Source: Candidatus Micrarchaeota archaeon (GTDB lineage: Archaea; Micrarchaeota; Micrarchaeia; Norongarragalinales; UBA97). From it: DNA of 64,000 nucleotides. The position numbers were made by a program, and so were the translations under genes. Where the stretch lies: contig JACQBR010000001.1 in assembly GCA_016194335.1 (NCBI GenBank), forward strand, positions 19,460-83,459, in the 5' to 3' direction. A model generated the notes under the pieces. It saw only the letters and a program-made list of their open reading frames with translations, searched no databases and had not been told where the DNA came from. Of this stretch, positions 1 to 64,000 are shown one piece after another. The stretch's first letter is position 1. The number at the start of each line of letters is the position of its first letter.

Positions 1-4
1 CGCC

Positions 5-2245
5 TTGAAGGGGGGCGGGGGCGAATCGTTCATAGTAAGCAGCACCCTGCGGCCCGACACCGTGTTCGGAATCACCAACATGTTCGTCAACCCTTCGGCC
101 GAGTACGTGCGGGCTTTCGTCACCCTTCCCGATGGAAGGCGCGAGCAGTGGATGGTGAGCGCGAAGGCGGCGGAAAAAATCGGGTTGCAGGGAAAGAAAG
201 TGGAGATTCTCGAGAGGTTCGCTGGCGAGAGGCTGGTCGGGAAGGAGATTGAGGACCCCACTGGAAAGAGGATTCCAATCCTGCCGGCCTCTTTTGTCGA
301 CCCCGACCACGCGTCGGGATTCGTCCACAGCGTGCCAGGCCACGCGCCGTTGGACTACGCCGCGATTGAGGAGCTGAGGCGCGATTCGAAAACGCTGGAG
401 AAATTCGCTTCCGTGGGCCTCAAACAATTGGTCGACTCAATCGTGCCCATCGCGGTCATCGAGGTTCCCGGCTTCGGGCAGTTTCCCGCAGGCGAGCTCT
501 GCCAGAGGCTGAAAGTCGCGAACACGAGGGAGAGGGGAAAGCTCGAGAAGGCAACGCAGGAGCTTTACAAGAAGGAGTTTTACGAGGGGAAGCTCCTTCC
601 CGTCAACGGCAAGTTCGCGGGAATGTCCGTGCAGCAGGCGAAGGCCGGAATGGCCGAGTGGCTCGTCGGGCAGGGCAAGGCTGACTGGCTTTACGAAACA
701 TCCCGCCCCGCGGTTTGCCGCTGCGGCGGGGAGGTCGCCTGCGCCGTGCTTTGCGACCAGTGGTTTATCGACTACAATTCCGGCGGCTGGAAGGAAAAGG
801 CCCGGCTTGCCCTTTCGCGCATGCAAATCCATCCGGGGATTTACCGCAAGCAGTTCGAGGACGTTTTCGAATGGCTTGACAAGCGGCCGTGCGCGAGGCG
901 CCGCGGGCTGGGCACGCGCCTGCCGTTCAACCACGAGTGGATAATCGAGAGCCTTTCGGACTCCACAATCTACATGGCGTTCTACGCCGTAATCAAGAAC
1001 ATCCGCAAGCACTCGCTGAGGCCCAGCCAGCTCACGCCTGAATTTTTCGACTTCGTCTACCTCGGGGAGGGCGACGCTTCAAAAATCGCGGGGGTGCTGG
1101 GCACCACGCCCGCCGTGCTTGACGAGGTGCGCTCGGAATTCCTCTACTGGTATCCCAACGACCTCCGCCACACCGGCGTCGCCCACGTCACCAACCACCT
1201 CAGCTTCTTCATTTTCGCCCACGCGGCAATCTTTTCGCCAGAGCACTGGCCAAAGGGCATCAGCCTCAACGAGCTGGTGGTGAGCGAGGGGAGCAAGATG
1301 AGCAAGAGCAAGGGCAACGTCGTTCTCCTCAACAAAATCTCCGGCGCGGGAGGTGCCGACGTCTTCCGCCTCTATGCCGCGGGCTCCGCCGATTTCGGCA
1401 GCGTGCTTGACTACCGCGCGAGGGAAGTCGAATCGACCCGCAAGGCGCTCAACAAGTACATAGCGTCAATCCTCAAACTTGTCGAATTGAAGAAGACGGC
1501 AAGTGCGTCAAACAACAAGCCCGGCACCCAAAATTCCAGCGCATCGCAGTGGTTCCTCTCCAAATTCGAATCCGCCATCGCCCAGGGCACCAGGGCTTTG
1601 GAAGAACTGCGCCTTCGCGACTACATCCAAACTGCATTCTACGCCATGCAGAACGACTTCGACTATTTCGTCCGCCGCGCAAGCGCGCAGGAAATCGCCT
1701 CAGTGGCGCCGCTGGTTGCCGACCGCTGGATTGCCCTTCTCGCGCCCGTCATCCCCCACACTTGCGAGGAGCTCTGGGAAATTTCCGGGGGAGAGGGATT
1801 TGCCAGCTTGGCCCCGTGGCCCGCTTGCGATGCCAAGAAAATCGACCCCAAACTGGAGATTCAGGAAGACCTTGTCGTCGGGGTGATTGCAGACGCGCGC
1901 AAAATCGAGTCGCTACTCCGGAGGAAGCCGAAGAAAGTGAGCGTGATTGTCGCGTCGAAGGAAAAGCAGGACAAGTTGGCGGAGACAATCGCCCAAAACG
2001 ATTCCCTCGAAACTGCGCTTGCAAAAACTTCCGACATCGTGATGAAGGCTTATCTGGAAAAGGAGTTTTATTCCCTCAAGTCCCGCGGGATGAATGAAAT
2101 CGACGAGGCGGCGGTGCTTGCGGCCGCTTCGCAATTCATCTCAAAGGAACTCGCCTGCGAGGTCGCGGTCGAGCGGGAGGAAGCGAGCGCGAACGAAAGG
2201 AAGGCAAAGGCAATGCCGTTGCGGCCGGCGATTGTGCTGGAGTAG
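5..2245 (+). CDS. leuS: leucyl-tRNA synthetase, C-terminal ~746 aa (N-terminus lies outside window)
   Basis: ORF 5..2245; class I aaRS KMSKS motif (KMSKSKGN); archaeal/eukaryal-type LeuRS signature LSDSTIYMAFYAV; no upstream start in window. Confidence 0.85.
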   Translation: MKGGGGESFIVSSTLRPDTVFGITNMFVNPSAEYVRAFVTLPDGRREQWMVSAKAAEKIGLQGKKVEILERFAGERLVGKEIEDPTGKRIPILPASFVDPDHASGFVHSVPGHAPLDYAAIEELRRDSKTLEKFASVGLKQLVDSIVPIAVIEVPGFGQFPAGELCQRLKVANTRERGKLEKATQELYKKEFYEGKLLPVNGKFAGMSVQQAKAGMAEWLVGQGKADWLYETSRPAVCRCGGEVACAVLCDQWFIDYNSGGWKEKARLALSRMQIHPGIYRKQFEDVFEWLDKRPCARRRGLGTRLPFNHEWIIESLSDSTIYMAFYAVIKNIRKHSLRPSQLTPEFFDFVYLGEGDASKIAGVLGTTPAVLDEVRSEFLYWYPNDLRHTGVAHVTNHLSFFIFAHAAIFSPEHWPKGISLNELVVSEGSKMSKSKGNVVLLNKISGAGGADVFRLYAAGSADFGSVLDYRAREVESTRKALNKYIASILKLVELKKTASASNNKPGTQNSSASQWFLSKFESAIAQGTRALEELRLRDYIQTAFYAMQNDFDYFVRRASAQEIASVAPLVADRWIALLAPVIPHTCEELWEISGGEGFASLAPWPACDAKKIDPKLEIQEDLVVGVIADARKIESLLRRKPKKVSVIVASKEKQDKLAETIAQNDSLETALAKTSDIVMKAYLEKEFYSLKSRGMNEIDEAAVLAAASQFISKELACEVAVEREEASANERKAKAMPLRPAIVLE

Positions 2246-2247
2246 TT

Positions 2248-3057
2248 CTAGGCGCCACTTGTCGCAGGCTTGAGCCGGAATGGAGCAAACACGAATCGGG
2301 CCTTAGGTTTTGTTTCCTTCGCTCTCTTCGGGGGCTTTTGAATCTCGAAGCGCGTACGCTGAATCAGGGGAGCGTGCCACGAGGACCATTCCCTGATTTT
2401 TTCCCAACCTTCTTTTTTGGAGAGCGAAGGGTGCCTCAGCAGGATCAGGTTTCCCGCGTTATCCGCCATGCCGTAATGATAGTGTTGGAGAAGCTGCGGT
2501 GCATCCTGCCTTGCGAAGGGAGATTCCTCAGTCTCGCCAATTTCCCTGATTGTCCTGCCAATGCGCTTGGTGAGCACCGTCGTCGGGTAATATGGCGCAA
2601 GAATGCTGAAATAAACGAAACTGGTGTTGATAAGGTCATCAATAAGGTTTCTATACCTTCTTACAGGGATGCGGGGGATTGCGGTAATGATTCCCGTGGA
2701 AATTGCTAGGGGGTTCTGGTATTGAAGAAATTGGGAAATAGCGGCAACTCCAGCTGAATTGGTCACTATGGTTGCTCTGGCTACGTTAACCCGCTTGCGC
2801 AATTCATCAACCTTATCCTTGAGTTCTGGGTGCAACTGTTCGTATGGAATCACTTCATGCTCAAATGGCAGCGTTGTTCTCCCAAACCTGAAGTATAGCC
2901 TCGGCCGAGGGGGGGGCGGTTGGTTTCTGTTGGGGCTCCAAGTCCCCTTCGTGTTTTTGGGGTTTCGAGTCTTTCCCTGGTTTTTCCATCTCTGCGTTTT
3001 CCCCCGGTTTTTCCGGCCTTCCGCCCTCTTTTGGCGGTTGAGGTTCTTTCCTGCCAA
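2248..3057 (-). CDS. hypothetical protein with basic low-complexity N-terminal ~60 aa
   Basis: ORF 269 aa convergent with leuS; C-terminal 200 aa non-repetitive, N-terminus K/R/N/P-rich; no recognised motif; true start uncertain. Confidence 0.35.
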   Translation of the reverse strand: MAGKNLNRQKRAEGRKNRGKTQRWKNQGKTRNPKNTKGTWSPNRNQPPPPRPRLYFRFGRTTLPFEHEVIPYEQLHPELKDKVDELRKRVNVARATIVTNSAGVAAISQFLQYQNPLAISTGIITAIPRIPVRRYRNLIDDLINTSFVYFSILAPYYPTTVLTKRIGRTIREIGETEESPFARQDAPQLLQHYHYGMADNAGNLILLRHPSLSKKEGWEKIREWSSWHAPLIQRTRFEIQKPPKRAKETKPKARFVFAPFRLKPATSGA

Positions 3058-3162
3058 ATCGTTTCAGGTTCATTCCGCTCCCTTCCCACAGTTAACATCC
3101 TCCCGCTATTTTTATTACCAGCCCCTCCCTAATCCCCTCCAGCAAAAGGTGGCGTTCTCCCT

Positions 3163-6100
3163 ATGGTCGGCGAGTCGGTTGTGAAGAGCGAGGGCGGCAA
3201 GCGCAGGCTTGTGATCAACTACAAGGGCAGTCCCTACGGGGCGGACATTGCGCAGTATCCCCAGGTGATGAAGGACGTTGTCGAGCGCCTGCAGATTGCC
3301 GACGTTAACGAGGTCGTGCTTTCGGAGTATTACGAGCGGATTTACGGCGAGGAGCAGACGCGCTACCTCAAGCAGATTGCGGACTTGATTTCGCGCCTGG
3401 AAAGCGACGCGGTGTGGAGCCCGAGCCACCTCGGCCTTTCCACGCAGACCAAGACCATCGCCCCTCGGCACGACGCGGTCCTCAACGTCCTGAACAACCT
3501 GCGTTCCGACCCTTTCAAGGCATACCTCTCCCTCCTTTCTGAAGTGAAGGCAGCCACCGCCCAATTTTCGGCTCTCTCGGGCGAGGACGCGGAGGACTTG
3601 CAGGTTTACCTCAAGACGCTTGAGTTCATGCGCTCTGAAGTTGAGAAGCTCGATCTTGTCAAGGCCATGCGCCAGTATGTCACGCAGCTGGGCAGGCTTC
3701 CGGCCGACCGGGGGATTTACCAGTCGTTTTTCGAGGTTTCCATCAAGCCCAGCTTCATCGGCTCGCGCATCTTCTTCACCGGAACTGAAAACCTCGAGCT
3801 TGTAGACCAGTATTCCGTGCTGGGGAGCAAGGTCTACATCTACAAGCACCCCGACAAGGTGGAATGCCTCTACTTCATCAACCCGCCCGAATACACACTT
3901 TCTCCCGAAAAATATTTTCTCCTTGAGAAGACCAAGGAAGTAGTCGCCGGCCACCGGCCCACGGGTGAGGGCGCGAGCTTTTTTGACATCGGTCAGGCGC
4001 GGCAATATTTCCACAAGATTTACGTAGCCACCATTTCCGACCTCGCGGCTAAAAACAAGATTTCCCTCACTGTGGAGGAGAAGGAGGAGCTTGCGGCAAT
4101 CGTCTCGCGCTACACAATCGGCTATGGCGTGATGGAAGTCCTGCTTTCCGACAGGCAGCTCACCGACGTTTACGTCGACGCGCCCCTTGGGGTAAAGCCG
4201 ATTTACCTCGTGCACGGCAAGTACGGCCAGTGCCAGACGAACATCGTCTTTTCCGACGAGGAGGCGCGCTCGCTCGTCTCGCGCTTCCGCGCTCTTTCCG
4301 GAAGGCCTTTTGACGAGGCGCACCCCATCCTCGACTTCGACCTCGAGGACCTCCAGACGCGCATCGCCGTCATCGGCAAGCCGCTTTCCCTTGACGGGAT
4401 TGCATTCGCATTCCGCCTTCACAAGGAACAGCCTTGGACCCTGCCCCAATTCCTGGACGCGAAAATGATGACGCCCACTGCCGCGGGGCTCTTCTCGTTC
4501 TTCGTTGACGCTCAGGCGAGCATGCTCATAGTCGGCTCGAGAGGCTCTGGAAAAACCAGTCTGCTCCAGTCGCTCATGCAGGAGATTCCGCAGAATTTGA
4601 GGCTGATTGTGCAAGAAGACACGCAAGAACTCCCAATTCCCGCCCTCAAGCGCCTCGGGTTCAACATACAGAGAATGAAAACAAGGCCGCCGCTTGGAAA
4701 GCAGAGCGAGGCGGAAGTAAGCGCCGAGGACGCGTTGCGCACCGCGTTGCGCCTTGGTGACAGCGTGCTCATCGTCGGGGAAGTGCGCAGTTCAATCCGC
4801 GGCGACCAGGAAGTTCTTGTTATCGAGAATGGAATGACCAAGCGCATTCCGATAAGGGAGCTTGAAGGGAAGAACGTGGAGACTTTCAAGGTGCCCACAC
4901 TCGGTTTTGACCTCAGGTGCAAAGTTTCAGCGCTTTCCGGATTCGTGAAGCATCCCGAACGCAGCAAGCTGGTGGAAATCACTACGAAGACCGGAAGGAA
5001 GGTTACCGTAACGCACGACCACTCCCTCTTCACTTCGACTCGGGATTTCAAGGTAGCGGCAATCGAATGCAAGGATCTCAGAGAAGGAGATCAATTGGTG
5101 ATTCCGTCAACAATCCCCTGCGGGTTCAACGACGTGGAGTTCATCAACGTCTTTGACATGCTGCCGGAATTCAGGGTGCAGAATTTCGAGGAACCGATGA
5201 GGCGGGCTATTGCGAAAACAGGCTGGCGCGAGGCAACTAGAGTTGCGGAGGTCAAAACTGGCGACATCTACAATTATTACCGGACCAACCAAAAGTCATA
5301 TCCGACCCTCGCCCAGTTTTCCAGCGTAATGCAGCTTGCCGGTGAGAAAATCGATTTCGGGCACCTGCAAGTAAGGCGCGGGTCGAGCAATCCGATTCCG
5401 GCAATAATTCCCGTCGATGAGGATTTCTGCAAGTTTTTAGGTTACTACGTCTCTGAAGGATATTACCGCCGCGAGAAAAAAGGAGGGGGCGCCGTCGTCC
5501 TCACCAATTCCAACGAAGTTCTTCTTGCGGACATGAAGGGGATGTCGCGCTTCGTTTTTGACGTTGAGCCTTTGGAACGCGAAGTGCACGGCGCAGGCAC
5601 CAGCACTCAAGTCCAAATCAACAGCGCGCCTCTCATTGCCCTCGTGGAAAGACTCGGCGGGGGTAGGATATGCACGCAAAAGCGGGTGCCGCCGTTGATA
5701 TTCGGCCTGAGCAAGCCTAAGATTGCCGCATTCCTGCGGGCGCTTTACAGTGGAGACGGCAACATCACCACAAGCTTGCGGTCTGGCAATGCCATCAGTT
5801 ATTTCACCACCTCGCAAAAACTCGCCGAGGACGTGGCGTATCTCCTTATGGTTTTCGGGATAGTCGCGAGAATAAATTCCCGCCAGCCAAAGGTTGGCAA
5901 CAGGCTATGGGTTGTGGAGTTCAAAGACCGCCAGATGGTGGAGCGGTTCATGTCCGAAATAGGGTTCGTGCAGAAAAACAAGCCGTTGGTTAAGATGGCT
6001 TGGGCGCACACCCGGTCGAGCACGGTGTATTTCGAGAAAGACGCGCTTAGAAAGCATCTTACTAAATATCCCAGGGAGCACCGCCACCTTTTCCGCTCCC

Positions 6101-6951
6101 TTAGGTGCAGCAAGAACTATCTGAAAAGGGTGGCGAACGACCCGCGCTGCGAAGTTTCTGACGAGCTCAAGCTTTTCGCAAATGGGGAGTTCTACCTCGA
6201 TGAAATCATAGGCGTGAAGGAAATAGAGCTTGAGGCACCCGAGCCGGTTTACGACCTTAGCGTCTCGCCCTCGCAGAATTTCATAGGCGGTTTTGGCGGA
6301 ATCCTCCTTCACAACACCGAGGCCAAGGCTCTCTATGAGGCCATGCGCGTCGGCGCGGTTGGCAACGTGGTGATGGGGACGATTCACGGCGAGAGCGCGT
6401 ATAGCATCTGGGACAGGGTCGTCAACGACCTCGGCGTGCCCACGACTTCATTCAAGGCAACCGACTTCGCCATCGTCGGCGCGCCCATCCGCTTCAAGGG
6501 CAGCCTCAAGCGCAACCGCCGCATCATCGAAGTTACGGAAGTGAAGAAGCACTGGGAGAAAGACCCGGGGGCGGAGAACGGCTTTTTGCAGTGGATGCAG
6601 TTCGACGCCGAGAAGGACGCGCTGGAGTTTCTTGACGACAACCTCCGCCAGAGCGAGTGGGTGCAGCGCGTGCGCAAAATCCGCGGCCTCACCATCGAGG
6701 AGATTCTCGGCGAGGTGAATGCGCGCTCTGCGGCAAAACAATTCCTTGTCGACGCGGCCCGCGAGCATTCCGTCCCCAACTTCCTCGAGGCGACCTACAC
6801 CATCCGCGCGCACAACAAGTACCTGCTCTTCGAGGAGAGGCAGCGAGAGGAGTTCGGAAGCGTGGACTTCAAGGAACTGATGGAATCGTACCGGCAGTGG
6901 GTTTCCTCAACCCTTTTGCGCGAGGCGATTGCACAGAAGAGTTCGGGTTAG
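3163..6951 (+). CDS. type II/IV secretion-family (PilB/FlaI/TadA-like) pilus assembly ATPase, intein-containing precursor
   Basis: 1262-aa ORF; Walker A GSRGSGKTS; conserved box LIVGEVR...TEAKALYEAMRVG...GTIHG split by an intein; long (~480 aa) N-terminal domain; followed by platform membrane protein and pilins. Confidence 0.85.
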   Translation: MVGESVVKSEGGKRRLVINYKGSPYGADIAQYPQVMKDVVERLQIADVNEVVLSEYYERIYGEEQTRYLKQIADLISRLESDAVWSPSHLGLSTQTKTIAPRHDAVLNVLNNLRSDPFKAYLSLLSEVKAATAQFSALSGEDAEDLQVYLKTLEFMRSEVEKLDLVKAMRQYVTQLGRLPADRGIYQSFFEVSIKPSFIGSRIFFTGTENLELVDQYSVLGSKVYIYKHPDKVECLYFINPPEYTLSPEKYFLLEKTKEVVAGHRPTGEGASFFDIGQARQYFHKIYVATISDLAAKNKISLTVEEKEELAAIVSRYTIGYGVMEVLLSDRQLTDVYVDAPLGVKPIYLVHGKYGQCQTNIVFSDEEARSLVSRFRALSGRPFDEAHPILDFDLEDLQTRIAVIGKPLSLDGIAFAFRLHKEQPWTLPQFLDAKMMTPTAAGLFSFFVDAQASMLIVGSRGSGKTSLLQSLMQEIPQNLRLIVQEDTQELPIPALKRLGFNIQRMKTRPPLGKQSEAEVSAEDALRTALRLGDSVLIVGEVRSSIRGDQEVLVIENGMTKRIPIRELEGKNVETFKVPTLGFDLRCKVSALSGFVKHPERSKLVEITTKTGRKVTVTHDHSLFTSTRDFKVAAIECKDLREGDQLVIPSTIPCGFNDVEFINVFDMLPEFRVQNFEEPMRRAIAKTGWREATRVAEVKTGDIYNYYRTNQKSYPTLAQFSSVMQLAGEKIDFGHLQVRRGSSNPIPAIIPVDEDFCKFLGYYVSEGYYRREKKGGGAVVLTNSNEVLLADMKGMSRFVFDVEPLEREVHGAGTSTQVQINSAPLIALVERLGGGRICTQKRVPPLIFGLSKPKIAAFLRALYSGDGNITTSLRSGNAISYFTTSQKLAEDVAYLLMVFGIVARINSRQPKVGNRLWVVEFKDRQMVERFMSEIGFVQKNKPLVKMAWAHTRSSTVYFEKDALRKHLTKYPREHRHLFRSLRCSKNYLKRVANDPRCEVSDELKLFANGEFYLDEIIGVKEIELEAPEPVYDLSVSPSQNFIGGFGGILLHNTEAKALYEAMRVGAVGNVVMGTIHGESAYSIWDRVVNDLGVPTTSFKATDFAIVGAPIRFKGSLKRNRRIIEVTEVKKHWEKDPGAENGFLQWMQFDAEKDALEFLDDNLRQSEWVQRVRKIRGLTIEEILGEVNARSAAKQFLVDAAREHSVPNFLEATYTIRAHNKYLLFEERQREEFGSVDFKELMESYRQWVSSTLLREAIAQKSSG
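4792..6315 (+). other. intein (~508 aa) with LAGLIDADG homing endonuclease domain, inside the ATPase gene
   Basis: Block A SIRGDQEVLVIENG..IRELEG, block B TVTHDHSLFT, LAGLIDADG motifs LGYYVSEGYY and LRALYSGDGNI, block G VYDLSVSPSQNFIGGFGGILLHN + Thr(+1); boundaries approx +/-1 codon. Confidence 0.8.
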
Positions 6952-7316
6952 GGCTTGACACTGGCGATAATCCGGAAGATTTCCTTTTTCTCCCACTTAT
7001 ATTTTTTCGCCTCTTCCTCCCCGTTTCGCTCGGCGAGTTCTGAAAGCACCTCGCCGTTTTGATTCACGCTGCGAACCCCCCGTCTGAAAGTCAGTTCAAG
7101 CGGCCGCCCGGATTCCTTTCCCGCCTCCTCGTTCCAGTCCTTAAGCGCCTCGGCCGCCAGCATCTTGAGTTTACGGATTCCGTATTCCCTTTCAAATGCA
7201 GGCAGGTTCACCACTACCAATTGCCCTTCGTTCGGGTTCCCACGGTCGGGGGGAATCCGGATGTGCCTTGAATCGTTCGCGCCGTAGTGGATGAGTTCGA
7301 GGAACGCTCTTGGCAT
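6948..7316 (-). CDS. hypothetical small protein (122 aa) between ATPase and platform genes
   Basis: ORF on opposite strand filling the 430-nt gap; no recognised motif. Confidence 0.4.
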   Translation of the reverse strand: MPRAFLELIHYGANDSRHIRIPPDRGNPNEGQLVVVNLPAFEREYGIRKLKMLAAEALKDWNEEAGKESGRPLELTFRRGVRSVNQNGEVLSELAERNGEEEAKKYKWEKKEIFRIIASVKP

Positions 7317-7383
7317 GAATCAATTTTCCCACGCCTTGGAATAAATACCCTACCAATAAAAACCGCCGCCTCCTTCTCATTCC

Positions 7384-9492
7384 ATGGCAAGAAGGGACGA
7401 GCCGCAGGGCCTCTACTCCGAAGCGGGAGGCAGGCAGAAGCGCGTAATTGCCAAGCCCGTCGAGGTTCCCGGCGGGTGGTTCGTGCCGTTCACCAAGCGC
7501 TTGGGCAAAAGCTTCCGCTCGTTCGGCAGGGGAAGCAAATTCTCTCCCGAGCAGCAGCAGGCAATCGACTTTTTGCGCTGGGACGTTGACGGACAGGACG
7601 TTTACGGCATCTACAAGGGCATCATTTTCGGCGGGGTGGCAATTGCCATCCTGCTTTCGCTCATCGTTTATCTCCAGCAGGAGGACATTCTTTTTGCAGG
7701 CGCGGCCGGGGGCTTCGTTGCAATCGCGGCGCTCGGCCTTTCCTACGCCTACCTCACCACGCCCACGCGCACTGCCGATGACGAGCGCAAGCAGGCGATC
7801 GCGTACATTCCCGAAATCGTCAATTACCTCGTGATGAACATGCGCCTCTCCCCCAACCTGGAGAAGGCCGTTGAATTCGCCGCAACGCACGGGAGGGGAA
7901 AAATCGCCGATGACCTGCGCAAGCTGATTTGGGACGTGCAGATCGGCGTCCATTCAAGCGTTGAGGAGGGGCTGGACGACCTCGCATACAGGTGGGGCGC
8001 TTACAACGATGATTTCAAGCACGCCCTCATGCTCATCCGCGCTTCCCTGCTGGAGGGCGAGGAGGCCAAGCGCGAGGAGATGCTTGCGCGCGCAAGCGCC
8101 GACGTGCTGGAAGGGAGCAAGGAGAAGATGGACGTCTACGCCCGGCAGCTCCACCAGCCGACGGTGTACCTCTATTACTTCGGCATCCTCCTCCCCCTCA
8201 TGCTCGCTATTGTCCTGCCGATTGCAAGCGGGGTGGTCAAGGGCCTTCCCCTCCAGGGCGTGCTTCCCTTCATCCTCATTTACGACGTCGGCCTGCCGCT
8301 TTTCGTCTACGTCTTTGCAAAAAGCATCATCGGCTCGCGCCCCCCGACTTACGTGCCCCCCGAAATTCCCGAAAACTTCCCCGGCCTTCCCCCGTCGTGG
8401 GCGGTCCAAATCGGGAGGTTTCGCTTTCCCTACCTGCCCCTTGCACTCGGGCTTGTGGCACTTTCCCTTTTTGCCGGCGTGGTTCTGGACCAGCAGGCGA
8501 TTGACGCCACAAAAGGCAACCTCGCCATTCTCGAGACCGACAAGGCCGTCGATGCCATCCCCCACGTCGTCATCCCCTTCATTGACTTGAAAGTCTATTC
8601 GTTCACCATCTTCGGCGCGCTGGTGGGCCTCTCGCTTTTCGTCAGCATCTATCTTCTCGGAAAATACCGCGCGCGCAAGAAGATGCAGGACGAGGTCCGC
8701 TCGATGGAAGTCGAGTTCAAGGACGCGATGTATGTCCTCGCCTCGCGCCTTGGCGAAAACCGGCCAATGGAGGACGCGCTGAAGCACTCGATCGAGTTCC
8801 TCCCAAAAAGCGCGGTTGCCAACCGGATTTTCAGGCGCGTCCTGGACAACATCACCCAGCTTGGAATGACGATGGACGGGGCGATTTTCGACCCCAACTA
8901 CGGCGCCATCCGCGACATCCCATCCGACGTAATACGCGGGGGCATGCGCATCATGGTGGACAGCGTGCAGCTGGGAGTGAACGTCGCGGCCATTTCCCTC
9001 ATCAACCTCGCGATGCAAATCCGCAACGCCCAGAAGATTGACGAGATGCTCAAGCGCCTGCTTGAGGACGTCACCACGATGCTCAAGACCATGGGCACCT
9101 TCATCGCGCCGATTGTGCTTGCCGTGGTCACATCACTGCAGCGCGTGATTCTCAATTCCCTCACGAGCAACTGCGGCGATTCGGCAAGCCAGGCCGTTTC
9201 CTCCACCGCGTCGCAGGCGGCAGGCGGCGCGCTGGGCAACACCGGAATCGCGCAGGTGTTCTGCAACATCGACCCCAAGACCACCGTCTCGACCGGGGAG
9301 TTCACCCTCGTGATGGGAGTCTACGTTCTGGAAATCGTCGTCCTCCTCACATACTTCAATTCGCAAATCGAGGACAGCAACAACAAGCTCCACTCCTACG
9401 TCAGCATCGCCTACTCGATGCCCGTTGCCGCCGCGCTCTTCAGCATCGTGGCGTACCTTGCAGGCTCGTTCCTTGCTGGCGCGGGAGGATAG
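7384..9492 (+). CDS. polytopic membrane protein, TadC/FlaJ-like type IV pilus platform protein
   Basis: 702-aa ORF directly after the ATPase; multiple long hydrophobic segments separated by soluble domains as in FlaJ/TadC; start uncertain. Confidence 0.6.
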   Translation: MARRDEPQGLYSEAGGRQKRVIAKPVEVPGGWFVPFTKRLGKSFRSFGRGSKFSPEQQQAIDFLRWDVDGQDVYGIYKGIIFGGVAIAILLSLIVYLQQEDILFAGAAGGFVAIAALGLSYAYLTTPTRTADDERKQAIAYIPEIVNYLVMNMRLSPNLEKAVEFAATHGRGKIADDLRKLIWDVQIGVHSSVEEGLDDLAYRWGAYNDDFKHALMLIRASLLEGEEAKREEMLARASADVLEGSKEKMDVYARQLHQPTVYLYYFGILLPLMLAIVLPIASGVVKGLPLQGVLPFILIYDVGLPLFVYVFAKSIIGSRPPTYVPPEIPENFPGLPPSWAVQIGRFRFPYLPLALGLVALSLFAGVVLDQQAIDATKGNLAILETDKAVDAIPHVVIPFIDLKVYSFTIFGALVGLSLFVSIYLLGKYRARKKMQDEVRSMEVEFKDAMYVLASRLGENRPMEDALKHSIEFLPKSAVANRIFRRVLDNITQLGMTMDGAIFDPNYGAIRDIPSDVIRGGMRIMVDSVQLGVNVAAISLINLAMQIRNAQKIDEMLKRLLEDVTTMLKTMGTFIAPIVLAVVTSLQRVILNSLTSNCGDSASQAVSSTASQAAGGALGNTGIAQVFCNIDPKTTVSTGEFTLVMGVYVLEIVVLLTYFNSQIEDSNNKLHSYVSIAYSMPVAAALFSIVAYLAGSFLAGAGG

Positions 9493-9563
9493 CCGCACTT
9501 TTTCCGGCGCTTTGGGGTATCTTTAAAAACCACCATTGCGTAAAAGCCTAAGACGCTTTAGAG

Positions 9564-10055
9564 GTGTTTCCCATCATGAAGAAATTCGCCCGAGGACAGG
9601 CTTTCGAAACGATGATGCTTGTCGTTTCCGTAATCGTGGCGCTCGCCATCCTCGCGGTGCTTATGGGTATTCTGACAAACATCAATCCAAACATCCAAAA
9701 CCAGCCTGACAAAGTAATGCACGATCAGCTTAAGGACATCGTCTCCAAAGGATATGGCTACTCCCAGCCGCAGAAAGTCGTAATCAACAAGGGAACCATA
9801 GTTGACAGCAAACAAGTAGTGGGAACGGACTTAGATTCAGTTAACGCCTCGGAGGTGCAGTTCCTTTTGGACGCAGGCATAACTTCAACCGACCTGCCCC
9901 GCTCCAAAACAAAGATCGGTCCCGCAGCTTCCAACATTGAAGTGTATATAGTCGTCTGCGGAGATGCGGCAGAAGGAGACCGGGGCAAGTATAGGATTGG
10001 ATTGGCACGCTCTGCAACCAAAGCCAGTACCGCCTGCGCCATTCCAACCGGCTAA
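9564..10055 (+). CDS. type IV pilin-like protein (class III signal peptide)
   Basis: N-terminus MKKFARGQAFETMMLVVSVIVALAILAVL: basic residues + G/Q + hydrophobic helix, prepilin-peptidase substrate-like. Confidence 0.6.
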   Translation: MFPIMKKFARGQAFETMMLVVSVIVALAILAVLMGILTNINPNIQNQPDKVMHDQLKDIVSKGYGYSQPQKVVINKGTIVDSKQVVGTDLDSVNASEVQFLLDAGITSTDLPRSKTKIGPAASNIEVYIVVCGDAAEGDRGKYRIGLARSATKASTACAIPTG

Positions 10056-10123
10056 ACTCTTCCTCTCGTTTTCCCCTTCTTTTTTATTCTCCCTCCCCTC
10101 TAGTGGTTAGGAGTGTTTTTGAA

Positions 10124-10291
10124 ATGAAGCGTGGAAGCGACTGGTCGCCGGTGTACATGGTCATAGTCGCGGTCATCGCGCTGATTGTCATCGTGAGCCT
10201 GATAAAACCCATCTTCGCAAACTCGGCAAGCCAGGCGGCGGGCAACATCAACGCGGCATCTGATTTCGCGAGGGGCGCGATTTTCCCGTAA
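10124..10291 (+). CDS. small pilin-like protein
   Basis: MKRGSDWSPVYMVIVAVIALIVIVSL class III signal-like N-terminus; 55 aa from internal Met of ORF 10103..10291. Confidence 0.5.
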   Translation: MKRGSDWSPVYMVIVAVIALIVIVSLIKPIFANSASQAAGNINAASDFARGAIFP

Positions 10292-10324
10292 GGCGCGCTT
10301 AAGGGGTTTTTTTAAAACCAGTTT

Positions 10325-10813
10325 TCACTCCTGCAGGATTGCCTTCGCGATTAGGGCGTAAGTTTGCGCGTCACAGTACCAGCCGCTTGCAATCAGCCTG
10401 TCGAGCCACGTGATTCCTTCCCGCTGTGAAACGAGCTTTCTTCTCACGGCTTCTATGAGCAGTGCCGTTGAGTTTACCGTCTTTACTTGCCGCATTTGGG
10501 CAATCAGCCTGACTTCCCGGTCATCGGCTACCGCAATTGCCCGCAGTTCCTGCGCCAGATGGATTACGCTGGCGTCGGAGGCGCTTATTCCGTGGTGTTC
10601 TGGCGTTTTTCCCGAAAACGGCTTCACCCCGATTTTCCCGTTTTCGAAGGATTCTTTGAGAAGTTGGGCGCCGGGATGCAGGACGCCCTTGGGCAGCACT
10701 TCATCAACAACCTGAGGGGTGGTTACGAATTCGTGATTGAGCCTAAAGGCCGTTTGAAGAAAACCGGTTCTGGAGAAGTGAATCAACGGCGTTGAGTCAA
10801 GCACGAGCAGCAC
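10325..10813 (-). CDS. PIN-domain protein (COG2405/DUF3368-like), putative toxin
   Basis: 162 aa; N-terminal LVLDSTPLI PIN-like start with acidic residues; paired with UPF0175-like gene immediately upstream on same strand. Confidence 0.55.
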   Translation of the reverse strand: MLLVLDSTPLIHFSRTGFLQTAFRLNHEFVTTPQVVDEVLPKGVLHPGAQLLKESFENGKIGVKPFSGKTPEHHGISASDASVIHLAQELRAIAVADDREVRLIAQMRQVKTVNSTALLIEAVRRKLVSQREGITWLDRLIASGWYCDAQTYALIAKAILQE

Positions 10814-10827
10814 GGGCCCACCTCATT

Positions 10828-11136
10828 TCAGCCCACGAGGAGCTTCATTTCCTTTTCAAGCTCTTCCCGGCTGATTCGGATGTGTTCGACCTTGCGTTCC
10901 CGCACGAGGTCTATCATTTCCCACACTGAAACTCCGGCAAACCTAGCGGCGGCGCTTAGGGAAAGCCTGCCTTCCCGCAGTTCCGCCAGCGCCTCTTCCT
11001 TCCTCCACTCTGCAAGGCCCAACTCAAGAATCTTCCTGGTGGCGGAGGACTTGTCCAGCCCCTCCCTGTGCATCACTTGCCTGAGCTTGCGCTCGTCCCC
11101 CTCGGGAAGCCGCGCTGCAACCGTCACGAAAGCCAA
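10828..11136 (-). CDS. UPF0175-family putative antitoxin
   Basis: 102 aa; 14 nt upstream of PIN gene; helix-rich small protein matching the UPF0175 partner of COG2405 PIN proteins. Confidence 0.5.
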   Translation of the reverse strand: MAFVTVAARLPEGDERKLRQVMHREGLDKSSATRKILELGLAEWRKEEALAELREGRLSLSAAARFAGVSVWEMIDLVRERKVEHIRISREELEKEMKLLVG

Positions 11137-11287
11137 TCAGACCAACCCTGTTTGCGTTTCAATATAATCGTAAACGGCCGCCTATTTATCCGTTTCCTTC
11201 CAGACCGCTCCGCAGACCGGTGCAGCCGCCTGATTTCTTCAGTTTGCTATTTTAACCGCCGTCGCCTAATTGCTGCGAGTGCGCTTT

Positions 11288-12013
11288 ATGGCAGTTAAAA
11301 GGCGGGGGCAGGCGTCGTGGGGCGTGATGGAAGTGCTAATCGCCGTCATCCTCCTTGGGATGAGCATGGCAATCGTCTTCTACGCCCTGCGAGAGTTTGA
11401 CAAGACAAAGTGCGTAATCGAGCTGAAGTCCAATACCATAGAGTTGCAGAACGCATTGCTTGACGTCGCGCTGGGAGCGCCGCCCACCACGAGGCGGGTT
11501 GTCTACAAGCTGCCCGCCTGCGGCGACACGACCGTTGAGGGAATCCGCTTTGCCTACTACCCAACTTCCGCCTTCTGCCGCATCTGCCCCGGGCAGTTCA
11601 ACGGCTGCTGGATTGCCGAGCCCACGGTTTACGACCGCAGACAGGACAAGTACTACCGGCTTGAGGACGCGTCGGTGTGCATCAACATGCCGGCGAACAT
11701 CGACTTGATACCCAACGATGCGGGTGCGTGTAGGTACACGAACGATGGATTTCACTTCAACCAACTTCCATGCCCGCCTTACACGCTTGACCGTACTACG
11801 CCATATGACCCGGCCAGCTGTAAGAAAATGGCTCCCCTTCCGCAAACCACGGACTTCGCAGGAGTCTATGAAGGAACAAGCAATAGCGCGCATTTCTCCA
11901 GCTTCGGCAGGCTCAACAACGATCCGCGCGTGGTTTTCTTCACCTTCAGCAAATCCTCCCAGCCGGGGGTCAATCCGCAAATCAAGATTTGCGCCTCGGA
12001 CAAGGTGGGCTAA
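11288..12013 (+). CDS. pilin-like protein (class III signal peptide)
   Basis: MAVKRRGQASWGVMEVLIAVILLGMSMAIVFYAL from internal Met of ORF 11270..12013. Confidence 0.55.
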   Translation: MAVKRRGQASWGVMEVLIAVILLGMSMAIVFYALREFDKTKCVIELKSNTIELQNALLDVALGAPPTTRRVVYKLPACGDTTVEGIRFAYYPTSAFCRICPGQFNGCWIAEPTVYDRRQDKYYRLEDASVCINMPANIDLIPNDAGACRYTNDGFHFNQLPCPPYTLDRTTPYDPASCKKMAPLPQTTDFAGVYEGTSNSAHFSSFGRLNNDPRVVFFTFSKSSQPGVNPQIKICASDKVG

Positions 12014-12069
12014 TGAGGCGCGAAGGAATGGAAATGGGAGTTGCCCGTGCGACACGCCGGCCGGGGGGA

Positions 12070-12735
12070 ATGAGGCGCGGCGACGCGGCAATGTGGACGC
12101 TGACGAAAATCGCCATGATTTTTTTCATCGGCGCGCTTGCAGCCATCGTGATGGTCGCGGGGGGTTACGAGCGCACGGGATTGTGCAACGAGCAGGCGCG
12201 GCTGATAAGTTCGCGCGTTTCGGGCGCATTGAGCCAGCTTTTCGCATCGCCGCTGGAGGACGAGCGGAGGCTCATCAGCCTCGAGCCGTCGCTTGCGGTG
12301 GGAGAGGGGAAATACTCGCGGTATGCGGTTAAACTCGCCCGCCACATCGCCACCGCGCCTTCTTACAATTCGCTCATCGTCACGACGGTAAGCGACCTCG
12401 ACCCCAATTGCGCGGGCAGCGCTTCGGTGACATATCCGAAAGTTTTTGACCAAGACCCGACCAAAGGCAGCCTGCTTCTCATTCCCGTATCCGCCCCTGC
12501 GGGCGTGCGTTCGGGAAATGGCCCCGCCCCTCTCAAGGACTGGATTGTGGCCAGGCCGTCCGTACTGAACCCTGATGTTTATGGCCCGCGCAGCACTTTC
12601 ATCTCCATAGTGAAATGCACGGAAAAGAACACCAAGAAAACGGAGCATTACCTTATTCAGGATTGCAGCAATGACAAGGGCAAAGACTGCCTAAACTTGG
12701 ACACTTCCCTTCCCGCAGAGTGCAAATTCAACTGA
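12070..12735 (+). CDS. pilin-like protein (class III signal peptide)
   Basis: MRRGDAAMWTLTKIAMIFFIGALAAIVMV from internal Met of ORF 11989..12735; start choice uncertain. Confidence 0.5.
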   Translation: MRRGDAAMWTLTKIAMIFFIGALAAIVMVAGGYERTGLCNEQARLISSRVSGALSQLFASPLEDERRLISLEPSLAVGEGKYSRYAVKLARHIATAPSYNSLIVTTVSDLDPNCAGSASVTYPKVFDQDPTKGSLLLIPVSAPAGVRSGNGPAPLKDWIVARPSVLNPDVYGPRSTFISIVKCTEKNTKKTEHYLIQDCSNDKGKDCLNLDTSLPAECKFN

Positions 12736-12745
12736 GGTTTCAAGA

Positions 12746-13267
12746 ATGAGAAAAGGAGCAATTTCCCCCATTGCCGACGACATTCCCAGCATATTCCCAA
12801 TCGTGGCGTCGGTCCTCCTCTTCCTCGGGGCGGTGGCCTACGCCGGCGGGGTGATTAACGAGCGCAACGACTACCTTGAAATCAGCAAGGCGGGGTTGGG
12901 GCTTTCCGACGTGGTGCTCGCCAAGGGGTATTTGGGCAATGACGATTTCAAGAGCCAGTGTTCCGTTTCCTACACCGAGTTTGCCAAGCGCAAATCGGTG
13001 AAGTTCTTCATCTCGCTCAAGAAATTCTGCAGGTACGTGGATTTCAGCAGCGCCCAGAATCCATTCGTGCCAGTCACTCGCTATAATGGCGTCCCCCCGA
13101 ATGACTATAGCGTGACCGGGCTGGTTTGCCCAACAAGCGGCGTGGTGGGGCCGTCAGGGCCGCCAACCAAGAACTTCCAGTCGCTGGTGTTTCCCGTTGC
13201 GGTTGACTGCAAGGCTGACGGCTCGCAGAAAGGGTTGGGCGTGGTTACCATCGTGGTTTGGAGATGA
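12746..13267 (+). CDS. pilin-like protein (class III signal peptide)
   Basis: MRKGAISPIADDIPSIFPIVASVLLFLGAVAYA; 173 aa. Confidence 0.5.
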   Translation: MRKGAISPIADDIPSIFPIVASVLLFLGAVAYAGGVINERNDYLEISKAGLGLSDVVLAKGYLGNDDFKSQCSVSYTEFAKRKSVKFFISLKKFCRYVDFSSAQNPFVPVTRYNGVPPNDYSVTGLVCPTSGVVGPSGPPTKNFQSLVFPVAVDCKADGSQKGLGVVTIVVWR

Positions 13268-13352
13268 GGCGGTTAGGTGAAGAGATTCGGCAGTGGGAAT
13301 TCTGGAAAGTGAAACGGCAATTTGATGATGGCTGATGATATGGAGAAGAAAG

Positions 13353-14288
13353 ATGGAACGAAGCCAAGCGGCATTGTTTGACGGCATCATGCTTCTGCTC
13401 TTCGCCTCGGCGTCAGTGGCGATGCTCTACTCGTTCCTCAACGGCTACGGCGTGGCGCAGGACAACGCGCTGCGCTCGGCGTACGTCTCGGCCTACCTTC
13501 AGGACGTGGGAAAGTCGATTTTCTACATCAACGCGGCGAGCCTTGCGGACGTGGCGCGCACGGACGTGCAGGTGACGATGTTGGAAACATTCAAGAAGGA
13601 TTCCGAAGCCTCCAACCCCAATGTCCTGTGCAATCCCGCAAGCAAGGACGGCTGCCCCTACGCCGACCTCGCCACTCCCAGCCCGTCTTCAGATCAGGGC
13701 TGTGGAGTGCTGCGCAAGTTCGGCATTTCCTCGGTTGCGGATTTGCTCAAGAAGGACTTGGGGGACAAGGGAGGTGGTTTGGACATTATCCAAGGCGAGC
13801 CATTCACGATTCCACATCCAGACGGCAGCAGGCAAACCGAGCACCGGCCTAACGTCTGTTTCGACGACAAGTTCGGGCATCCGACACCAGTTGCGTTCCC
13901 CCAGAATTGCATCAGCCACGGGTCGGATCCCTCGCTCAAGGCCAGATGGGATGCGGTTCCCACCGTTCCCGGTAAGACGGCATTGCGCTGCGCAATGAAG
14001 GAACTGATGAAGCCGTTCGAGCAGGCGGGCTACAAGTATTTCGTCGATGTTCTTGACAACAGCGCCAATCCCGTGTATCAGCAGCTGGTTTCCGAAGGCG
14101 GCTACAGGATTACCAACCACTGGCAGGCGGACGCGGAAGGCTGGATTGATTGCCAGGACGCAATTAACAAGGGGCTGACCGACCGCCTGACTTCCGTCGC
14201 GATTCCCTTCCGCGTCACCGACTCCACGACGCTTTCAAGCCTCGACTCGTACCAGCTGCGCATCTGCATCTGGCCCGGCAGGAAATGA
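13353..14288 (+). CDS. pilin-like protein (class III signal peptide), larger minor pilin
   Basis: MERSQAALFDGIMLLLFASASVAMLYSFL from internal Met of ORF 13335..14288; Cys-rich C-terminal domain. Confidence 0.5.
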   Translation: MERSQAALFDGIMLLLFASASVAMLYSFLNGYGVAQDNALRSAYVSAYLQDVGKSIFYINAASLADVARTDVQVTMLETFKKDSEASNPNVLCNPASKDGCPYADLATPSPSSDQGCGVLRKFGISSVADLLKKDLGDKGGGLDIIQGEPFTIPHPDGSRQTEHRPNVCFDDKFGHPTPVAFPQNCISHGSDPSLKARWDAVPTVPGKTALRCAMKELMKPFEQAGYKYFVDVLDNSANPVYQQLVSEGGYRITNHWQADAEGWIDCQDAINKGLTDRLTSVAIPFRVTDSTTLSSLDSYQLRICIWPGRK

Positions 14289-14492
14289 GTTATAGCGGAG
14301 AGCATTGATTTTGGAACTTTTACCGTAAGGTTCGGGGTTGATGTCGATAGGGCTAACGCCTTCAGGTATGCAGAAAAGTCCAATTATTTGAGCGTTCCGC
14401 TATAATGGCAAATAACAAAAATATTGGTACTTTTTAACGACCCTTCACGAGGTAGATGAAGTACAATTATTTTTGCAATCAGCTATAAGAGT

Positions 14493-15656
14493 TCATCCGT
14501 TTTTCTTGATGTCCACTTCCTCGTTGCAGTGGGGGCAGACGTAAGTGAGCTTGCCCGCGTCGGCCTTTATGCCGGCCGCGCAGCTGGCGCACATCGCCCC
14601 GCCGCAGTAGGGGCAGAAGACCGTGCGCTTGGTGGCCTTGCGGCAGTTGGGGCAGGCGGCATCTGAGGCGGTGGAAGCGGAAGGCGGATTTGCGGGCGCG
14701 GACGCTTGCGGGGAGGGCGGCTTTTCGCCTGCAGCCGCCTCGAGCTGGTCAAATAGGCTGTTTCCCTGGGATGGCAGTTGGGGTGCGTTCTCCCCCGCGG
14801 GCATTGAGGCAATTTCGCCGAAAAGCGATTTTTCTTCAGTTGCCGAGAGCTTGTTTTTTTCAGCGGTTTCCCTGCGTTCCGGCTCACGTTGCGATGGTTG
14901 CGGCTTCGGTTCAACTTGCCTTCCCTGCCTGCTTTCCTGCGCCTGCTGCGGGGGTTGGGCCGCGGGTTTCCGGTTTGCAATCTTTTGCTGCACGAGAAGC
15001 TCCTCGGCCATCAGGTCGACGTTGTCCTCGGGTTGGGGCTCCTCGGTTTTGGCGGGCTCCGCGACGGCTTCGGCCTGTTCGGCTGGCGGTTGGGCATGCG
15101 CTTCGCTTTCCGCAGGTGCGGCGCGCCTCTCCCTGTCGAGGTAGAGCCTGTGCTGGGGCCTTGAGTAGTCCACGAACTTTTTCTGCGATTCCGTCTTCAC
15201 TTCGGGAAGGGAGGTTTCGGAAGGCGGCCGGTTATCCCTCTCAATTTCGGGTTGTTCATTGTCTTTCCCAGCGTCGGGCGGTTGGCTGTTTGCCGAGGAT
15301 TCCGGCGGCGTTTCCGCCTGCGTTGTTTGGGTTGTGGCGGTTGCGGAGTCGTTCTCTTGTGCCGGGGTTGCCTGCAGGGCGGTTGTCGGATTATTTCCTT
15401 GCGCAGGGGGGGTTTGATTGTTGTACGGCGGCGAGGGAGGCCTGGGGATGGGTGGGATGATTCCCCTCATTCCCCTTCCCTCTTGGGATTGCGCAGGAGG
15501 GTTGAGCGCGCCGCGGTTGATGGTGAACTGCGCGGGCCGGTCATCTTGTTTTGTTCGTTCTCGCATTTCCCCCTGCCCGTCGGCATTCTGCGCCTTGAGG
15601 GCAAGCAGCCTTTTTTTCACTTCATCCATCGATTGCGAATCAAGGGGCATTTGCAA
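14493..15656 (-). CDS. low-complexity P/Q/E-rich protein with C-terminal double zinc ribbon
   Basis: 387 aa; C-terminus CPNCRK..CPYCGG..CASC..CPHCNEE (four CxxC pairs); ~300 aa compositionally biased linker; N-terminal 40 aa non-biased. Confidence 0.5.
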   Translation of the reverse strand: MQMPLDSQSMDEVKKRLLALKAQNADGQGEMRERTKQDDRPAQFTINRGALNPPAQSQEGRGMRGIIPPIPRPPSPPYNNQTPPAQGNNPTTALQATPAQENDSATATTQTTQAETPPESSANSQPPDAGKDNEQPEIERDNRPPSETSLPEVKTESQKKFVDYSRPQHRLYLDRERRAAPAESEAHAQPPAEQAEAVAEPAKTEEPQPEDNVDLMAEELLVQQKIANRKPAAQPPQQAQESRQGRQVEPKPQPSQREPERRETAEKNKLSATEEKSLFGEIASMPAGENAPQLPSQGNSLFDQLEAAAGEKPPSPQASAPANPPSASTASDAACPNCRKATKRTVFCPYCGGAMCASCAAGIKADAGKLTYVCPHCNEEVDIKKNG

Positions 15657-15671
15657 GGCTCACCGAAAATG

Positions 15672-16358
15672 TCACTTGATTCCCATTTCGTCCATTATTT
15701 CCTCGAACGTCTTCCTTCTCACGGGGCCCGCAACTGGCAGTTCCTTTGCGGGTTTTTTTGAGGCCGGTGAAACGTTCCGGATGTCGGGAGGCGCAATCCC
15801 GTCCATGCTCTTCCCGCGCGGAACGTTGGGAATTCCGGTTGCCTCAAGCGTGCTTGGAGATTTCAAAGGGGACTGCCATTCCCGCTGATTTGAAGATGCG
15901 AATGCCAGTTCTTCCTGCGGTTTCCTGATTGTCTGCGGGACGGTTGCGGGGCGCACTGCGCCGCCGGCTCTTACGACCTTCACTTCAGGTTCCGGGGCAA
16001 CAGGCGCGGCGGGACGGGCGGGAGTGCGCGTTTTCGGCCAAACCGAATCAAATGCCCTCAGTGCGAGGGCCGCAATTGTGCAGAAGGCAAGAAGCAAGGC
16101 GGCGAACTCACCGGAAGAGGAGAGCGCGGCTTGGCGGCCTGAAACAACAAGGTCAATTCCGAATGCAGCCAGCACGGCAACTATCCCCACAACCGCCCCG
16201 TAGCCCATCTTGGATGCAGCGTCCCATTCCCGCGAGCGTTTAACCCCAAGCCTCACCAGGGGATAGCCTATTGAGAATGCCCCCGCCATGAAGGCGAGGT
16301 AGAATGCGCCCGTTGATACCGCGTCGGCCATGTTGATGAGTAGAAGAGAGCTAGGCAA
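15672..16358 (-). CDS. membrane protein (3-4 TM) with disordered C-terminal tail
   Basis: 228 aa; 16 nt upstream of zinc-ribbon gene on same strand (likely operon); hydrophobic N-half, P/A-rich C-half. Confidence 0.5.
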   Translation of the reverse strand: MPSSLLLINMADAVSTGAFYLAFMAGAFSIGYPLVRLGVKRSREWDAASKMGYGAVVGIVAVLAAFGIDLVVSGRQAALSSSGEFAALLLAFCTIAALALRAFDSVWPKTRTPARPAAPVAPEPEVKVVRAGGAVRPATVPQTIRKPQEELAFASSNQREWQSPLKSPSTLEATGIPNVPRGKSMDGIAPPDIRNVSPASKKPAKELPVAGPVRRKTFEEIMDEMGIK

Positions 16359-16396
16359 TAAAAAGGTTGGCGGCGTAATGCCTTGGCGCGTATTTC

Positions 16397-16648
16397 ATGC
16401 CTGCGGACCTCATTACCGAAGCTTGGCTCGTACTGCTGCTTTCCCTAGTGCTCTCCGGCCTCGCCCTCCCGTTCGTGTTCGTCTTCTCCTTCGTGCAGTC
16501 TTATTTCGAAAGCCGCAACCCGAAGGCCCCCCGCGTGCTCCTCATGGCACTCACCACTTTCCTCGCCGTCCTGTGCGCAGTGGCGCTTCTGGAGATTTAC
16601 CTCGGCTACACAATCGGCGACCTCGCCGGCGCCCTTGCGCCAAAATAA
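16397..16648 (+). CDS. small hydrophobic protein (2 TM)
   Basis: 83-aa ORF, two hydrophobic helices; no homology signal. Confidence 0.3.
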   Translation: MPADLITEAWLVLLLSLVLSGLALPFVFVFSFVQSYFESRNPKAPRVLLMALTTFLAVLCAVALLEIYLGYTIGDLAGALAPK

Positions 16649-16791
16649 GCCCCCTCCTCCCGCAAACCCTCTCCGCAAGGGATTTCACACTTTTTTTCGC
16701 AGGCGGGCAGGCGACCTTTTTCATCCCAGGCCGCCAGGCGGCATTCTTGTGTTTTGGCCATTGACACGAAAGGAAACTTATTTATCCCAGT

Positions 16792-17088
16792 ATGAACAAT
16801 CATACTGCTATGACCAATCGTATGCGGACCGTAATCCTCAACGACCGGGGGCAGATTGTCATTCCGGAGGAAGTGAGGGAGGGAATGGGCCTCAAGCCCG
16901 GCGAGGCGCTCGTGCTTCTTGAGGTGGGCAAGGAAATCCTCCTTAGGAAAGAGGCGTCGGTGGTCAGGGACCTGGTGGAGATTGAGGGCGAACGGCGCTT
17001 CTGGAGGGCATTGTCGGAAAAGTCGCTTGAACGGGCGTGGGACCGCGAGGATGAGGCTTGGGAAAAGCACGCCCCGGCAAGAGGGTGA
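16792..17088 (+). CDS. mazE: AbrB/MazE/SpoVT-family antitoxin
   Basis: GQIVIPEEVREGMGLKPGEALVL swapped-hairpin motif; overlaps downstream toxin gene. Confidence 0.7.
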   Translation: MNNHTAMTNRMRTVILNDRGQIVIPEEVREGMGLKPGEALVLLEVGKEILLRKEASVVRDLVEIEGERRFWRALSEKSLERAWDREDEAWEKHAPARG

Positions 17089-17093
17089 TTGCG

Positions 17094-17429
17094 ATGCGCC
17101 AGGCGGACGTTTATTGGCTAAGTTTTCCTTATTCCGACCTCGGCGGGGAAAAGCACCGCCCCGCACTCGTCATTTCCAACGACGGCTACAACCGCCAGGG
17201 CGATGACATTTTCGTCTGCGCGATTACGACGAACCTCTCCAAAAGGCCCTTTTCCGTCCCTCTGGAGCCGAAGGACTTTTCCGAAGGCAGTTTGCCCCTT
17301 CCCAGCCGGGTGAGGTGCGACAAGATAATGAGCGTGGAAAAGGGATTGCTCTACAAGAAGGCAGGCCGCGTTTCCGACGCAAAGTTCGGCCAAGTCGGGA
17401 GGCAATTGGCCCTGCTCATCGCCCGTTAG
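17094..17429 (+). CDS. mazF: MazF/PemK-family endoribonuclease toxin
   Basis: MRQADVYWLSFPY..GGEKHRPALVISNDGYN..DIFVCAITTN signature; start at internal Met of ORF 17058..17429. Confidence 0.8.
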   Translation: MRQADVYWLSFPYSDLGGEKHRPALVISNDGYNRQGDDIFVCAITTNLSKRPFSVPLEPKDFSEGSLPLPSRVRCDKIMSVEKGLLYKKAGRVSDAKFGQVGRQLALLIAR

Positions 17430-17495
17430 CCATCCGTGATTTGCTCTCAAATCCGCTTGTTATTTAAATTCCGCGATGCTATTCTAAACCTTAGG

Positions 17496-20400
17496 ATGCG
17501 CCCTGCCCACTTCACGGTTTTCGTCTTCATCCTCCTAGCCGCGGAAATCGTTTCTCCCTTCGCTTTTGCCCAGCAATCCCCCTCTCCGACGGAGAGTTCG
17601 CGTTCCATCCCAATAGCTTCGAGCTTTCCCGCCTCACCGCCCCAAGACGCGCAAGGCGCTTCCCCCTTCACGGGCCTTCAGGTGGCGGGCCAAGCGGGAG
17701 GCTCAAGCGGGTTAACCTCAAGCGGCGCAGCATCTTCCGGCGTACCATCGACTTCCTCTTCATCAGCCCCAGCTTCCGCCATTCCCCCCTCAACCGCGCC
17801 AGTCCAAGTCGGCGCTTGCGTGATTAGCGAACTCACCCCCCAGCAGTCGCTCAACTTCCTCAATGCCGTGAGCGGATTCACGGGAAAGGAAGTTACCGAC
17901 CGCAGCGACGCCTCCCTGCGCAAGAACGCAACCACGAGCCCCACGCAAATCGTGAATGTCTACAACTTTCCCGTAGAGGACAGTGCGAGCTTCATGAAGC
18001 TGGGCCAACTTGCCCAAATCACCGGCAGGGGCGCAAAGGAACTTGCCGACGAGCTGGGCGTGGATGACGATAAGGACGCCGACGGCAAGGTGACAACGCC
18101 TGCCGCGGATAAGGAAGTCACCGTCGCGCAGGCAAGCGCGCTCGTGCAGAAGGACCCCAAGCTCTCCGGCCTGTTGGGGCAAATCCGCGCGGCGGCGCAG
18201 ACGAAAAAAAACGTCGCCACCGGCCCGGGTTTTGAGGACCTCAAAGTCACTCTCCCAAACGGGAAGGAAGTGCAGCTTTCCGAGATGTTCAAGCTTCAGA
18301 AGCTGCGCGCCAGCCCGGGGCAGAAAAACTCCTGCCTTGTCGACAACGCCGACATCCGCGGCAAACTCACCTACAACGCGCTGCTGGACAAGAGCTTAAT
18401 CATGGGAGCTCTCAAGTCCAACCTGAGTTCGGATGAATACGACAACTCCAACACCGACCATTTGGGCACTGATTACATCCGGGCGGGCATCAACAGTTAC
18501 GACGGCAACATCGTAATTCCGCACGAATACGAGCGTGCAGTGATGGAAATGGGTTCATGGGTAGGTTGGGACATCATTCTCTCCTCCGCACTTGCAATAG
18601 GCTCATTTTACGACGTGAAATTCGCGGAGAAAAACCTCGCGAACACCGAAAAGCAGATTGAGGCCAGCAAGGAGACGGCAGACACGTTCAGGTACATCCT
18701 CAGCCAGCAGGGAAGCAGGACGCCCACGGGCGACGCTATAGGCCAGCGCATCAGGCAGGCTTACGGCCGGGCGGGAATCGGAAACCTCGCAAGGATGACC
18801 GAGGGAGAGGTGACTGAAATCAAGGCGCCGATCAAGGCGTTTCTTGAAGATAAGCTAGCCACGGGGGCTGGAAAGACCGAACTCGCAACGCTTTTTGAAT
18901 CGAAGGGATGGGACAAGAGCAAAATAGAGGCCGTAACTGCCGGTTCGGCTTCACCTTCGGAAATTGAGGAATTAAGCAAGGAAGTTTCTGGCAACATCGC
19001 GGGCCAGAAAGACATCGCATCGCAAGTGAGTTCGATTTACGATTTCGTGCCGAAAAAAAGCGCGGTGGAAGGGCTCACAAAGCAGGTCAGCAATATCGAC
19101 GAGTCGCTGGTGGAACTGGGTTCTTCCACCGTGAACAAGCTTTCTCTTGAAAACAAGCTGAAGGCAAGCGGTATGGAAGAGCAGGTGAAATCCGTTTTTG
19201 GCAAGCCGACCATTTCCGACGCTATTACGGAGGCACTTAGCGCCCCTGCGGAAACCGGCAAGCTGGAGAAGCTGCTTAAGGACGGCAGGCTTGAAACGCA
19301 AAACCGCATTTCATTTCTGGACCAATACGGCATTTCTTCGGGCGAGGAGGCAATCCAGTCCAAGCTCGGAAAGCAGGCGGGGCTTGAGGACGCGCAGGCG
19401 CGGCTGCAGAGCGAGCAGGCGATTGCGGAGAAGGCATTTTCACTGGGCAAGCGGCGCGCGTGGACCAACATCGTGATGGGCACGCTCTGGCTTGGTCCGG
19501 GCAGGCTGGGGCTCGAGTTGGCTGGCGTGATTACGCTCTCAAGCGTCGGGAAGCCGTCGGAGCGCACGGGCGATTACCTGAAGATTTTTGCCAACAGCAA
19601 GCCCGCCGAGGCGTTCAGGAAGGGCACGGACGTTCTTCTCATCGGCCATTTTCTTGAAACCATTTCCAACTTCCTTCCAATCACCGCGCCTTCCAAAGTC
19701 TATCAGATGGATGACGTGGTTTTCACCCAAGTGCCCGGCGATACCGGCAAGGAGACCCAAGCTTTCACCTCCATACGGCAAGTCCAAGGAGATTGGAATG
19801 TCAACACCAACTGGCCCGGCGATTCAACCTCAACCGCATTTGAGGACGTGCGGGACGGCAAGGCCGTGACTACGATGGCGGTTGCGACCAACAACCTCGC
19901 AATCGGAGGGACATTCAAGCGCAAGGCGGAAGGGACGGAGTATTACAAGAGCCTCCTTTACATCGCGCCGCTTTTGGGCTGGCGGCTGCTTGGGGACAAG
20001 ACCGCCGAAATCAGGGGCTTGCAGACTATTCTTCAGATTGAGGGGCTGCAGTATTACATAGAGAAAATCGTCGACCCGTCCGCGTTTAGCGGCAAGGACG
20101 CATGTTCTGACGAGCAGCTTGACTCTTACGTCAACGGTTTCAAGGCTGCCACTACCGCCACAATTGCGGAGCAGGTGATTTTCTTCTCGCCATTCTCGCC
20201 CGAATTCGCGCCTGTTGTAACATTACTCAAGACCATAGGTCCCATCAATGCAGTTTCGAAAAGCTGGCCGGGGTTGGCGCTTTCAAAAGCCGGCACCATT
20301 TATTCAAGGGTGGGTCCGTTTGTCGACCCGTTCGAGGCGTGGAAGCAGACCGCGCAGTCGCGCGTGTACAACTACGCCCTCAATTGCAAAGACTCCGCCT

Positions 20401-22811
20401 ACAAGATTCTCTCCTATCAGAACATCCCCCAAAAGAGCGCGAAGGCCAACGTGCTGCAGTCCATCCAGAAGAAGGTATCCGACCCTCTCGGCGTTCCGCA
20501 AATCACAAAGAGCCTCAACATCGGCGAGGCGTTCAAGGGCATCGGGGCGCAGGTGAGGGCAAAGGACCTCAAGGAAATCCTCAATGTCAAGGTGCTCCTG
20601 CAAAACCAGAACGGCCTCCTGCGGCCGTCGGAGCTTTACTACCTCCACCTCGACCCGGAGGGTGCTGACATGCAGTGGTGGGGCGTGTTTGAAAACCAGT
20701 GCTTCCGGCGCTGCCAGGTGCAGGCGGACGGCACGTTCATCTGCGCGGACAACACCGGGGTGTACCGCGAGAAGGACGGCAAGCGCGAATACCTCACCGA
20801 CAGCGACCACGCCCTGTTTTCGCAGCTGATTCCGGGATTGGGCCAGGTCATTCCCAACAAGATCATTTCAACGCCGCTTTCCTGCGGGGCCAAGCCCGTC
20901 TTTGCCGCAAGCGGGGACGGCAAGTTCAAAATCATTCCCGGAGGGTGCACCGCAACCGAGTGCGCCATCAGGGCGCTTTCAATCGTGAGCGGGCAGAACG
21001 TTGGGAATGATTTGGACAAGGTGCTCGGCCCCACGCAGGCCATCCACACCACGCAGGGCACTGCGGTGATTGCAGACGGGGGCATTCGGTTCTTCAGGAC
21101 AACGGGCGTGAAGGTGAGCGAGCGCAACACCGTTCTGGGCTATATCCCGACAATAGGCTCCAAAGACGCTATTAACGGAGAGCAGCAGAAGGCGAACGCA
21201 AGCGGCTTTTACCAACAGCAGCAGAGCCTCGCGGGGAGGGAATACCGGTTTTCAACACTTGAGTTTCTCGGCGACGGAACGGTTCGCGTGGCGGGCAGCG
21301 ACAAGCCCGAAGAGCAGTTCGGCGAGCTTCTCACCGTCCAGTCGCAAAATGCCGTGATGCACTTCGACCGCGCCACCCGCAGGCTCGTGATCGGGCTGCA
21401 GCTTTTTGCCGACCCCGTGGCGGCGCACGACATTACCGGCATCGCCACTTCCGCCGCGACGGTCACGGGAGGAAAGTCCGACCTCCTCGCGCTCGAGCGC
21501 CAGCTTGCCGACCTCAATTCCAAACTCGCGTCGGGACAGCAGCTGAATGCCCAGCAGCTTGAACTTCTCCGCAAATCAATTGAGAAAAACTCCGCCCCGG
21601 CGCAGGCGGGCTTCACGCAGGCTGAAAGGGATTTGCTCAAGCAGGCGCTTGCCGACAAGAACGCGGGCAAGCCGCTTTCGCAAGCGGAGGCGGACATCGT
21701 CACCAAATCACAGCAACAGCAGCCCTACCCCGGCGTGATCATCGTGTCCCTGCCTTCTGCCGAAAAGATTGACAAGGCCGCTTCCGACGCAGGAGTGGGC
21801 GATTCCGTCAAGGGAGCGACGAACAAAATGCGCGACAGCCTGCCCGTCAGCGTTGATGACAAGAACGCCGTGAACGCCGCGCTGGACAAGGCGGTTGCGG
21901 CGAACAAACTTACGGCAGCAGACGCCGCCCAGCTTAAGACTCAAGTGCAGCAGGCAGTCCCTCCCGCGGAAAAGGCGCGGGAAATCACCGCCGCAATCGC
22001 ATCGGGCGCCGACCTCACTCCCGAGCGGAAGCTGCTTGCGCAGCAGGCGGTTGCGCAGGAGAAGGCGTCGGTGGGCCAGCAGGCCGCCACCGCCACTGGC
22101 GGCCAGATTCCCGCAATCCAGTTGGGCGGCGTGACGAGCAAGGTCGGCGCGGAGCAGAGTGCACAGGGCCTCAACCGCGCTCTTGAGAAACTCGGCGGGC
22201 TTACTCAATTCGATTCCGAAAACAGGCGCGTTGTGATTGTTGACGACGGAAAGGGCGGCGCGGTGGTGCGGGTGACGGACAAGACCGGTGCAACGTCCGC
22301 GCAGGAACTCAAGGTCACGGGCGCGCCCACAAAAGACGCCAACGGCGCGGTTTCGATTCCCACGGACAAGGGGCCGGTGAGCATTGCGGTGAACGTCAAT
22401 CCTTCAACGGGCCAGCCTGTGTTCAACCTCAACGGCCCCGGCGGCATCAGCGCACCCGCCACGCCACTCATCTTCGCGCAGGGGCCGAATGGCTACCTGT
22501 GGTTCGACCCCAAGACGGGCACTTGGCGCACGGGCAACGGCATGGTAATTCCCGACGACCCGAATTTCGGCAAGAACGGCATCAGCTTTTACGGCGGCCA
22601 GGACGGCACGACGGGGCTTGCGGACCAGAACCGGTTTGCCAACCCGCGCCAGCAGCAAATCAGCCCCTACGCCAGCAACAACCCCCTCCTCTCACTGCCA
22701 AGCGTGCCGGATTACGGGAGGGAGCCGCTTGCTGCAATGGCGATGCTCATCGCGCTGCTGTTGGGAGTGGCGTTCGTGCGCTCAAGGGAAGTTTCACCAA
22801 AAGGTATTTAG
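17496..22811 (+). CDS. giant (~1770 aa) secreted surface protein with N-terminal signal peptide and C-terminal transmembrane anchor
   Basis: Signal peptide MRPAHFTVFVFILLAAEIVSPFAFAQQ; S/A/Q-rich and helical repeat regions; Cys-containing segments; C-terminus ..EPLAAMAMLIALLLGVAFVRSRE hydrophobic anchor + basic tail. Confidence 0.7.
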   Translation: MRPAHFTVFVFILLAAEIVSPFAFAQQSPSPTESSRSIPIASSFPASPPQDAQGASPFTGLQVAGQAGGSSGLTSSGAASSGVPSTSSSSAPASAIPPSTAPVQVGACVISELTPQQSLNFLNAVSGFTGKEVTDRSDASLRKNATTSPTQIVNVYNFPVEDSASFMKLGQLAQITGRGAKELADELGVDDDKDADGKVTTPAADKEVTVAQASALVQKDPKLSGLLGQIRAAAQTKKNVATGPGFEDLKVTLPNGKEVQLSEMFKLQKLRASPGQKNSCLVDNADIRGKLTYNALLDKSLIMGALKSNLSSDEYDNSNTDHLGTDYIRAGINSYDGNIVIPHEYERAVMEMGSWVGWDIILSSALAIGSFYDVKFAEKNLANTEKQIEASKETADTFRYILSQQGSRTPTGDAIGQRIRQAYGRAGIGNLARMTEGEVTEIKAPIKAFLEDKLATGAGKTELATLFESKGWDKSKIEAVTAGSASPSEIEELSKEVSGNIAGQKDIASQVSSIYDFVPKKSAVEGLTKQVSNIDESLVELGSSTVNKLSLENKLKASGMEEQVKSVFGKPTISDAITEALSAPAETGKLEKLLKDGRLETQNRISFLDQYGISSGEEAIQSKLGKQAGLEDAQARLQSEQAIAEKAFSLGKRRAWTNIVMGTLWLGPGRLGLELAGVITLSSVGKPSERTGDYLKIFANSKPAEAFRKGTDVLLIGHFLETISNFLPITAPSKVYQMDDVVFTQVPGDTGKETQAFTSIRQVQGDWNVNTNWPGDSTSTAFEDVRDGKAVTTMAVATNNLAIGGTFKRKAEGTEYYKSLLYIAPLLGWRLLGDKTAEIRGLQTILQIEGLQYYIEKIVDPSAFSGKDACSDEQLDSYVNGFKAATTATIAEQVIFFSPFSPEFAPVVTLLKTIGPINAVSKSWPGLALSKAGTIYSRVGPFVDPFEAWKQTAQSRVYNYALNCKDSAYKILSYQNIPQKSAKANVLQSIQKKVSDPLGVPQITKSLNIGEAFKGIGAQVRAKDLKEILNVKVLLQNQNGLLRPSELYYLHLDPEGADMQWWGVFENQCFRRCQVQADGTFICADNTGVYREKDGKREYLTDSDHALFSQLIPGLGQVIPNKIISTPLSCGAKPVFAASGDGKFKIIPGGCTATECAIRALSIVSGQNVGNDLDKVLGPTQAIHTTQGTAVIADGGIRFFRTTGVKVSERNTVLGYIPTIGSKDAINGEQQKANASGFYQQQQSLAGREYRFSTLEFLGDGTVRVAGSDKPEEQFGELLTVQSQNAVMHFDRATRRLVIGLQLFADPVAAHDITGIATSAATVTGGKSDLLALERQLADLNSKLASGQQLNAQQLELLRKSIEKNSAPAQAGFTQAERDLLKQALADKNAGKPLSQAEADIVTKSQQQQPYPGVIIVSLPSAEKIDKAASDAGVGDSVKGATNKMRDSLPVSVDDKNAVNAALDKAVAANKLTAADAAQLKTQVQQAVPPAEKAREITAAIASGADLTPERKLLAQQAVAQEKASVGQQAATATGGQIPAIQLGGVTSKVGAEQSAQGLNRALEKLGGLTQFDSENRRVVIVDDGKGGAVVRVTDKTGATSAQELKVTGAPTKDANGAVSIPTDKGPVSIAVNVNPSTGQPVFNLNGPGGISAPATPLIFAQGPNGYLWFDPKTGTWRTGNGMVIPDDPNFGKNGISFYGGQDGTTGLADQNRFANPRQQQISPYASNNPLLSLPSVPDYGREPLAAMAMLIALLLGVAFVRSREVSPKGI

Positions 22812-22871
22812 CCCACTCCGGACTGAATTTGTTCTAATCGCTACCCGCCCCTTTAGGAGATTGCAAAACAA

Positions 22872-25145
22872 ATGGCCGAAGGAACTTTTTCCCGCATGAA
22901 AAGCTGGTGGAAGGGCATCATCCTGGGCAATGTCGTCACCTCAAACTGGCGGCGCTATGTAGCCGACCCTTGGCGACGGGGGTTGTGGTATCTTGGTGCG
23001 ACGAGGCTGGGCACGACGGGCAAGTGGGACGCGGGCGAGATGGTGATGCGAGGCGGCATGTGGTACCGTTTTCACTACAACCAGGCGGCAGCTTTCCATG
23101 CGTACAGACAAGTGGGCGAAGGCGGGAGTGCGATGGGGATTAATATGTCCTTCCCCACGGCTGGCAATCCCAACAGCAACCTGGTGATGGTCCCCGCCCA
23201 GAGGCCGCATTTCCTGGCGTGGATGTGGATGGCGATGTTCAACCGTAATGCACTCCAGCCAATTGGCATCCAGGCGCCCAACTGGACGCCCGGGGACATC
23301 ATGCGCTATTTCCGCGAATGGCGCTACTACGGTTACACGCCCGCTGCGGACATTCCCAACGAATTGCGTGGGCTTTACCTTGACGGCGTGGGGCTCAGCT
23401 ACGGAAAGACAAAGGAGGAGGCCGCCGGGGATTTGGGCAAGTGGCTCACCGACCCGGCCGGCCAGACCGTTTCACTCCAGTTCCTCAAGGAAATCTTCGT
23501 AAAGCGGTTCAGGGCCAACGGCGTTTTCGCAATCACTTCCGACATCCTCGCGGACGCCCTGAGCAAGCACACGATTTACGACGACGACGTTGTAGGCGGG
23601 GGCTACACGGAGGACGGTTCGTATGTGGAGCCGCCGGTAAAGTCGCGTTTCGTTCCGGGAAGTGGATTTGCCGGCTACCCGCAGGGAGAGCCGGTTTCCC
23701 GCTCCCAGCAAGAATTGAGGGACGAGTTCAACCGCGTGAGGACCCGTTGCGATGAAATCACCAAGCAAATGGCAAAGATGGGCAAGGACTTTGAAAACAA
23801 CCGCGCGGCCCTGGAAAAGCTCGACGATAAGGAAAGACTGATTGATGAAGAGGAGGAGTTCAAAAAGAAGACTTTGGAACTTGCCCGCGAGAAGGCGGAC
23901 TTGGTGCGGGGTTTCAAGGAAAAGCGCGACGCGGCCTGTGCCACGTCCCGCGCAAGGCTATACCAGCTGGACGAGCTTTCCCCCGAGCAGGTAATCAAGC
24001 TTTACAACTATTTTCTCGAGAACACCATGCTTGACGCGCGCCGGGAGCTGAACAAGGAAGAGGAGTACAACGATTATCTCTTCCAGAAATACCTTGGGGG
24101 AAAGAAGATTGGTGACGTTTACGAGTTTGCAGTCCACGGCCTCACTGGCGCGGCCACGCTCGAATCCCACAATCTCCCCCTCGGGAAATGGCGGGGGATG
24201 CGCAACCTCATGCGCAACAGCATGGGAATCGTCGGGTTCGGCTGGCAGAACCTTCCCGCCGAGGTGGGCGGGAATGCGAAAATCGAATTTGCCATGGGCC
24301 GGGACTTCTGGCCCACTCTCACGCCGGTTTACATGAGCAAGGCGCGGCGCTTTCTCGCAACGCTTAACGAGAAGGACGGCCGCATAACCGACTGGGCCAT
24401 CAAGTCAGGCTGGGACGTGGCGAGCGTGCTGGAGTGGTACCGCCAGTCGATAAAGGGCAACGGCTACCGCTGGCTGCGCAAGGGGATTCTCGACGACTAC
24501 CAGGACATTGCGGCGAAGTTTGCCGACATCATGGGCGTGCCCGACATGGTCACCGACATCCAGCTTAACCTGCACACCTACTCAAACCACGATTCAGGAG
24601 AGGAGTGGGACGCCATGCGCCGCTCGCTTGCCGCATTCAAGGGGGACTTGGAGCTTACCCTGCCTCAATACGTGATTGAGGGATATCCCGGTGGCGGGTC
24701 GAGATACATCGCAAAGCGCCTAACCAAGCGGTTCAACCTCATGCAGAGCGCCGTTGCAATGCTGGCGCAGATGCAGAAGTCGGCAGATCAGGAGAAAAAG
24801 TTCGACGCGATGAAGTTGCTTATGACGCAGGACTTGCAGGCAACAAAAAGGGAGGACCTCGACATGATTGAGCGGGAGGCCGCGGCGCGGGGCGGTAGCA
24901 CGCGGGAAAGGAACAAGTTCAAAGCGCATTTGGAGGCAATGTATAGCCGGCACTGGCTTTCAAAGGATGAAACTGGAGTGAATCCGGAAGATCAGGCATC
25001 CCAGATGATAGCGCTTGTGGAGCGGTACCGCGACCTTTGGAAGCTCTTCGCACTTCCCGCCCTTCACGCCGACTTCCTCACTCCCGGAGGGGAGATTCCC
25101 TACGCGACTGCCGCAAAGCGCGGCCAGCCCATGCCCCACAATTGA
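22872..25145 (+). CDS. hypothetical protein (757 aa), Trp/aromatic-rich N-domain and central coiled coil
   Basis: Long ORF 60 nt after giant gene; no recognisable catalytic motifs; heptad-like charged stretch (residues ~270-400). Confidence 0.55.
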   Translation: MAEGTFSRMKSWWKGIILGNVVTSNWRRYVADPWRRGLWYLGATRLGTTGKWDAGEMVMRGGMWYRFHYNQAAAFHAYRQVGEGGSAMGINMSFPTAGNPNSNLVMVPAQRPHFLAWMWMAMFNRNALQPIGIQAPNWTPGDIMRYFREWRYYGYTPAADIPNELRGLYLDGVGLSYGKTKEEAAGDLGKWLTDPAGQTVSLQFLKEIFVKRFRANGVFAITSDILADALSKHTIYDDDVVGGGYTEDGSYVEPPVKSRFVPGSGFAGYPQGEPVSRSQQELRDEFNRVRTRCDEITKQMAKMGKDFENNRAALEKLDDKERLIDEEEEFKKKTLELAREKADLVRGFKEKRDAACATSRARLYQLDELSPEQVIKLYNYFLENTMLDARRELNKEEEYNDYLFQKYLGGKKIGDVYEFAVHGLTGAATLESHNLPLGKWRGMRNLMRNSMGIVGFGWQNLPAEVGGNAKIEFAMGRDFWPTLTPVYMSKARRFLATLNEKDGRITDWAIKSGWDVASVLEWYRQSIKGNGYRWLRKGILDDYQDIAAKFADIMGVPDMVTDIQLNLHTYSNHDSGEEWDAMRRSLAAFKGDLELTLPQYVIEGYPGGGSRYIAKRLTKRFNLMQSAVAMLAQMQKSADQEKKFDAMKLLMTQDLQATKREDLDMIEREAAARGGSTRERNKFKAHLEAMYSRHWLSKDETGVNPEDQASQMIALVERYRDLWKLFALPALHADFLTPGGEIPYATAAKRGQPMPHN

Positions 25146-25148
25146 AAC

Positions 25149-25991
25149 TTGGTGAGATGTGTCAAGATGGTTTTGGACATTGCGGCGATGTTGGGCCCCG
25201 AAATTAGCGGAGCGGTTACCGGATTCCTCAACGGGTGGGCTGGAAACATCAGGAAGGATGTGGAGCAGCGGCTCGACGAGGTCGGCGCCAAGGTCGCCCC
25301 CCAGATAATCCAGCACGAGATTGAGGAGGAGAAGGCCAAATACGTGCCGTTGTTGAAGACCGTGACCGTATTTGAAAAACTCAACCGCCACTGGCTTCTG
25401 CGTTCCGTGGGGTTTGACCGTCCGGTTGACAATTTCGCAAGGGCATTGGCGGCAAAGGCGGTGGAGAAGGCCAGTGCGAAAAGAGCGATGTCGCCAGGCG
25501 TTGAAAGAAGGCAGCGGGATGCCTATCGGACTTATTTCAGGAACTACCTCCATAAGGTGATGATGGGCTACGACGAGCCCCACCAGAGCCCCAAGGAATA
25601 CCTCATTGAGCAGTGGGGGGACATCGACCCGCAATGGAGGCTCTTTACCAAAAAGGAATTCGGGGAAATCCTGCTTGACGACGATTTTGAGAAGGTGAGG
25701 GCCCCTTATCTCACCATCCTCTCCAAAGGGCCGGGTTATTTCCAGTTCAGCAGGCGCCTCGATGATGCCGAAGGGGCCATTCGCGGCTCGCCGCTTCCTG
25801 CAGCCGCTAAAAGGGAATTGCGCTGGGTGGGCGGAAGCATAAGCAATGCAACGCTGAGGCTTTCGGGACATCCCGGCCACGGGTTCCGCTTCGGCGACCA
25901 AGTCAGACAGGAAATCCTCAATCACCAGCACGAGCATGCCGACGCGATAGTGACGCGAATCCTAAGGCGCGCAGGCTCCGTGCACCACTAG
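25149..25991 (+). CDS. hypothetical protein (280 aa)
   Basis: Starts 4 nt after previous gene (operon-like); no motif recognised. Confidence 0.5.
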   Translation: MVRCVKMVLDIAAMLGPEISGAVTGFLNGWAGNIRKDVEQRLDEVGAKVAPQIIQHEIEEEKAKYVPLLKTVTVFEKLNRHWLLRSVGFDRPVDNFARALAAKAVEKASAKRAMSPGVERRQRDAYRTYFRNYLHKVMMGYDEPHQSPKEYLIEQWGDIDPQWRLFTKKEFGEILLDDDFEKVRAPYLTILSKGPGYFQFSRRLDDAEGAIRGSPLPAAAKRELRWVGGSISNATLRLSGHPGHGFRFGDQVRQEILNHQHEHADAIVTRILRRAGSVHH

Positions 25992-26692
25992 TTTTTAGAG
26001 TAATCGGCTTTGGGTTGCACGGTCGTCCACATGGCGTTTGGCTTCCCGTGCCCAAGAATGCCAAGCTTGGCAATTTCCCTCTGGAGGTTGCGCACCATCT
26101 GCGCCCCGCCATTTCCTTCAAAAAGTGGAAGGTCGCTTCCCATCGGATAAGTAATGCCAATTGTCCGGTCCTGCGCCGTGATTGTGGGGCGGAATTCGGG
26201 GTCGTACTCGACCGGAATGAGAAGCTCCGTGCGGACAACGTCGGGATTGATTTCAACCGGCCGGGGGCCAAGCCCAATGAGCCTGCCCAAACTGAATTTC
26301 TTTTGGCTTTCTTGGATAATCGGCTTGTGGGCGCGAGAGATGGCTGCGGCAATCATGTCCAGGGCCTTATTCGCTTTCATGAGCTCTTTGGGGTCGCCGG
26401 CATTGTGGGGATTGCCGTAAATCATTTTCGTGGGAAAGCGCAGGCCCACGCGGTTGCCATAACGCGAAATCTCCACGAAGCTGCCAGGGGAAACTTCCAG
26501 GCGGTGGGTTTCCTCGGGGGCTTCTCCCCTGTTGGCGGGGGAGTAAAGCTCTTCCTTCAGGTTTGCGGGCTTTACGGGTTCTATCCTTGTGCGGGTGGTT
26601 TTGAGGTTCATACGATTAAGAGCTTCTGCACGCACGCTCTTAAAGTTTTCTAGAGGAGGCGGGCCAGTCTGGGGCGTTGGCGCCATCCGCAA
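25988..26692 (-). CDS. hypothetical protein (234 aa)
   Basis: Convergent ORF overlapping previous stop by 4 nt; no motif recognised. Confidence 0.45.
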   Translation of the reverse strand: MRMAPTPQTGPPPLENFKSVRAEALNRMNLKTTRTRIEPVKPANLKEELYSPANRGEAPEETHRLEVSPGSFVEISRYGNRVGLRFPTKMIYGNPHNAGDPKELMKANKALDMIAAAISRAHKPIIQESQKKFSLGRLIGLGPRPVEINPDVVRTELLIPVEYDPEFRPTITAQDRTIGITYPMGSDLPLFEGNGGAQMVRNLQREIAKLGILGHGKPNAMWTTVQPKADYSKN

Positions 26693-26729
26693 AACTTAAT
26701 ATACGCACGCCGCAACTAATTGCAAGAAC

Positions 26730-27212
26730 GTGATTGTGATGAATCTGAAGCCCCGGCGCGAGGAGGCATTGTGGACAGACGAGTTCGACCTCAGGTACTC
26801 CGCGCCCGTGAAGAGGGCAGTCCTCAAGGCCCATCAAGGAATTGTCGGTCCGCCTTCCCCTCCGGATGATTTGAAGGCTCTTGCGCACAGGATGATTGAC
26901 GAAGGGGTTTCCCTCGGGTATTACCGCTCGGACGCACCCGCGGACGAGCACATCGAAAGGCGGAAAGCGCAGGACAGGCGGAAGACCGTAATTCCCGCTC
27001 CCGTTCCCGGCGACCGGAGGGTGGGTGACCAGCGCTCGGCCGTTCCCCCCTCCATTCCCGAAGCTGACCTTCTCAAGGCCGCCGCTGCGTTGCGCATCAA
27101 CGAGATTCTGGCAGGTACGGCCAATCACGGGAAAAGGGAGAAGGAAATGCTTGAGCATTTCCTGCAATACTACAAACGCGCGTACGACCTCGGGAAGGAA
27201 AACGCGCCTTAG
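26730..27212 (+). CDS. hypothetical protein (160 aa)
   Basis: ORF with charged, R/D-rich composition; no motif. Confidence 0.45.
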   Translation: MIVMNLKPRREEALWTDEFDLRYSAPVKRAVLKAHQGIVGPPSPPDDLKALAHRMIDEGVSLGYYRSDAPADEHIERRKAQDRRKTVIPAPVPGDRRVGDQRSAVPPSIPEADLLKAAAALRINEILAGTANHGKREKEMLEHFLQYYKRAYDLGKENAP

Positions 27213-27224
27213 GAGGTAATCTTT

Positions 27225-28007
27225 TTGTACGGTCATCCAACTGAGCAGATGGAAGGCGCTGAGAAGCAGGTGAAGGCCCATCCGGGCTTTAGGCTGCCTT
27301 GGTATGTAAGGTTTGCCCACGCCGTGGGGCTTCGCGGGTGGGCGGAACGGAAGGCGGAGAAGCATTTTCAGAACTATTCCAAGCTCATCGCATACAAAGT
27401 TTCCCAATTCAGCCAAGCCCTCGATAAAATTGGCAAGGTGGAAGAGCTGCACAATTCCTATTCAGCAACCAAGACCGAGCTTGAAAAGGAAGCGGAAGGG
27501 TTCAGCGCCAAAACCAGAGATTCGGCGCTAACTTACGACGAACTTGAGGAAATGCACCACCGGGCCGCGGAAAAGTTTGGAGTTCTGCAGAAAAACGCCC
27601 AGAAACTCGTACAGCTTGGCAATACCCTCTCCTCGGTGAAGGTCTACCTTCAAGAAGAGCACGAGCGGATTAACTCGCTTCATTTAATCGCGAGCAATTA
27701 CGCCCTCTCCCAAATGGAAGCATCCAACAAGCTCCGCGCGCAGGTTGAGGAGTTGGACGGAATGACCGCGGACTTCGAGGCCAAGGAAATCTCCCAATCG
27801 GCCCTTGAGGAAGAGCTAAGCGAACTTTCAAAAAAGGTGGAGCGGATGAAAGACCTTCTGAAAAGGCGGGAGCCGGCATCCCCAACTGGCGCGACCAGTC
27901 CGGTTTCGGCCTCGCCTTCCGGCTCTTCAGGAAGGGGTGGCGCCACCCGGGAAAAAGACGCGGACCTGCGGGACCGGTACGGCCGCTTCGAACATCTGGA
28001 ACTTTAG
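27225..28007 (+). CDS. coiled-coil hypothetical protein (260 aa)
   Basis: Heptad-rich E/K/L sequence, S/G/P-rich tail; follows previous gene by 12 nt. Confidence 0.5.
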   Translation: MYGHPTEQMEGAEKQVKAHPGFRLPWYVRFAHAVGLRGWAERKAEKHFQNYSKLIAYKVSQFSQALDKIGKVEELHNSYSATKTELEKEAEGFSAKTRDSALTYDELEEMHHRAAEKFGVLQKNAQKLVQLGNTLSSVKVYLQEEHERINSLHLIASNYALSQMEASNKLRAQVEELDGMTADFEAKEISQSALEEELSELSKKVERMKDLLKRREPASPTGATSPVSASPSGSSGRGGATREKDADLRDRYGRFEHLEL

Positions 28008-28325
28008 CCTTCCGCCTTAGTTTTGTTGTCCCTTATCTTCTCAATGGGCGAAGCCTCTGCATTTGCACGGGAGCGGCTTGGGCAATGTGAAATCTTTTGA
28101 GGGTTCCCATTGCACTATGCACTTCGGGGGGCATTCTTCCTCCCTCTTGCGCCAACCCCGCATCAAAAGTTTCCACGTGCCCCAAGTGCTCTCTAAATGT
28201 CGCGTAGCAGTTCGCCTATCTTTTATGGCAGCCCCTTGCAAGCCTTATGATTGCCAAATCTGAAGTTCCTCTTGTACCGGCCATTCAAATCACCGCAGTA
28301 ATTTTTGGGGGCTTTGAAAAAACAG

Positions 28326-28397
28326 AGCCTCGGACGAGAATCGGACTCGCAACCTCCTGCTTACCATGCAGGCGCTCTGCCACTGAGCTACCGAGGC
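28326..28397 (-). tRNA. tRNA-Thr (anticodon GGU)
   Basis: Reverse complement GCCUCGG-UA-GCUCAGUGGCAGAGC-G-CCUGC-AUGGUAA-GCAGG-AGGUU-GCGAG-UCCGAUU-CUCGU-CCGAGGC-U folds as cloverleaf; T-loop has unusual U54-C55. Confidence 0.65.
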
Positions 28398-28510
28398 GTA
28401 GGAAGAACTTGCCAGCAAAGACTTTGATAGTTGAGCCTCGCCGTTGGTTCCTTATTTATCCTTAGCTCCCAATATTCTTTTATAATCAGTTTGCACGGCT
28501 AAAGCTGGTC

Positions 28511-29311
28511 TTGGTTGTCATTATGGAACCGCAATTAGAGCAAATCAAGACTGAGATAGTGACTTTCATCTCCAGTACCGTGGGGGATGCCGGTGCAAAT
28601 GGGGTTGTGGTGGGCCTCAGCGGGGGCATTGATTCCTCCTTAGTCGCCACTTTGTGCGTGCGGGCGCTGGGGAAGGAAAAGGTGCTGGGACTCATCATGC
28701 CAGAGGAGCACCAAAAGGACGGCGGGCACACTATGAACGCAGTCGCGCTTGCCGAAAAGCTCGGGATTGAGCACAAGCTCATCGTCATTTCCCCAATGGT
28801 GGCCGAGTTAGAAAAGCATCTTCCCAAAAATGCCGGCGAACTTTCCAAAGCCAACATCCGGCCTCGCGTGAGGATGGCCCTCCTTTACGAACATTCAAAC
28901 GCCCTTAACCTCCTCGTTGCAGGGACGGGGAACAAGAGCGAAGAAACGATTGGGTATTTCACAAAGTGGGGCGACGGGGGAGTTGATTTTCTCCCAATTG
29001 GGAATTTGTACAAGACTCACGTGCGCGCGTTGGCAAGGCAGGTGGGCGTGCCGCAGGGAATAATCGACGCCCCGCCCACCGCAGGCTTGTGGCATGGCCA
29101 GACGGACGAGGGCGAAATGGGCGTGAGCTACGAGAAGCTCGACAGGATTCTCTACTGCCTCGTTGAGCTGAAGCTTACGGAAAAAGGGGCGGCCGAAAAA
29201 TCGGGCGAGGAGTTTGAGACGGTGCGCAAGGTTGCGGGCATGATGCGCAAGGCGGGGCATAAATTGCGCGTGCCGCCCGTTTGCAAGGTCCGGGCCCCTC
29301 GGCTTTTGTAA
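28511..29311 (+). CDS. nadE: NH3-dependent NAD+ synthetase
   Basis: PP-loop SGGIDSS motif, NadE-like length (266 aa). Confidence 0.85.
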   Translation: MVVIMEPQLEQIKTEIVTFISSTVGDAGANGVVVGLSGGIDSSLVATLCVRALGKEKVLGLIMPEEHQKDGGHTMNAVALAEKLGIEHKLIVISPMVAELEKHLPKNAGELSKANIRPRVRMALLYEHSNALNLLVAGTGNKSEETIGYFTKWGDGGVDFLPIGNLYKTHVRALARQVGVPQGIIDAPPTAGLWHGQTDEGEMGVSYEKLDRILYCLVELKLTEKGAAEKSGEEFETVRKVAGMMRKAGHKLRVPPVCKVRAPRLL

Positions 29312-29384
29312 TCTTGCGCCATTTTCCGCCTTGGCGAAAGGCTAAAATAGCACCTCTTGTCTATGAAAGTATAGGTTTCATAAA

Positions 29385-30674
29385 ATGGATTTTGTGAATG
29401 AAGCACTTCTGCAGAATCCGCATTGGGAGAATGGAGTTCTGGAGTTCCCCCGCTTGGCCGGGCCGCTGGTTGAGCGGGACATCTTCCCCTCAGTGGCCAG
29501 GAGCGTTTCAAGGAAATTCATAACCATCCTGCGCGGCCTGCGGCGGGTGGGCAAGTCGGTTCTGGCAAGGCAGGTTGCTTTCCGGAAAATCAAGGCATCA
29601 GGCAACCCCACGGACGTAGCCTGGTTTGAGTTTGACCGGGCAATGGGCGCAAAGCCTGAGGACATGGACCTCCTGCTGAATTTTTTCCGTTCAAGAGGCG
29701 CCTCGATGGTGATTCTGGACGAGATTGCATTCGTCCCGAAATGGCAGGACGTGCTCAAGCGGCACTATGACCGCACAGACACCAAGTTCCTCGCAACCGG
29801 AAGTTCCGCAATCGACTTGGACAGGAGGACCGCAGAGAGCCTGGCCGGGAGGACGGAGACGGTTGAAGTGCGGCCCTTCTCAATTTCCGAACGGATGAGG
29901 CTTGTGGGGGAAATCCCTCCGAGTTCGCCGCTTGAGTTATCACGCCAAAGGGCGGAGATGCTTTCGCAAGCAGGCCAATATCTCGTTTGCGGGGGGTTGC
30001 CCGAAATAACTTCCGACGCCGACTTCACCCAGCGGCAGGCTTATGTCAAAAATTCCCTGCTCGACCCCCTGTTTTACAAGGATTTCCCTGCTGCATTCCC
30101 CCAAGCAAATCCCGACCTTCTGCGCAAGACTTTGGAGCTGCTCTCCGGGACTTCTGGAGGCACCTTCCAGCTTCAAAGCATTGCGGAAGCGCTTGGCTGC
30201 AGCCACACCACTGCTGGAACGCAGCTGGAGCTCTTGGAAAAAACCCTACTGGTAAGGACTTTATACAATTCCACCCCCTCGATAGCTAAGCAAAAGCGCA
30301 CGGCAAAGAAAATAGTGTTTGCCGACAATGGCATTCTTGCAGCCCTTAACCCGGAACTCCCTCCCGGCGTTCTTGCGGAAAACGCGGCACTGGAGGCACT
30401 CGGGTCAAAGTTGTTCTGGCGCGACGGCGAAGGCAGGGAGATTGACGCGATCCTTCCCGAGTCCAAAACCGCCGTTGAAGTTAAGTACCAAAACAGCCTC
30501 ACCACCCGGGATGAAAAAAACATTGGCTATTTTCTCGAGAGAAAACGCGGATGGCGGGGGGTGTTGATAACCAAAAGTGATTCGGATTCGGGCGACATTG
30601 CGCGCGTCCCGCTATGGCGGGTTTTGCTCAACCCGGATTTAATCGCACGCCACTTTTCCCGGATAAAATCGTAA
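29385..30674 (+). CDS. AAA+ superfamily ATPase with DUF4143 (COG1373)
   Basis: Walker A GLRRVGKS; 429 aa typical of archaeal COG1373 ATPases. Confidence 0.7.
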   Translation: MDFVNEALLQNPHWENGVLEFPRLAGPLVERDIFPSVARSVSRKFITILRGLRRVGKSVLARQVAFRKIKASGNPTDVAWFEFDRAMGAKPEDMDLLLNFFRSRGASMVILDEIAFVPKWQDVLKRHYDRTDTKFLATGSSAIDLDRRTAESLAGRTETVEVRPFSISERMRLVGEIPPSSPLELSRQRAEMLSQAGQYLVCGGLPEITSDADFTQRQAYVKNSLLDPLFYKDFPAAFPQANPDLLRKTLELLSGTSGGTFQLQSIAEALGCSHTTAGTQLELLEKTLLVRTLYNSTPSIAKQKRTAKKIVFADNGILAALNPELPPGVLAENAALEALGSKLFWRDGEGREIDAILPESKTAVEVKYQNSLTTRDEKNIGYFLERKRGWRGVLITKSDSDSGDIARVPLWRVLLNPDLIARHFSRIKS

Positions 30675-30771
30675 CAGTTGAAGGGAATGAGCCGAAAATG
30701 CTTCACACCCCCTTTTCTGGAGCAAGTTGCGACTTTCATTCTATGGGCCAAGTAGAGCGCCCACCTGTAAT

Positions 30772-31338
30772 CTAGTTTTTCGACTGTTCCCGGTGCGTCT
30801 TGAGCAACTTCCTCATCAAACCCTCGGCATTCATCCGCTCAAGGTAATGGGCAATCTTGGGGCTTACCCGTCCCTTCCATTCGCCGCCGGTTGCCATCGC
30901 GTGCCTGATGTGCTTTCCCTCAAGCACGTCCCGGTCTATGAGGCCGGGATAGGGAATTTCCTCAAGCGCGCCCTTGAGGCAGCGTCTCACCCAGTCGTTG
31001 TCGGAAACGAAGCGGCTGAATTCCCCAAGTGAAATGACATGCTCGGCCCACAGCCGGTCGTGGTGCTTGTCGTCAATGCGCACGATGCGCACTTTTTCCC
31101 CCAGGTCGCCGAGGGCAATCGCGAGCATTTCCTTTCGCTCTTCAAGAGTGAAGGGATTGCGCAGCAGGCCGCTTTCATTCGCGCTGCCTATGCCTACGGT
31201 CAAAGTCCCGTACCGTTCCACCAGGTTGCGTATGACCTGCTCGTGGCCGTTGTGGAAAGGCTGGAACCTCCCGATGAAAATCACGGAATGGGGCTTGTCG
31301 GGCGCATGCTGTTGTGTTCCGGCCATCGTTCTCATCAT
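30772..31338 (-). CDS. nadM: nicotinamide-nucleotide adenylyltransferase (archaeal NadM type)
   Basis: IFIGRFQPFHNGH (HxGH) nucleotidyltransferase motif; 188 aa. Confidence 0.85.
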   Translation of the reverse strand: MMRTMAGTQQHAPDKPHSVIFIGRFQPFHNGHEQVIRNLVERYGTLTVGIGSANESGLLRNPFTLEERKEMLAIALGDLGEKVRIVRIDDKHHDRLWAEHVISLGEFSRFVSDNDWVRRCLKGALEEIPYPGLIDRDVLEGKHIRHAMATGGEWKGRVSPKIAHYLERMNAEGLMRKLLKTHREQSKN

Positions 31339-31433
31339 TGCAGTTAAAAAGCTTTCAGCACCAAATACTCTCTAATCAGAGCTTATTCGGGTAAAAGCGT
31401 TATTAGCATAACCAAACGGGAGTTCAAGTTCAA

Positions 31434-31586
31434 ATGGGCAAGTTTCCTATAGCGGACAAGGCCGTGCTCAAGATGCGCATCTGCCTCAAGTGCAAGGCGC
31501 GCAACCCCCCTGGCGCAACCAGCTGCCGCAAGTGCAACTACGGCTACTTACGGCCCAAGAAGGCAAGGAAGAAGGAAACGAAGTAA
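31434..31586 (+). CDS. rpl40e: 50S ribosomal protein L40e
   Basis: Manually found 50-aa ORF MGKFPIADKAVLKMRICLKCKARNPPGATSCRKCNYGYLRPKKARKKETK; C4 zinc ribbon of L40e; below ORF-track size cutoff. Confidence 0.8.
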   Translation: MGKFPIADKAVLKMRICLKCKARNPPGATSCRKCNYGYLRPKKARKKETK

Positions 31587-31647
31587 TTTCCCCCCGTCTT
31601 CTCCCACCTTTTTATTAAAACCATCAGTGCAAACGCTATTGAAAATT

Positions 31648-31825
31648 GCAGGAGTGGCAGAGCCTGGAAAATGCGGGGGCCTTAAGAGCCCCTCCCTCAG
31701 GGGTTCGCCGGTCCAAACAAACCTTTTCTTTCTTTGCTCGTCGGCGTTGCGACGCCTCCTCGTCAAAGAAAGAAAAGCTTTGATGGAAAAGAAAGAAACG
31801 GTTTTAGGGAATCCGGCCTCCTGCA
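31648..31825 (+). tRNA. tRNA-Leu (anticodon UAA) with ~94-nt intron in the T-loop (position 59/60)
   Basis: GCAGGAG-UG-GCAG-AGCCUGGAAAA-UGC-G-GGGGC-CUUAAGA-GCCCC-long variable arm-GCCGG-UCCAAA[intron 31718..31811]U-CCGGC-CUCCUGC-A; acceptor stem perfect 7 bp. Confidence 0.6.
31718..31811 (+). repeat. hairpin repeat element (CTTTTCTTTCTTT...AAAGAAAGAAAAG) forming the tRNA-Leu(UAA) intron; second copy at 53603..53710
   Basis: ~80% identity over ~90 nt between the two loci incl. 13-14 bp perfect inverted repeat and trailing GGAAAAGAAAGAA motif. Confidence 0.55.
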
Positions 31826-31854
31826 CTTTTTTTTAGGTTCTCCAAGTTGGAAAG

Positions 31855-33195
31855 TCAGCTTTCAAGAAGCCATTTCCATAGGGGAGTGAACGTTATCAAC
31901 GTGTATTTCTCCTTTAGTTCTTTCTCTTCATCCCAAGTAAGTATAGTTCCTTTCTTTAAATTGAGTTCTTGCATCCCTCTGCGCAAGGCTTCCAGTTCGC
32001 GCTGTAGCGTAAAAGGGTTGGAAGCGTCGTGGCAAACTTGGATTAGTTGCGTGGGCTTCCCTTTCTCAAGCGCCACGAAGTCGACTTCCCTGCCGGAGTG
32101 GTCTTTCCAATAGCAGAATTCGCCCGTCCCTTCAAGCGAACTGCGGCGCAGCAGTTCCACCGCAACGAGCGTTTCGATCAGCCGGCCTTTTCCGCTTGAC
32201 GAAAGGGGGGCTATTGAGGAGACGAGCCCGGAATCTATGCAGTAAACCTTCTTTGGCGCCATCAGCTGCTCCTTAAGCTTGTATGAAAACCGCTTTACCA
32301 TGAAGATCAGAAACGCGTTTTCAAGGTATGAGGCGTATTTCTTGACTGTGTGTGCGCTCTCCAGCCCCAACACATTCCTGAGTTTATTGAAGCTGACTTC
32401 GAGTCCGGAGTTGGACACGAGCAGTCTTGCAAGGTCCTTGAGTGCTTGGGGGCGCTTCGGCCTGAATCTTGAGAGAATGTCCTTCTGAAGAACGTCCGAA
32501 TAGAGCGAGAGGTGGAAACCCGGCTCGCCCTTGTACGCCAGCGGGTAGCCGCCTTCAATGAGGTACCGTTCGAGAAAAGACTTTGTTTTGGCTATGGATG
32601 AGGTAAGGTTGGAATCAGGCGAATGCCCGCGGTAATTCAGGTACTCCCCAAACGAAAACGGGAAGACGCGTACGTCGGTGTGGCGACCTGTAAGATACGT
32701 TGCAAGCTCGCCGCTAAGCAGGTTGGAATTGGAGCCGGTGATGATTACTTTCCTGTTTTGTGAGATTCTCGAGATGAACCGCTCCCAACCGGCAATGTTC
32801 TGGATTTCATCAAAGACCCACGCTTGAGCATGCGGGTAAAGCGACAGGAACGCTTCAGCCACGCTGTTGAGTTCCCTACCATCCAGACTTACTCGCTCGT
32901 CGTCGAAATTGATGTACGCATGCGGCTTGTCTTTCACGCATAAAAGGCAGAATGTGGTTTTGCCAGCCCGCCGTGGGCCGGTGACGACGGTAATCAAATC
33001 AGTTTGGGGATTGCAGGAAATGCGTTCCCGCGGCACAATTCGGCCTGAAGAAAGCCTTGATTCGTATTGTTCACGCTGGTCGGCAATAATGCGCTTGAGC
33101 TCCCGGCTTTCCATGCAAAAATTACCCCGCCCAACAATATAAATGTTTGCGTTCCAAATGCATAGTTTTGGCAAATATCTGCATTTGAAATGCAT
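31855..33195 (-). CDS. AAA+ superfamily ATPase with DUF4143 (COG1373), paralog
   Basis: Walker A TGPRRAGKTT; 446 aa; same architecture as 29385..30674. Confidence 0.7.
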   Translation of the reverse strand: MHFKCRYLPKLCIWNANIYIVGRGNFCMESRELKRIIADQREQYESRLSSGRIVPRERISCNPQTDLITVVTGPRRAGKTTFCLLCVKDKPHAYINFDDERVSLDGRELNSVAEAFLSLYPHAQAWVFDEIQNIAGWERFISRISQNRKVIITGSNSNLLSGELATYLTGRHTDVRVFPFSFGEYLNYRGHSPDSNLTSSIAKTKSFLERYLIEGGYPLAYKGEPGFHLSLYSDVLQKDILSRFRPKRPQALKDLARLLVSNSGLEVSFNKLRNVLGLESAHTVKKYASYLENAFLIFMVKRFSYKLKEQLMAPKKVYCIDSGLVSSIAPLSSSGKGRLIETLVAVELLRRSSLEGTGEFCYWKDHSGREVDFVALEKGKPTQLIQVCHDASNPFTLQRELEALRRGMQELNLKKGTILTWDEEKELKEKYTLITFTPLWKWLLES

Positions 33196-33288
33196 ACTCA
33201 GCTGGGAAGCGTCTGTTGTGGCAGGTGGCGCGCGAAAGGCTTAGGCGGAACGCCCCAAAAGCCCCTGTCGGTTTTCCAACGGTTCTGT

Positions 33289-33882
33289 TCACGCAGTCAG
33301 CGCGCTTCCCCGCCTGCATTCAAGAAGCGTGCAGGGGTCGATGATGGCGCTTCCAAGCCTGATTTCGAAATGCAGGTGGGGCGGGGTGTCGTGGGCGTTG
33401 CCGGTTTTTCCCATCGTTCCGAGCCGCTGGCCTTTTGAGATTCGCTGGCCTTGCGAAACGGCTACAGTATCGAGGTGGCAGTAGATTGAGCGCCTGCCGT
33501 CGGGGTGCTTCACGCTCACTTCCTTCCCGCACAGGCCGCTTCCCGCATTGTTGGCAATCACAACCACTCCTGCCTCAAACGCGACCACGGGAGTGCCAAC
33601 CTTGTTGAAAATGTCGATTCCCTGGTGGGAGTGGCCATCGCGCGGGTCGCCGATGATGCTTCCCACCGTTCCCGTAGTGGGATCTCCTATGGCAGTTGAT
33701 GACGCCGTGATTTCGTTGATGTGGAGTATGCACACGCCTTGGAACGATTGCGAGTCGCACGAGGCGGTTTGGGCCGAAATGAAATTGACTGCCAGAAAGA
33801 GAGTTAGTGCGGCCAACGGGATTTTTCTAAGCATTAGGCAGAACACCAAAAATAATTTTTCAGACGAAACGCCAGTCGGCAT
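33289..33882 (-). CDS. secreted M23-family metallopeptidase (LytM/lysostaphin-like)
   Basis: Signal peptide; HQGIDI (HxxxD) and HLHFEI (HxH) M23 zinc motifs; 197 aa. Confidence 0.8.
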   Translation of the reverse strand: MPTGVSSEKLFLVFCLMLRKIPLAALTLFLAVNFISAQTASCDSQSFQGVCILHINEITASSTAIGDPTTGTVGSIIGDPRDGHSHQGIDIFNKVGTPVVAFEAGVVVIANNAGSGLCGKEVSVKHPDGRRSIYCHLDTVAVSQGQRISKGQRLGTMGKTGNAHDTPPHLHFEIRLGSAIIDPCTLLECRRGSALTA

Positions 33883-34384
33883 AGCCCTTGCCGTCGATTC
33901 CCAATTTCAATGCCAAGTCCCGCGTGACGTCCAAGGACGCGCCAGTGGATTTCCACTTGCCATTGCAGCCAGAGTTTAGTTTTGAAAGCAACACGCCGAT
34001 GTTCTTCTCCGCAAAAGGCCTGCTGGTTCCGAAAACATACGCGTCATCGTCGCCATTTTTGGTGATTCCGCAGAATGGGCCGACGTCGGTGACGGTAGTT
34101 GTTACCGTCCTGCCGTTTCTCCCGCGGATTTCTATAGTCCTGCCCTTTGCTTTCGAAGATGGTAGTGCCGCACCATAGGGCTTGTCGGAGAACACCGTAG
34201 TGATGATGTTGGTGTGCCACCCTCCACCCCCGCTGGGTGCCTGCGTGTCGGGAGCGACGGTATTGAGATGGAGTATGCACACTCCTTGAAACGTTTGGGC
34301 GTCGCAAGTTGCCGCCTGCGCCGCGGAGTAGATGGCCAAGCCTGCAACCAAAAGGACAATCGCCAAAGCCAGTTTGCGGGCCAC
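33860..34384 (-). CDS. secreted RlpA-like / double-psi beta-barrel (3D-domain-like) protein
   Basis: Signal peptide; VTTTVTDVGPF and DLALKLGIDGKGY resemble RlpA/expansin DPBB; shares N-terminal module A(T/S)CD(A/S)Q(T/S)FQGVCILH with the M23 gene; overlaps it by 23 nt. Confidence 0.5.
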   Translation of the reverse strand: MARKLALAIVLLVAGLAIYSAAQAATCDAQTFQGVCILHLNTVAPDTQAPSGGGGWHTNIITTVFSDKPYGAALPSSKAKGRTIEIRGRNGRTVTTTVTDVGPFCGITKNGDDDAYVFGTSRPFAEKNIGVLLSKLNSGCNGKWKSTGASLDVTRDLALKLGIDGKGYADWRFV

Positions 34385-34408
34385 AACTAGAGAATGGCTT
34401 GGTTTGTT

Positions 34409-35098
34409 TTAATCCTTTGGCTCGGAAGATTCAACGGCTGGTTTTTCGCCAGCCGAAGGAATTTCATTTGCCGAATGCACGGCAGCGGCACTTTCGGTCT
34501 TGTAAGCGCGTCCGCCTGGGGGCTTGCGCAAAAATGCAAGAAAGACAGTATGGGTCAGCCCGGTGGTTGCGGGCCTGCAGCCGTTTTCCCTAACGAGCCA
34601 CTCGCGCTCAATCACTTCAATCGTGCTCTCGTGGGTAAAGCCGAGCTTCACCGCATCGAGGACGAACTTCCTCACCTGCTCGACGTTGGGAAGAAGCCCC
34701 ACGCACGCCCCGCCCTGCTTGAGCGCCGCAAGCGCGTGGGGCAATGCGCGCTCGCTGTTGGCCATGTCAAGCGTTATGATGTCGACTTCGTTTTCGTCGA
34801 TTCCGAGAAAAATGTCCTGAACTTTCACCGTCACGAAGCCATCCATTCCCGCGGCCTCAATGTTTTTAGACGCGAGCTTGGCGAATTCCTCGCGGCTTTC
34901 GTAGGCGGTGACCTTTCCCGACGGCCCCACGACCGCGCCGAGGCGGATGGAGAGAAAGCCGCTTCCCACTCCCGCGTCAACCACCTTGTCCCCGGCTTGC
35001 AGGCCAGAGTGCGCCACGATTGCGCCCGCGTCCTTGGGAAGCACTACCTGCGGCCCGCGCTTGAATTTCCTGAAGAGGTTTGGCCGGAGCATTTTCAT
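34409..35098 (-). CDS. trmI: tRNA (adenine57/58-N1)-methyltransferase TrmI (GCD14 family)
   Basis: SAM-binding VVDAGVGSGFLS motif; 229 aa. Confidence 0.8.
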   Translation of the reverse strand: MKMLRPNLFRKFKRGPQVVLPKDAGAIVAHSGLQAGDKVVDAGVGSGFLSIRLGAVVGPSGKVTAYESREEFAKLASKNIEAAGMDGFVTVKVQDIFLGIDENEVDIITLDMANSERALPHALAALKQGGACVGLLPNVEQVRKFVLDAVKLGFTHESTIEVIEREWLVRENGCRPATTGLTHTVFLAFLRKPPGGRAYKTESAAAVHSANEIPSAGEKPAVESSEPKD

Positions 35099-35168
35099 TC
35101 ACGCATGGAGATGATTAGGCGGAAGGTAGGATAAATAATCGAAAGAAGGAAAGGAGGAATCGGCCGGC

Positions 35169-35960
35169 TTAGCTTCGGAAATATGTGAAGTACATGCTCG
35201 GGTAGCTGCCGCGGTAATTGCCGTAAGCGTAGGCGTACGGAGCGTAGTTGAATGCCGCATAGCCTCCGTACATTCCGTAGCTCCCGTAGGAATAGGGGTA
35301 TGCCGATGAGTATGCGGAACTGGCGCTTGAGGAATAGCTGTTGTAGCTGTTGTCGATGTTGGTGTTGTAGGAGTCCTTCACGATTGTAGCGCCGTAATAC
35401 TTGCCGAAGTCGCCTGAGCCGTAACTTGAGGAGTAGCCGGAACTCGAAGAGCCCGCACCTGGCCAGTTGACATTGGTGTTGTAGGAGTTGTAGCTGTTAT
35501 CCGACTGATAAGCGCCGCCGTAGGTGCCGTAGTCGGACGCGCGGTCTTCGGTGTACGAGCCGCCGTAAGTCCCATAAGACTGGTAGGGCTTGTAGCCGCC
35601 TGAAAAGTCAGGGGTTGCCGAAGTTGAGGGCACGCTTGCCTGCGAACCGTAAGTGTGCTGGAAGACCCAGCCGTATTCCGTATTCCCGTTGGTCGGGTTG
35701 GTGTACGACCCCTGATAGTAATAGCCGGGGCCGGCGTATTTGGAATATTGGCTCGCGCCGTAAGTGGGGGTGTTGGTGTTGAGGTAGTCGTATTCCCTCT
35801 GGTTGAGCGCGGGGGTTTGGAAGGCCACGTCGTTGCTGTTCTGCACGGTTTGGGCGTTGCCCCAGTTCACTCCGTATTGGTAGTCGTAACCAGACGCGAA
35901 CACGGACGCGGCGATGAGTGCGATTCCCGCGAGCAAAAGGCCTATCTTCAAAACAACCAC
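35169..35960 (-). CDS. secreted Tyr/Gly/Ser/Asn-rich low-complexity protein
   Basis: Signal peptide MVVLKIGLLLAGIALIAASVFA; ~25% Tyr, YG/SY repeats; 263 aa. Confidence 0.55.
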   Translation of the reverse strand: MVVLKIGLLLAGIALIAASVFASGYDYQYGVNWGNAQTVQNSNDVAFQTPALNQREYDYLNTNTPTYGASQYSKYAGPGYYYQGSYTNPTNGNTEYGWVFQHTYGSQASVPSTSATPDFSGGYKPYQSYGTYGGSYTEDRASDYGTYGGAYQSDNSYNSYNTNVNWPGAGSSSSGYSSSYGSGDFGKYYGATIVKDSYNTNIDNSYNSYSSSASSAYSSAYPYSYGSYGMYGGYAAFNYAPYAYAYGNYRGSYPSMYFTYFRS

Positions 35961-36088
35961 CAGTAGTTTTATTTGTAACTACTATTCAGTTACAAACTAC
36001 TATTTATGGCTTGCTCTGCGCACGATTTTGGCCAATCGGGGGGTTGCTGAAGCTGATGGTTAAAATCATTTGGCTGGCTCAATACTTT

Positions 36089-36162
36089 GCCGGAGTAGCT
36101 CAGCCTGGTAGAGCGATTGCCTTGTAAGCAGTAGGCCGTGGGTTCAAATCCCATCCCCGGCT
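36089..36162 (+). tRNA. tRNA-Thr (anticodon UGU)
   Basis: GCCGGAG-UA-GCUC-AGCCUGGUA-GAGC-G-AUUGC-CUUGUAA-GCAGU-AGGCC-GUGGG-UUCAAAU-CCCAU-CCCCGGC-U; one A6:C67 mismatch in acceptor stem. Confidence 0.7.
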
Positions 36163-36198
36163 CTCATAGTTATATTTCTGCTCCGCATAACTACAGTC

Positions 36199-36615
36199 AT
36201 GCCCAGTTTGCCTATAGAGGAGCAGGTGGCCAAGGAGTTCGCCTCGAAGTACGGCTACCTCCCGGGGCAGGCCAAGCAGCTTTCGGCGTTTGTCAAGTCC
36301 ATCCACCACTTCTCCCAATACATCGCCTCGAACAAGTATTTCTCCACCGAGCTCAACCGCCTCATTGCCGTCCTGATGCTCGACTGCGACATCCTTTCGC
36401 TGAAGGCCGAGCGCGTGCGGATGGTGGCGGAAGACTTCTACTCCGAAGTGGAGCTGGCAGTCCTCGCCAAGAGAAAGCCGCTTCTGCAAAAGCCCGAGGT
36501 GGACAAGTTCAGGGCGGAGCTCAAGGCGCTAAACGCCGAGGCGCTCGAAACCTACTCGCGCACGCTGAGCCTGATGGAGGAGATAAAGCGCGAGTACCAG
36601 CAGAGGCTGGGTTAG
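36199..36615 (+). CDS. hypothetical protein (138 aa)
   Basis: ORF with helical charged composition; no motif. Confidence 0.45.
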   Translation: MPSLPIEEQVAKEFASKYGYLPGQAKQLSAFVKSIHHFSQYIASNKYFSTELNRLIAVLMLDCDILSLKAERVRMVAEDFYSEVELAVLAKRKPLLQKPEVDKFRAELKALNAEALETYSRTLSLMEEIKREYQQRLG

Positions 36616-36626
36616 GCCTCTCATCG

Positions 36627-36941
36627 TTACTGGCTGATTATTTCTGCAAGAGCCGCGGACCATCCTTCTGGGTGTTGCGCCAGTTCAGCGATCGGCAAGA
36701 GCTTTACCTTGGGATATTTACGCCCTATGAGTTGCTTGAGGCCCGCGCCCAACTTCCGGTCCAATAAGACCAGGTGAGTGGCATCTGCGAGCTTGTCGTG
36801 TTCAATGCGGTTGGTCATGAGATCCCACCTTGCCATTACCTTGGTGGGAGGAACATTTTGGCGAGAACTTGCGTATATGCCCGCGTGCAACCTGGCATTG
36901 GCGAGGTGTTCGCTGACAAAAATGATGTTGGCCTCTTTCAT
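36627..36941 (-). CDS. hypothetical protein (104 aa)
   Basis: ORF convergent with previous; no motif. Confidence 0.35.
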   Translation of the reverse strand: MKEANIIFVSEHLANARLHAGIYASSRQNVPPTKVMARWDLMTNRIEHDKLADATHLVLLDRKLGAGLKQLIGRKYPKVKLLPIAELAQHPEGWSAALAEIISQ

Positions 36942-37141
36942 CCATTCGTTTACTTTACAACAACTTAATAACTTTTCCCGGAATCAAGCAATGCCGCCAT
37001 CCCCGAAAATCTCCCCTCTCCTTCCTCCGTTTGGGAAAACTGCACTGTCCGCGTGCTTTTTGCCCTGAAAGCGGAACGCCGGCGGGAAAGCCTTTTATAG
37101 CTTCTCTTCCCAATGTTAGTGTGCTCGAAGTGTAACGCACA

Positions 37142-37447
37142 ATGGCCTTCCTATTTGGCGACCAGTTGCTTTGGTACGTAATCGCCTTTGCAGGCGCGGC
37201 GTGGGTCGCGTCGAGGGTTGCGGGAAGGGATGTTCCCCTCGTGCCGCTTGCGATTTTGGGAATCGTCGGCGCGGTTTTCCTCAGCGATCTGGGAACGTTC
37301 CTCTCGGGCGATTTTACCGCGGGCATAGTCATCCTGGCGCTATTCGCCCTCGTGGCGCAGGCGCTTGTCGAAGTCACCCTGGTGCAGGGAGTCGCCGTGG
37401 CGCTGCTGGCGTGGATTGTCGGAAGCGCCGTAATCGCTTTCGTCTGA
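37142..37447 (+). CDS. small membrane protein (3 TM)
   Basis: 101-aa hydrophobic ORF. Confidence 0.4.
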   Translation: MAFLFGDQLLWYVIAFAGAAWVASRVAGRDVPLVPLAILGIVGAVFLSDLGTFLSGDFTAGIVILALFALVAQALVEVTLVQGVAVALLAWIVGSAVIAFV

Positions 37448-37469
37448 GTTTGATTCGGGGTTTGTCCCA

Positions 37470-37610
37470 ATGGCTTCGTACGTTTGCTGGAAGTGCAGGA
37501 AGAAATTCGACTCGGCTGAAATAGCCACCGGAATCCGGTGCCCCTATTGCGGGAACAAGATCCTCTTCAAGGAAACCCCGCCCGTTCTCAAGAAAATCAG
37601 CACGGATTGA
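37470..37610 (+). CDS. rpoP: DNA-directed RNA polymerase subunit P (Rpo12)
   Basis: Manually found 46-aa ORF MASYVCWKCRKKFDSAEIATGIRCPYCGNKILFKETPPVLKKISTD; CxxC..CPYCG zinc ribbon; position upstream of rpl3. Confidence 0.7.
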   Translation: MASYVCWKCRKKFDSAEIATGIRCPYCGNKILFKETPPVLKKISTD

Positions 37611-37673
37611 AACTGGAATCGTTTTCTGCAATTGTCGTCTGGCACCACTAAGGACAATTAAGGTTGTGAGAAC

Positions 37674-38630
37674 ATGGGAAAGAAAAGCCCGCGCCGCGGT
37701 TCGCTTGCGTATTGGCACCGCGGCCGCGCGAAGAGGATGGTCCCCCGCATCAGAAGCTGGAACTCCAGGGGTGCCGCAGGCCTGGCGGGATTCGCTGGCT
37801 ACAAGGCGGGCATGGCAAGCGTGCTCATGGTAGATGACACCGGTTCCCCCACCGACGGCGCGCAGGTCGTTTCCCCAGTTACCGTAATCGAGGTTCCCCC
37901 TCTTTACATTTATTCAATAGAGGCGTTCGCGCCAACCCCCGTGGGTCTCAAGAAGGTCGGCGAACTCACCGCGCCAAACGCGCCCAAGCAACTTCACCGT
38001 TCCATCACCTCGGCAAAGAAGCCCAAAACCCTTCCGGATGTTTTCGTGAAGCTGAGCGCAAGCGAATACCGCATTGTCGCGGCGTGCCAGCCGTGGAAGT
38101 CCGGTCTTGGGAAGAAGACTCCTGAAATGGTTGAAATTGCCATTTCCGGAAACGCCCAGGAACAGCTCAACTACGCCAAAGGCGTTCTGGGAAAGGAAAT
38201 TCCGGCTTCAGAAGTGCTTAAGGCAGGGGACTTTATCGACGCTGTCGCAGTCACCATCGGCCGCGGATGGCAGGGAGTGGTGAAGCGCAGGGGCGTTTCC
38301 CTATCGACGCACAAGTCCACCGGCGCGCGAAGGCACGGCGGAAGCATCGGCGGCGAGAGGCAGGCAAAGGTCTTCTACACCATCCCCCGCGCCGGGCAGC
38401 ACGGGTTCCACCGCCGCACCGACGCGAACAAGCGCGTTTTGCTCACCGGCAATTCCGCGGATTCCGCCTTCTCAAAAACCCAGTTCCTCCGCTACGGCAC
38501 GCTCAAATCGGCATTCATCGCAGTGCGCGGCAGCGTGCCCGGACCGGCAAAGCGCTTCATCTGCCTGCGCAAGTCCCTTGAGAAGAACTCGGCGAAAGTG
38601 CCGCAAATAATCCAGGCCATTCAGCGTTAG
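37674..38630 (+). CDS. rpl3: 50S ribosomal protein L3
   Basis: MGKKSPRRGSLAYWHRGRAKRM archaeal L3 N-terminus; 318 aa. Confidence 0.9.
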   Translation: MGKKSPRRGSLAYWHRGRAKRMVPRIRSWNSRGAAGLAGFAGYKAGMASVLMVDDTGSPTDGAQVVSPVTVIEVPPLYIYSIEAFAPTPVGLKKVGELTAPNAPKQLHRSITSAKKPKTLPDVFVKLSASEYRIVAACQPWKSGLGKKTPEMVEIAISGNAQEQLNYAKGVLGKEIPASEVLKAGDFIDAVAVTIGRGWQGVVKRRGVSLSTHKSTGARRHGGSIGGERQAKVFYTIPRAGQHGFHRRTDANKRVLLTGNSADSAFSKTQFLRYGTLKSAFIAVRGSVPGPAKRFICLRKSLEKNSAKVPQIIQAIQR

Positions 38631-38733
38631 GCTAAATCATTGCGAAAGATTATTCCAGAACAAAAATCATTTTTAAAAAAAACAAGCAATAAATCATTCT
38701 CAAAAAATCCAGACACACATTCGCAAAGCGGTT

Positions 38734-39549
38734 TTGAAAAAAATGGCCAATAACGCAAGCGTGCTTGATTTTTCGGGAAAGAGCGAGGGGCAGGTGGCCC
38801 TGCCTCCGCAGTTTGACGAGCCTGTCAGGCCCGACCTCATTTCCCGCGCCGCGCACGCGCAGTTCACCCTCACGCTGCAGCCAAAGGGCGCGTTCCCGCT
38901 TGCGGGCATGGCGACTTCCGCCGAGTACTTCGGCCGCAGGCACGAGCCCCGCCAGACGATCAACACCGGCCGCTCCCGCCTTCCCCGCGAGAAGCTCGCC
39001 GACAACCGCCTTGGCCGCGTGAGGCAAGTGCCCCATTCGGTAACCGGGAGGCGCGCGCACCCCCCAAAGCCCTACACTGTCCTCGTGGAGAAGATCAACT
39101 TCAAGGAAAAGATGAAGGCCATCCGCTCGGCAATCGCCGCCACTGCCGATGACGGCACGGTCCGCAAACGCGGGCACAAGTTTTCCTGCGCACTCCCGAT
39201 TGTGGTGGATTCCAATTTCGAGTCAATCAAGAAATCAGGCGAATCGAGAAATGCGCTCGAGGGCCTGGGGCTTTCCGAAGACCTCAGGCGCGCACGCGAG
39301 GGAAGGAGGATGCGCTCGGGCCGCGCGAGGCTGCGCAAGGGAGGCTACCGCTCCACAAGCAGCGTCCTTATCGTCTACGGCAAGGACTCCGGCGTCTGGC
39401 GCGCCACCCGCAACATTCCCGGAGTGGATGCGGTGGCCGTGGAGAAGCTCGATGTCGGCCTGCTCGCGCCGGGCGGAGTGCCCGGAAGGCTCACCGTATG
39501 GACGAGGGGCGCGATTGAAAAACTCGGGAAGGAAAGGCTTTACCTCTAA
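38734..39549 (+). CDS. rpl4: 50S ribosomal protein L4
   Basis: Archaeal L4/L1e similarity (VRPDLISRAAHAQ..; GRRAHPPKP); operon position. Confidence 0.85.
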   Translation: MKKMANNASVLDFSGKSEGQVALPPQFDEPVRPDLISRAAHAQFTLTLQPKGAFPLAGMATSAEYFGRRHEPRQTINTGRSRLPREKLADNRLGRVRQVPHSVTGRRAHPPKPYTVLVEKINFKEKMKAIRSAIAATADDGTVRKRGHKFSCALPIVVDSNFESIKKSGESRNALEGLGLSEDLRRAREGRRMRSGRARLRKGGYRSTSSVLIVYGKDSGVWRATRNIPGVDAVAVEKLDVGLLAPGGVPGRLTVWTRGAIEKLGKERLYL

Positions 39550-39566
39550 AAAACAAGTGGACGAAG

Positions 39567-39821
39567 ATGGCTTCAATAATCCTTTACGCACTGTCGACCG
39601 AACGCGCAATTTCATCAATTGAACGGCGCAACACCCTCACGCTCGTCGTTTCGCGCACAGCCACGAAAAAGCAGATTAAGCAAGAGGTAGAAAAGCAATT
39701 CAACGCCAAGGTCTCGGCAGTTTCAACCTTGATCACCCCCACGGGAAAGAAGAAGGCATTCGTGCGCTTCGCAAAGGCGGGAGAGGCGGCGGACGTGGCG
39801 TCGAAACTCAAGATTATCTAA
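39567..39821 (+). CDS. rpl23: 50S ribosomal protein L23
   Basis: 84 aa, L23 fold sequence; position L4-L23-L2. Confidence 0.85.
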   Translation: MASIILYALSTERAISSIERRNTLTLVVSRTATKKQIKQEVEKQFNAKVSAVSTLITPTGKKKAFVRFAKAGEAADVASKLKII

Positions 39822-39854
39822 ATGCGCTCATGAATGTTAGGAAAGTGACTTGAA

Positions 39855-40607
39855 ATGGGAAAGCCTCTGATAAACCAACGCCGCGGCAAGGGATCCAGCA
39901 CCTTCAGGCGCCCCGACCACCGTTTTCTCGCGCCCATTTTCTATCCCCACTTCATCTATTCCCCAGCCGGCATCGTTGGGCAGGTGACGGCCATCCTTGA
40001 CGACATCGCCCGCAGCACGCCCGTGGTCGAAGTCGCCCTCGAGGACGGCAGGCGTTTTCTTTCGCTCGCCTGCGAAGGCATCGCAATCGGCGACAAGCTT
40101 CCCATCGGGAAGGCGGAAAGGCCCGCGCTCGGCGCCATCCTCCCGCTTGGCGCGATTCCGGACGGCACTCCGGTTTTCGACGTTGAGTTCTCCCCCCGCG
40201 ACGGCGGGAAAATCGCCCGCACGAGCGGCACGAGCGCACTCGTCATAGCCCACGAGGAGGAAACGGGCGCGGTGATGATGCAGCTTTCCTCCAAAAAGAC
40301 GGTTTCACTTTCCCCCAACTGCTTCGCAACCGTCGGCGTTGCCGCAGGCGGCGGGAGGCTCGAAAAGCCCCTGCTCAAGGCGGGCAACGCCTCGAAGGCC
40401 GCCCGCGCGCGCGGAAGGTATTACCCCATCGTTCGCGGCACGGCGATGAGCGCCTACGACCATCCCCACGGGGGACGCAGCTTCGGCAAGAGCACCACCA
40501 TCGCGCGCACCTCGCCGCCGGGGCAGAAGGTCGGATTGCTCGCAGCGCGCACTTCGGGCCGCAGGAAGGGAAGGAAGTCGCAGGGTTCGGAAGGCACAGG
40601 CGGTTAA
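39855..40607 (+). CDS. rpl2: 50S ribosomal protein L2
   Basis: MGKPLINQRRGKGSSTFRRP..; GTAMSAYDHPHGG motif; 250 aa. Confidence 0.9.
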   Translation: MGKPLINQRRGKGSSTFRRPDHRFLAPIFYPHFIYSPAGIVGQVTAILDDIARSTPVVEVALEDGRRFLSLACEGIAIGDKLPIGKAERPALGAILPLGAIPDGTPVFDVEFSPRDGGKIARTSGTSALVIAHEEETGAVMMQLSSKKTVSLSPNCFATVGVAAGGGRLEKPLLKAGNASKAARARGRYYPIVRGTAMSAYDHPHGGRSFGKSTTIARTSPPGQKVGLLAARTSGRRKGRKSQGSEGTGG

Positions 40608-40633
40608 ATAAAAAAATCAGGAGACTAAAAAAA

Positions 40634-41020
40634 ATGGCAAGAAAATTCTCTTTTCACGGACGGACTGCGGAGGAAGTGAAGACACTCACGCTTGACGAGT
40701 TCCTCAAGCTCATCCCCTCGAAGGTGCGCCGCACGATGCGCCGCATGCCGATGCAGGTGAGGAAGTTCATCGAGAAATTCCGCGACGACAGGAAGAAGGG
40801 AAAGCAGTTCAAGACCACCATCCGGGAGATGGTCATCCTTCCCGAGATGGTCGACTCCCACGTTTTTGTCTACAACGGCAATTCCTACGTTGATGTTTTC
40901 GTCACTCCCGACATGCTCGGCAAGAGGCTGGGCGAGTTTTCCCACACCACCAAGATGGTGCGCCACAGCGGCCCCGGAATCGGGGCAACGCGCGGGTCCA
41001 AGACCGTCGAACTGAAGTAA
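40634..41020 (+). CDS. rps19: 30S ribosomal protein S19
   Basis: ..GPGIGATRGSK S19 signature; 128 aa. Confidence 0.9.
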   Translation: MARKFSFHGRTAEEVKTLTLDEFLKLIPSKVRRTMRRMPMQVRKFIEKFRDDRKKGKQFKTTIREMVILPEMVDSHVFVYNGNSYVDVFVTPDMLGKRLGEFSHTTKMVRHSGPGIGATRGSKTVELK

Positions 41021-41033
41021 GTGATTTGGCCCC

Positions 41034-41909
41034 ATGAGTTTCTACAAGTACTCGCTCGAATTCGACCCGGCAAAATCGGGGCGCAGCCAGGGCTACGACA
41101 TTGACGCGTCGTACAAGGACCTCGCGCAGGCGTGCAAGGCGATGGAAGGCCGCAGCGTCTCCGCCGCCCGCAAGCTGCTCGAGGAGGCCATCGAGCTGAA
41201 GAAGCCGATACGCTTCTACAAGTTCAACAAGGGGATGGGCCACCGCTCCCAGCTCGGGGGCAAGAAGGGAAAGTTCCCCCGCAAGGAATGCCGGCTGCTT
41301 CTTAAGATACTCGCCAACGCATATTCCAACGCCCTTTCCAACGGCGTTGAGGGGAAGGACGCCGTCGTCCTTCACGCCATTGCTTACAAGCAGAACGCAT
41401 TCCCCCGCTACAGGCGTTTTTTCGTCAGCAGCCACACCATCGGATACGGCAAGCAGGCCATCCGCTCGGATTACGTCACCGCCCGAGTGGAGATGGTGGT
41501 GGGCGAGAAGGGGACAAAGCGCGCGCCCGCCCTGACAACCGCGCAGAAGGCTTCGCTCAAGAAGAAAATGAAACAGGAAAGGAATGCGGCGCAAGAGGCA
41601 ATGAAGAAGGCGGACGAGAAGAAGGCCGGGAAGAAGCAGGAAACGAAGGCCGAACCCAAGAGCGAAGCGAAGAATGAAGAGAAGGCTGAAGTGAAGAGGG
41701 ACACGATGCGCGAAGCCGATTCTAAGCACGAAGCGAAACAGGAAACGGGACGCGAATCCAAAAGCGAAGTCAAGCACGAACTCAAACCCGAAGTCAAGCC
41801 CGAAACAGGACTCGGACTCAAACTCGAAGTTAGGGCGGAATCAGGACGCGAGTCCAAGCCAGAATCAAAAGTAGAAGTCAAGGCCGAATTGGGGCACGGC
41901 CAAAAATAG
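41034..41909 (+). CDS. rpl22: 50S ribosomal protein L22 with ~120-aa K/E-rich C-terminal extension
   Basis: L22 core aa 1-165; tail KKADEKKAGKKQETKAEPKSEAKNEEKAEVK.. repetitive. Confidence 0.8.
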   Translation: MSFYKYSLEFDPAKSGRSQGYDIDASYKDLAQACKAMEGRSVSAARKLLEEAIELKKPIRFYKFNKGMGHRSQLGGKKGKFPRKECRLLLKILANAYSNALSNGVEGKDAVVLHAIAYKQNAFPRYRRFFVSSHTIGYGKQAIRSDYVTARVEMVVGEKGTKRAPALTTAQKASLKKKMKQERNAAQEAMKKADEKKAGKKQETKAEPKSEAKNEEKAEVKRDTMREADSKHEAKQETGRESKSEVKHELKPEVKPETGLGLKLEVRAESGRESKPESKVEVKAELGHGQK

Positions 41910-41960
41910 TTTTTTCCGTTAAAATTTTTTCAGCATCTGAAAGGGAGAAATTGAAATTGC

Positions 41961-42839
41961 TTGGCAACTGAAAAGAAATTCATCCAAAAGGCGTTTGCGG
42001 ACTTCGGCATCAAGGAGTTTTTGGGCAAGTACCTCGACCGCGCGGGCGTTTCGAAGGTCACCGTAGCAAAGACGCCCATCGCAACCCGAATCACCATCGA
42101 GGTGCAGCGCCCTGGGATCGTGGTGGGCAAGGGCGGCGAGTCCATCACCCGCGTCTCCCGCGAGCTCAAGGTCCGTTTCGGGATTGAAAACCCGCAGATT
42201 GAAGTCGTCGAGGTTCCCGTCCCTTCGCTTGACGCGAAGCTGGTTGCAGAAAGGATAGGTCGGCAGATTGAGCTGCGGGGCAATGTCAAGCAGGCGCTGC
42301 GCATAGCGCTTCGCGAAATCATGGATGCCGGCGCAGTGGGCGCAGAAATCCGCGTTGCCGGAAAGATTGTCGGCAAGGGCGGGAAGGCAAAGGCGCTTAC
42401 GGTAAGGCAGGGTTACCTCAAGAAATCGGGGGACACCATCAAGCTCGTCCGCGAAGGCAGGTACACCGCATACCCCAAGGCAGGCGCAATCGGCGTTTCA
42501 GTGAAGATTCTCCCACCCGGCACAAAATTTGACGACAAGCCCAGCCTCCTCAAGCTCCGGGCGCTTGGCAAGGAGATGGAAGCCAAGAAGGCGGCTGAAA
42601 CGGCGTTGGCACAGCCTTCGGAAGCGGCAGTTGAGGCCAATGAAGAGGGCGCCGCCCAAGGCGGGGCGGAGAATGCCCCGCAACAGGCGGAAGAAAAGCC
42701 CGTTGAGGGGAAGGCTGAAGTGAAAGTGAAGACGCCCAAGCGCAACAGGAGAAAGAAGGAAAAGGACGCCGAAGGGGAGAGCGGGGGCGTTGAACTGCCT
42801 CCAGAAGACGGGCCTGCCGGCGAGCCCGCCGCAGAGTGA
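41961..42839 (+). CDS. rps3: 30S ribosomal protein S3 (KH domain) with A/E/K-rich C-terminal tail
   Basis: GIVVGKGGESI KH motif; 292 aa. Confidence 0.9.
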   Translation: MATEKKFIQKAFADFGIKEFLGKYLDRAGVSKVTVAKTPIATRITIEVQRPGIVVGKGGESITRVSRELKVRFGIENPQIEVVEVPVPSLDAKLVAERIGRQIELRGNVKQALRIALREIMDAGAVGAEIRVAGKIVGKGGKAKALTVRQGYLKKSGDTIKLVREGRYTAYPKAGAIGVSVKILPPGTKFDDKPSLLKLRALGKEMEAKKAAETALAQPSEAAVEANEEGAAQGGAENAPQQAEEKPVEGKAEVKVKTPKRNRRKKEKDAEGESGGVELPPEDGPAGEPAAE

Positions 42840-42958
42840 GATTACAAGTTGTAAGATTGGCCATACTGCCAGTTGGCAAGTCGCAAAGTAAATTTTGAAT
42901 TTGGGAAGTGCGTTTGAAAAGTCGCAATAAGCAGAATTTGGGAAGTGCATATTACCAC

Positions 42959-43243
42959 ATGGCCATAATCAAGAAATCGCAGATTCGGGAAATGGGTGCG
43001 GAAGAGATCTCCAAAAAAGAGCAGGAGCTTGACGCGGAGATTGTAAGGGAGAACATGTCCAAACACTCCACGGGCAAGCCGTCCAACCCCGGCAGGCTCC
43101 GCGCGCTTCGCCGCATGCGCGCCACTCTCCTCACCATTCTTGCGCAGAAGAAAAAGCCCGTGGCAAAAGAAGCGGCCAAGGCTGCCGCAAGCCAATCCCC
43201 CAAGATTCCCGCGGCACCGGCCCCGACGGCAAAAAAGGCCTGA
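42959..43243 (+). CDS. rpl29: 50S ribosomal protein L29 with A/K-rich tail
   Basis: MAIIKKSQIREMGAEEISKKEQELDAEIV from internal Met of ORF 42908..43243. Confidence 0.75.
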   Translation: MAIIKKSQIREMGAEEISKKEQELDAEIVRENMSKHSTGKPSNPGRLRALRRMRATLLTILAQKKKPVAKEAAKAAASQSPKIPAAPAPTAKKA

Positions 43244-43350
43244 AAGCAAGAACGGGGCGCGCCGGGGGGATAGGCGGGGAGAGGGCGCAAGCCATTAAAT
43301 ACCCGGTTTTCCATAACAATGGTTCAGTCATAAAGGAGGATTAACCCTAG

Positions 43351-43656
43351 TTGCCAGAAATCTGTGACATTTGCGGACTGCCCAAGGACATCTGCGCCTG
43401 CGACACTATAGAGAAGCAGACGACGCAGAGGCTCAAGATCTACACTGTTTCGAAGAAGTTCAAGAAGCTCGTCACCATCGTCGACGGGCTCAAGGGCGAG
43501 GAGCTTTCCTCAACCACGAAATTCCTCAAGCACAAGCTGGCCTGCGGCGGGTCCCACAAGGAAGGCGTGGTGGAGCTGCAGGGAAACCACAAGGACAAGG
43601 TCAAGGCCCACCTCATCGAGATGGGATACCCCGCCGAAGCGATAAGCGTGGTTTAG
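43351..43656 (+). CDS. sui1: translation initiation factor SUI1 (aSUI1/eIF1)
   Basis: VVELQGNHKDKVKAHLIEMGY SUI1 C-terminal motif; N-terminal Cys cluster; 101 aa. Confidence 0.85.
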   Translation: MPEICDICGLPKDICACDTIEKQTTQRLKIYTVSKKFKKLVTIVDGLKGEELSSTTKFLKHKLACGGSHKEGVVELQGNHKDKVKAHLIEMGYPAEAISVV

Positions 43657-43711
43657 AAAAAGCACGAAAAACTAATTTTTCCGCAACTACAATCAGGCGG
43701 GCATTGGAATT

Positions 43712-43927
43712 TCAAGCGTGGCCGTAAGGCGCGTTCCCTGCCTCTTTCTGATTTCCCCGAGTTCCCTCGGGAGTGAGGCATTCCAAATGCAATTCGAGAG
43801 CTTCCTTAAGGTTGGCGAGAGCCCCCTCGACGGTATCGCCCTGCGACGCCACGTCCAGGTCGGGGGACCAGGCGGAGAATGAATTCCCCTCATGGATTAC
43901 GACCACTGAGAATCCAAGGAGCTGCAT
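43712..43927 (-). CDS. hicB: HicB-family antitoxin (UPF0150)
   Basis: FSAWSPDLDVASQGDTVEGALANLKEALELHLE matches HicB core (YSAxVPDLPGCxxQGDTxEEAxxNxKEAI). Confidence 0.65.
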   Translation of the reverse strand: MQLLGFSVVVIHEGNSFSAWSPDLDVASQGDTVEGALANLKEALELHLECLTPEGTRGNQKEAGNAPYGHA

Positions 43928-44027
43928 GATTAGTTCTTGTTTCTGGCGGCTTATGTTTGTTTGTCGCCTTCTTCTATTTCAAAGGCGCTTCCTGATGTCG
44001 TTGCCTGTAGTTTAGGGAAAGGAGGTT

Positions 44028-44390
44028 GTGAAAGCATTGGTAAAGCAGGGCTTCTCAATCCAGCGCCAGAAGGGAAGCCGCGTCCATCTGTTTAAAACCG
44101 CTGAAAGGGAACGCCTGCGGGTGACCGTTCCGGTTCATGGCAACCGCGACTTGAATCCTTTTGTTTTATCCTTTTGTTTTCCGTTCGATAGCGAGGCAGG
44201 CCGGATATTCGCCCGAGGAGTTTTCGGATTTGTTCTAGGCCCTTCGCCTCATACGCTTTTAAAAGCATATTCCCACAAGAACAGTAATGGACAAGTTCAC
44301 GGACGGGCAGAGGGAATTCCTGCTCGGGGAGTTCATCGGTTCGGCCGTCAGGGTCGCGAGGAGTTCCCACCGCGAGTACCTTTCGATTGA
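44028..44390 (+). CDS. hicA: HicA-like toxin, possibly degenerate/read-through (TTG start after AAGGAGG)
   Basis: N-terminal 45 aa KALVKQGFSIQRQKGSRVHLFK..RVTVPVHGNRDLNP = HicA; then diverges at a tandem TCCTTTTGTTTT duplication and runs into rnp1. Confidence 0.45.
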   Translation: MKALVKQGFSIQRQKGSRVHLFKTAERERLRVTVPVHGNRDLNPFVLSFCFPFDSEAGRIFARGVFGFVLGPSPHTLLKAYSHKNSNGQVHGRAEGIPARGVHRFGRQGREEFPPRVPFD

Positions 44391-44568
44391 AGGCCGCGTC
44401 GTTGATGAGACGGCGCGGACGTTTGAAGTGCATACCGGGAAGGGCATCAGGCGAGTGCCTAAGAATTGCTGCCACTTCGCCTTTCCCGATGCGAACCTCG
44501 TCGTGGACGGAAGGCTCCTGATAGGGAAGCCCGAAGACCGCACGAAAAGGCTTTACGGGAAGCTGTAA
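44287..44568 (+). CDS. rnp1: RNase P protein component 1 (Rpp29/Pop4)
   Basis: 93 aa; GSAVRVARSSHREYLSIEGRVVDETARTFEV..GKPEDR Rpp29-like; canonical position before rps17. Confidence 0.75.
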   Translation: MDKFTDGQREFLLGEFIGSAVRVARSSHREYLSIEGRVVDETARTFEVHTGKGIRRVPKNCCHFAFPDANLVVDGRLLIGKPEDRTKRLYGKL

Positions 44569-44650
44569 AGGCCCAATTGAAGCGCATTTGGTTTTGCGCA
44601 TTTAGGCGCATGCATCTTTGCGCTTAGAGCCTGAAGAGTGTTTTTGGTTG

Positions 44651-44992
44651 ATGGGAACAATGCACGCAAAAACTCCCGAAGTTTCCTGCAACGACGCGCG
44701 CTGCCCAATGCACGGGGGGCTAAAGACGCGCGGCGCGGTGAGAAACGGCGCGGTAGAGAGCCTCAAGGCCCGCAAGACCGCAGTCATCAAGCTTTCCTAC
44801 ATACGCAAGGTCCCCAAGTACGAAAGGACCGAAAAGCGCAGGGGGAAGATCCACGCCCACGTGCCCGAGTGCCTCCACCTCAAGGTCGGGGACGCGGTGG
44901 AGTTTGCGGAATGCCGCAAGCTCTCCAAGACCAAGGCGCACGTGGTTACCAAAGTCCTCGCGCCTTCCGGCTTGTGGGCTAAGAAGGAATGA
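44651..44992 (+). CDS. rps17: 30S ribosomal protein S17
   Basis: CNDARCPMHGGLKTRG..KYERTEKRRGKIHAHVPECLHLKVGD; internal Met start. Confidence 0.85.
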   Translation: MGTMHAKTPEVSCNDARCPMHGGLKTRGAVRNGAVESLKARKTAVIKLSYIRKVPKYERTEKRRGKIHAHVPECLHLKVGDAVEFAECRKLSKTKAHVVTKVLAPSGLWAKKE

Positions 44993-45013
44993 TTCTGAAC
45001 AAGTGAAACGCAC

Positions 45014-45412
45014 ATGGCCCTCGGAATTCCCGCACGCATGACCCGCGGCATAATGTCCGGCACGCAGCTTGTCTGCGACGACAACTCCGGGGCCAAAATC
45101 GTCGAGGTCATCGAGGTCCTGGGCCGCAGGGGCAGGTTGCGCAGGCAGCCCAGCGCTGGCGTTGCCGACATCGTCATTGTCGCCGTGAAGAAGGGCAAGC
45201 CGGAAATGGTGAAGAAGAAGGAGCGCGCGGTGATAATCCGGCAGAAGCGCGAGTTCGCCCGCGGCAAGGAGCGCGTGCGCTTTACCGAAAACGCCTGCGC
45301 GATCATCGACGAGAAGGGCCTGCCGAAAAGCACGGAAATCAAGGGGTGCGTCGCGAGGGAAATCGCCGACAAGTTCCCCAAGGTCATCGGCCTCGCCTCA
45401 AGCGTAGTCTAA
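45014..45412 (+). CDS. rpl14: 50S ribosomal protein L14
   Basis: GTQLVCDDNSGAKIVEVIEVLG L14 signature; 132 aa. Confidence 0.9.
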   Translation: MALGIPARMTRGIMSGTQLVCDDNSGAKIVEVIEVLGRRGRLRRQPSAGVADIVIVAVKKGKPEMVKKKERAVIIRQKREFARGKERVRFTENACAIIDEKGLPKSTEIKGCVAREIADKFPKVIGLASSVV

Positions 45413-45439
45413 AATTAGAGAAAACCAGCGGTTATTGAA

Positions 45440-45796
45440 ATGAAGTTTCTCAAGGCACTTTCGTCCCAACCCCGCAAGCAGAGGAAGGCCGCCTACAACG
45501 CGCCCCTCCACCGGGCGGCAAAGTCGCTTCACGCCCACCTCAGCCGCGAGTTGAGGAAGGCCCACGGCCGCAGGAGCGCCCGCGTGCGCAAGGGCGACAG
45601 GGTGAAGGTCCTCTCCGGAGGGCACAGGGGCGCGGTGGGAACCGTTTCGCGCGTATTTGCCCAAGAGGGGAAGGTGGCGCTTGAAGGCGCGGTTGCAAGG
45701 AAGCAGGCGGGCCGCGAAGTTCCGGCGTCCATTCCCGCCAGTTCGTTAGTGATTACGCAACTTGCGGAAAAGCACTTCATCAGGAAGGAGAAATAA
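45440..45796 (+). CDS. rpl24: 50S ribosomal protein L24 (KOW)
   Basis: RVRKGDRVKVLSGGHRGAVGTV KOW motif. Confidence 0.85.
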   Translation: MKFLKALSSQPRKQRKAAYNAPLHRAAKSLHAHLSRELRKAHGRRSARVRKGDRVKVLSGGHRGAVGTVSRVFAQEGKVALEGAVARKQAGREVPASIPASSLVITQLAEKHFIRKEK

Positions 45797-45962
45797 CCCA
45801 GAATGACTCTTCCCAAAATTTCCGGGCAATAAATCCGCAAAACAAGACATCTCAAAAAAACAAAGCCCATCTAGGATTCAATATCAAGAAACCAATCAAA
45901 TCCAATAATCCGGAATGCATCGCAATTCATCCCGAAAAACATCTCCAGAATCGTGGTTTCAC

Positions 45963-46676
45963 ATGGCAGGTCATGGAAGGAAAAGGCATTTCAAGCGCCT
46001 GGCGGCGCCGAAGCTTGTGTCGATTGGCCGCAAGAAGGCCCGCTATCTCCGCGCGCCGTTTGCCGGCAGGCACAAGAAGGGCGAGGCATTCTCGCTTCTG
46101 GTCCTTTTGCGCGACGTCCTCAAACTTGCGCGGGACCGCGGCGAGGCAAAGCGCGTCCTCTCTGGCGGCATGGTCCTCGTTGACGGCGCTGCCCGCAGGG
46201 ACGAGGCGTTTCCGGTAGGCCTCATGGACACCGTTTCCATCCCCGAGCAGGGGCTTCATTTCCGCATCGTCGTCGCCAACGGCAAGCTCTCCCCCGCCGT
46301 GATTTCCGAGAAGGAAGCTGGCGTGAAGCTCTGCAAGGTCGTGGGCAAGAGCCTCGTCCGCGGGGGCAAGATACAGCTTTCGTTCCACGACGGCCGCAGC
46401 CACATTATCGAGAGGGAGGAAGACCGCTTTTCCCTCGGCGACACGGTGAAGCTTTCCATCCCCGGCCAAAAGATTTCCGGTTTCATCAAGCTGGAGAAGG
46501 GCGCGCGCTGCTACATCCACCTCGGCAAGCACGCGGGCAAGCTCGCCAAGCTCGACGGGCTGCTCGAGCGCGCGGGAAGCACCGCCACCGACGCGAGCCT
46601 CACCGCCGACGCCGGGGAGAAGCTCATCACCAGGAAGAATTACGTTTTTGCAGTCGAGGACGATTTCAAGCTTTAG
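45963..46676 (+). CDS. rps4e: 30S ribosomal protein S4e
   Basis: MAGHGRKRHFKRLAAPK.. S4e N-terminus; internal Met of ORF 45915..46676. Confidence 0.85.
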   Translation: MAGHGRKRHFKRLAAPKLVSIGRKKARYLRAPFAGRHKKGEAFSLLVLLRDVLKLARDRGEAKRVLSGGMVLVDGAARRDEAFPVGLMDTVSIPEQGLHFRIVVANGKLSPAVISEKEAGVKLCKVVGKSLVRGGKIQLSFHDGRSHIIEREEDRFSLGDTVKLSIPGQKISGFIKLEKGARCYIHLGKHAGKLAKLDGLLERAGSTATDASLTADAGEKLITRKNYVFAVEDDFKL

Positions 46677-46696
46677 GCAACAAGTGGTTTTCATAC

Positions 46697-47248
46697 ATGG
46701 CCGAAGTGAAGAAGGAAAAAAGCGGCGGCAACCCCATGCTCGGGGTCAGGGTGGAGAAGGTCACGCTCAACATAGGCGTGGGAGAGGGCGGGGATAAGCT
46801 GCAGAACGCGAAGCTCCTCCTTGAGCGGTTGAGCGGCGCGAAGGCCGTGCTGACCAAGGCCCACAACCGCGCTCCCGAGTTCAAGATCCGCCAGGGCGAC
46901 CCGATTGGCACGAAGGTGACCTTGCGGCACGCCGCCGCAGTGGAGTTTCTCAGGAATGCCCTTGACGCGGTTGACTTCCGCATCCTTCCCCGTTCTATAG
47001 ACTCGTCGGGAAACGTCTCTTTCGGCGTGAAGGAGTACATTGACTTTCCCAATGCAAAGTACGACCCGAAAATCGGGATGCTGGGTTTTGACGTTTGCGT
47101 CACGCTCTCCAAGCCCGGCAGGAAGGTCGCGCTAAGGAAAATCAGGCGCGGCAAGCTCGGCATCCGCCAGCGCGTGAGCGCCCAGGAGGCCAAGGCGTTC
47201 ATGGAATCGCTCGGCGCAAACCTCAGCGAGGAAGAATCGGAAGAGTAA
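46697..47248 (+). CDS. rpl5: 50S ribosomal protein L5
   Basis: 183 aa; L5 conserved core; operon position. Confidence 0.9.
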
Positions 47249-47370
47249 GCAACCCTTTCTTCGCTTTTCTCGTCGCGCTTGGTTGCGCTCCTCGAGAAAG
47301 CTCGAAAGCGTTGACGGAAATTGGGAAAGAGAAAGCAGGTGAATGCAAGTTGCAGAAGCTCGAAACTACA

Positions 47371-47505
47371 ATGAAGCACCGAGGCAACAGGAAATGCCGT
47401 TTTTGCGGCAACGTGCGCGGACTAGTCAGGAAGTACGGGCTTTACATCTGCCGCAAGTGCTTCCGCGAGCGCGCGGTTGAGCTGGGCTTCAAGAAATACG
47501 GTTGA
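47371..47505 (+). CDS. rps14: 30S ribosomal protein S14 (type Z, zinc-binding)
   Basis: 44-aa [47 protein letters not shown]; CxxC..CxxC. Confidence 0.8.
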
Positions 47506-47529
47506 AAAATTTAGGGACTGTGCAAGAAC

Positions 47530-47913
47530 ATGGATACACTTTCAGGGGCGCTAAACTCCCTCAAGATGGCGGAATTCCGAGGGAAAAGCCAGTGCAAGAT
47601 TTCCCCGGCTTCCAAGGTAATCCGCGAGGTGCTGCTCATACTGCAGTCCAACGGCTACGTCGGCGAGTTTGAATTCGTCGACGACGGCAAGGGCGGCTAT
47701 TTCATCGTCAACCTGACGGGCCGCATCAACGACTGCGGCGTGGTCAAGCCGCGCTTTGCAGTGAAGAAGAGCGAGTGGGAGAAGTACGAGAGCCGCTTCC
47801 TTCCCGCAAGGGGCGTCGGCCTTCTCATTGCCTCCACGCCGCAGGGCATCACCACCCACGGCTCGGCAAAGGAGAGGGGCGCGGGCGGCAGGCTCCTGTG
47901 CTTCGCGTATTAG
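47530..47913 (+). CDS. rps8: 30S ribosomal protein S8
   Basis: 127 aa; S8 family sequence; position S14-S8-L6. Confidence 0.9.
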   Translation: MDTLSGALNSLKMAEFRGKSQCKISPASKVIREVLLILQSNGYVGEFEFVDDGKGGYFIVNLTGRINDCGVVKPRFAVKKSEWEKYESRFLPARGVGLLIASTPQGITTHGSAKERGAGGRLLCFAY

Positions 47914-47916
47914 GAT

Positions 47917-48456
47917 TTGGTAGAATCTGGATTGTGTGTCGTGATGAAAATCGCTTCAGGCGTTTCCGTTTCCGTTTCGGGCCGGGCCATTGCCGTCAGC
48001 GGGCCGAAGGGCGCGGTTTTCCGGCAGTTCAATCCCGTCGACGTGGTGGTTGCCGTCAGCGGCGACGAGGTGGACGTGAGGATGCCGGAGGGGAAGAAGG
48101 AAGACCGCCGTGCAAAGGCGATGGTCAACGCAATTGCCGCCCACGTGCGCAACATGATGGAAGGAGTGCAGAAGGGCTATGAGAAAAAACTCACCCTCGT
48201 TTACGCGCATTTTCCCGTCACCGTCACGGAGAAGGGCGGCGTGATTACCGTGAAGAATTTCTTCGGGGAGAAAAGCCCCCGCACCACCCGCGTCGTTGGC
48301 AAGGAGACGAAGGTCAAGGTGGACAAGCAGGAAGTGACCATAAGCGGCATTGACAAGGAGGCGGTCGCGCAGACTGCGGCGAACCTCATGTCCGCGACGC
48401 AAATCACCAAGCGCGACAGGCGCGTCTTCCAGGACGGGCTTTACCTTACGCCTTAA
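47917..48456 (+). CDS. rpl6: 50S ribosomal protein L6
   Basis: 179 aa; two L6 alpha/beta repeats; true start may be Met at 47944. Confidence 0.85.
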   Translation: MVESGLCVVMKIASGVSVSVSGRAIAVSGPKGAVFRQFNPVDVVVAVSGDEVDVRMPEGKKEDRRAKAMVNAIAAHVRNMMEGVQKGYEKKLTLVYAHFPVTVTEKGGVITVKNFFGEKSPRTTRVVGKETKVKVDKQEVTISGIDKEAVAQTAANLMSATQITKRDRRVFQDGLYLTP

Positions 48457-48511
48457 GGGAGAGGAATGCGCCAACGGCCCGCCGGCAAAAAAATCAGGAT
48501 CACGATTGAAT

Positions 48512-48904
48512 ATGGAATCCGAACCCGTTTCGAAAACTTCGGCAAAGCCGCCCGGACAGCCCAAGAAGGTTGCCAAGAAAGTCCCGCGCTTCGTGCGCCA
48601 GAATTCGGCGCTGAAGAAAAGGGTCCGCCAGCCTTGGCGCTATCCCCGCGGGATTGACAACAAGCAGAGGATGCAGATGAGGGGCACGGGCGTGATGCCT
48701 TCAATAGGCTACCGCACGCCCAGGGCCCAGCGCCACATGCATCCAAGCGGCGTTTTTGAAAGGCTGGTGCAGAATGTCGGAGAGCTCCAAGCCGCGTCGA
48801 AAAGCGCGGGGATGGCCGTGCGCATCGGCGGCGGCGTGGGAAAGCGGAAGAGGACGGAAATCCGCATCCTCGCGAGAAAACTCGGAGTGAAGGTGCTAAA
48901 CTGA
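48512..48904 (+). CDS. rpl32e: 50S ribosomal protein L32e
   Basis: MESEPVSKTSAKPPGQPKKVAKKVPRFVRQNSALKKRVRQPWRYPRGIDNKQR..; internal Met of ORF 48350..48904. Confidence 0.8.
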   Translation: MESEPVSKTSAKPPGQPKKVAKKVPRFVRQNSALKKRVRQPWRYPRGIDNKQRMQMRGTGVMPSIGYRTPRAQRHMHPSGVFERLVQNVGELQAASKSAGMAVRIGGGVGKRKRTEIRILARKLGVKVLN

Positions 48905-48905
48905 A

Positions 48906-49385
48906 ATGAGCCTCAAGACGGTCAAGCGCGTCGCTTGCCGCATTTTCGGCTGCGGAGAGTCCCGCGTGGTCATAGCGGACGCCAAGAAGGCATCAGAGGC
49001 CCTCAGCGCCGACGACGTCCGCGAGCTGTTCAAGAGCGGCGCGATGAGGATTTCCCCCGTTATTGGAGTGGGCCGCGGGAAGGCGCGCAAGAACAAGAAC
49101 GCCCGGCACGCGGGCCGCGGAAGGGGAGTGGGAAGCAGGCGCGGTTCGCCCAATGCGGTCCTCAGCCTCAAGACGCGCTGGATTGCAAAAGTCCGCTCGC
49201 TCCGCGCGGCACTGCGCGCTTCGAAACACTCGCTGGCAAACAAGGATTACGCCAAGCTCTACCGCATGGTGAAGGGAAACGCTTTCGCCTCGAGGCGGCA
49301 GCTTCGCGAGCACATCAACGCGATGGCATCCTCTGCAAGCGCCGGCGCGGCCGAAGCGGGGCAAAAGGGAGCCAAGAAAGCTTAG
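48906..49385 (+). CDS. rpl19e: 50S ribosomal protein L19e
   Basis: MSLKTVKRVACRIFGCGESRVVI.. L19e N-terminus. Confidence 0.85.
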   Translation: MSLKTVKRVACRIFGCGESRVVIADAKKASEALSADDVRELFKSGAMRISPVIGVGRGKARKNKNARHAGRGRGVGSRRGSPNAVLSLKTRWIAKVRSLRAALRASKHSLANKDYAKLYRMVKGNAFASRRQLREHINAMASSASAGAAEAGQKGAKKA

Positions 49386-49520
49386 GGCAGAAATAGGATT
49401 TTACGTAAGGGTTTGGGAAAGGCAGAACAAGATCACAAAAATAATTTGGCTGAATTGGATTTTTAAAAAAATAATTGTATTCGAAAAAAATGATTTATTT
49501 CCAGGAAGGTAGTTTTTGAC

Positions 49521-50027
49521 TTGACAAAGGCAACAGGGCCGATTTTCGACGTGCATTTCAGGCGCAGGCGCGAGGGCGTGACGGACTACGCCAAGCGGCT
49601 CAGGCTTCTTAAGGGCAGGCTGCCCCGCCTCGTGGTCCGCAGGACCGGCCGCCATGTAATTGCGCAGGTGGTGGAATTCGCAGGCGACGGGGACAAGACG
49701 GTTGCGTCGGCGTCTTCAAAGGACATTGGCAAGCTCGGTTTTGCCAAGTTTTCCAAGTGCAACGCGCCCTCCGCATACCTTGCAGGAAGGCTCGCCGCGA
49801 GGCGCGCCGTGAAGAAAGGCGTGAAGAAAGCGGTGCTCGACCTCGGAAGGCAGGACGCGACGAAGGGAAGCATACTTTTCGCGGCCGCCAAGGGCGCCAA
49901 CGACGGCGGGGTCGAAGTGCCGCTTGACGATTCGGTAGTCCCCTCAAAAGACAGGCTCGAGGGAAAGCACCTCAAGGGAGCGGATGGCGAGTTCGCTTCG
50001 GCAGTTGCCAAGATAGACACATCATGA
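49521..50027 (+). CDS. rpl18: 50S ribosomal protein L18
   Basis: PRLVVRRTGRHVIAQVVEF..L18/L5e signature. Confidence 0.85.
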   Translation: MTKATGPIFDVHFRRRREGVTDYAKRLRLLKGRLPRLVVRRTGRHVIAQVVEFAGDGDKTVASASSKDIGKLGFAKFSKCNAPSAYLAGRLAARRAVKKGVKKAVLDLGRQDATKGSILFAAAKGANDGGVEVPLDDSVVPSKDRLEGKHLKGADGEFASAVAKIDTS

Positions 50028-50076
50028 TAAGTATCCTCGCGCGGCATAATGCATTTGCGACGGTGAAAAAACCACA

Positions 50077-50784
50077 ATGGCTTTCAAGCGACAACGGGAC
50101 AGGCGGCCTTACGAGGACAGGACCCCCAAGGCGGAATGGGCCCCCCGCACTGATTTGGGCCGCAAGGTGCTTGCGGGTGAAGTGACTTCCCTTTCAGACG
50201 TGATGCTCGCGGGAACGAAGATACTCGAGCCCGAAATCATCGACCATCTGGTTCCGGACCTGCGCGAGGAAGTGCTTGAGGTCACCAGCACCCAGAGGAT
50301 GACGGCATACGGCCGCAAGCAGCAGATGCGGGCGGTGGCAGTGCTTGGGAACGGCGCGGGAGTCGTGGGCGCGGGCATCGGCAAGGCGCTCGAAACGCGC
50401 GATGCAATTTCCGAGGCGGTCAAGGACGCAAAGAAGCACTTGGTAATGGTGCAATTGGGCTGCAGCTCGTGGGAGTGCGGATGCGGCACCGGCCACTCGG
50501 TCATCCGCGAGTGCACGGGCCAGAACTCATCCACCCAGATTACGGTCAAGCCAGCGCCCCGCGGCGTGGGGCTCGTGGCGAACGAAACGGCCAAGAAGGT
50601 CCTCACCCTCGCGGGAGTGAAGGACGCATGGACATTCAGCAAGGGACGCACGCGCAACGTGCTCAACATGGTTCTCGCCACGATTCACGCCCTCGACTCG
50701 CTCAACAGCCTCAAGCAGGGGACGAATTCCGAGGAGGAAGCCGCGGCGCCCGAGGCGCAGGAAGCGGCGGCAACAACGGCATGA
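50077..50784 (+). CDS. rps5: 30S ribosomal protein S5
   Basis: S5 dsRBD + C-terminal domain; contains unusual CSSWECGCGTGH insert. Confidence 0.85.
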   Translation: MAFKRQRDRRPYEDRTPKAEWAPRTDLGRKVLAGEVTSLSDVMLAGTKILEPEIIDHLVPDLREEVLEVTSTQRMTAYGRKQQMRAVAVLGNGAGVVGAGIGKALETRDAISEAVKDAKKHLVMVQLGCSSWECGCGTGHSVIRECTGQNSSTQITVKPAPRGVGLVANETAKKVLTLAGVKDAWTFSKGRTRNVLNMVLATIHALDSLNSLKQGTNSEEEAAAPEAQEAAATTA

Positions 50785-50828
50785 GCCGCGGGGGATGCAT
50801 TTGCAATTGATTCGCAATTCAGCAGTGA

Positions 50829-51428
50829 TTGAAAATGGCACAAACTGAAAAGGACAGTTCCGCAAAAGGCAAGGTTCGGCCGGAGCAGACTGAAAAGAAC
50901 GGTTCCGCAAAAGCCGGGGCTCCCGCCGGGAAGGCGAAGGGCAAGAGCGCCTCGCAAGGCGCCAAGCTCATCGTGGCAATACGGGTCAGGGGCCTTCGCG
51001 GAGTGCGGTGGGCTGCGGAAACCACGCTCAACCAACTTGGCGGCGGGGGGTTGCGCCGCAACCACGGGTGCGTTCTTGTGGCAAATTCGCCTTCGGCACA
51101 GGGAATGCTGCGCGAGGCGAAGGACTACATCGCCTGGGGCGAGGCCGACGCTTCCGTCGTCGAGAAGCTTCTGGAGAAGCGCGGGAATGCCGATTCAATC
51201 TCAAAATCAGGTTTCACTTCGGCAAAGGAACTCGCAACTGCGCTTGCGGAAGGAAAGGTCTCCCCCTCCGAAGTGCGCAGGAAAGGCGTCAGCACCATCT
51301 TCACCCTCCACCCGCCCCGCGACGGCTTCGGCAGCTCAATCAAGGGCCAGTACGACGCCAAAGAGGGACGCGGGGTTTTGGGAGACCGGGGCGGGAAGAT
51401 TTCCAGCCTCGTGACGCAAATGCTTTAA
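50829..51428 (+). CDS. rpl30: 50S ribosomal protein L30 with N-terminal tandem-repeat extension
   Basis: L30 ferredoxin-like core LIVAIRVRGL..; N-terminal QTEKDSSAKGK/QTEKNGSAKAG repeats encoded by a ~33-nt tandem DNA repeat. Confidence 0.75.
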   Translation: MKMAQTEKDSSAKGKVRPEQTEKNGSAKAGAPAGKAKGKSASQGAKLIVAIRVRGLRGVRWAAETTLNQLGGGGLRRNHGCVLVANSPSAQGMLREAKDYIAWGEADASVVEKLLEKRGNADSISKSGFTSAKELATALAEGKVSPSEVRRKGVSTIFTLHPPRDGFGSSIKGQYDAKEGRGVLGDRGGKISSLVTQML

Positions 51429-51465
51429 TTCGGGATTAGAAAAAGGGAAAGAAGGTCTTGAAACT

Positions 51466-51942
51466 ATGGCACGAAGAGTGAAGAGCAGGATGAGGAAGCA
51501 TTACGCCAACCGCACTTTCGGCGGCGGCAATGCCAAGAACCGCAGGGGCAAGGGCAACAAGGGAGGCAAGGGCCGCGCGGGCTTCCACAAGCACAAGTGG
51601 CTGCAGACCATTGTCCGGGGCGAGCACAAGAACCGCAAGTACGGGTTCCACTCCGCACGCACGCATTCGCAGACCGTCACGCTCGACCAGCTCAACCGGA
51701 TGATTGCGACCGCCGCTCCCGAAGCGAAGGAACTCGTTCTCAAGAACATGCGCGTGGTTGCCAAGGGCAGGATTAGCGCCGCGATGACAATCAAGGCAGA
51801 AGGATTCTCCGCAGGCGCGCGGAAAGCAATCGAATCAGCGGGCGGCAAGGCAATCGCCCTGCACATCCAGAAGAAAAAGGCCGAAGGGAAGGGCAAGATG
51901 CCCAAGGCCGCAAAGGCGGATGCTCCGGCGGCAAAGGCGTGA
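51466..51942 (+). CDS. rpl15: 50S ribosomal protein L15
   Basis: GGGNAKNRRGKGNKGGKGRAGFHKHK L15 glycine-rich N-terminus. Confidence 0.85.
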   Translation: MARRVKSRMRKHYANRTFGGGNAKNRRGKGNKGGKGRAGFHKHKWLQTIVRGEHKNRKYGFHSARTHSQTVTLDQLNRMIATAAPEAKELVLKNMRVVAKGRISAAMTIKAEGFSAGARKAIESAGGKAIALHIQKKKAEGKGKMPKAAKADAPAAKA

Positions 51943-52180
51943 GATATTCGCAAACAGCCCCCAAAAAGGCCGCAAAAAAAACGAAAGGCTCCCCTGAACA
52001 AATCCGCAAAAAAAATCAGGTGCCGCCCGAAAATGCCAAGGCCCCTCTAAAAAGCAGGGTTCGCCAGAAAAGGCGAGGCAACCCTTGAATTCCCGGAATC
52101 GCGTTCAGATGGCGTAATTAAATAAACTCTGCATCCTAATTCATTGCAACTCTTACCCTTGGACATTAACGGGCTTTGAC

Positions 52181-53602
52181 ATGGGCGCAATCATCGACGC
52201 ACTTACCCCACTTTTCAAGCTTCTTCCCGAAGTCAAGCGCCCCGACCGCGCCCCGGGCTTGCGGGAAAAGCTCGCCTGGACCGCCGGCGCCCTCGTGATT
52301 TTTTTCATCCTCGGCCAGATTTACCCCGCGGGCGTTGACGCCTCCCGCCTCGTGGGTTTCGAACGGCTTGAAATCCTTCTGGGCAGCAGGATTGGCACGC
52401 TCATCACCGCGGGAATCGGCCCCATCGTCTTGGCAAGCATCTTCCTCCAGCTTGGAGTGGGCTCTGGGTTGGTAAACCTCGACTTGAGCGAGCCGGAGAA
52501 CAAGAAGAAGTTCCAGGGGCTGCAGAAATTCCTTTCAATCGCCCTGAGCTTTCTCGAGGCGGGCATCTATGTCTTCTCCGGCTACGTGGGGGTGAACACC
52601 GCCGCCCCGATTTTCGGCAACGTGTTTGCCGCGCAGCTTTTCGTCGGCTTCCAGCTTGCCCTCGGCTCCCTAATCCTGCTCTATCTAGACGAAGTGGTGC
52701 AAAAGTACGGAATCGGAAGCGGCATTTCCCTCTTCATCGCCGCGGGCGTTTCGCAGGCGGTGTTTCTCGGCGCGTTCAGCCTGGGGACGAGCGCAACCGG
52801 GGTGTTTTACGGCCTCATTCCCAAGGCACTCCAGACCGCCGCCGGGGGGGACTTCATCACCGCCCTGTGGTACCTGCCTCCCATCCTCTTCACCATCGTC
52901 ATCTTCATGATGGTGGTTTACGTAGAGGGAATGCGCATCGAGCTTCCCCTCGCCTACGGCAAGGCGCGGGGTTTGGGAGCGCGCTATCCCATCAAGTTCA
53001 TGTACGTAAGCAACATCCCAGTCATCCTCGCAAGCGCCGTGCTTCTCAACGTCCAGCTCTTGGGGCTGGTCTTCGCGCGCGCGGGTTTTTCCATCCTCGG
53101 CGATTACCGAGGGGGCAACCAGCCCGTGAGCGGGTTGGCATACCTCACCTCCGCGCCGCCCTCGCCGCTTCTCGGCGTGTTTGACGGCAATTACTACACC
53201 TACCTCCAGTTCATCCTCCAGCCTTCCGAACTGCTTCACATCCTCGTCTACGGAATCGCCCTTACTTTCCTTTGCGTGGTGTTCGGGTGGTTCTGGATCG
53301 AAAGCACCGGAATGAGCGCGCGCGACGTTGCGAGGCAGCTCGAGCGCGTGGGCCTTCAGATTCCCGGCTTCCGCGCCGACCCGCGCGTTATTGAAAGCGT
53401 GCTCGCGCGCTACATCCCCGTGATCACCGTTCTCGGAAGCATTTTCGTGGGCATTCTCGCGTGGTTTGCCGACATCACCGGCGCGCTTGGAACGGGAACT
53501 GGAATCCTGCTTACCGTGGGAATCCTCTACAAGTTTTACGAGGACCTCGCCCAGCAGCAGCTTTTCGAAATGTATCCCGCGCTCAAGTCGTTCGTCTCCT
53601 AA
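52181..53602 (+). CDS. secY: preprotein translocase subunit SecY
   Basis: 473 aa, 10 TM; canonical position after rpl15. Confidence 0.9.
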   Translation: MGAIIDALTPLFKLLPEVKRPDRAPGLREKLAWTAGALVIFFILGQIYPAGVDASRLVGFERLEILLGSRIGTLITAGIGPIVLASIFLQLGVGSGLVNLDLSEPENKKKFQGLQKFLSIALSFLEAGIYVFSGYVGVNTAAPIFGNVFAAQLFVGFQLALGSLILLYLDEVVQKYGIGSGISLFIAAGVSQAVFLGAFSLGTSATGVFYGLIPKALQTAAGGDFITALWYLPPILFTIVIFMMVVYVEGMRIELPLAYGKARGLGARYPIKFMYVSNIPVILASAVLLNVQLLGLVFARAGFSILGDYRGGNQPVSGLAYLTSAPPSPLLGVFDGNYYTYLQFILQPSELLHILVYGIALTFLCVVFGWFWIESTGMSARDVARQLERVGLQIPGFRADPRVIESVLARYIPVITVLGSIFVGILAWFADITGALGTGTGILLTVGILYKFYEDLAQQQLFEMYPALKSFVS

Positions 53603-53710
53603 AGCCCTTTTCTTTCTTTAGCTCCTCGCGCTTTACGGCGCTTCGTCGCGTAAAGAAAGAAAAGCCCTTGGGGAAAAGAAAGAATAAAAAAGAAAGAAAC
53701 TCCTTTCCCC
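53603..53710 (+). repeat. second copy of hairpin repeat element (CTTTTCTTTCTTT..AAAGAAAGAAAAG) immediately after secY stop; possible terminator
   Basis: Homologous to tRNA-Leu(UAA) intron 31718..31811; perfect 13-bp inverted repeat flanking GC-rich inner stem. Confidence 0.55.
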
Positions 53711-53757
53711 CCCGCATCTTCCCAGAAACGCAAAAACCATTCAAGTCGTGATTTCCC

Positions 53758-54336
53758 ATGACGGGCTCTCTCGCTTGGCTCTACATCCTTCTCGCGGCAT
53801 TAGCTTACGCCCTCTTTACCGTCACGCTCAACAAGGCAATGGGAATCCGCGACAGGCAGAAGTTCCTGCAGAGGGAGGTGAACGCCTACCAGAGGGAGCT
53901 GGGGGAGATTGCCAAGACCAACGACGAGAAGCGGCTCGAAATCCTCAAGACGCGCGAGAAGGACGTCCAAGGCTACATGTTCGAGATGATGCTCCTCCCG
54001 TGGAAGTCGTTCATTTTCATCATTCCCGTCTTTTTCCTCCTCATCGGCACGAACGGGTTTTTGGGGCTGTATTTCAGCGGTCTGCTCAACGGGTGGTTTT
54101 CCGACTTCGTCACCACGCTTCCCATCGGCCTTCACCTCAACGAGATTCTCTCGCTGCGCATCCTATCCCCCAGCGTGTACGGCCCCCGCGGCTTTTTCAT
54201 CGTGTGCGTCATTTTCGCCGGCCTGCTCATAGAGGCGGTTTTCTCCAGGGTCGAAAAGCGGCTGGAGGCGGCAATCGGCTCGGCCAAAAGCGCCATTGCG
54301 GGAAAGAAGGAATCCGCGTCCCCTCCTGCAGCTTAG
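53758..54336 (+). CDS. DUF106-family membrane protein (archaeal Oxa1/YidC/EMC3-like insertase)
   Basis: 192 aa, 3 TM with coiled-coil loop; conserved position between secY and cmk. Confidence 0.65.
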   Translation: MTGSLAWLYILLAALAYALFTVTLNKAMGIRDRQKFLQREVNAYQRELGEIAKTNDEKRLEILKTREKDVQGYMFEMMLLPWKSFIFIIPVFFLLIGTNGFLGLYFSGLLNGWFSDFVTTLPIGLHLNEILSLRILSPSVYGPRGFFIVCVIFAGLLIEAVFSRVEKRLEAAIGSAKSAIAGKKESASPPAA

Positions 54337-54418
54337 GCCCGCGTCCCCTCCGCCCCAAATAACAAGCAATAAAACTGTTTTGAGGGCTTAATCCTATTTT
54401 ATCTAAAATATTATTCAG

Positions 54419-54778
54419 GTGGAATTGATGGTAAATCCGGCAAAGCGTCATTCGAAGAAAGTCACCCGGCGCTCGCCTTCGGGCAAGCGCGTGGTCCTTT
54501 ACGGGGCTAAGAAGCCCTCCGCCGCGTCGTGCGCGCTCTGCGGTGGCAAGCTCCAGGCCGTCCCGAGGCGCAGCGCCAGCGGAATGCGCGCGCTAGCCAA
54601 GACCGAGAAGCGGCCGCAGCGGATTTTCGGCGGCGTGCTCTGTTTTGGATGCACTTCAAAGGTTCTCAAAGAAAGGGCGCGGCTCTCAAGCGGTTCGCTC
54701 ACCCGGGCGGAAGTGGACTTCACGCACCTTCCGTACATAAGCATGCTCAGGAACCAGGACGCTGCAAAGGCCAAATAG
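54419..54778 (+). CDS. rpl34e: 50S ribosomal protein L34e
   Basis: MVNPAKRHSKKVTRRSPSGKRV..CALCGGKL..CFGC zinc ribbon L34e. Confidence 0.8.
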   Translation: MELMVNPAKRHSKKVTRRSPSGKRVVLYGAKKPSAASCALCGGKLQAVPRRSASGMRALAKTEKRPQRIFGGVLCFGCTSKVLKERARLSSGSLTRAEVDFTHLPYISMLRNQDAAKAK

Positions 54779-54795
54779 GCACATGTGGGAAGAAA

Positions 54796-55413
54796 ATGAA
54801 AATCGCGATTTCCGGCCTTACGGGATGCGGAAACAGCACCGCGACGAACAATGTTGCCAGTGCCCTCGGCCTGCCGGTGGTCAATTACACCATGCACAAC
54901 ATGGCGGCCGAAAGTGGGATGGATTTTGAAGAGTTCCACGCGATGGCGCAGAAGAGCGACGCGGTGGACATTGAGCTTGACTCGAAAATAATTGAGCTTG
55001 CGCAGAAGGCAGATGAGCAAAGCGGCGGTTGCGTGGTTGGCACGCGGCTTGCCGGCTGGCTCCTCCAGGACGCGGATTTGCGCGTGTGGCTCCACGCCTC
55101 GCTTGAAGTGCGCGCGAGGCGCGTGGCAAGCCGCGAGGGCCTTCCCTACGCCGAGGTTCTCCAGAGGGTGAGTGCGCGGGACGATGCCGACATTTCGCGT
55201 TACAAGCGCATTTACGGCGTGGACATCAACGACCACGAGGGGTTCGACCTCATCGTCAACACGGAATACCTCACGGCCGAACAGGCCGCTTCCCTCATCG
55301 TGGCGGCGGAAAAGCTCGCGAAGCAGAACCGGCTGAAAAAGCCCATCAAGCTCGCCAGGCACATCCGCGACGTGATTGAAGGGAAGAAAAGGGAATTGGG
55401 CGTGAAGGATTAG
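54796..55413 (+). CDS. cmk: cytidylate kinase (archaeal type)
   Basis: MKIAISGLTGCGNST P-loop; internal Met of ORF 54529..55413; canonical L34e-cmk-L14e order. Confidence 0.8.
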   Translation: MKIAISGLTGCGNSTATNNVASALGLPVVNYTMHNMAAESGMDFEEFHAMAQKSDAVDIELDSKIIELAQKADEQSGGCVVGTRLAGWLLQDADLRVWLHASLEVRARRVASREGLPYAEVLQRVSARDDADISRYKRIYGVDINDHEGFDLIVNTEYLTAEQAASLIVAAEKLAKQNRLKKPIKLARHIRDVIEGKKRELGVKD

Positions 55414-55551
55414 GGTTGCGGGAAGTTTGAAGATTTGGAATTGGGCTTGTAGGGTTAGGGATTGGGGAAGAAACGGATTTGTGTTTTTGAGTTCCAAAAA
55501 GCATAAGCGCTGTTGATTTTGAAAAGCAATTTTTGAAGGTGGTTTTGTCTC

Positions 55552-55713
55552 ATGGCAGTGATTTCGGTTGGAAGGAAGTGCGTGAAGCTCGCGGGCAACG
55601 ACGCGGGAAGCACGGTGACGGTGACGAAGGTAATCGACGCCAACTTCGTCGAAGTGACCGACGCGAAGGGAAAGGCAAAGAGATGCAACGTCAAGCATTT
55701 GGAACCAGTCTGA
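55552..55713 (+). CDS. rpl14e: 50S ribosomal protein L14e (short, 53 aa)
   Basis: Manually found ORF MAVISVGRKCVKLAGNDAGSTVTVTKVIDANFVEVTDAKGKAKRCNVKHLEPV; KOW-like L14e core; not in ORF track (<60 aa). Confidence 0.6.
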   Translation: MAVISVGRKCVKLAGNDAGSTVTVTKVIDANFVEVTDAKGKAKRCNVKHLEPV

Positions 55714-55809
55714 TTGTTCGCCATTCTTGTTCCATTTCGATTCTTTCGCATCCCACTCTTTCTTCACACTACCACCTTTAAGTTTGTGCCAGCCTAATTC
55801 ATTCCATAA

Positions 55810-56742
55810 ATGCCGCTTACCGTCCTGCACAAGGGAAAGTACGAATTTGGAGTTGCTCCGTCACAGCGTAGCTTGGACGCTCTTTTCGGGTACGGCGTGG
55901 CGCTTGTTGACAAGCCAAAGGGCCCGTCAAGCCACGAGGTTTCAAGCTTCGTGAGAAAAATGCTGGGCATCAAAAAGGCGGGCCACTCCGGGACGCTGGA
56001 CCCCGAGGTGAGCGGAGTGCTTCCCGTGCTTCTGCAGAACAGCTGCAAGCTCGCGCCGCTCCTTATGGGAAGCGTGAAGGAATACGTTTGCGTCATGGAC
56101 TGCGCCAAGGAATTTTCAAGGGAGGAGCTTGACGCCGCGCTTGAGAATTTCAGGGGGAAAATCTTCCAGACCCCGCCGCTTGCAAGCGCCGTTGCCAAGA
56201 GGCTGCGCGTCCGAACCGTCTACAAGCTCGAGATTCTCGAGGTGCGGGGAAGAAGCGTGCTTTTCCACTCGCGCGTGCAGGGCGGGACCTACATCCGCAA
56301 GCTCGTTGAGGACGCGGGCAGGGTGCTTGGCGCCGGCACGACGATGGCCGACTTGCGCCGCACGCTCGCGGCGGGGATTGCGGAAAAGGACTGCGTTACC
56401 CTCCAGGAGCTCAGCGACCGCCTCTGGCTCGCACGCGAGCAGGGGAATGAAAAGCCCATCCGCGAGTGCGTGAGGCCCATTGAGGAAGTGGTGAAGGTCA
56501 AGCGCGTAGTTGTCGGCGACGGGATGCTCGTCCCGCTTTCAAGCGGCTCGAACCTCGCCTGCGGCGGGGTGGACGCGCTTGACGGGAAGATTGGGGCGGG
56601 CGATGTCGTGGGAATCTTCACCGGAAAAGGCGAGTTGCACTCCATCGCGCGCGCGTCGCTTGGCACGAATGAAATTGCGGAAAAGAAGAACGAGAGGGAA
56701 ATGGCGTTTGACGTGATGCGGGTTGTGCAAAGCGTGAAGTGA
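55810..56742 (+). CDS. cbf5: tRNA/rRNA pseudouridine synthase Cbf5 (TruB family with PUA)
   Basis: GHSGTLDPEVSGVLPVLL TruB catalytic Asp motif; 310 aa. Confidence 0.85.
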   Translation: MPLTVLHKGKYEFGVAPSQRSLDALFGYGVALVDKPKGPSSHEVSSFVRKMLGIKKAGHSGTLDPEVSGVLPVLLQNSCKLAPLLMGSVKEYVCVMDCAKEFSREELDAALENFRGKIFQTPPLASAVAKRLRVRTVYKLEILEVRGRSVLFHSRVQGGTYIRKLVEDAGRVLGAGTTMADLRRTLAAGIAEKDCVTLQELSDRLWLAREQGNEKPIRECVRPIEEVVKVKRVVVGDGMLVPLSSGSNLACGGVDALDGKIGAGDVVGIFTGKGELHSIARASLGTNEIAEKKNEREMAFDVMRVVQSVK

Positions 56743-56894
56743 AACGAGGCGCGCCTGCGAATTAGGGGTTTCCGCGTGGTTTCATTCAATCGGATTTCTC
56801 TTCTTCATTCCGGCAACAAACTCCTCGCAGATTCGCCCAATGTCACTGATAGCAAATCGCATTAATTCTGGAACTTTAGAAGTGCGATTTGCAA

Positions 56895-57215
56895 CTAGCG
56901 GATTGCTGGCAATGTTTCATTATTTATGCAATCCGCTATTACTGAGCCGGCGGATAAAACCTCGTCATTGAGCGCTTTGGCCTCCTTGTTCATCATCCCG
57001 CGGGTTGTTGCGATAGTCTTGCCGTCATTCCAAATTCCTTGCGGAACCCCTTTCGGATAATCTTCTCCGTGCAGGTATTTCCACAGTTCTATTCCCTTGT
57101 TTGTCTTTACTATTGCGGCGTGTTGGGTGATTCCCTTTCGCCAAAATCTTTCTGGCCTTAGGGTAAGGTGGAGAGTTGCCATGCAATCACTGCCGAGGGA
57201 TGTTTGACTCCGCAA
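56895..57215 (-). CDS. hypothetical protein (106 aa) in lower-GC patch
   Basis: ORF on opposite strand between cbf5 and tRNA-Ser; no motif. Confidence 0.35.
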   Translation of the reverse strand: MRSQTSLGSDCMATLHLTLRPERFWRKGITQHAAIVKTNKGIELWKYLHGEDYPKGVPQGIWNDGKTIATTRGMMNKEAKALNDEVLSAGSVIADCINNETLPAIR

Positions 57216-57337
57216 CCCTTTAAATGCCTTTTCCTTTCACAATTATGTTGCGCATAGTCGCTACATCGTGCCAAGCTGGAGTCTTGATGCGCGTATTGGA
57301 TTGCGCCAAGTGAAGAATCAGCTTGACACGATGATGT

Positions 57338-57593
57338 GCCGGGATGCCTGAGCGGTTAAGGGGCTAGCCTGGAACCAGCGCCGATTTAGGCATAAAAGAT
57401 CGGCCTTTTCCTCCGAAAGCTAGTGGCTTCACAGCCTCCTGGGTTCGAAACAAAATCCCTGCCGGGGTCAAAGAGAGTTTTTCCGGCCGGTTGCCTAAAA
57501 ACGCTGTTTCTTTCAATGCGGTTGCGCGTTTTTAACGCCCCGCGTCTGGAAAAGAAGCTCGGCAGTGTTTTGGCGTAACTCCCAGTCCCGGCG
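57338..57593 (+). tRNA. tRNA-Ser (anticodon GGA) with two introns: canonical 37/38 (43 nt, 57375..57417) and T-loop 59/60 (~130 nt, 57450..57579)
   Basis: GCCGGGA-UG-CCU-GAGCGGUUAA-GGG-G-CUAGC-CUGGAA[intron]A-GCUAG-UGGCUUCACAGCCUC-CUGGG-UUCGAA[intron]U-CCCAG-UCCCGGC-G; 7-bp acceptor stem perfect. Confidence 0.55.
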
Positions 57594-57626
57594 TTTAAAA
57601 TTCATCCGAAAGCCGTTTAGCAAAAG

Positions 57627-58355
57627 TTGGTGAAAAAGTTTTTGGCCGACATTCCCCAGTCCAACGGCGTTCCCTCCAAGCCCGTGGCTCAGGCCCCGCA
57701 GCCTTCATCCCCGGTTCAGGCAAGGCCAGCGGCATCGCCTGCCGGTTCCGCCCCTTCCCATCCGCCCCAACCTATTTCAAGGCCCGTTTCCCCCTCTTCC
57801 CAAGCCCCCAAGCCCGCTTCCGACGTGGGCAAGGAAACGCGCGGAATCGTCCGCATCCTCGGCAAGGACCTCAAGGGAGGCGTGAAGCTCGACCGCGCGC
57901 TGGGGCTGGTGCGCGGAGTGGGCCGCAACCTGGCGCGCGCCCTTTCAATCGTCATCCAAAAGGCGCTTTCCATCTCCCCCGCGACTCACGTGGGAGACCT
58001 TACCGACAAGCAGATTCTCTCCATCGAGGAGCTCATCAGGGACCCGGTGAAGTTCGGCGTTCCGGCATTCCTTCTCAACAGGCAGAAGAACCGCAGTTCG
58101 GGCCGCAACTCCCACCTCGCGCAGACGGACCTGCAGTTCGCAGTCAGGCAGGACGTCGAGCTTGAGAAGGCATTGCGTTCCTGGAGGGGATGGCGCAGCA
58201 GCCTCAACCAGCGCGTGCGCGGCCAGCACAACCGCACTACGGGCCGCACTGGAATGACCGTGGGAGTCCTCAAGAAGGCCATCAAGTCGCAGAAGGCTGC
58301 GGCCGCAACCTCGGCGCAGGAAAAGGCGCCCGAGAAGAAGGCGGAGAAGAAGTAA
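57627..58355 (+). CDS. rps13: 30S ribosomal protein S13 with ~70-aa P/S/A-rich N-terminal extension (start uncertain)
   Basis: S13 core from ~aa 70 (RGIVRILGKDLKGG..ALGLVRGVGRNLARA..); extension may be untranslated. Confidence 0.8.
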   Translation: MVKKFLADIPQSNGVPSKPVAQAPQPSSPVQARPAASPAGSAPSHPPQPISRPVSPSSQAPKPASDVGKETRGIVRILGKDLKGGVKLDRALGLVRGVGRNLARALSIVIQKALSISPATHVGDLTDKQILSIEELIRDPVKFGVPAFLLNRQKNRSSGRNSHLAQTDLQFAVRQDVELEKALRSWRGWRSSLNQRVRGQHNRTTGRTGMTVGVLKKAIKSQKAAAATSAQEKAPEKKAEKK

Positions 58356-58376
58356 TTTTTACAAAGTGATCAATCC

Positions 58377-59117
58377 ATGGGAGCACCCAGGCGTTTAAGG
58401 AAGCTTTACGAGAAGCCCAAGAAATTGTGGGACGCGTCCAGGCTCGAGCAGGAGCGCAAGCTCATTGACGAGTACGGCCTGAAGAACATGCGCGAGCTTT
58501 GGAGGATACAGACGGTTCTGCGCAAGGAGCGCCGCGAGGCCCGCAGGCTTCTTGCCGCACGGGGCGTTGGCGTCGAAGGGAGCGCCGAAAGGCTCCTTGC
58601 CCACGTAAGGCAGTTCCTCCTGCGCAAGGACGGCGCAACGCTTGACGACATTCTCGCACTTAGCGTCCGTGACATTCTCGAGCGCAGGCTGCAGACGGTG
58701 GTGTTGCGCAAGGGGTTCGCCCAGACGACCGCGCAGGCGAGGCAGTTCGTGGCCCACGGCCACATTTCAATCAACGGTGCGAAGAGCACCTCGCCCTCGA
58801 GGCTCGTGCTTTTTGCCGAGGAGCCCCAATTGGGCTGGTACGGAAAGCCTATCGTCCTTGAAGAGGCGAAGGAAGGGGAGAAGGCGGAAGACGATTCCGG
58901 GGCAAAGGCCGAACACGAAGGAAAGCAGGCGGAAGAGCCTGCGCAGAAGAATGTTGACGCGGCAAAAGTCGAACAAAAGGAAAAACCTGCAGATGGGCAT
59001 TTGCAGAAGGTTGATGTTGCGGCAAAGGCCGAGCACAAGCAAAATCCCGCAGAAGAGCAGCATCCGCAGAAGGCGGTTGAGGCGGAAACGAGCGTTGCAG
59101 CCGCAGCAGCGGCATAG
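58377..59117 (+). CDS. rps4: 30S ribosomal protein S4 with acidic/Lys-rich C-terminal tail
   Basis: S4 N-domain + S4 RNA-binding domain (HGHISINGAK); 246 aa. Confidence 0.85.
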   Translation: MGAPRRLRKLYEKPKKLWDASRLEQERKLIDEYGLKNMRELWRIQTVLRKERREARRLLAARGVGVEGSAERLLAHVRQFLLRKDGATLDDILALSVRDILERRLQTVVLRKGFAQTTAQARQFVAHGHISINGAKSTSPSRLVLFAEEPQLGWYGKPIVLEEAKEGEKAEDDSGAKAEHEGKQAEEPAQKNVDAAKVEQKEKPADGHLQKVDVAAKAEHKQNPAEEQHPQKAVEAETSVAAAAAA

Positions 59118-59128
59118 GTAACGGTTGA

Positions 59129-59623
59129 TTGAAAATGGCAGACGAAAAAACAGCGGCGGCCCAATCGGTTGCGAAGCCCGCGGAAGAGGCCAAGCCTCCA
59201 GTTGAGGCCCAGAGGCGCTCCGACTACATCCCCCCCAAGGACGGGAAGTGGGGAATCGCGTTCATCTTCTCGTCGAAGAACAACACCATCATCACCATTA
59301 CGGACTTAAGCGGCGCCGAGACGATTGCCGTCGGGAGCGGCGGCATGATAGTCAAGGCGGACCGCGAGGAAGGCAGCCCCTACGCGGCAATGCAGGCGGC
59401 ATTCCGCGCTTCGGACAAGGCCAAGGAGCGCGGCATCATCGGCGTGCACATCCGCGTGCGCGCACCCGGCGGGCACAAGAGCAAGACTCCCGGAAGCGGC
59501 GCGCAGGCGGCCATCCGAGCCCTTGCGAGAAGCGGCCTGCGCATAGGCAAGATTGAGGACGTCACTCCCATTCCCACCGACACGACCAAGAGGCCGGGCG
59601 GGAAGCGCGGGAGAAGGGTATAA
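59129..59623 (+). CDS. rps11: 30S ribosomal protein S11
   Basis: [20 protein letters not shown]11 signature. Confidence 0.9.
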
Positions 59624-59641
59624 GTTTGCCGGTCGGCTTAA

Positions 59642-60385
59642 GTGTTAATGGTGTTGAAAATGCAGTTTGAGGTTCTTGAGCGCGAGGGCGATTCGAAGCT
59701 TGTGCTTCACGTGAGGAAGGCAAGCGTAGCTTGGGCCAACGCGCTGCGCCGCACCATCATCGGCGGGCTGCCTTCGTTCGCGATTGACGAGGTTGACTTT
59801 TACGAGAACAACTCCCCGTTCTTCAACGAGTTCATCGCAAACAGGCTGGGGCTCATCCCCCTCACTTTTGACGAGTTGGTCCCCGCCGACGCGAAGATTT
59901 CCATCTCTTGCAACGCGTCCGGCCCCCTGCGCGTGTACTCCAAGGACCTGGTGAGTGCGGACGAGCGCGTCGGCCCCACGGCCGAAACGTTCCCGATTGT
60001 CGACTTGGGCGAGGGGCAGGTGCTGCGTTTGGAAGGCTGGGCCGTGATGGGCGTTGCGAAGAAGCACGCCAAGTTCCAGTGCGCCCACGCGTCTTACGGC
60101 CATTATCCCGTCTTCAAGGTGAAGAAGAACTCGCCGAAGCTCAAGGAATTCATTGACGCGCTTCCCGCAGCCTGCAAGGACTCGAAGGGAGAGCCGGTTG
60201 CATACAAGTGCGACGCACTCGAGCATTTCGCGCAGGAAAACACCGACATCGCGGAATTTTCGTTCAAGGAAGACGAGTTCGTCTTCAGGATAGAGTCCTA
60301 CAACAACGTTCCCGCAAAGGAGCACCTCGTGAGGGCCCTTGAAACAATAAAGGAAGAGGCGAAGGAAGCCAGGAAATTGCTTTAG
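59642..60385 (+). CDS. rpoD: DNA-directed RNA polymerase subunit D (Rpo3)
   Basis: 247 aa; RpoD/Rpb3-like; position S11-rpoD. Confidence 0.85.
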   Translation: MLMVLKMQFEVLEREGDSKLVLHVRKASVAWANALRRTIIGGLPSFAIDEVDFYENNSPFFNEFIANRLGLIPLTFDELVPADAKISISCNASGPLRVYSKDLVSADERVGPTAETFPIVDLGEGQVLRLEGWAVMGVAKKHAKFQCAHASYGHYPVFKVKKNSPKLKEFIDALPAACKDSKGEPVAYKCDALEHFAQENTDIAEFSFKEDEFVFRIESYNNVPAKEHLVRALETIKEEAKEARKLL

Positions 60386-60387
60386 AT

Positions 60388-60579
60388 GTGGGGGTGGCAG
60401 AGCCTGGTCAAAACCCTTTTCGAAAGAAAAGGGAAACAAGCAACGCATGACAAGGTCGCCCTCAAAACCCGCAAACGGGTTCCAACAGAGCGCCTGTAAT
60501 TTGCTTTTCGTTGGCCAAATGCGCAGGATTGAGGCTCCTGTTCCTTAGGGATGCCTGGGTTCAAATCCCAGCCCCCACA
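60388..60579 (+). tRNA. tRNA-Leu (anticodon GAG) with ~106-nt non-canonical intron in the D-loop (approx 60413..60518)
   Basis: GUGGGGG-UG-GCAG-AGCCUGGUCAAA[intron]A-UGC-G-CAGGA-UUGAGGC-UCCUG-UUCCUUAGGGAUGC-CUGGG-UUCAAAU-CCCAG-CCCCCAC-A. Confidence 0.6.
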
Positions 60580-60623
60580 CTCGCGATTAATTCGGACGGT
60601 CCAAAGCCATAAACTAAAATCCA

Positions 60624-60995
60624 GTGATTCCAAAAATGAAACGCGGTTCGGACAATTCAGTGATGCTTAGGACCATTGCGTCGTGCGAGAAGGCGGGCCG
60701 CAAGAACCACGCAGCGGCGTACGAGCGCGTGGCGGAACTTCTCAAGCGCCCCAGCCGAAAACGCCCCGGCGTGAACCTCTACAAGATTTCAATGCACGCC
60801 AAGGACGGCGAGACCGTCGTCGTGCCCGGCAAGGTGCTCGCAGTGGGGACGCTCGGGAAGAAAATCACCCTCGCGTCGTTCGGCACTACCGGCGCTGCCG
60901 TGGGGAAGGTCGCGAAGTCCGGTTCGAAGCTCATCTCCATCCAGAAGCTCGTTGAGGAGAATCCATCGGGAAAGGGCGTGAAGATAATCGTTTGA
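60624..60995 (+). CDS. rpl18e: 50S ribosomal protein L18e
   Basis: 123 aa; L18e/L15P-like; canonical position after rpoD. Confidence 0.8.
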   Translation: MIPKMKRGSDNSVMLRTIASCEKAGRKNHAAAYERVAELLKRPSRKRPGVNLYKISMHAKDGETVVVPGKVLAVGTLGKKITLASFGTTGAAVGKVAKSGSKLISIQKLVEENPSGKGVKIIV

Positions 60996-61020
60996 GGATT
61001 TTGGCGATTGAGCCATTTAT

Positions 61021-61500
61021 TTGTTAAGTGGATTAGTGGTTGAAATGGGCGAAAAGAAGAAGGAGCAGTTGGTTTTCGACGCTGCAGGCTGCGTGGCGGG
61101 CAGGGTCGCCTCGCGTGCGATGAAGGAAGCGCTTTCTGGAAAGAACGTAGTCATCCTCAATGCCGAGAGCGCAATCATCTCCGGCTCGCCCGTCCTTCTC
61201 AAAGCGACATTCCTCGCCAGGCGGGCGGTGCAGCAGAAGGCGAATCCTGACCACTCCCCGGTGTGGCCGCGCAGGGCCGACCTGCTCTTCAAGAAGATAA
61301 TCGCCGGCATGGCTCCCAAGAAGAAGGCGCGCGGGGGAAATGCAATCAAGGCGATAATGGTGCACCTCGGCGTGCCCAAGGAATTCGAGGGCGCCAAGGC
61401 GGAGAAGTATGCGGAAAAGCTTTCGTTCAAGCGCGTGAAGGCCACGACGCTGGGGCAGCTCTGCGTCCTTCTCGGAAGGCCCGCGCAGGCAAGCGCGTAA
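61021..61500 (+). CDS. rpl13: 50S ribosomal protein L13
   Basis: 159 aa L13 family. Confidence 0.85.
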   Translation: MLSGLVVEMGEKKKEQLVFDAAGCVAGRVASRAMKEALSGKNVVILNAESAIISGSPVLLKATFLARRAVQQKANPDHSPVWPRRADLLFKKIIAGMAPKKKARGGNAIKAIMVHLGVPKEFEGAKAEKYAEKLSFKRVKATTLGQLCVLLGRPAQASA

Positions 61501-61541
61501 ATTTCCATTGACAAAATCAGCTATGCAGGTGTTTCTCAAAA

Positions 61542-61982
61542 ATGGCTTCTGAAAATGTCGGCACTGCCCCAAAAGAGCGCAAGAGGAGAAGGAAGGTCGT
61601 CGTCGCGCGCGGCAAGCGCAAGGAAGCTGTCGCGCGCGCAACCGTGAAGGACGGCAGCGGCCTCTTTGCCTACAACGGCAAGCCCCTTGCGCTGATGAGC
61701 GACGCCCTCCTGCGGCAGGTGGTGCGCGAGCCCCTGCGCTTTGTCGACCCCTCCAAGTTTGACGTTTCAATCAACGTGGGCGGAGGCGGTGTGATGGGCC
61801 AGGCGCAAGCCGCCCGCACCGCGCTTTCAAAAGCCCTTGTCGCAATCGGCAAGGACGAGACGCTCAAAGAGCGCATGCTTGATGCGGACCGCAGCCTGCT
61901 GGTCGAAGACCCCCGCCGCGTCGAGCCCAAGAAATTCAAGGGGCCCAAGGCAAGGGCAAGGTTTACCAAGTCATACCGTTAG
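61542..61982 (+). CDS. rps9: 30S ribosomal protein S9
   Basis: KRKEAVARATVKDGSG...RARFTKSYR S9 signature C-terminus. Confidence 0.85.
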   Translation: MASENVGTAPKERKRRRKVVVARGKRKEAVARATVKDGSGLFAYNGKPLALMSDALLRQVVREPLRFVDPSKFDVSINVGGGGVMGQAQAARTALSKALVAIGKDETLKERMLDADRSLLVEDPRRVEPKKFKGPKARARFTKSYR

Positions 61983-62021
61983 GTTAAGTGCGGGAGAAAC
62001 AAAATCTCTGGTGAGAAAAAA

Positions 62022-62219
62022 ATGATCGTTCCCATCCGCTGCTTCAGTTGCGGCAAGCCAATCGGCGACAAGTACGACGAATTCAGGGAATCCACGGAAG
62101 CCGGCAGGCCCGTTGCCGACGTGCTCACATCGCTGGGAATGGACCGCTACTGCTGCCGCAGGATGTTCGTGGCGCAGGTTGACCTCACCGACGAAATCAA
62201 GAAATACCCGCGGTTCTAA
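62022..62219 (+). CDS. rpoN: DNA-directed RNA polymerase subunit N (Rpo10)
   Basis: MIVPIRCFSCGKPIGDKYDEF..RYCCRRM RpoN zinc motif; 65 aa. Confidence 0.85.
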   Translation: MIVPIRCFSCGKPIGDKYDEFRESTEAGRPVADVLTSLGMDRYCCRRMFVAQVDLTDEIKKYPRF

Positions 62220-62272
62220 AACGGCCGCAGTTTCTTTTATTTGCTTAGCGTGACGCATCCTTGGCCGCGCGG

Positions 62273-62959
62273 CTAGCTTATCGTGTCCAGGAATTTCTTC
62301 GCGAGGGCAGGAACGTCGCTTTGCGAATCAAGCCCGGTCCACTCCTGGCCGGGTTCGACCACGTTGACAACCACTATGTTGGCGCCGTTGAAGCTGGCAG
62401 TCTGCGCCTGCTTGAGGTCAACCACGCCTGCCGCGCTGATGATGACGTCGAACTTGCTTTTCACCCGCTTGACGTGGCGGTATTCGATGACCTTCCCTCG
62501 GGTGGTCTCCTCGTCCCTGCCTTTGTGAAGCTCGACCACGTCGGGCTGGTTGCGCACAAGGGGCATGAGCACCCGCAGCGGGTCGGCAACGCCAATCATG
62601 TCGATGATGGAATCAATCTCGCTTTCCCTGCACGCGGTTATGAACCTGCCGAGCGTTTCGGAAGGCGCGTTTCCAAGCGCGGTAATGCCGTTGGCGCCCG
62701 CAGACGCGACAATCTCCACCTCCTGCGCGCCGCCGTCAGTAGTCTTCATGTCCGCAACGACATAACCTCCCCACGCTCGCTTGAGGCCGCTGATGCCTCC
62801 CGCCCCGTAGCGCTTGATGAACGGAGTGCCCGCCTCCACGAGAATGCGGTCGCTGCGGGGCAGCCGGCGGATGACTGAAATTGCAGCGTTGAAATTGCCG
62901 TTGAACGCAACTTGGAGGTAACGCTCGTGTTCATCCAGCTTTCCCCCGCCTGCGTTCAT
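62273..62959 (-). CDS. 3-hexulose-6-phosphate synthase / OMP-decarboxylase-like (HPS/KGPDC family)
   Basis: LQVAFNG..VEAGTPFIK..VVADMKTTDGG matches HPS N-terminal LQVALD/GTPLIK/ADxKTMD motifs; start Met chosen inside long read-through ORF 62273..63943. Confidence 0.65.
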   Translation of the reverse strand: MNAGGGKLDEHERYLQVAFNGNFNAAISVIRRLPRSDRILVEAGTPFIKRYGAGGISGLKRAWGGYVVADMKTTDGGAQEVEIVASAGANGITALGNAPSETLGRFITACRESEIDSIIDMIGVADPLRVLMPLVRNQPDVVELHKGRDEETTRGKVIEYRHVKRVKSKFDVIISAAGVVDLKQAQTASFNGANIVVVNVVEPGQEWTGLDSQSDVPALAKKFLDTIS

Positions 62960-63045
62960 CGCGGCGCGGAGGGCCGAAACAATGCCGCCAAGCCCTTTGG
63001 CTTCCTCCAGTTCATCCCCAGTTTGCCAGCCCATCTCCGCCCGCC

Positions 63046-63829
63046 TCACTTTTTGGGCGCGAGAAGCTGCGCCGCAGCCCCCGCAAAGTCGCTTGGCACG
63101 AGGATGATTATCTTCTCGCTCGGGTCCGCCGCAATGTCGGTAATCGTCTGCAGCGTGCGCAAGTGCAGCGCGCCCCCCGATTTGGAGAGCATCGCCCGCC
63201 GCCTTGCTGAGGTTTTCCGAGGCGCTCAGTTCGCCCTGGCTCTTGATTATCATGGCGCGGCGTTCGCGCTCGCTCTCCGCCTGCTTTGCCATCGCGCGCT
63301 TCATCTCCGCGGGCAGTTCGATTTCCTGGATGTTGATTCCGGTGATGTCCACGCCCCATTCGTTGGTGTCCTTGTCAACCACGTCCTTGATCGCCTCGGC
63401 AATCTTATCGGGCTGCGTGAGCACGGAGTCAAGTTCGTAGTTGCCAATCACGTTGCGCAGGGCGGCCTGGGTGAGCTGCGCCACGGCGAACGAGTAGTCC
63501 TGGATCTCGATTACCGCGTCCTCCGGAACCTTGACCTTGAAATAGACAACGGCATTGACCAGCAAGGGCACATTGTCCTTGGTCATGATTTCCTGCTTGG
63601 CGACGTCAGTCGTGCGGATGCGCATGTCCACCCTGATGAAAGTCTGCAGGATGGGAATGGTGAAATTGACTCCCGGTTCCATCGTGGAGGAATATTTCCC
63701 CATCGTAAGCACCACTCCCCGCTCCCACTGGTTCACGATTTTCACGGACCACAGGGCCAGGATGACCGCGACGGGAAGGACGAAGAAAACAACGCTGGCC
63801 AGGATTGCGCCAATCAGTTCAAGAACCAT
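63046..63829 (-). pseudogene. SPFH/band-7 (stomatin-like) protein gene with apparent +1 frameshift in a G6 tract (plus-strand C-run 63174..63179)
   Basis: N-terminal TM + SPFH domain in frame of ORF 62273..63943; canonical stomatin C-terminus GALHLRTLQTITDIAADPSEKIIILVPSDF..KK* only in the +1 frame after the poly-G. Confidence 0.6.
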
Positions 63830-64000
63830 CTTCCAACACCATCCGCATAACTTTCCAAGTGTGTTGTCCTGAATTAAGTTCCCCTCTGTGCTTGCAGAGG
63901 GTATGGAGAAGTTGAAACGGTGGCAAATCGATTGGATTTGCATGGAGATGAATGTTGGCCAGCTTAGCGTTTGGCGTATTGCTAAGCGGGTTGGTGTTAC

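Follow-up and report, generated by a model that had tools for sequence, protein, structure and literature searches.

The question raised by this locus is whether positions 57338-57593 (+) of the window (the whole 64-kb stretch of DNA that was analysed) hold a genuine tRNA-Ser(GGA) gene and, if so, what kind of inserts separate its parts. The original prediction had proposed such a gene with one intron in the anticodon loop and a second, of about 130 nt, in the T loop. The locus is indeed a real and conserved tRNA-Ser(GGA) gene interrupted by two introns, and the acceptor, anticodon and T stem elements were all found at the coordinates claimed for them. The 5′ strand of the acceptor stem, GCCGGGA (57338-57344), pairs perfectly with TCCCGGC (57586-57592), which is followed by the discriminator G (G73) at 57593. 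Between the two strands of the anticodon stem, CTAGC/GCTAG, lie CTGGAA, then a 43-nt insert (57375-57417), then A; those of the T stem, CTGGG/CCCAG, are separated by TTCGAA, an insert of 130 nt (57450-57579) and T. Both intron positions, 37/38 and 59/60, and both lengths are those predicted, the second being exactly 130 nt. Exon 1 (57338-57374 (+), tRNA positions 1-37) is kept in all orthologues and carries the acceptor 5′ strand, the D arm, the 5′ strand of the anticodon stem and the loop CUGGAA with the anticodon GGA. Intron 1 (57375-57417 (+), 43 nt) follows at the canonical 37/38 position. Exon 2 (57418-57449 (+), tRNA positions 38-59) contains the 3′ strand of the anticodon stem, a long variable arm (GGCU-UCAC-AGCC), the 5′ strand of the T stem and UUCGAA; intron 2 (57450-57579 (+), 130 nt) then interrupts the T loop between A59 and U60. 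Exon 3 (57580-57593 (+), tRNA positions 60-73) supplies U60, the T stem 3′ strand CCCAG, the acceptor 3′ strand UCCCGGC and the discriminator G, where it ends, the 3′ CCA being absent from the gene sequence.

Joining the three exons in silico gave a product of 83 nt, the mature length that had been predicted, and ARAGORN called it tRNA-Ser(GGA), reproducing isotype, anticodon and the two-intron layout. In the ARAGORN model of the spliced 83-mer the acceptor stem has 7 bp, the D stem 3 bp and the anticodon stem 5(+1) bp, the variable arm is long and the T loop reads UUCGAAU. On the raw DNA of the locus ARAGORN made no call, with or without its intron mode (introns up to 300 nt), and no Rfam match was obtained either at the gathering threshold or at E≤1; standard scanners do miss this gene, as had been expected. 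Across the whole 64-kb window ARAGORN calls two tRNA-Thr genes only, and the Rfam tRNA model finds the same two.

The host of this gene is an archaeon, by gene set, gene order and the name of its Cbf5. The ORFs neighbouring tRNA-Ser encode SecY, Cbf5, S13, S4, S11 and RpoD (Pfam). Upstream, the syntenic anchor is cbf5 (55810-56742 (+); Pfam DKCLD, TruB_N, TruB_C_2 and PUA). Downstream it is the gene for ribosomal protein S13 (57627-58355 (+); Pfam Ribosomal_S13), which starts 34 nt 3′ of tRNA-Ser in the window and at a distance of 17-125 nt in the relatives checked. An NCBI protein from a Candidatus Micrarchaeota MAG matches the window Cbf5 at 100% identity, and the next homologues, largely from Micrarchaeota too, are 53-62% identical. 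A scan of genome contigs with Cbf5 returned distant relatives only (29-43% identity) and no useful orthologue. The gene order here and in relatives is cbf5 - tRNA-Ser - S13 - S4 - S11 - rpoD - tRNA-Leu - L18e - L13 - S9 - rpoN. In Haloarcula marismortui, presumably, a tRNA-Ser likewise lies upstream of S13 and a tRNA-Leu after rpoD; the present locus differs from this archaeal tRNA-Ser/S13-S4-S11-rpoD (alpha-operon-like) cluster in that both tRNAs are interrupted, tRNA-Ser by two introns and tRNA-Leu(GAG) by an intron in the D loop. Two minor features of the neighbourhood were also recorded. A 106-aa ORF with no Pfam match occupies 56895-57215 (-), between cbf5 and tRNA-Ser; a 95-aa gene is called at its place in L006, and it is missing from the short cbf5-tRNA spacers of most relatives. 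The S13 ORF (57627-58355 (+)) has an N-terminal low-complexity extension rich in P/S/A/Q/K, some 55-75 residues long, ahead of the Pfam S13 domain; L074, L095 and L042 have such an extension too, and the true start codon is uncertain.

The 5′ leader of the gene contains a putative TATA element, CCCTTTAAATGCC (57216-57228 (+)), which from the alignment would be promoter-like for tRNA-Ser; it aligns with a conserved GCTTAAAAGCCC / GCCTTAAAAGCC element of L008, L010, L012, L014, L137 and L139. This element lies about 110 nt from the tRNA +1 in the window, as against about 30-38 nt in the relatives. Between CCCTTTAAATGCC and the +1 there is an insertion of about 90 nt (57246-57337), found only in the window strain and its 99% relative L006, and within it a structured leader hairpin (57264-57333 (+)). 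The fold of 57236-57346 has an energy of -39 kcal/mol (z = -2.27).

Orthologues were collected from contigs encoding Cbf5 homologues and from a scan of metagenome contigs with an exon 1 pattern. This yielded 14 complete, distinct two-intron tRNA-Ser genes, each with inserts at 37/38 and 59/60: the window (= L006), L008, L009, L010, L014, L012, L137, L139, L042, L074, L086, L095, L078 and L141. In three partial copies (L016 (= L015), L127 and L138) the first insert is again at 37/38 and the second comes after UUCGAA. Where it is known, the identity of Cbf5 to that of the window is 53-62% (L008, L009, L010, L012, L014, L137, L139 and L141; among the partial copies, 53% in L016 and 56% in L138). 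At least 11 of the 14 orthologues lie directly upstream of S13; every check of the downstream gene, by gene tables and Pfam, gave S13 except that of L078. All two-intron copies run through ARAGORN were missed, and four intron-less tRNA-Ser(GGA) genes from other archaea, picked up by the same pattern scan, were called.

A cloverleaf alignment was built from 13 sequences, 10 spliced and 3 intron-less. In it 98.1% of cells are paired and nine pairs have changes on both sides; neither the observed pairing nor the covariation score was reached in any of 500 shuffles, and sliding the stem partners lowered pairing to 21-47%. The anticodon stem and the T stem, which are the two split by introns, are each 100% paired with two covarying pairs, and of the five cloverleaf helices four show compensatory changes. 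The exception is the acceptor stem, which does not vary; because the exon 1 search pattern had preset its 5′ strand, it carries no weight. With 14 distinct sequences sharing the split gene, and compensation across both inserts, chance is excluded. The exons are 73-94% identical to those of the window, against 44-63% in intron 1 and 26-57% in intron 2; L074 and L086 are identical in exons and intron 1, whereas intron 2 measures 66 nt in the former and 178 nt in the latter. Judged from these comparisons, the pattern of conservation is that of a functional gene in which two inserts are tolerated and evolve fast, and not of a pseudogene. Both introns look old and appear to have been inherited vertically at one locus, and a set of 14 genes with shared sites, with Cbf5 only 53-62% identical where known, shows that an intron at the non-canonical 59/60 site need not be recently transposed and can be an old one, passed on stably. 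Four independent assemblies (L015, L016, L127 and L138) end their contigs inside intron 2 of tRNA-Ser. This intron seems to be a hot spot for indels and may be heterogeneous within populations.

[quoted passage not shown] The original prediction had named BHB motifs at both junctions as the check to be made, and the outcome differed between the two introns. At 59/60 the outer helix is the 5-bp T stem, and the central helix is formed by U54-U55-C56-G57 with an intron CGNN just before the last two intron nucleotides. In the window this helix is UUCG/CGUA, with three of four pairs and one U.U, and three or four of the four pairs form in all 12 complete genes scored. Most relatives have CGGG, CGGA, CGAA, CGAG or UGAA as the intron strand, and L042 has CGGC with a U.C mismatch; within the window clade 96.9% of cells are paired, with changes from U.G to U-A. 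Both bulges are 3 nt long (A58-A59-N and N-N-U60), AAA / ACU in the window and AAN / AAU in most relatives. Window intron 2 also has a closing inner helix (CAAAAU/GUUUUG), internal hairpins and the 3′ end GCGUAAC. The 59/60 junction is a conserved relaxed BHB of the hBH/hBHBh′ type, as cut by the ARMAN-2 enzyme at the same position, so the BHB motif stands here in its relaxed form.

At 37/38 the motif is only weakly developed in the window sequence. The outer helix (the anticodon stem) and a strong inner hairpin with a covarying stem are present in every gene; in the window this hairpin is GCCGAU/AUCGGC with the loop UUAGGCAUAAAAG. L010 and L014 differ at six sites in 200 nt, five of them within intron 1 and all five in the hairpin stem, where every change preserves pairing (5/5, including two full compensatory pairs). 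The central helix of the window, CUGG/UCCG, comprises C-G, a U.C mismatch, G-C and G.U. It is perfect in L009 alone (CUGG/CCAG), has four pairs with two G.U in L078, and in the canonical register has two of four pairs in L008, L010 and L014. The central helix is thus weak in most members, and the intron 1 junction would be at best a relaxed BHB, not a canonical one. In the window the junction can slide from 34/35 to 37/38 with no change to the mature RNA; it was set at 37/38 because L009 has a unique junction and a canonical BHB.

The lengths of intron 2 range widely: 130 nt in the window, 152 nt in L139 and 178 nt in L086, and 29-46 nt in L141 (29 nt), L042, L078 and L095. Archaeal tRNA introns were reviewed in 2014 as 11-129 nt long, with medians of 12-25 nt (PMC4090602). 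Since intron 2 varies from 29 to 178 nt, the 59/60 site tolerates large expansions, and at 130-178 nt these are at or above the reviewed range of 11-129 nt.

The architecture of this gene, multi-intron and BHB-spliced, is of a kind already documented in Micrarchaeum/ARMAN-2. In ARMAN-2 (Ca. Micrarchaeum) 56% of tRNA genes are disrupted, two-intron tRNAs are present, and a 59/60 hBH intron is cleaved in vitro by the epsilon2 EndA (PMC3239211); multi-intron tRNAs of ARMAN-1/2 are listed in PMC4033280. The epsilon2 enzyme occurs in Micrarchaeum and Mancarchaeum (PMC3239211, PMC5829648), and ARMAN-1/-2 pre-tRNAs are processed by this three-unit endonuclease (Fujishima et al. 2011, PMC3239211; Hirata et al. 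2012, PMC3488258). The present gene resembles these cases in belonging to the same phylum, in its 59/60 site (the one cut in vitro in ARMAN-2 pre-tRNA-Cys), in its relaxed hBH junction, in having two introns in one tRNA (as in ARMAN-2 tRNA-Pro, at 53/54 and 59/60) and in its high fraction of disrupted tRNA genes (3/5 in the window, 56% in ARMAN-2). It differs in being the Ser GGA isoacceptor with the site pair 37/38 and 59/60, in a T-loop intron of 130 nt (29-178 nt in relatives) as against 13 nt in ARMAN-2 tRNA-Cys, and in the complementary conserved motifs of both introns (see below), which are not described for ARMAN-1/-2 in the Fujishima and Hirata work. The Thermoproteales offer a second parallel, with multiple BHB introns at canonical and non-canonical sites (up to three per tRNA there), relaxed hBH/HBh′ junctions and special scanner routines needed for detection (Sugahara 2008 and Fujishima 2010, as reviewed in PMC4033280 and PMC4090602). 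However, these are Crenarchaeota, of another superphylum and with another enzyme type, the (alpha-beta)2 EndA, and their introns are mostly 12-25 nt long, many seemingly recently transposed.

The best-supported pathway, modelled on what is published for the related enzyme of ARMAN-2, is the usual protein-catalysed splicing of archaea, applied twice to one precursor. That precursor would be at least 256 nt long and probably transcribed together with the S13-S4-S11-rpoD operon. EndA would cut in the bulges flanking the 4-bp central helix at both junctions; for the T-loop intron, that helix would be formed by U54-G57 with the last CGNN of the intron and would stack on the T stem. The exons would then be ligated by an RtcB-type enzyme and, after CCA addition, the expected product is an 83-nt class II tRNA. 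The unconstrained fold of the whole precursor is marginally more stable than that of shuffled sequences (z = -1.85) and does not recover the cloverleaf; constrained folds were used in its place.

That the locus is a functional tRNA-Ser(GGA) gene of a Micrarchaeota (DPANN) archaeon with two BHB-type, protein-spliced introns is, in our judgement, very likely, and the other readings were weighed against it. The gene could be a decaying pseudogene, with a second, intact tRNA-Ser(GGA) elsewhere doing the work, as the original prediction had allowed; the silence of standard scanners and the imperfect central BHB helices of the window sequence would fit this. The prediction's pseudogene alternative is nevertheless contradicted by the persistence of the gene at the same syntenic site in Micrarchaeota lineages as divergent as the Cbf5 identities given above, by exons conserved far above introns and by the compensatory stem changes. 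Neither the 64-kb window nor the orthologous loci of 6-11 kb showed another tRNA-Ser, and we regard decay as highly improbable. An arrangement like the split and tri-split tRNAs of Nanoarchaeum and Caldivirga, whose pieces come from separate loci with promoters of their own and are joined in trans, was discarded: the three exons lie within 256 nt and are, in all 14 genes, contiguous and colinear on one strand. Still less credible than decay are readings of the 130-nt insert as a group I or II self-splicing intron or as the host of a guide sRNA (C/D or H/ACA). Group I introns are reported from archaea including Micrarchaeota (PMC6125680), some archaeal tRNA introns nest C/D box sRNAs (PMC4090602), and tRNA-Ser adjoins cbf5. 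Against self-splicing, the insert has no Rfam match even at E≤1 (Intron_gpI was not matched). The group I intron has a conserved P3-P8 catalytic core and is typically over 200 nt long, and 130 nt (29 nt in L141) is too short for that core. Against a guide, no C/D or ACA boxes were seen by eye and there was no Rfam C/D or H/ACA match inside 57375-57579 at E≤1. Neither proposal fits an insert whose length ranges from 29 to 178 nt in orthologues with little common sequence outside one motif. The Rfam scan of 56700-60700 did give a C/D match at 57686-57739 (-), inside the S13 ORF; at 19.9 bits against a threshold of 45 bits it was disregarded.

Each of the two introns also carries conserved sequence of its own. 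The apical loop of intron 1 carries UUUAGGCA (57385-57392 (+)), in which AGGC is invariant, and intron 2 carries the near-invariant GGUUGCCUAAA (57489-57499 (+)), in which GGUUGCCU is invariant. Part of the latter, UGCCUAAA (57492-57499), is the exact complement of UUUAGGCA over 8 bp. The eight genes of the window clade all keep AGGC in intron 1 together with GGUUGCCU in intron 2, their introns being otherwise 49-63% identical to those of the window. The conserved blocks are AGGC flanked by runs of U and A, and GGUUGCCU(U)AA between two hairpins of intron 2. When the intron motifs were searched across the window, the only extra matches were at 15837 and 46672; these are at chance level and in ordinary sequence, and the motifs are therefore no repeated mobile element in the window. 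Two further ideas were dropped. One was that intron 2 arose by transposition of intron 1; local alignment of the two within each gene was not significant against shuffles. UGCCU of exon 1 (positions 8-12) was considered as a partner of the intron 1 loop, but L012 and L137 have A at position 12 with the loop unchanged.

It is conceivable, and we put it forward tentatively, that the inserts are more than passive introns, the UUUAGGCA loop and the UGCCUAAA linker forming a kissing helix through which the two introns may communicate, aid precursor folding, or order or couple the two splicing events. This is suggested by the invariance of AGGC and GGUUGCCU in eight genes with otherwise diverged introns, and the 8-bp complementarity is 93.8% paired in the alignment. 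Four pairs never vary, and the sole change in the 5-bp core is from A-U to G.U. Moreover, the intron 1 motif lies in a loop predicted to be unpaired in six of seven constrained folds (P about 0.93-1.0 for UUUAGGCA in the window fold). In outgroups what looks to be the same helix lies wholly within intron 1, in cis, its core covarying and its flanks reading UUGC...GCG(U/C)A; four such helices were read directly from the sequences, UGCCUG/CAGGCG in L016, UGCUCU/AGAGCG in L074, UGCUCCG/CGGAGCG in L095 and UGCCC/GGGCG in L141. However, there is no compensatory double substitution, and thus no covariation that would prove the pairing, and L139 alters both flanking partners to give a G.G mismatch. 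The RNAduplex energies between the introns are not significantly better than those of dinucleotide shuffles in any gene, so thermodynamics alone do not support the helix. In five of seven genes UGCCU has a possible cis partner, an AGGC(R) within intron 2 itself, and this is the pairing adopted in the minimum-energy fold; both motifs could instead be protein-binding sites.

A markedly less probable use of the same motifs is as internal TATA-like promoters, either for the S13 operon or for separately transcribed tRNA pieces. The resemblance of GCCTAAAAA / GCCTTAAAACC in intron 2 to the tRNA upstream element GCCTTAAAAGCC points this way, and in several relatives S13 begins only 17-35 nt past the tRNA, which leaves no room for a promoter between them. 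This reading is weakened because the invariant bases are G/C-rich (GGUUGCC, AGGC); it is the A/T part that varies (CCTAAACC, CCTAAGAAC). S13 starts anywhere between about 80 and more than 220 nt from the motif, and for pieces that are contiguous and colinear, transcription together with the tRNA is simpler. Were the kissing helix real, a tertiary contact would scaffold a precursor three times the size of a tRNA or enforce an order of splicing. Because sister lineages have the helix in cis in intron 1, the element would then have persisted through the move of one strand from one intron to the other. If the pairing between introns is functional, this would be a case of tRNA introns that carry structural information beyond the splice-site motif.

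Disrupted tRNA genes are not confined to tRNA-Ser in this window. The original prediction had likened the T-loop intron to one in a tRNA-Leu(UAA), and that gene was found at 31648-31825 (+), with a 94-nt intron (31718-31811) at the same 59/60 position and a T loop reading UCCAAA, intron, U. ARAGORN and Rfam missed it in raw DNA, and ARAGORN calls tRNA-Leu(UAA) once it is spliced in silico. The same holds for tRNA-Leu(GAG) at 60388-60579 (+), directly 3′ of rpoD, which has a D-loop intron of about 106 nt (about 60413-60518, with the junction placed to ±1-2 nt), was missed by the scanners in raw form and was called by ARAGORN after splicing. Within the same 64 kb, tRNA-Ser(GGA) and two leucine tRNA genes are invisible to ARAGORN and to the Rfam tRNA model; annotated by those scanners alone, the genome would seem to be without a decoder for the UCC/UCU serine codons. 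Undetected disrupted genes have been given as the reason why the tRNA sets of DPANN archaea look incomplete (PMC5829648). In the outgroup L086 an uninterrupted tRNA-Leu(GAG) lies at 5619-5703, about 2.8 kb downstream of tRNA-Ser. In L008, after rpoN, ARAGORN reports a 97-nt 'tRNA-???' with a 4-base anticodon (tggg) at 10378-10474 (+), and the matching place in L014 holds a normal tRNA-Pro(GGG); the L008 call is probably another intron-containing tRNA mis-called by the scanner.
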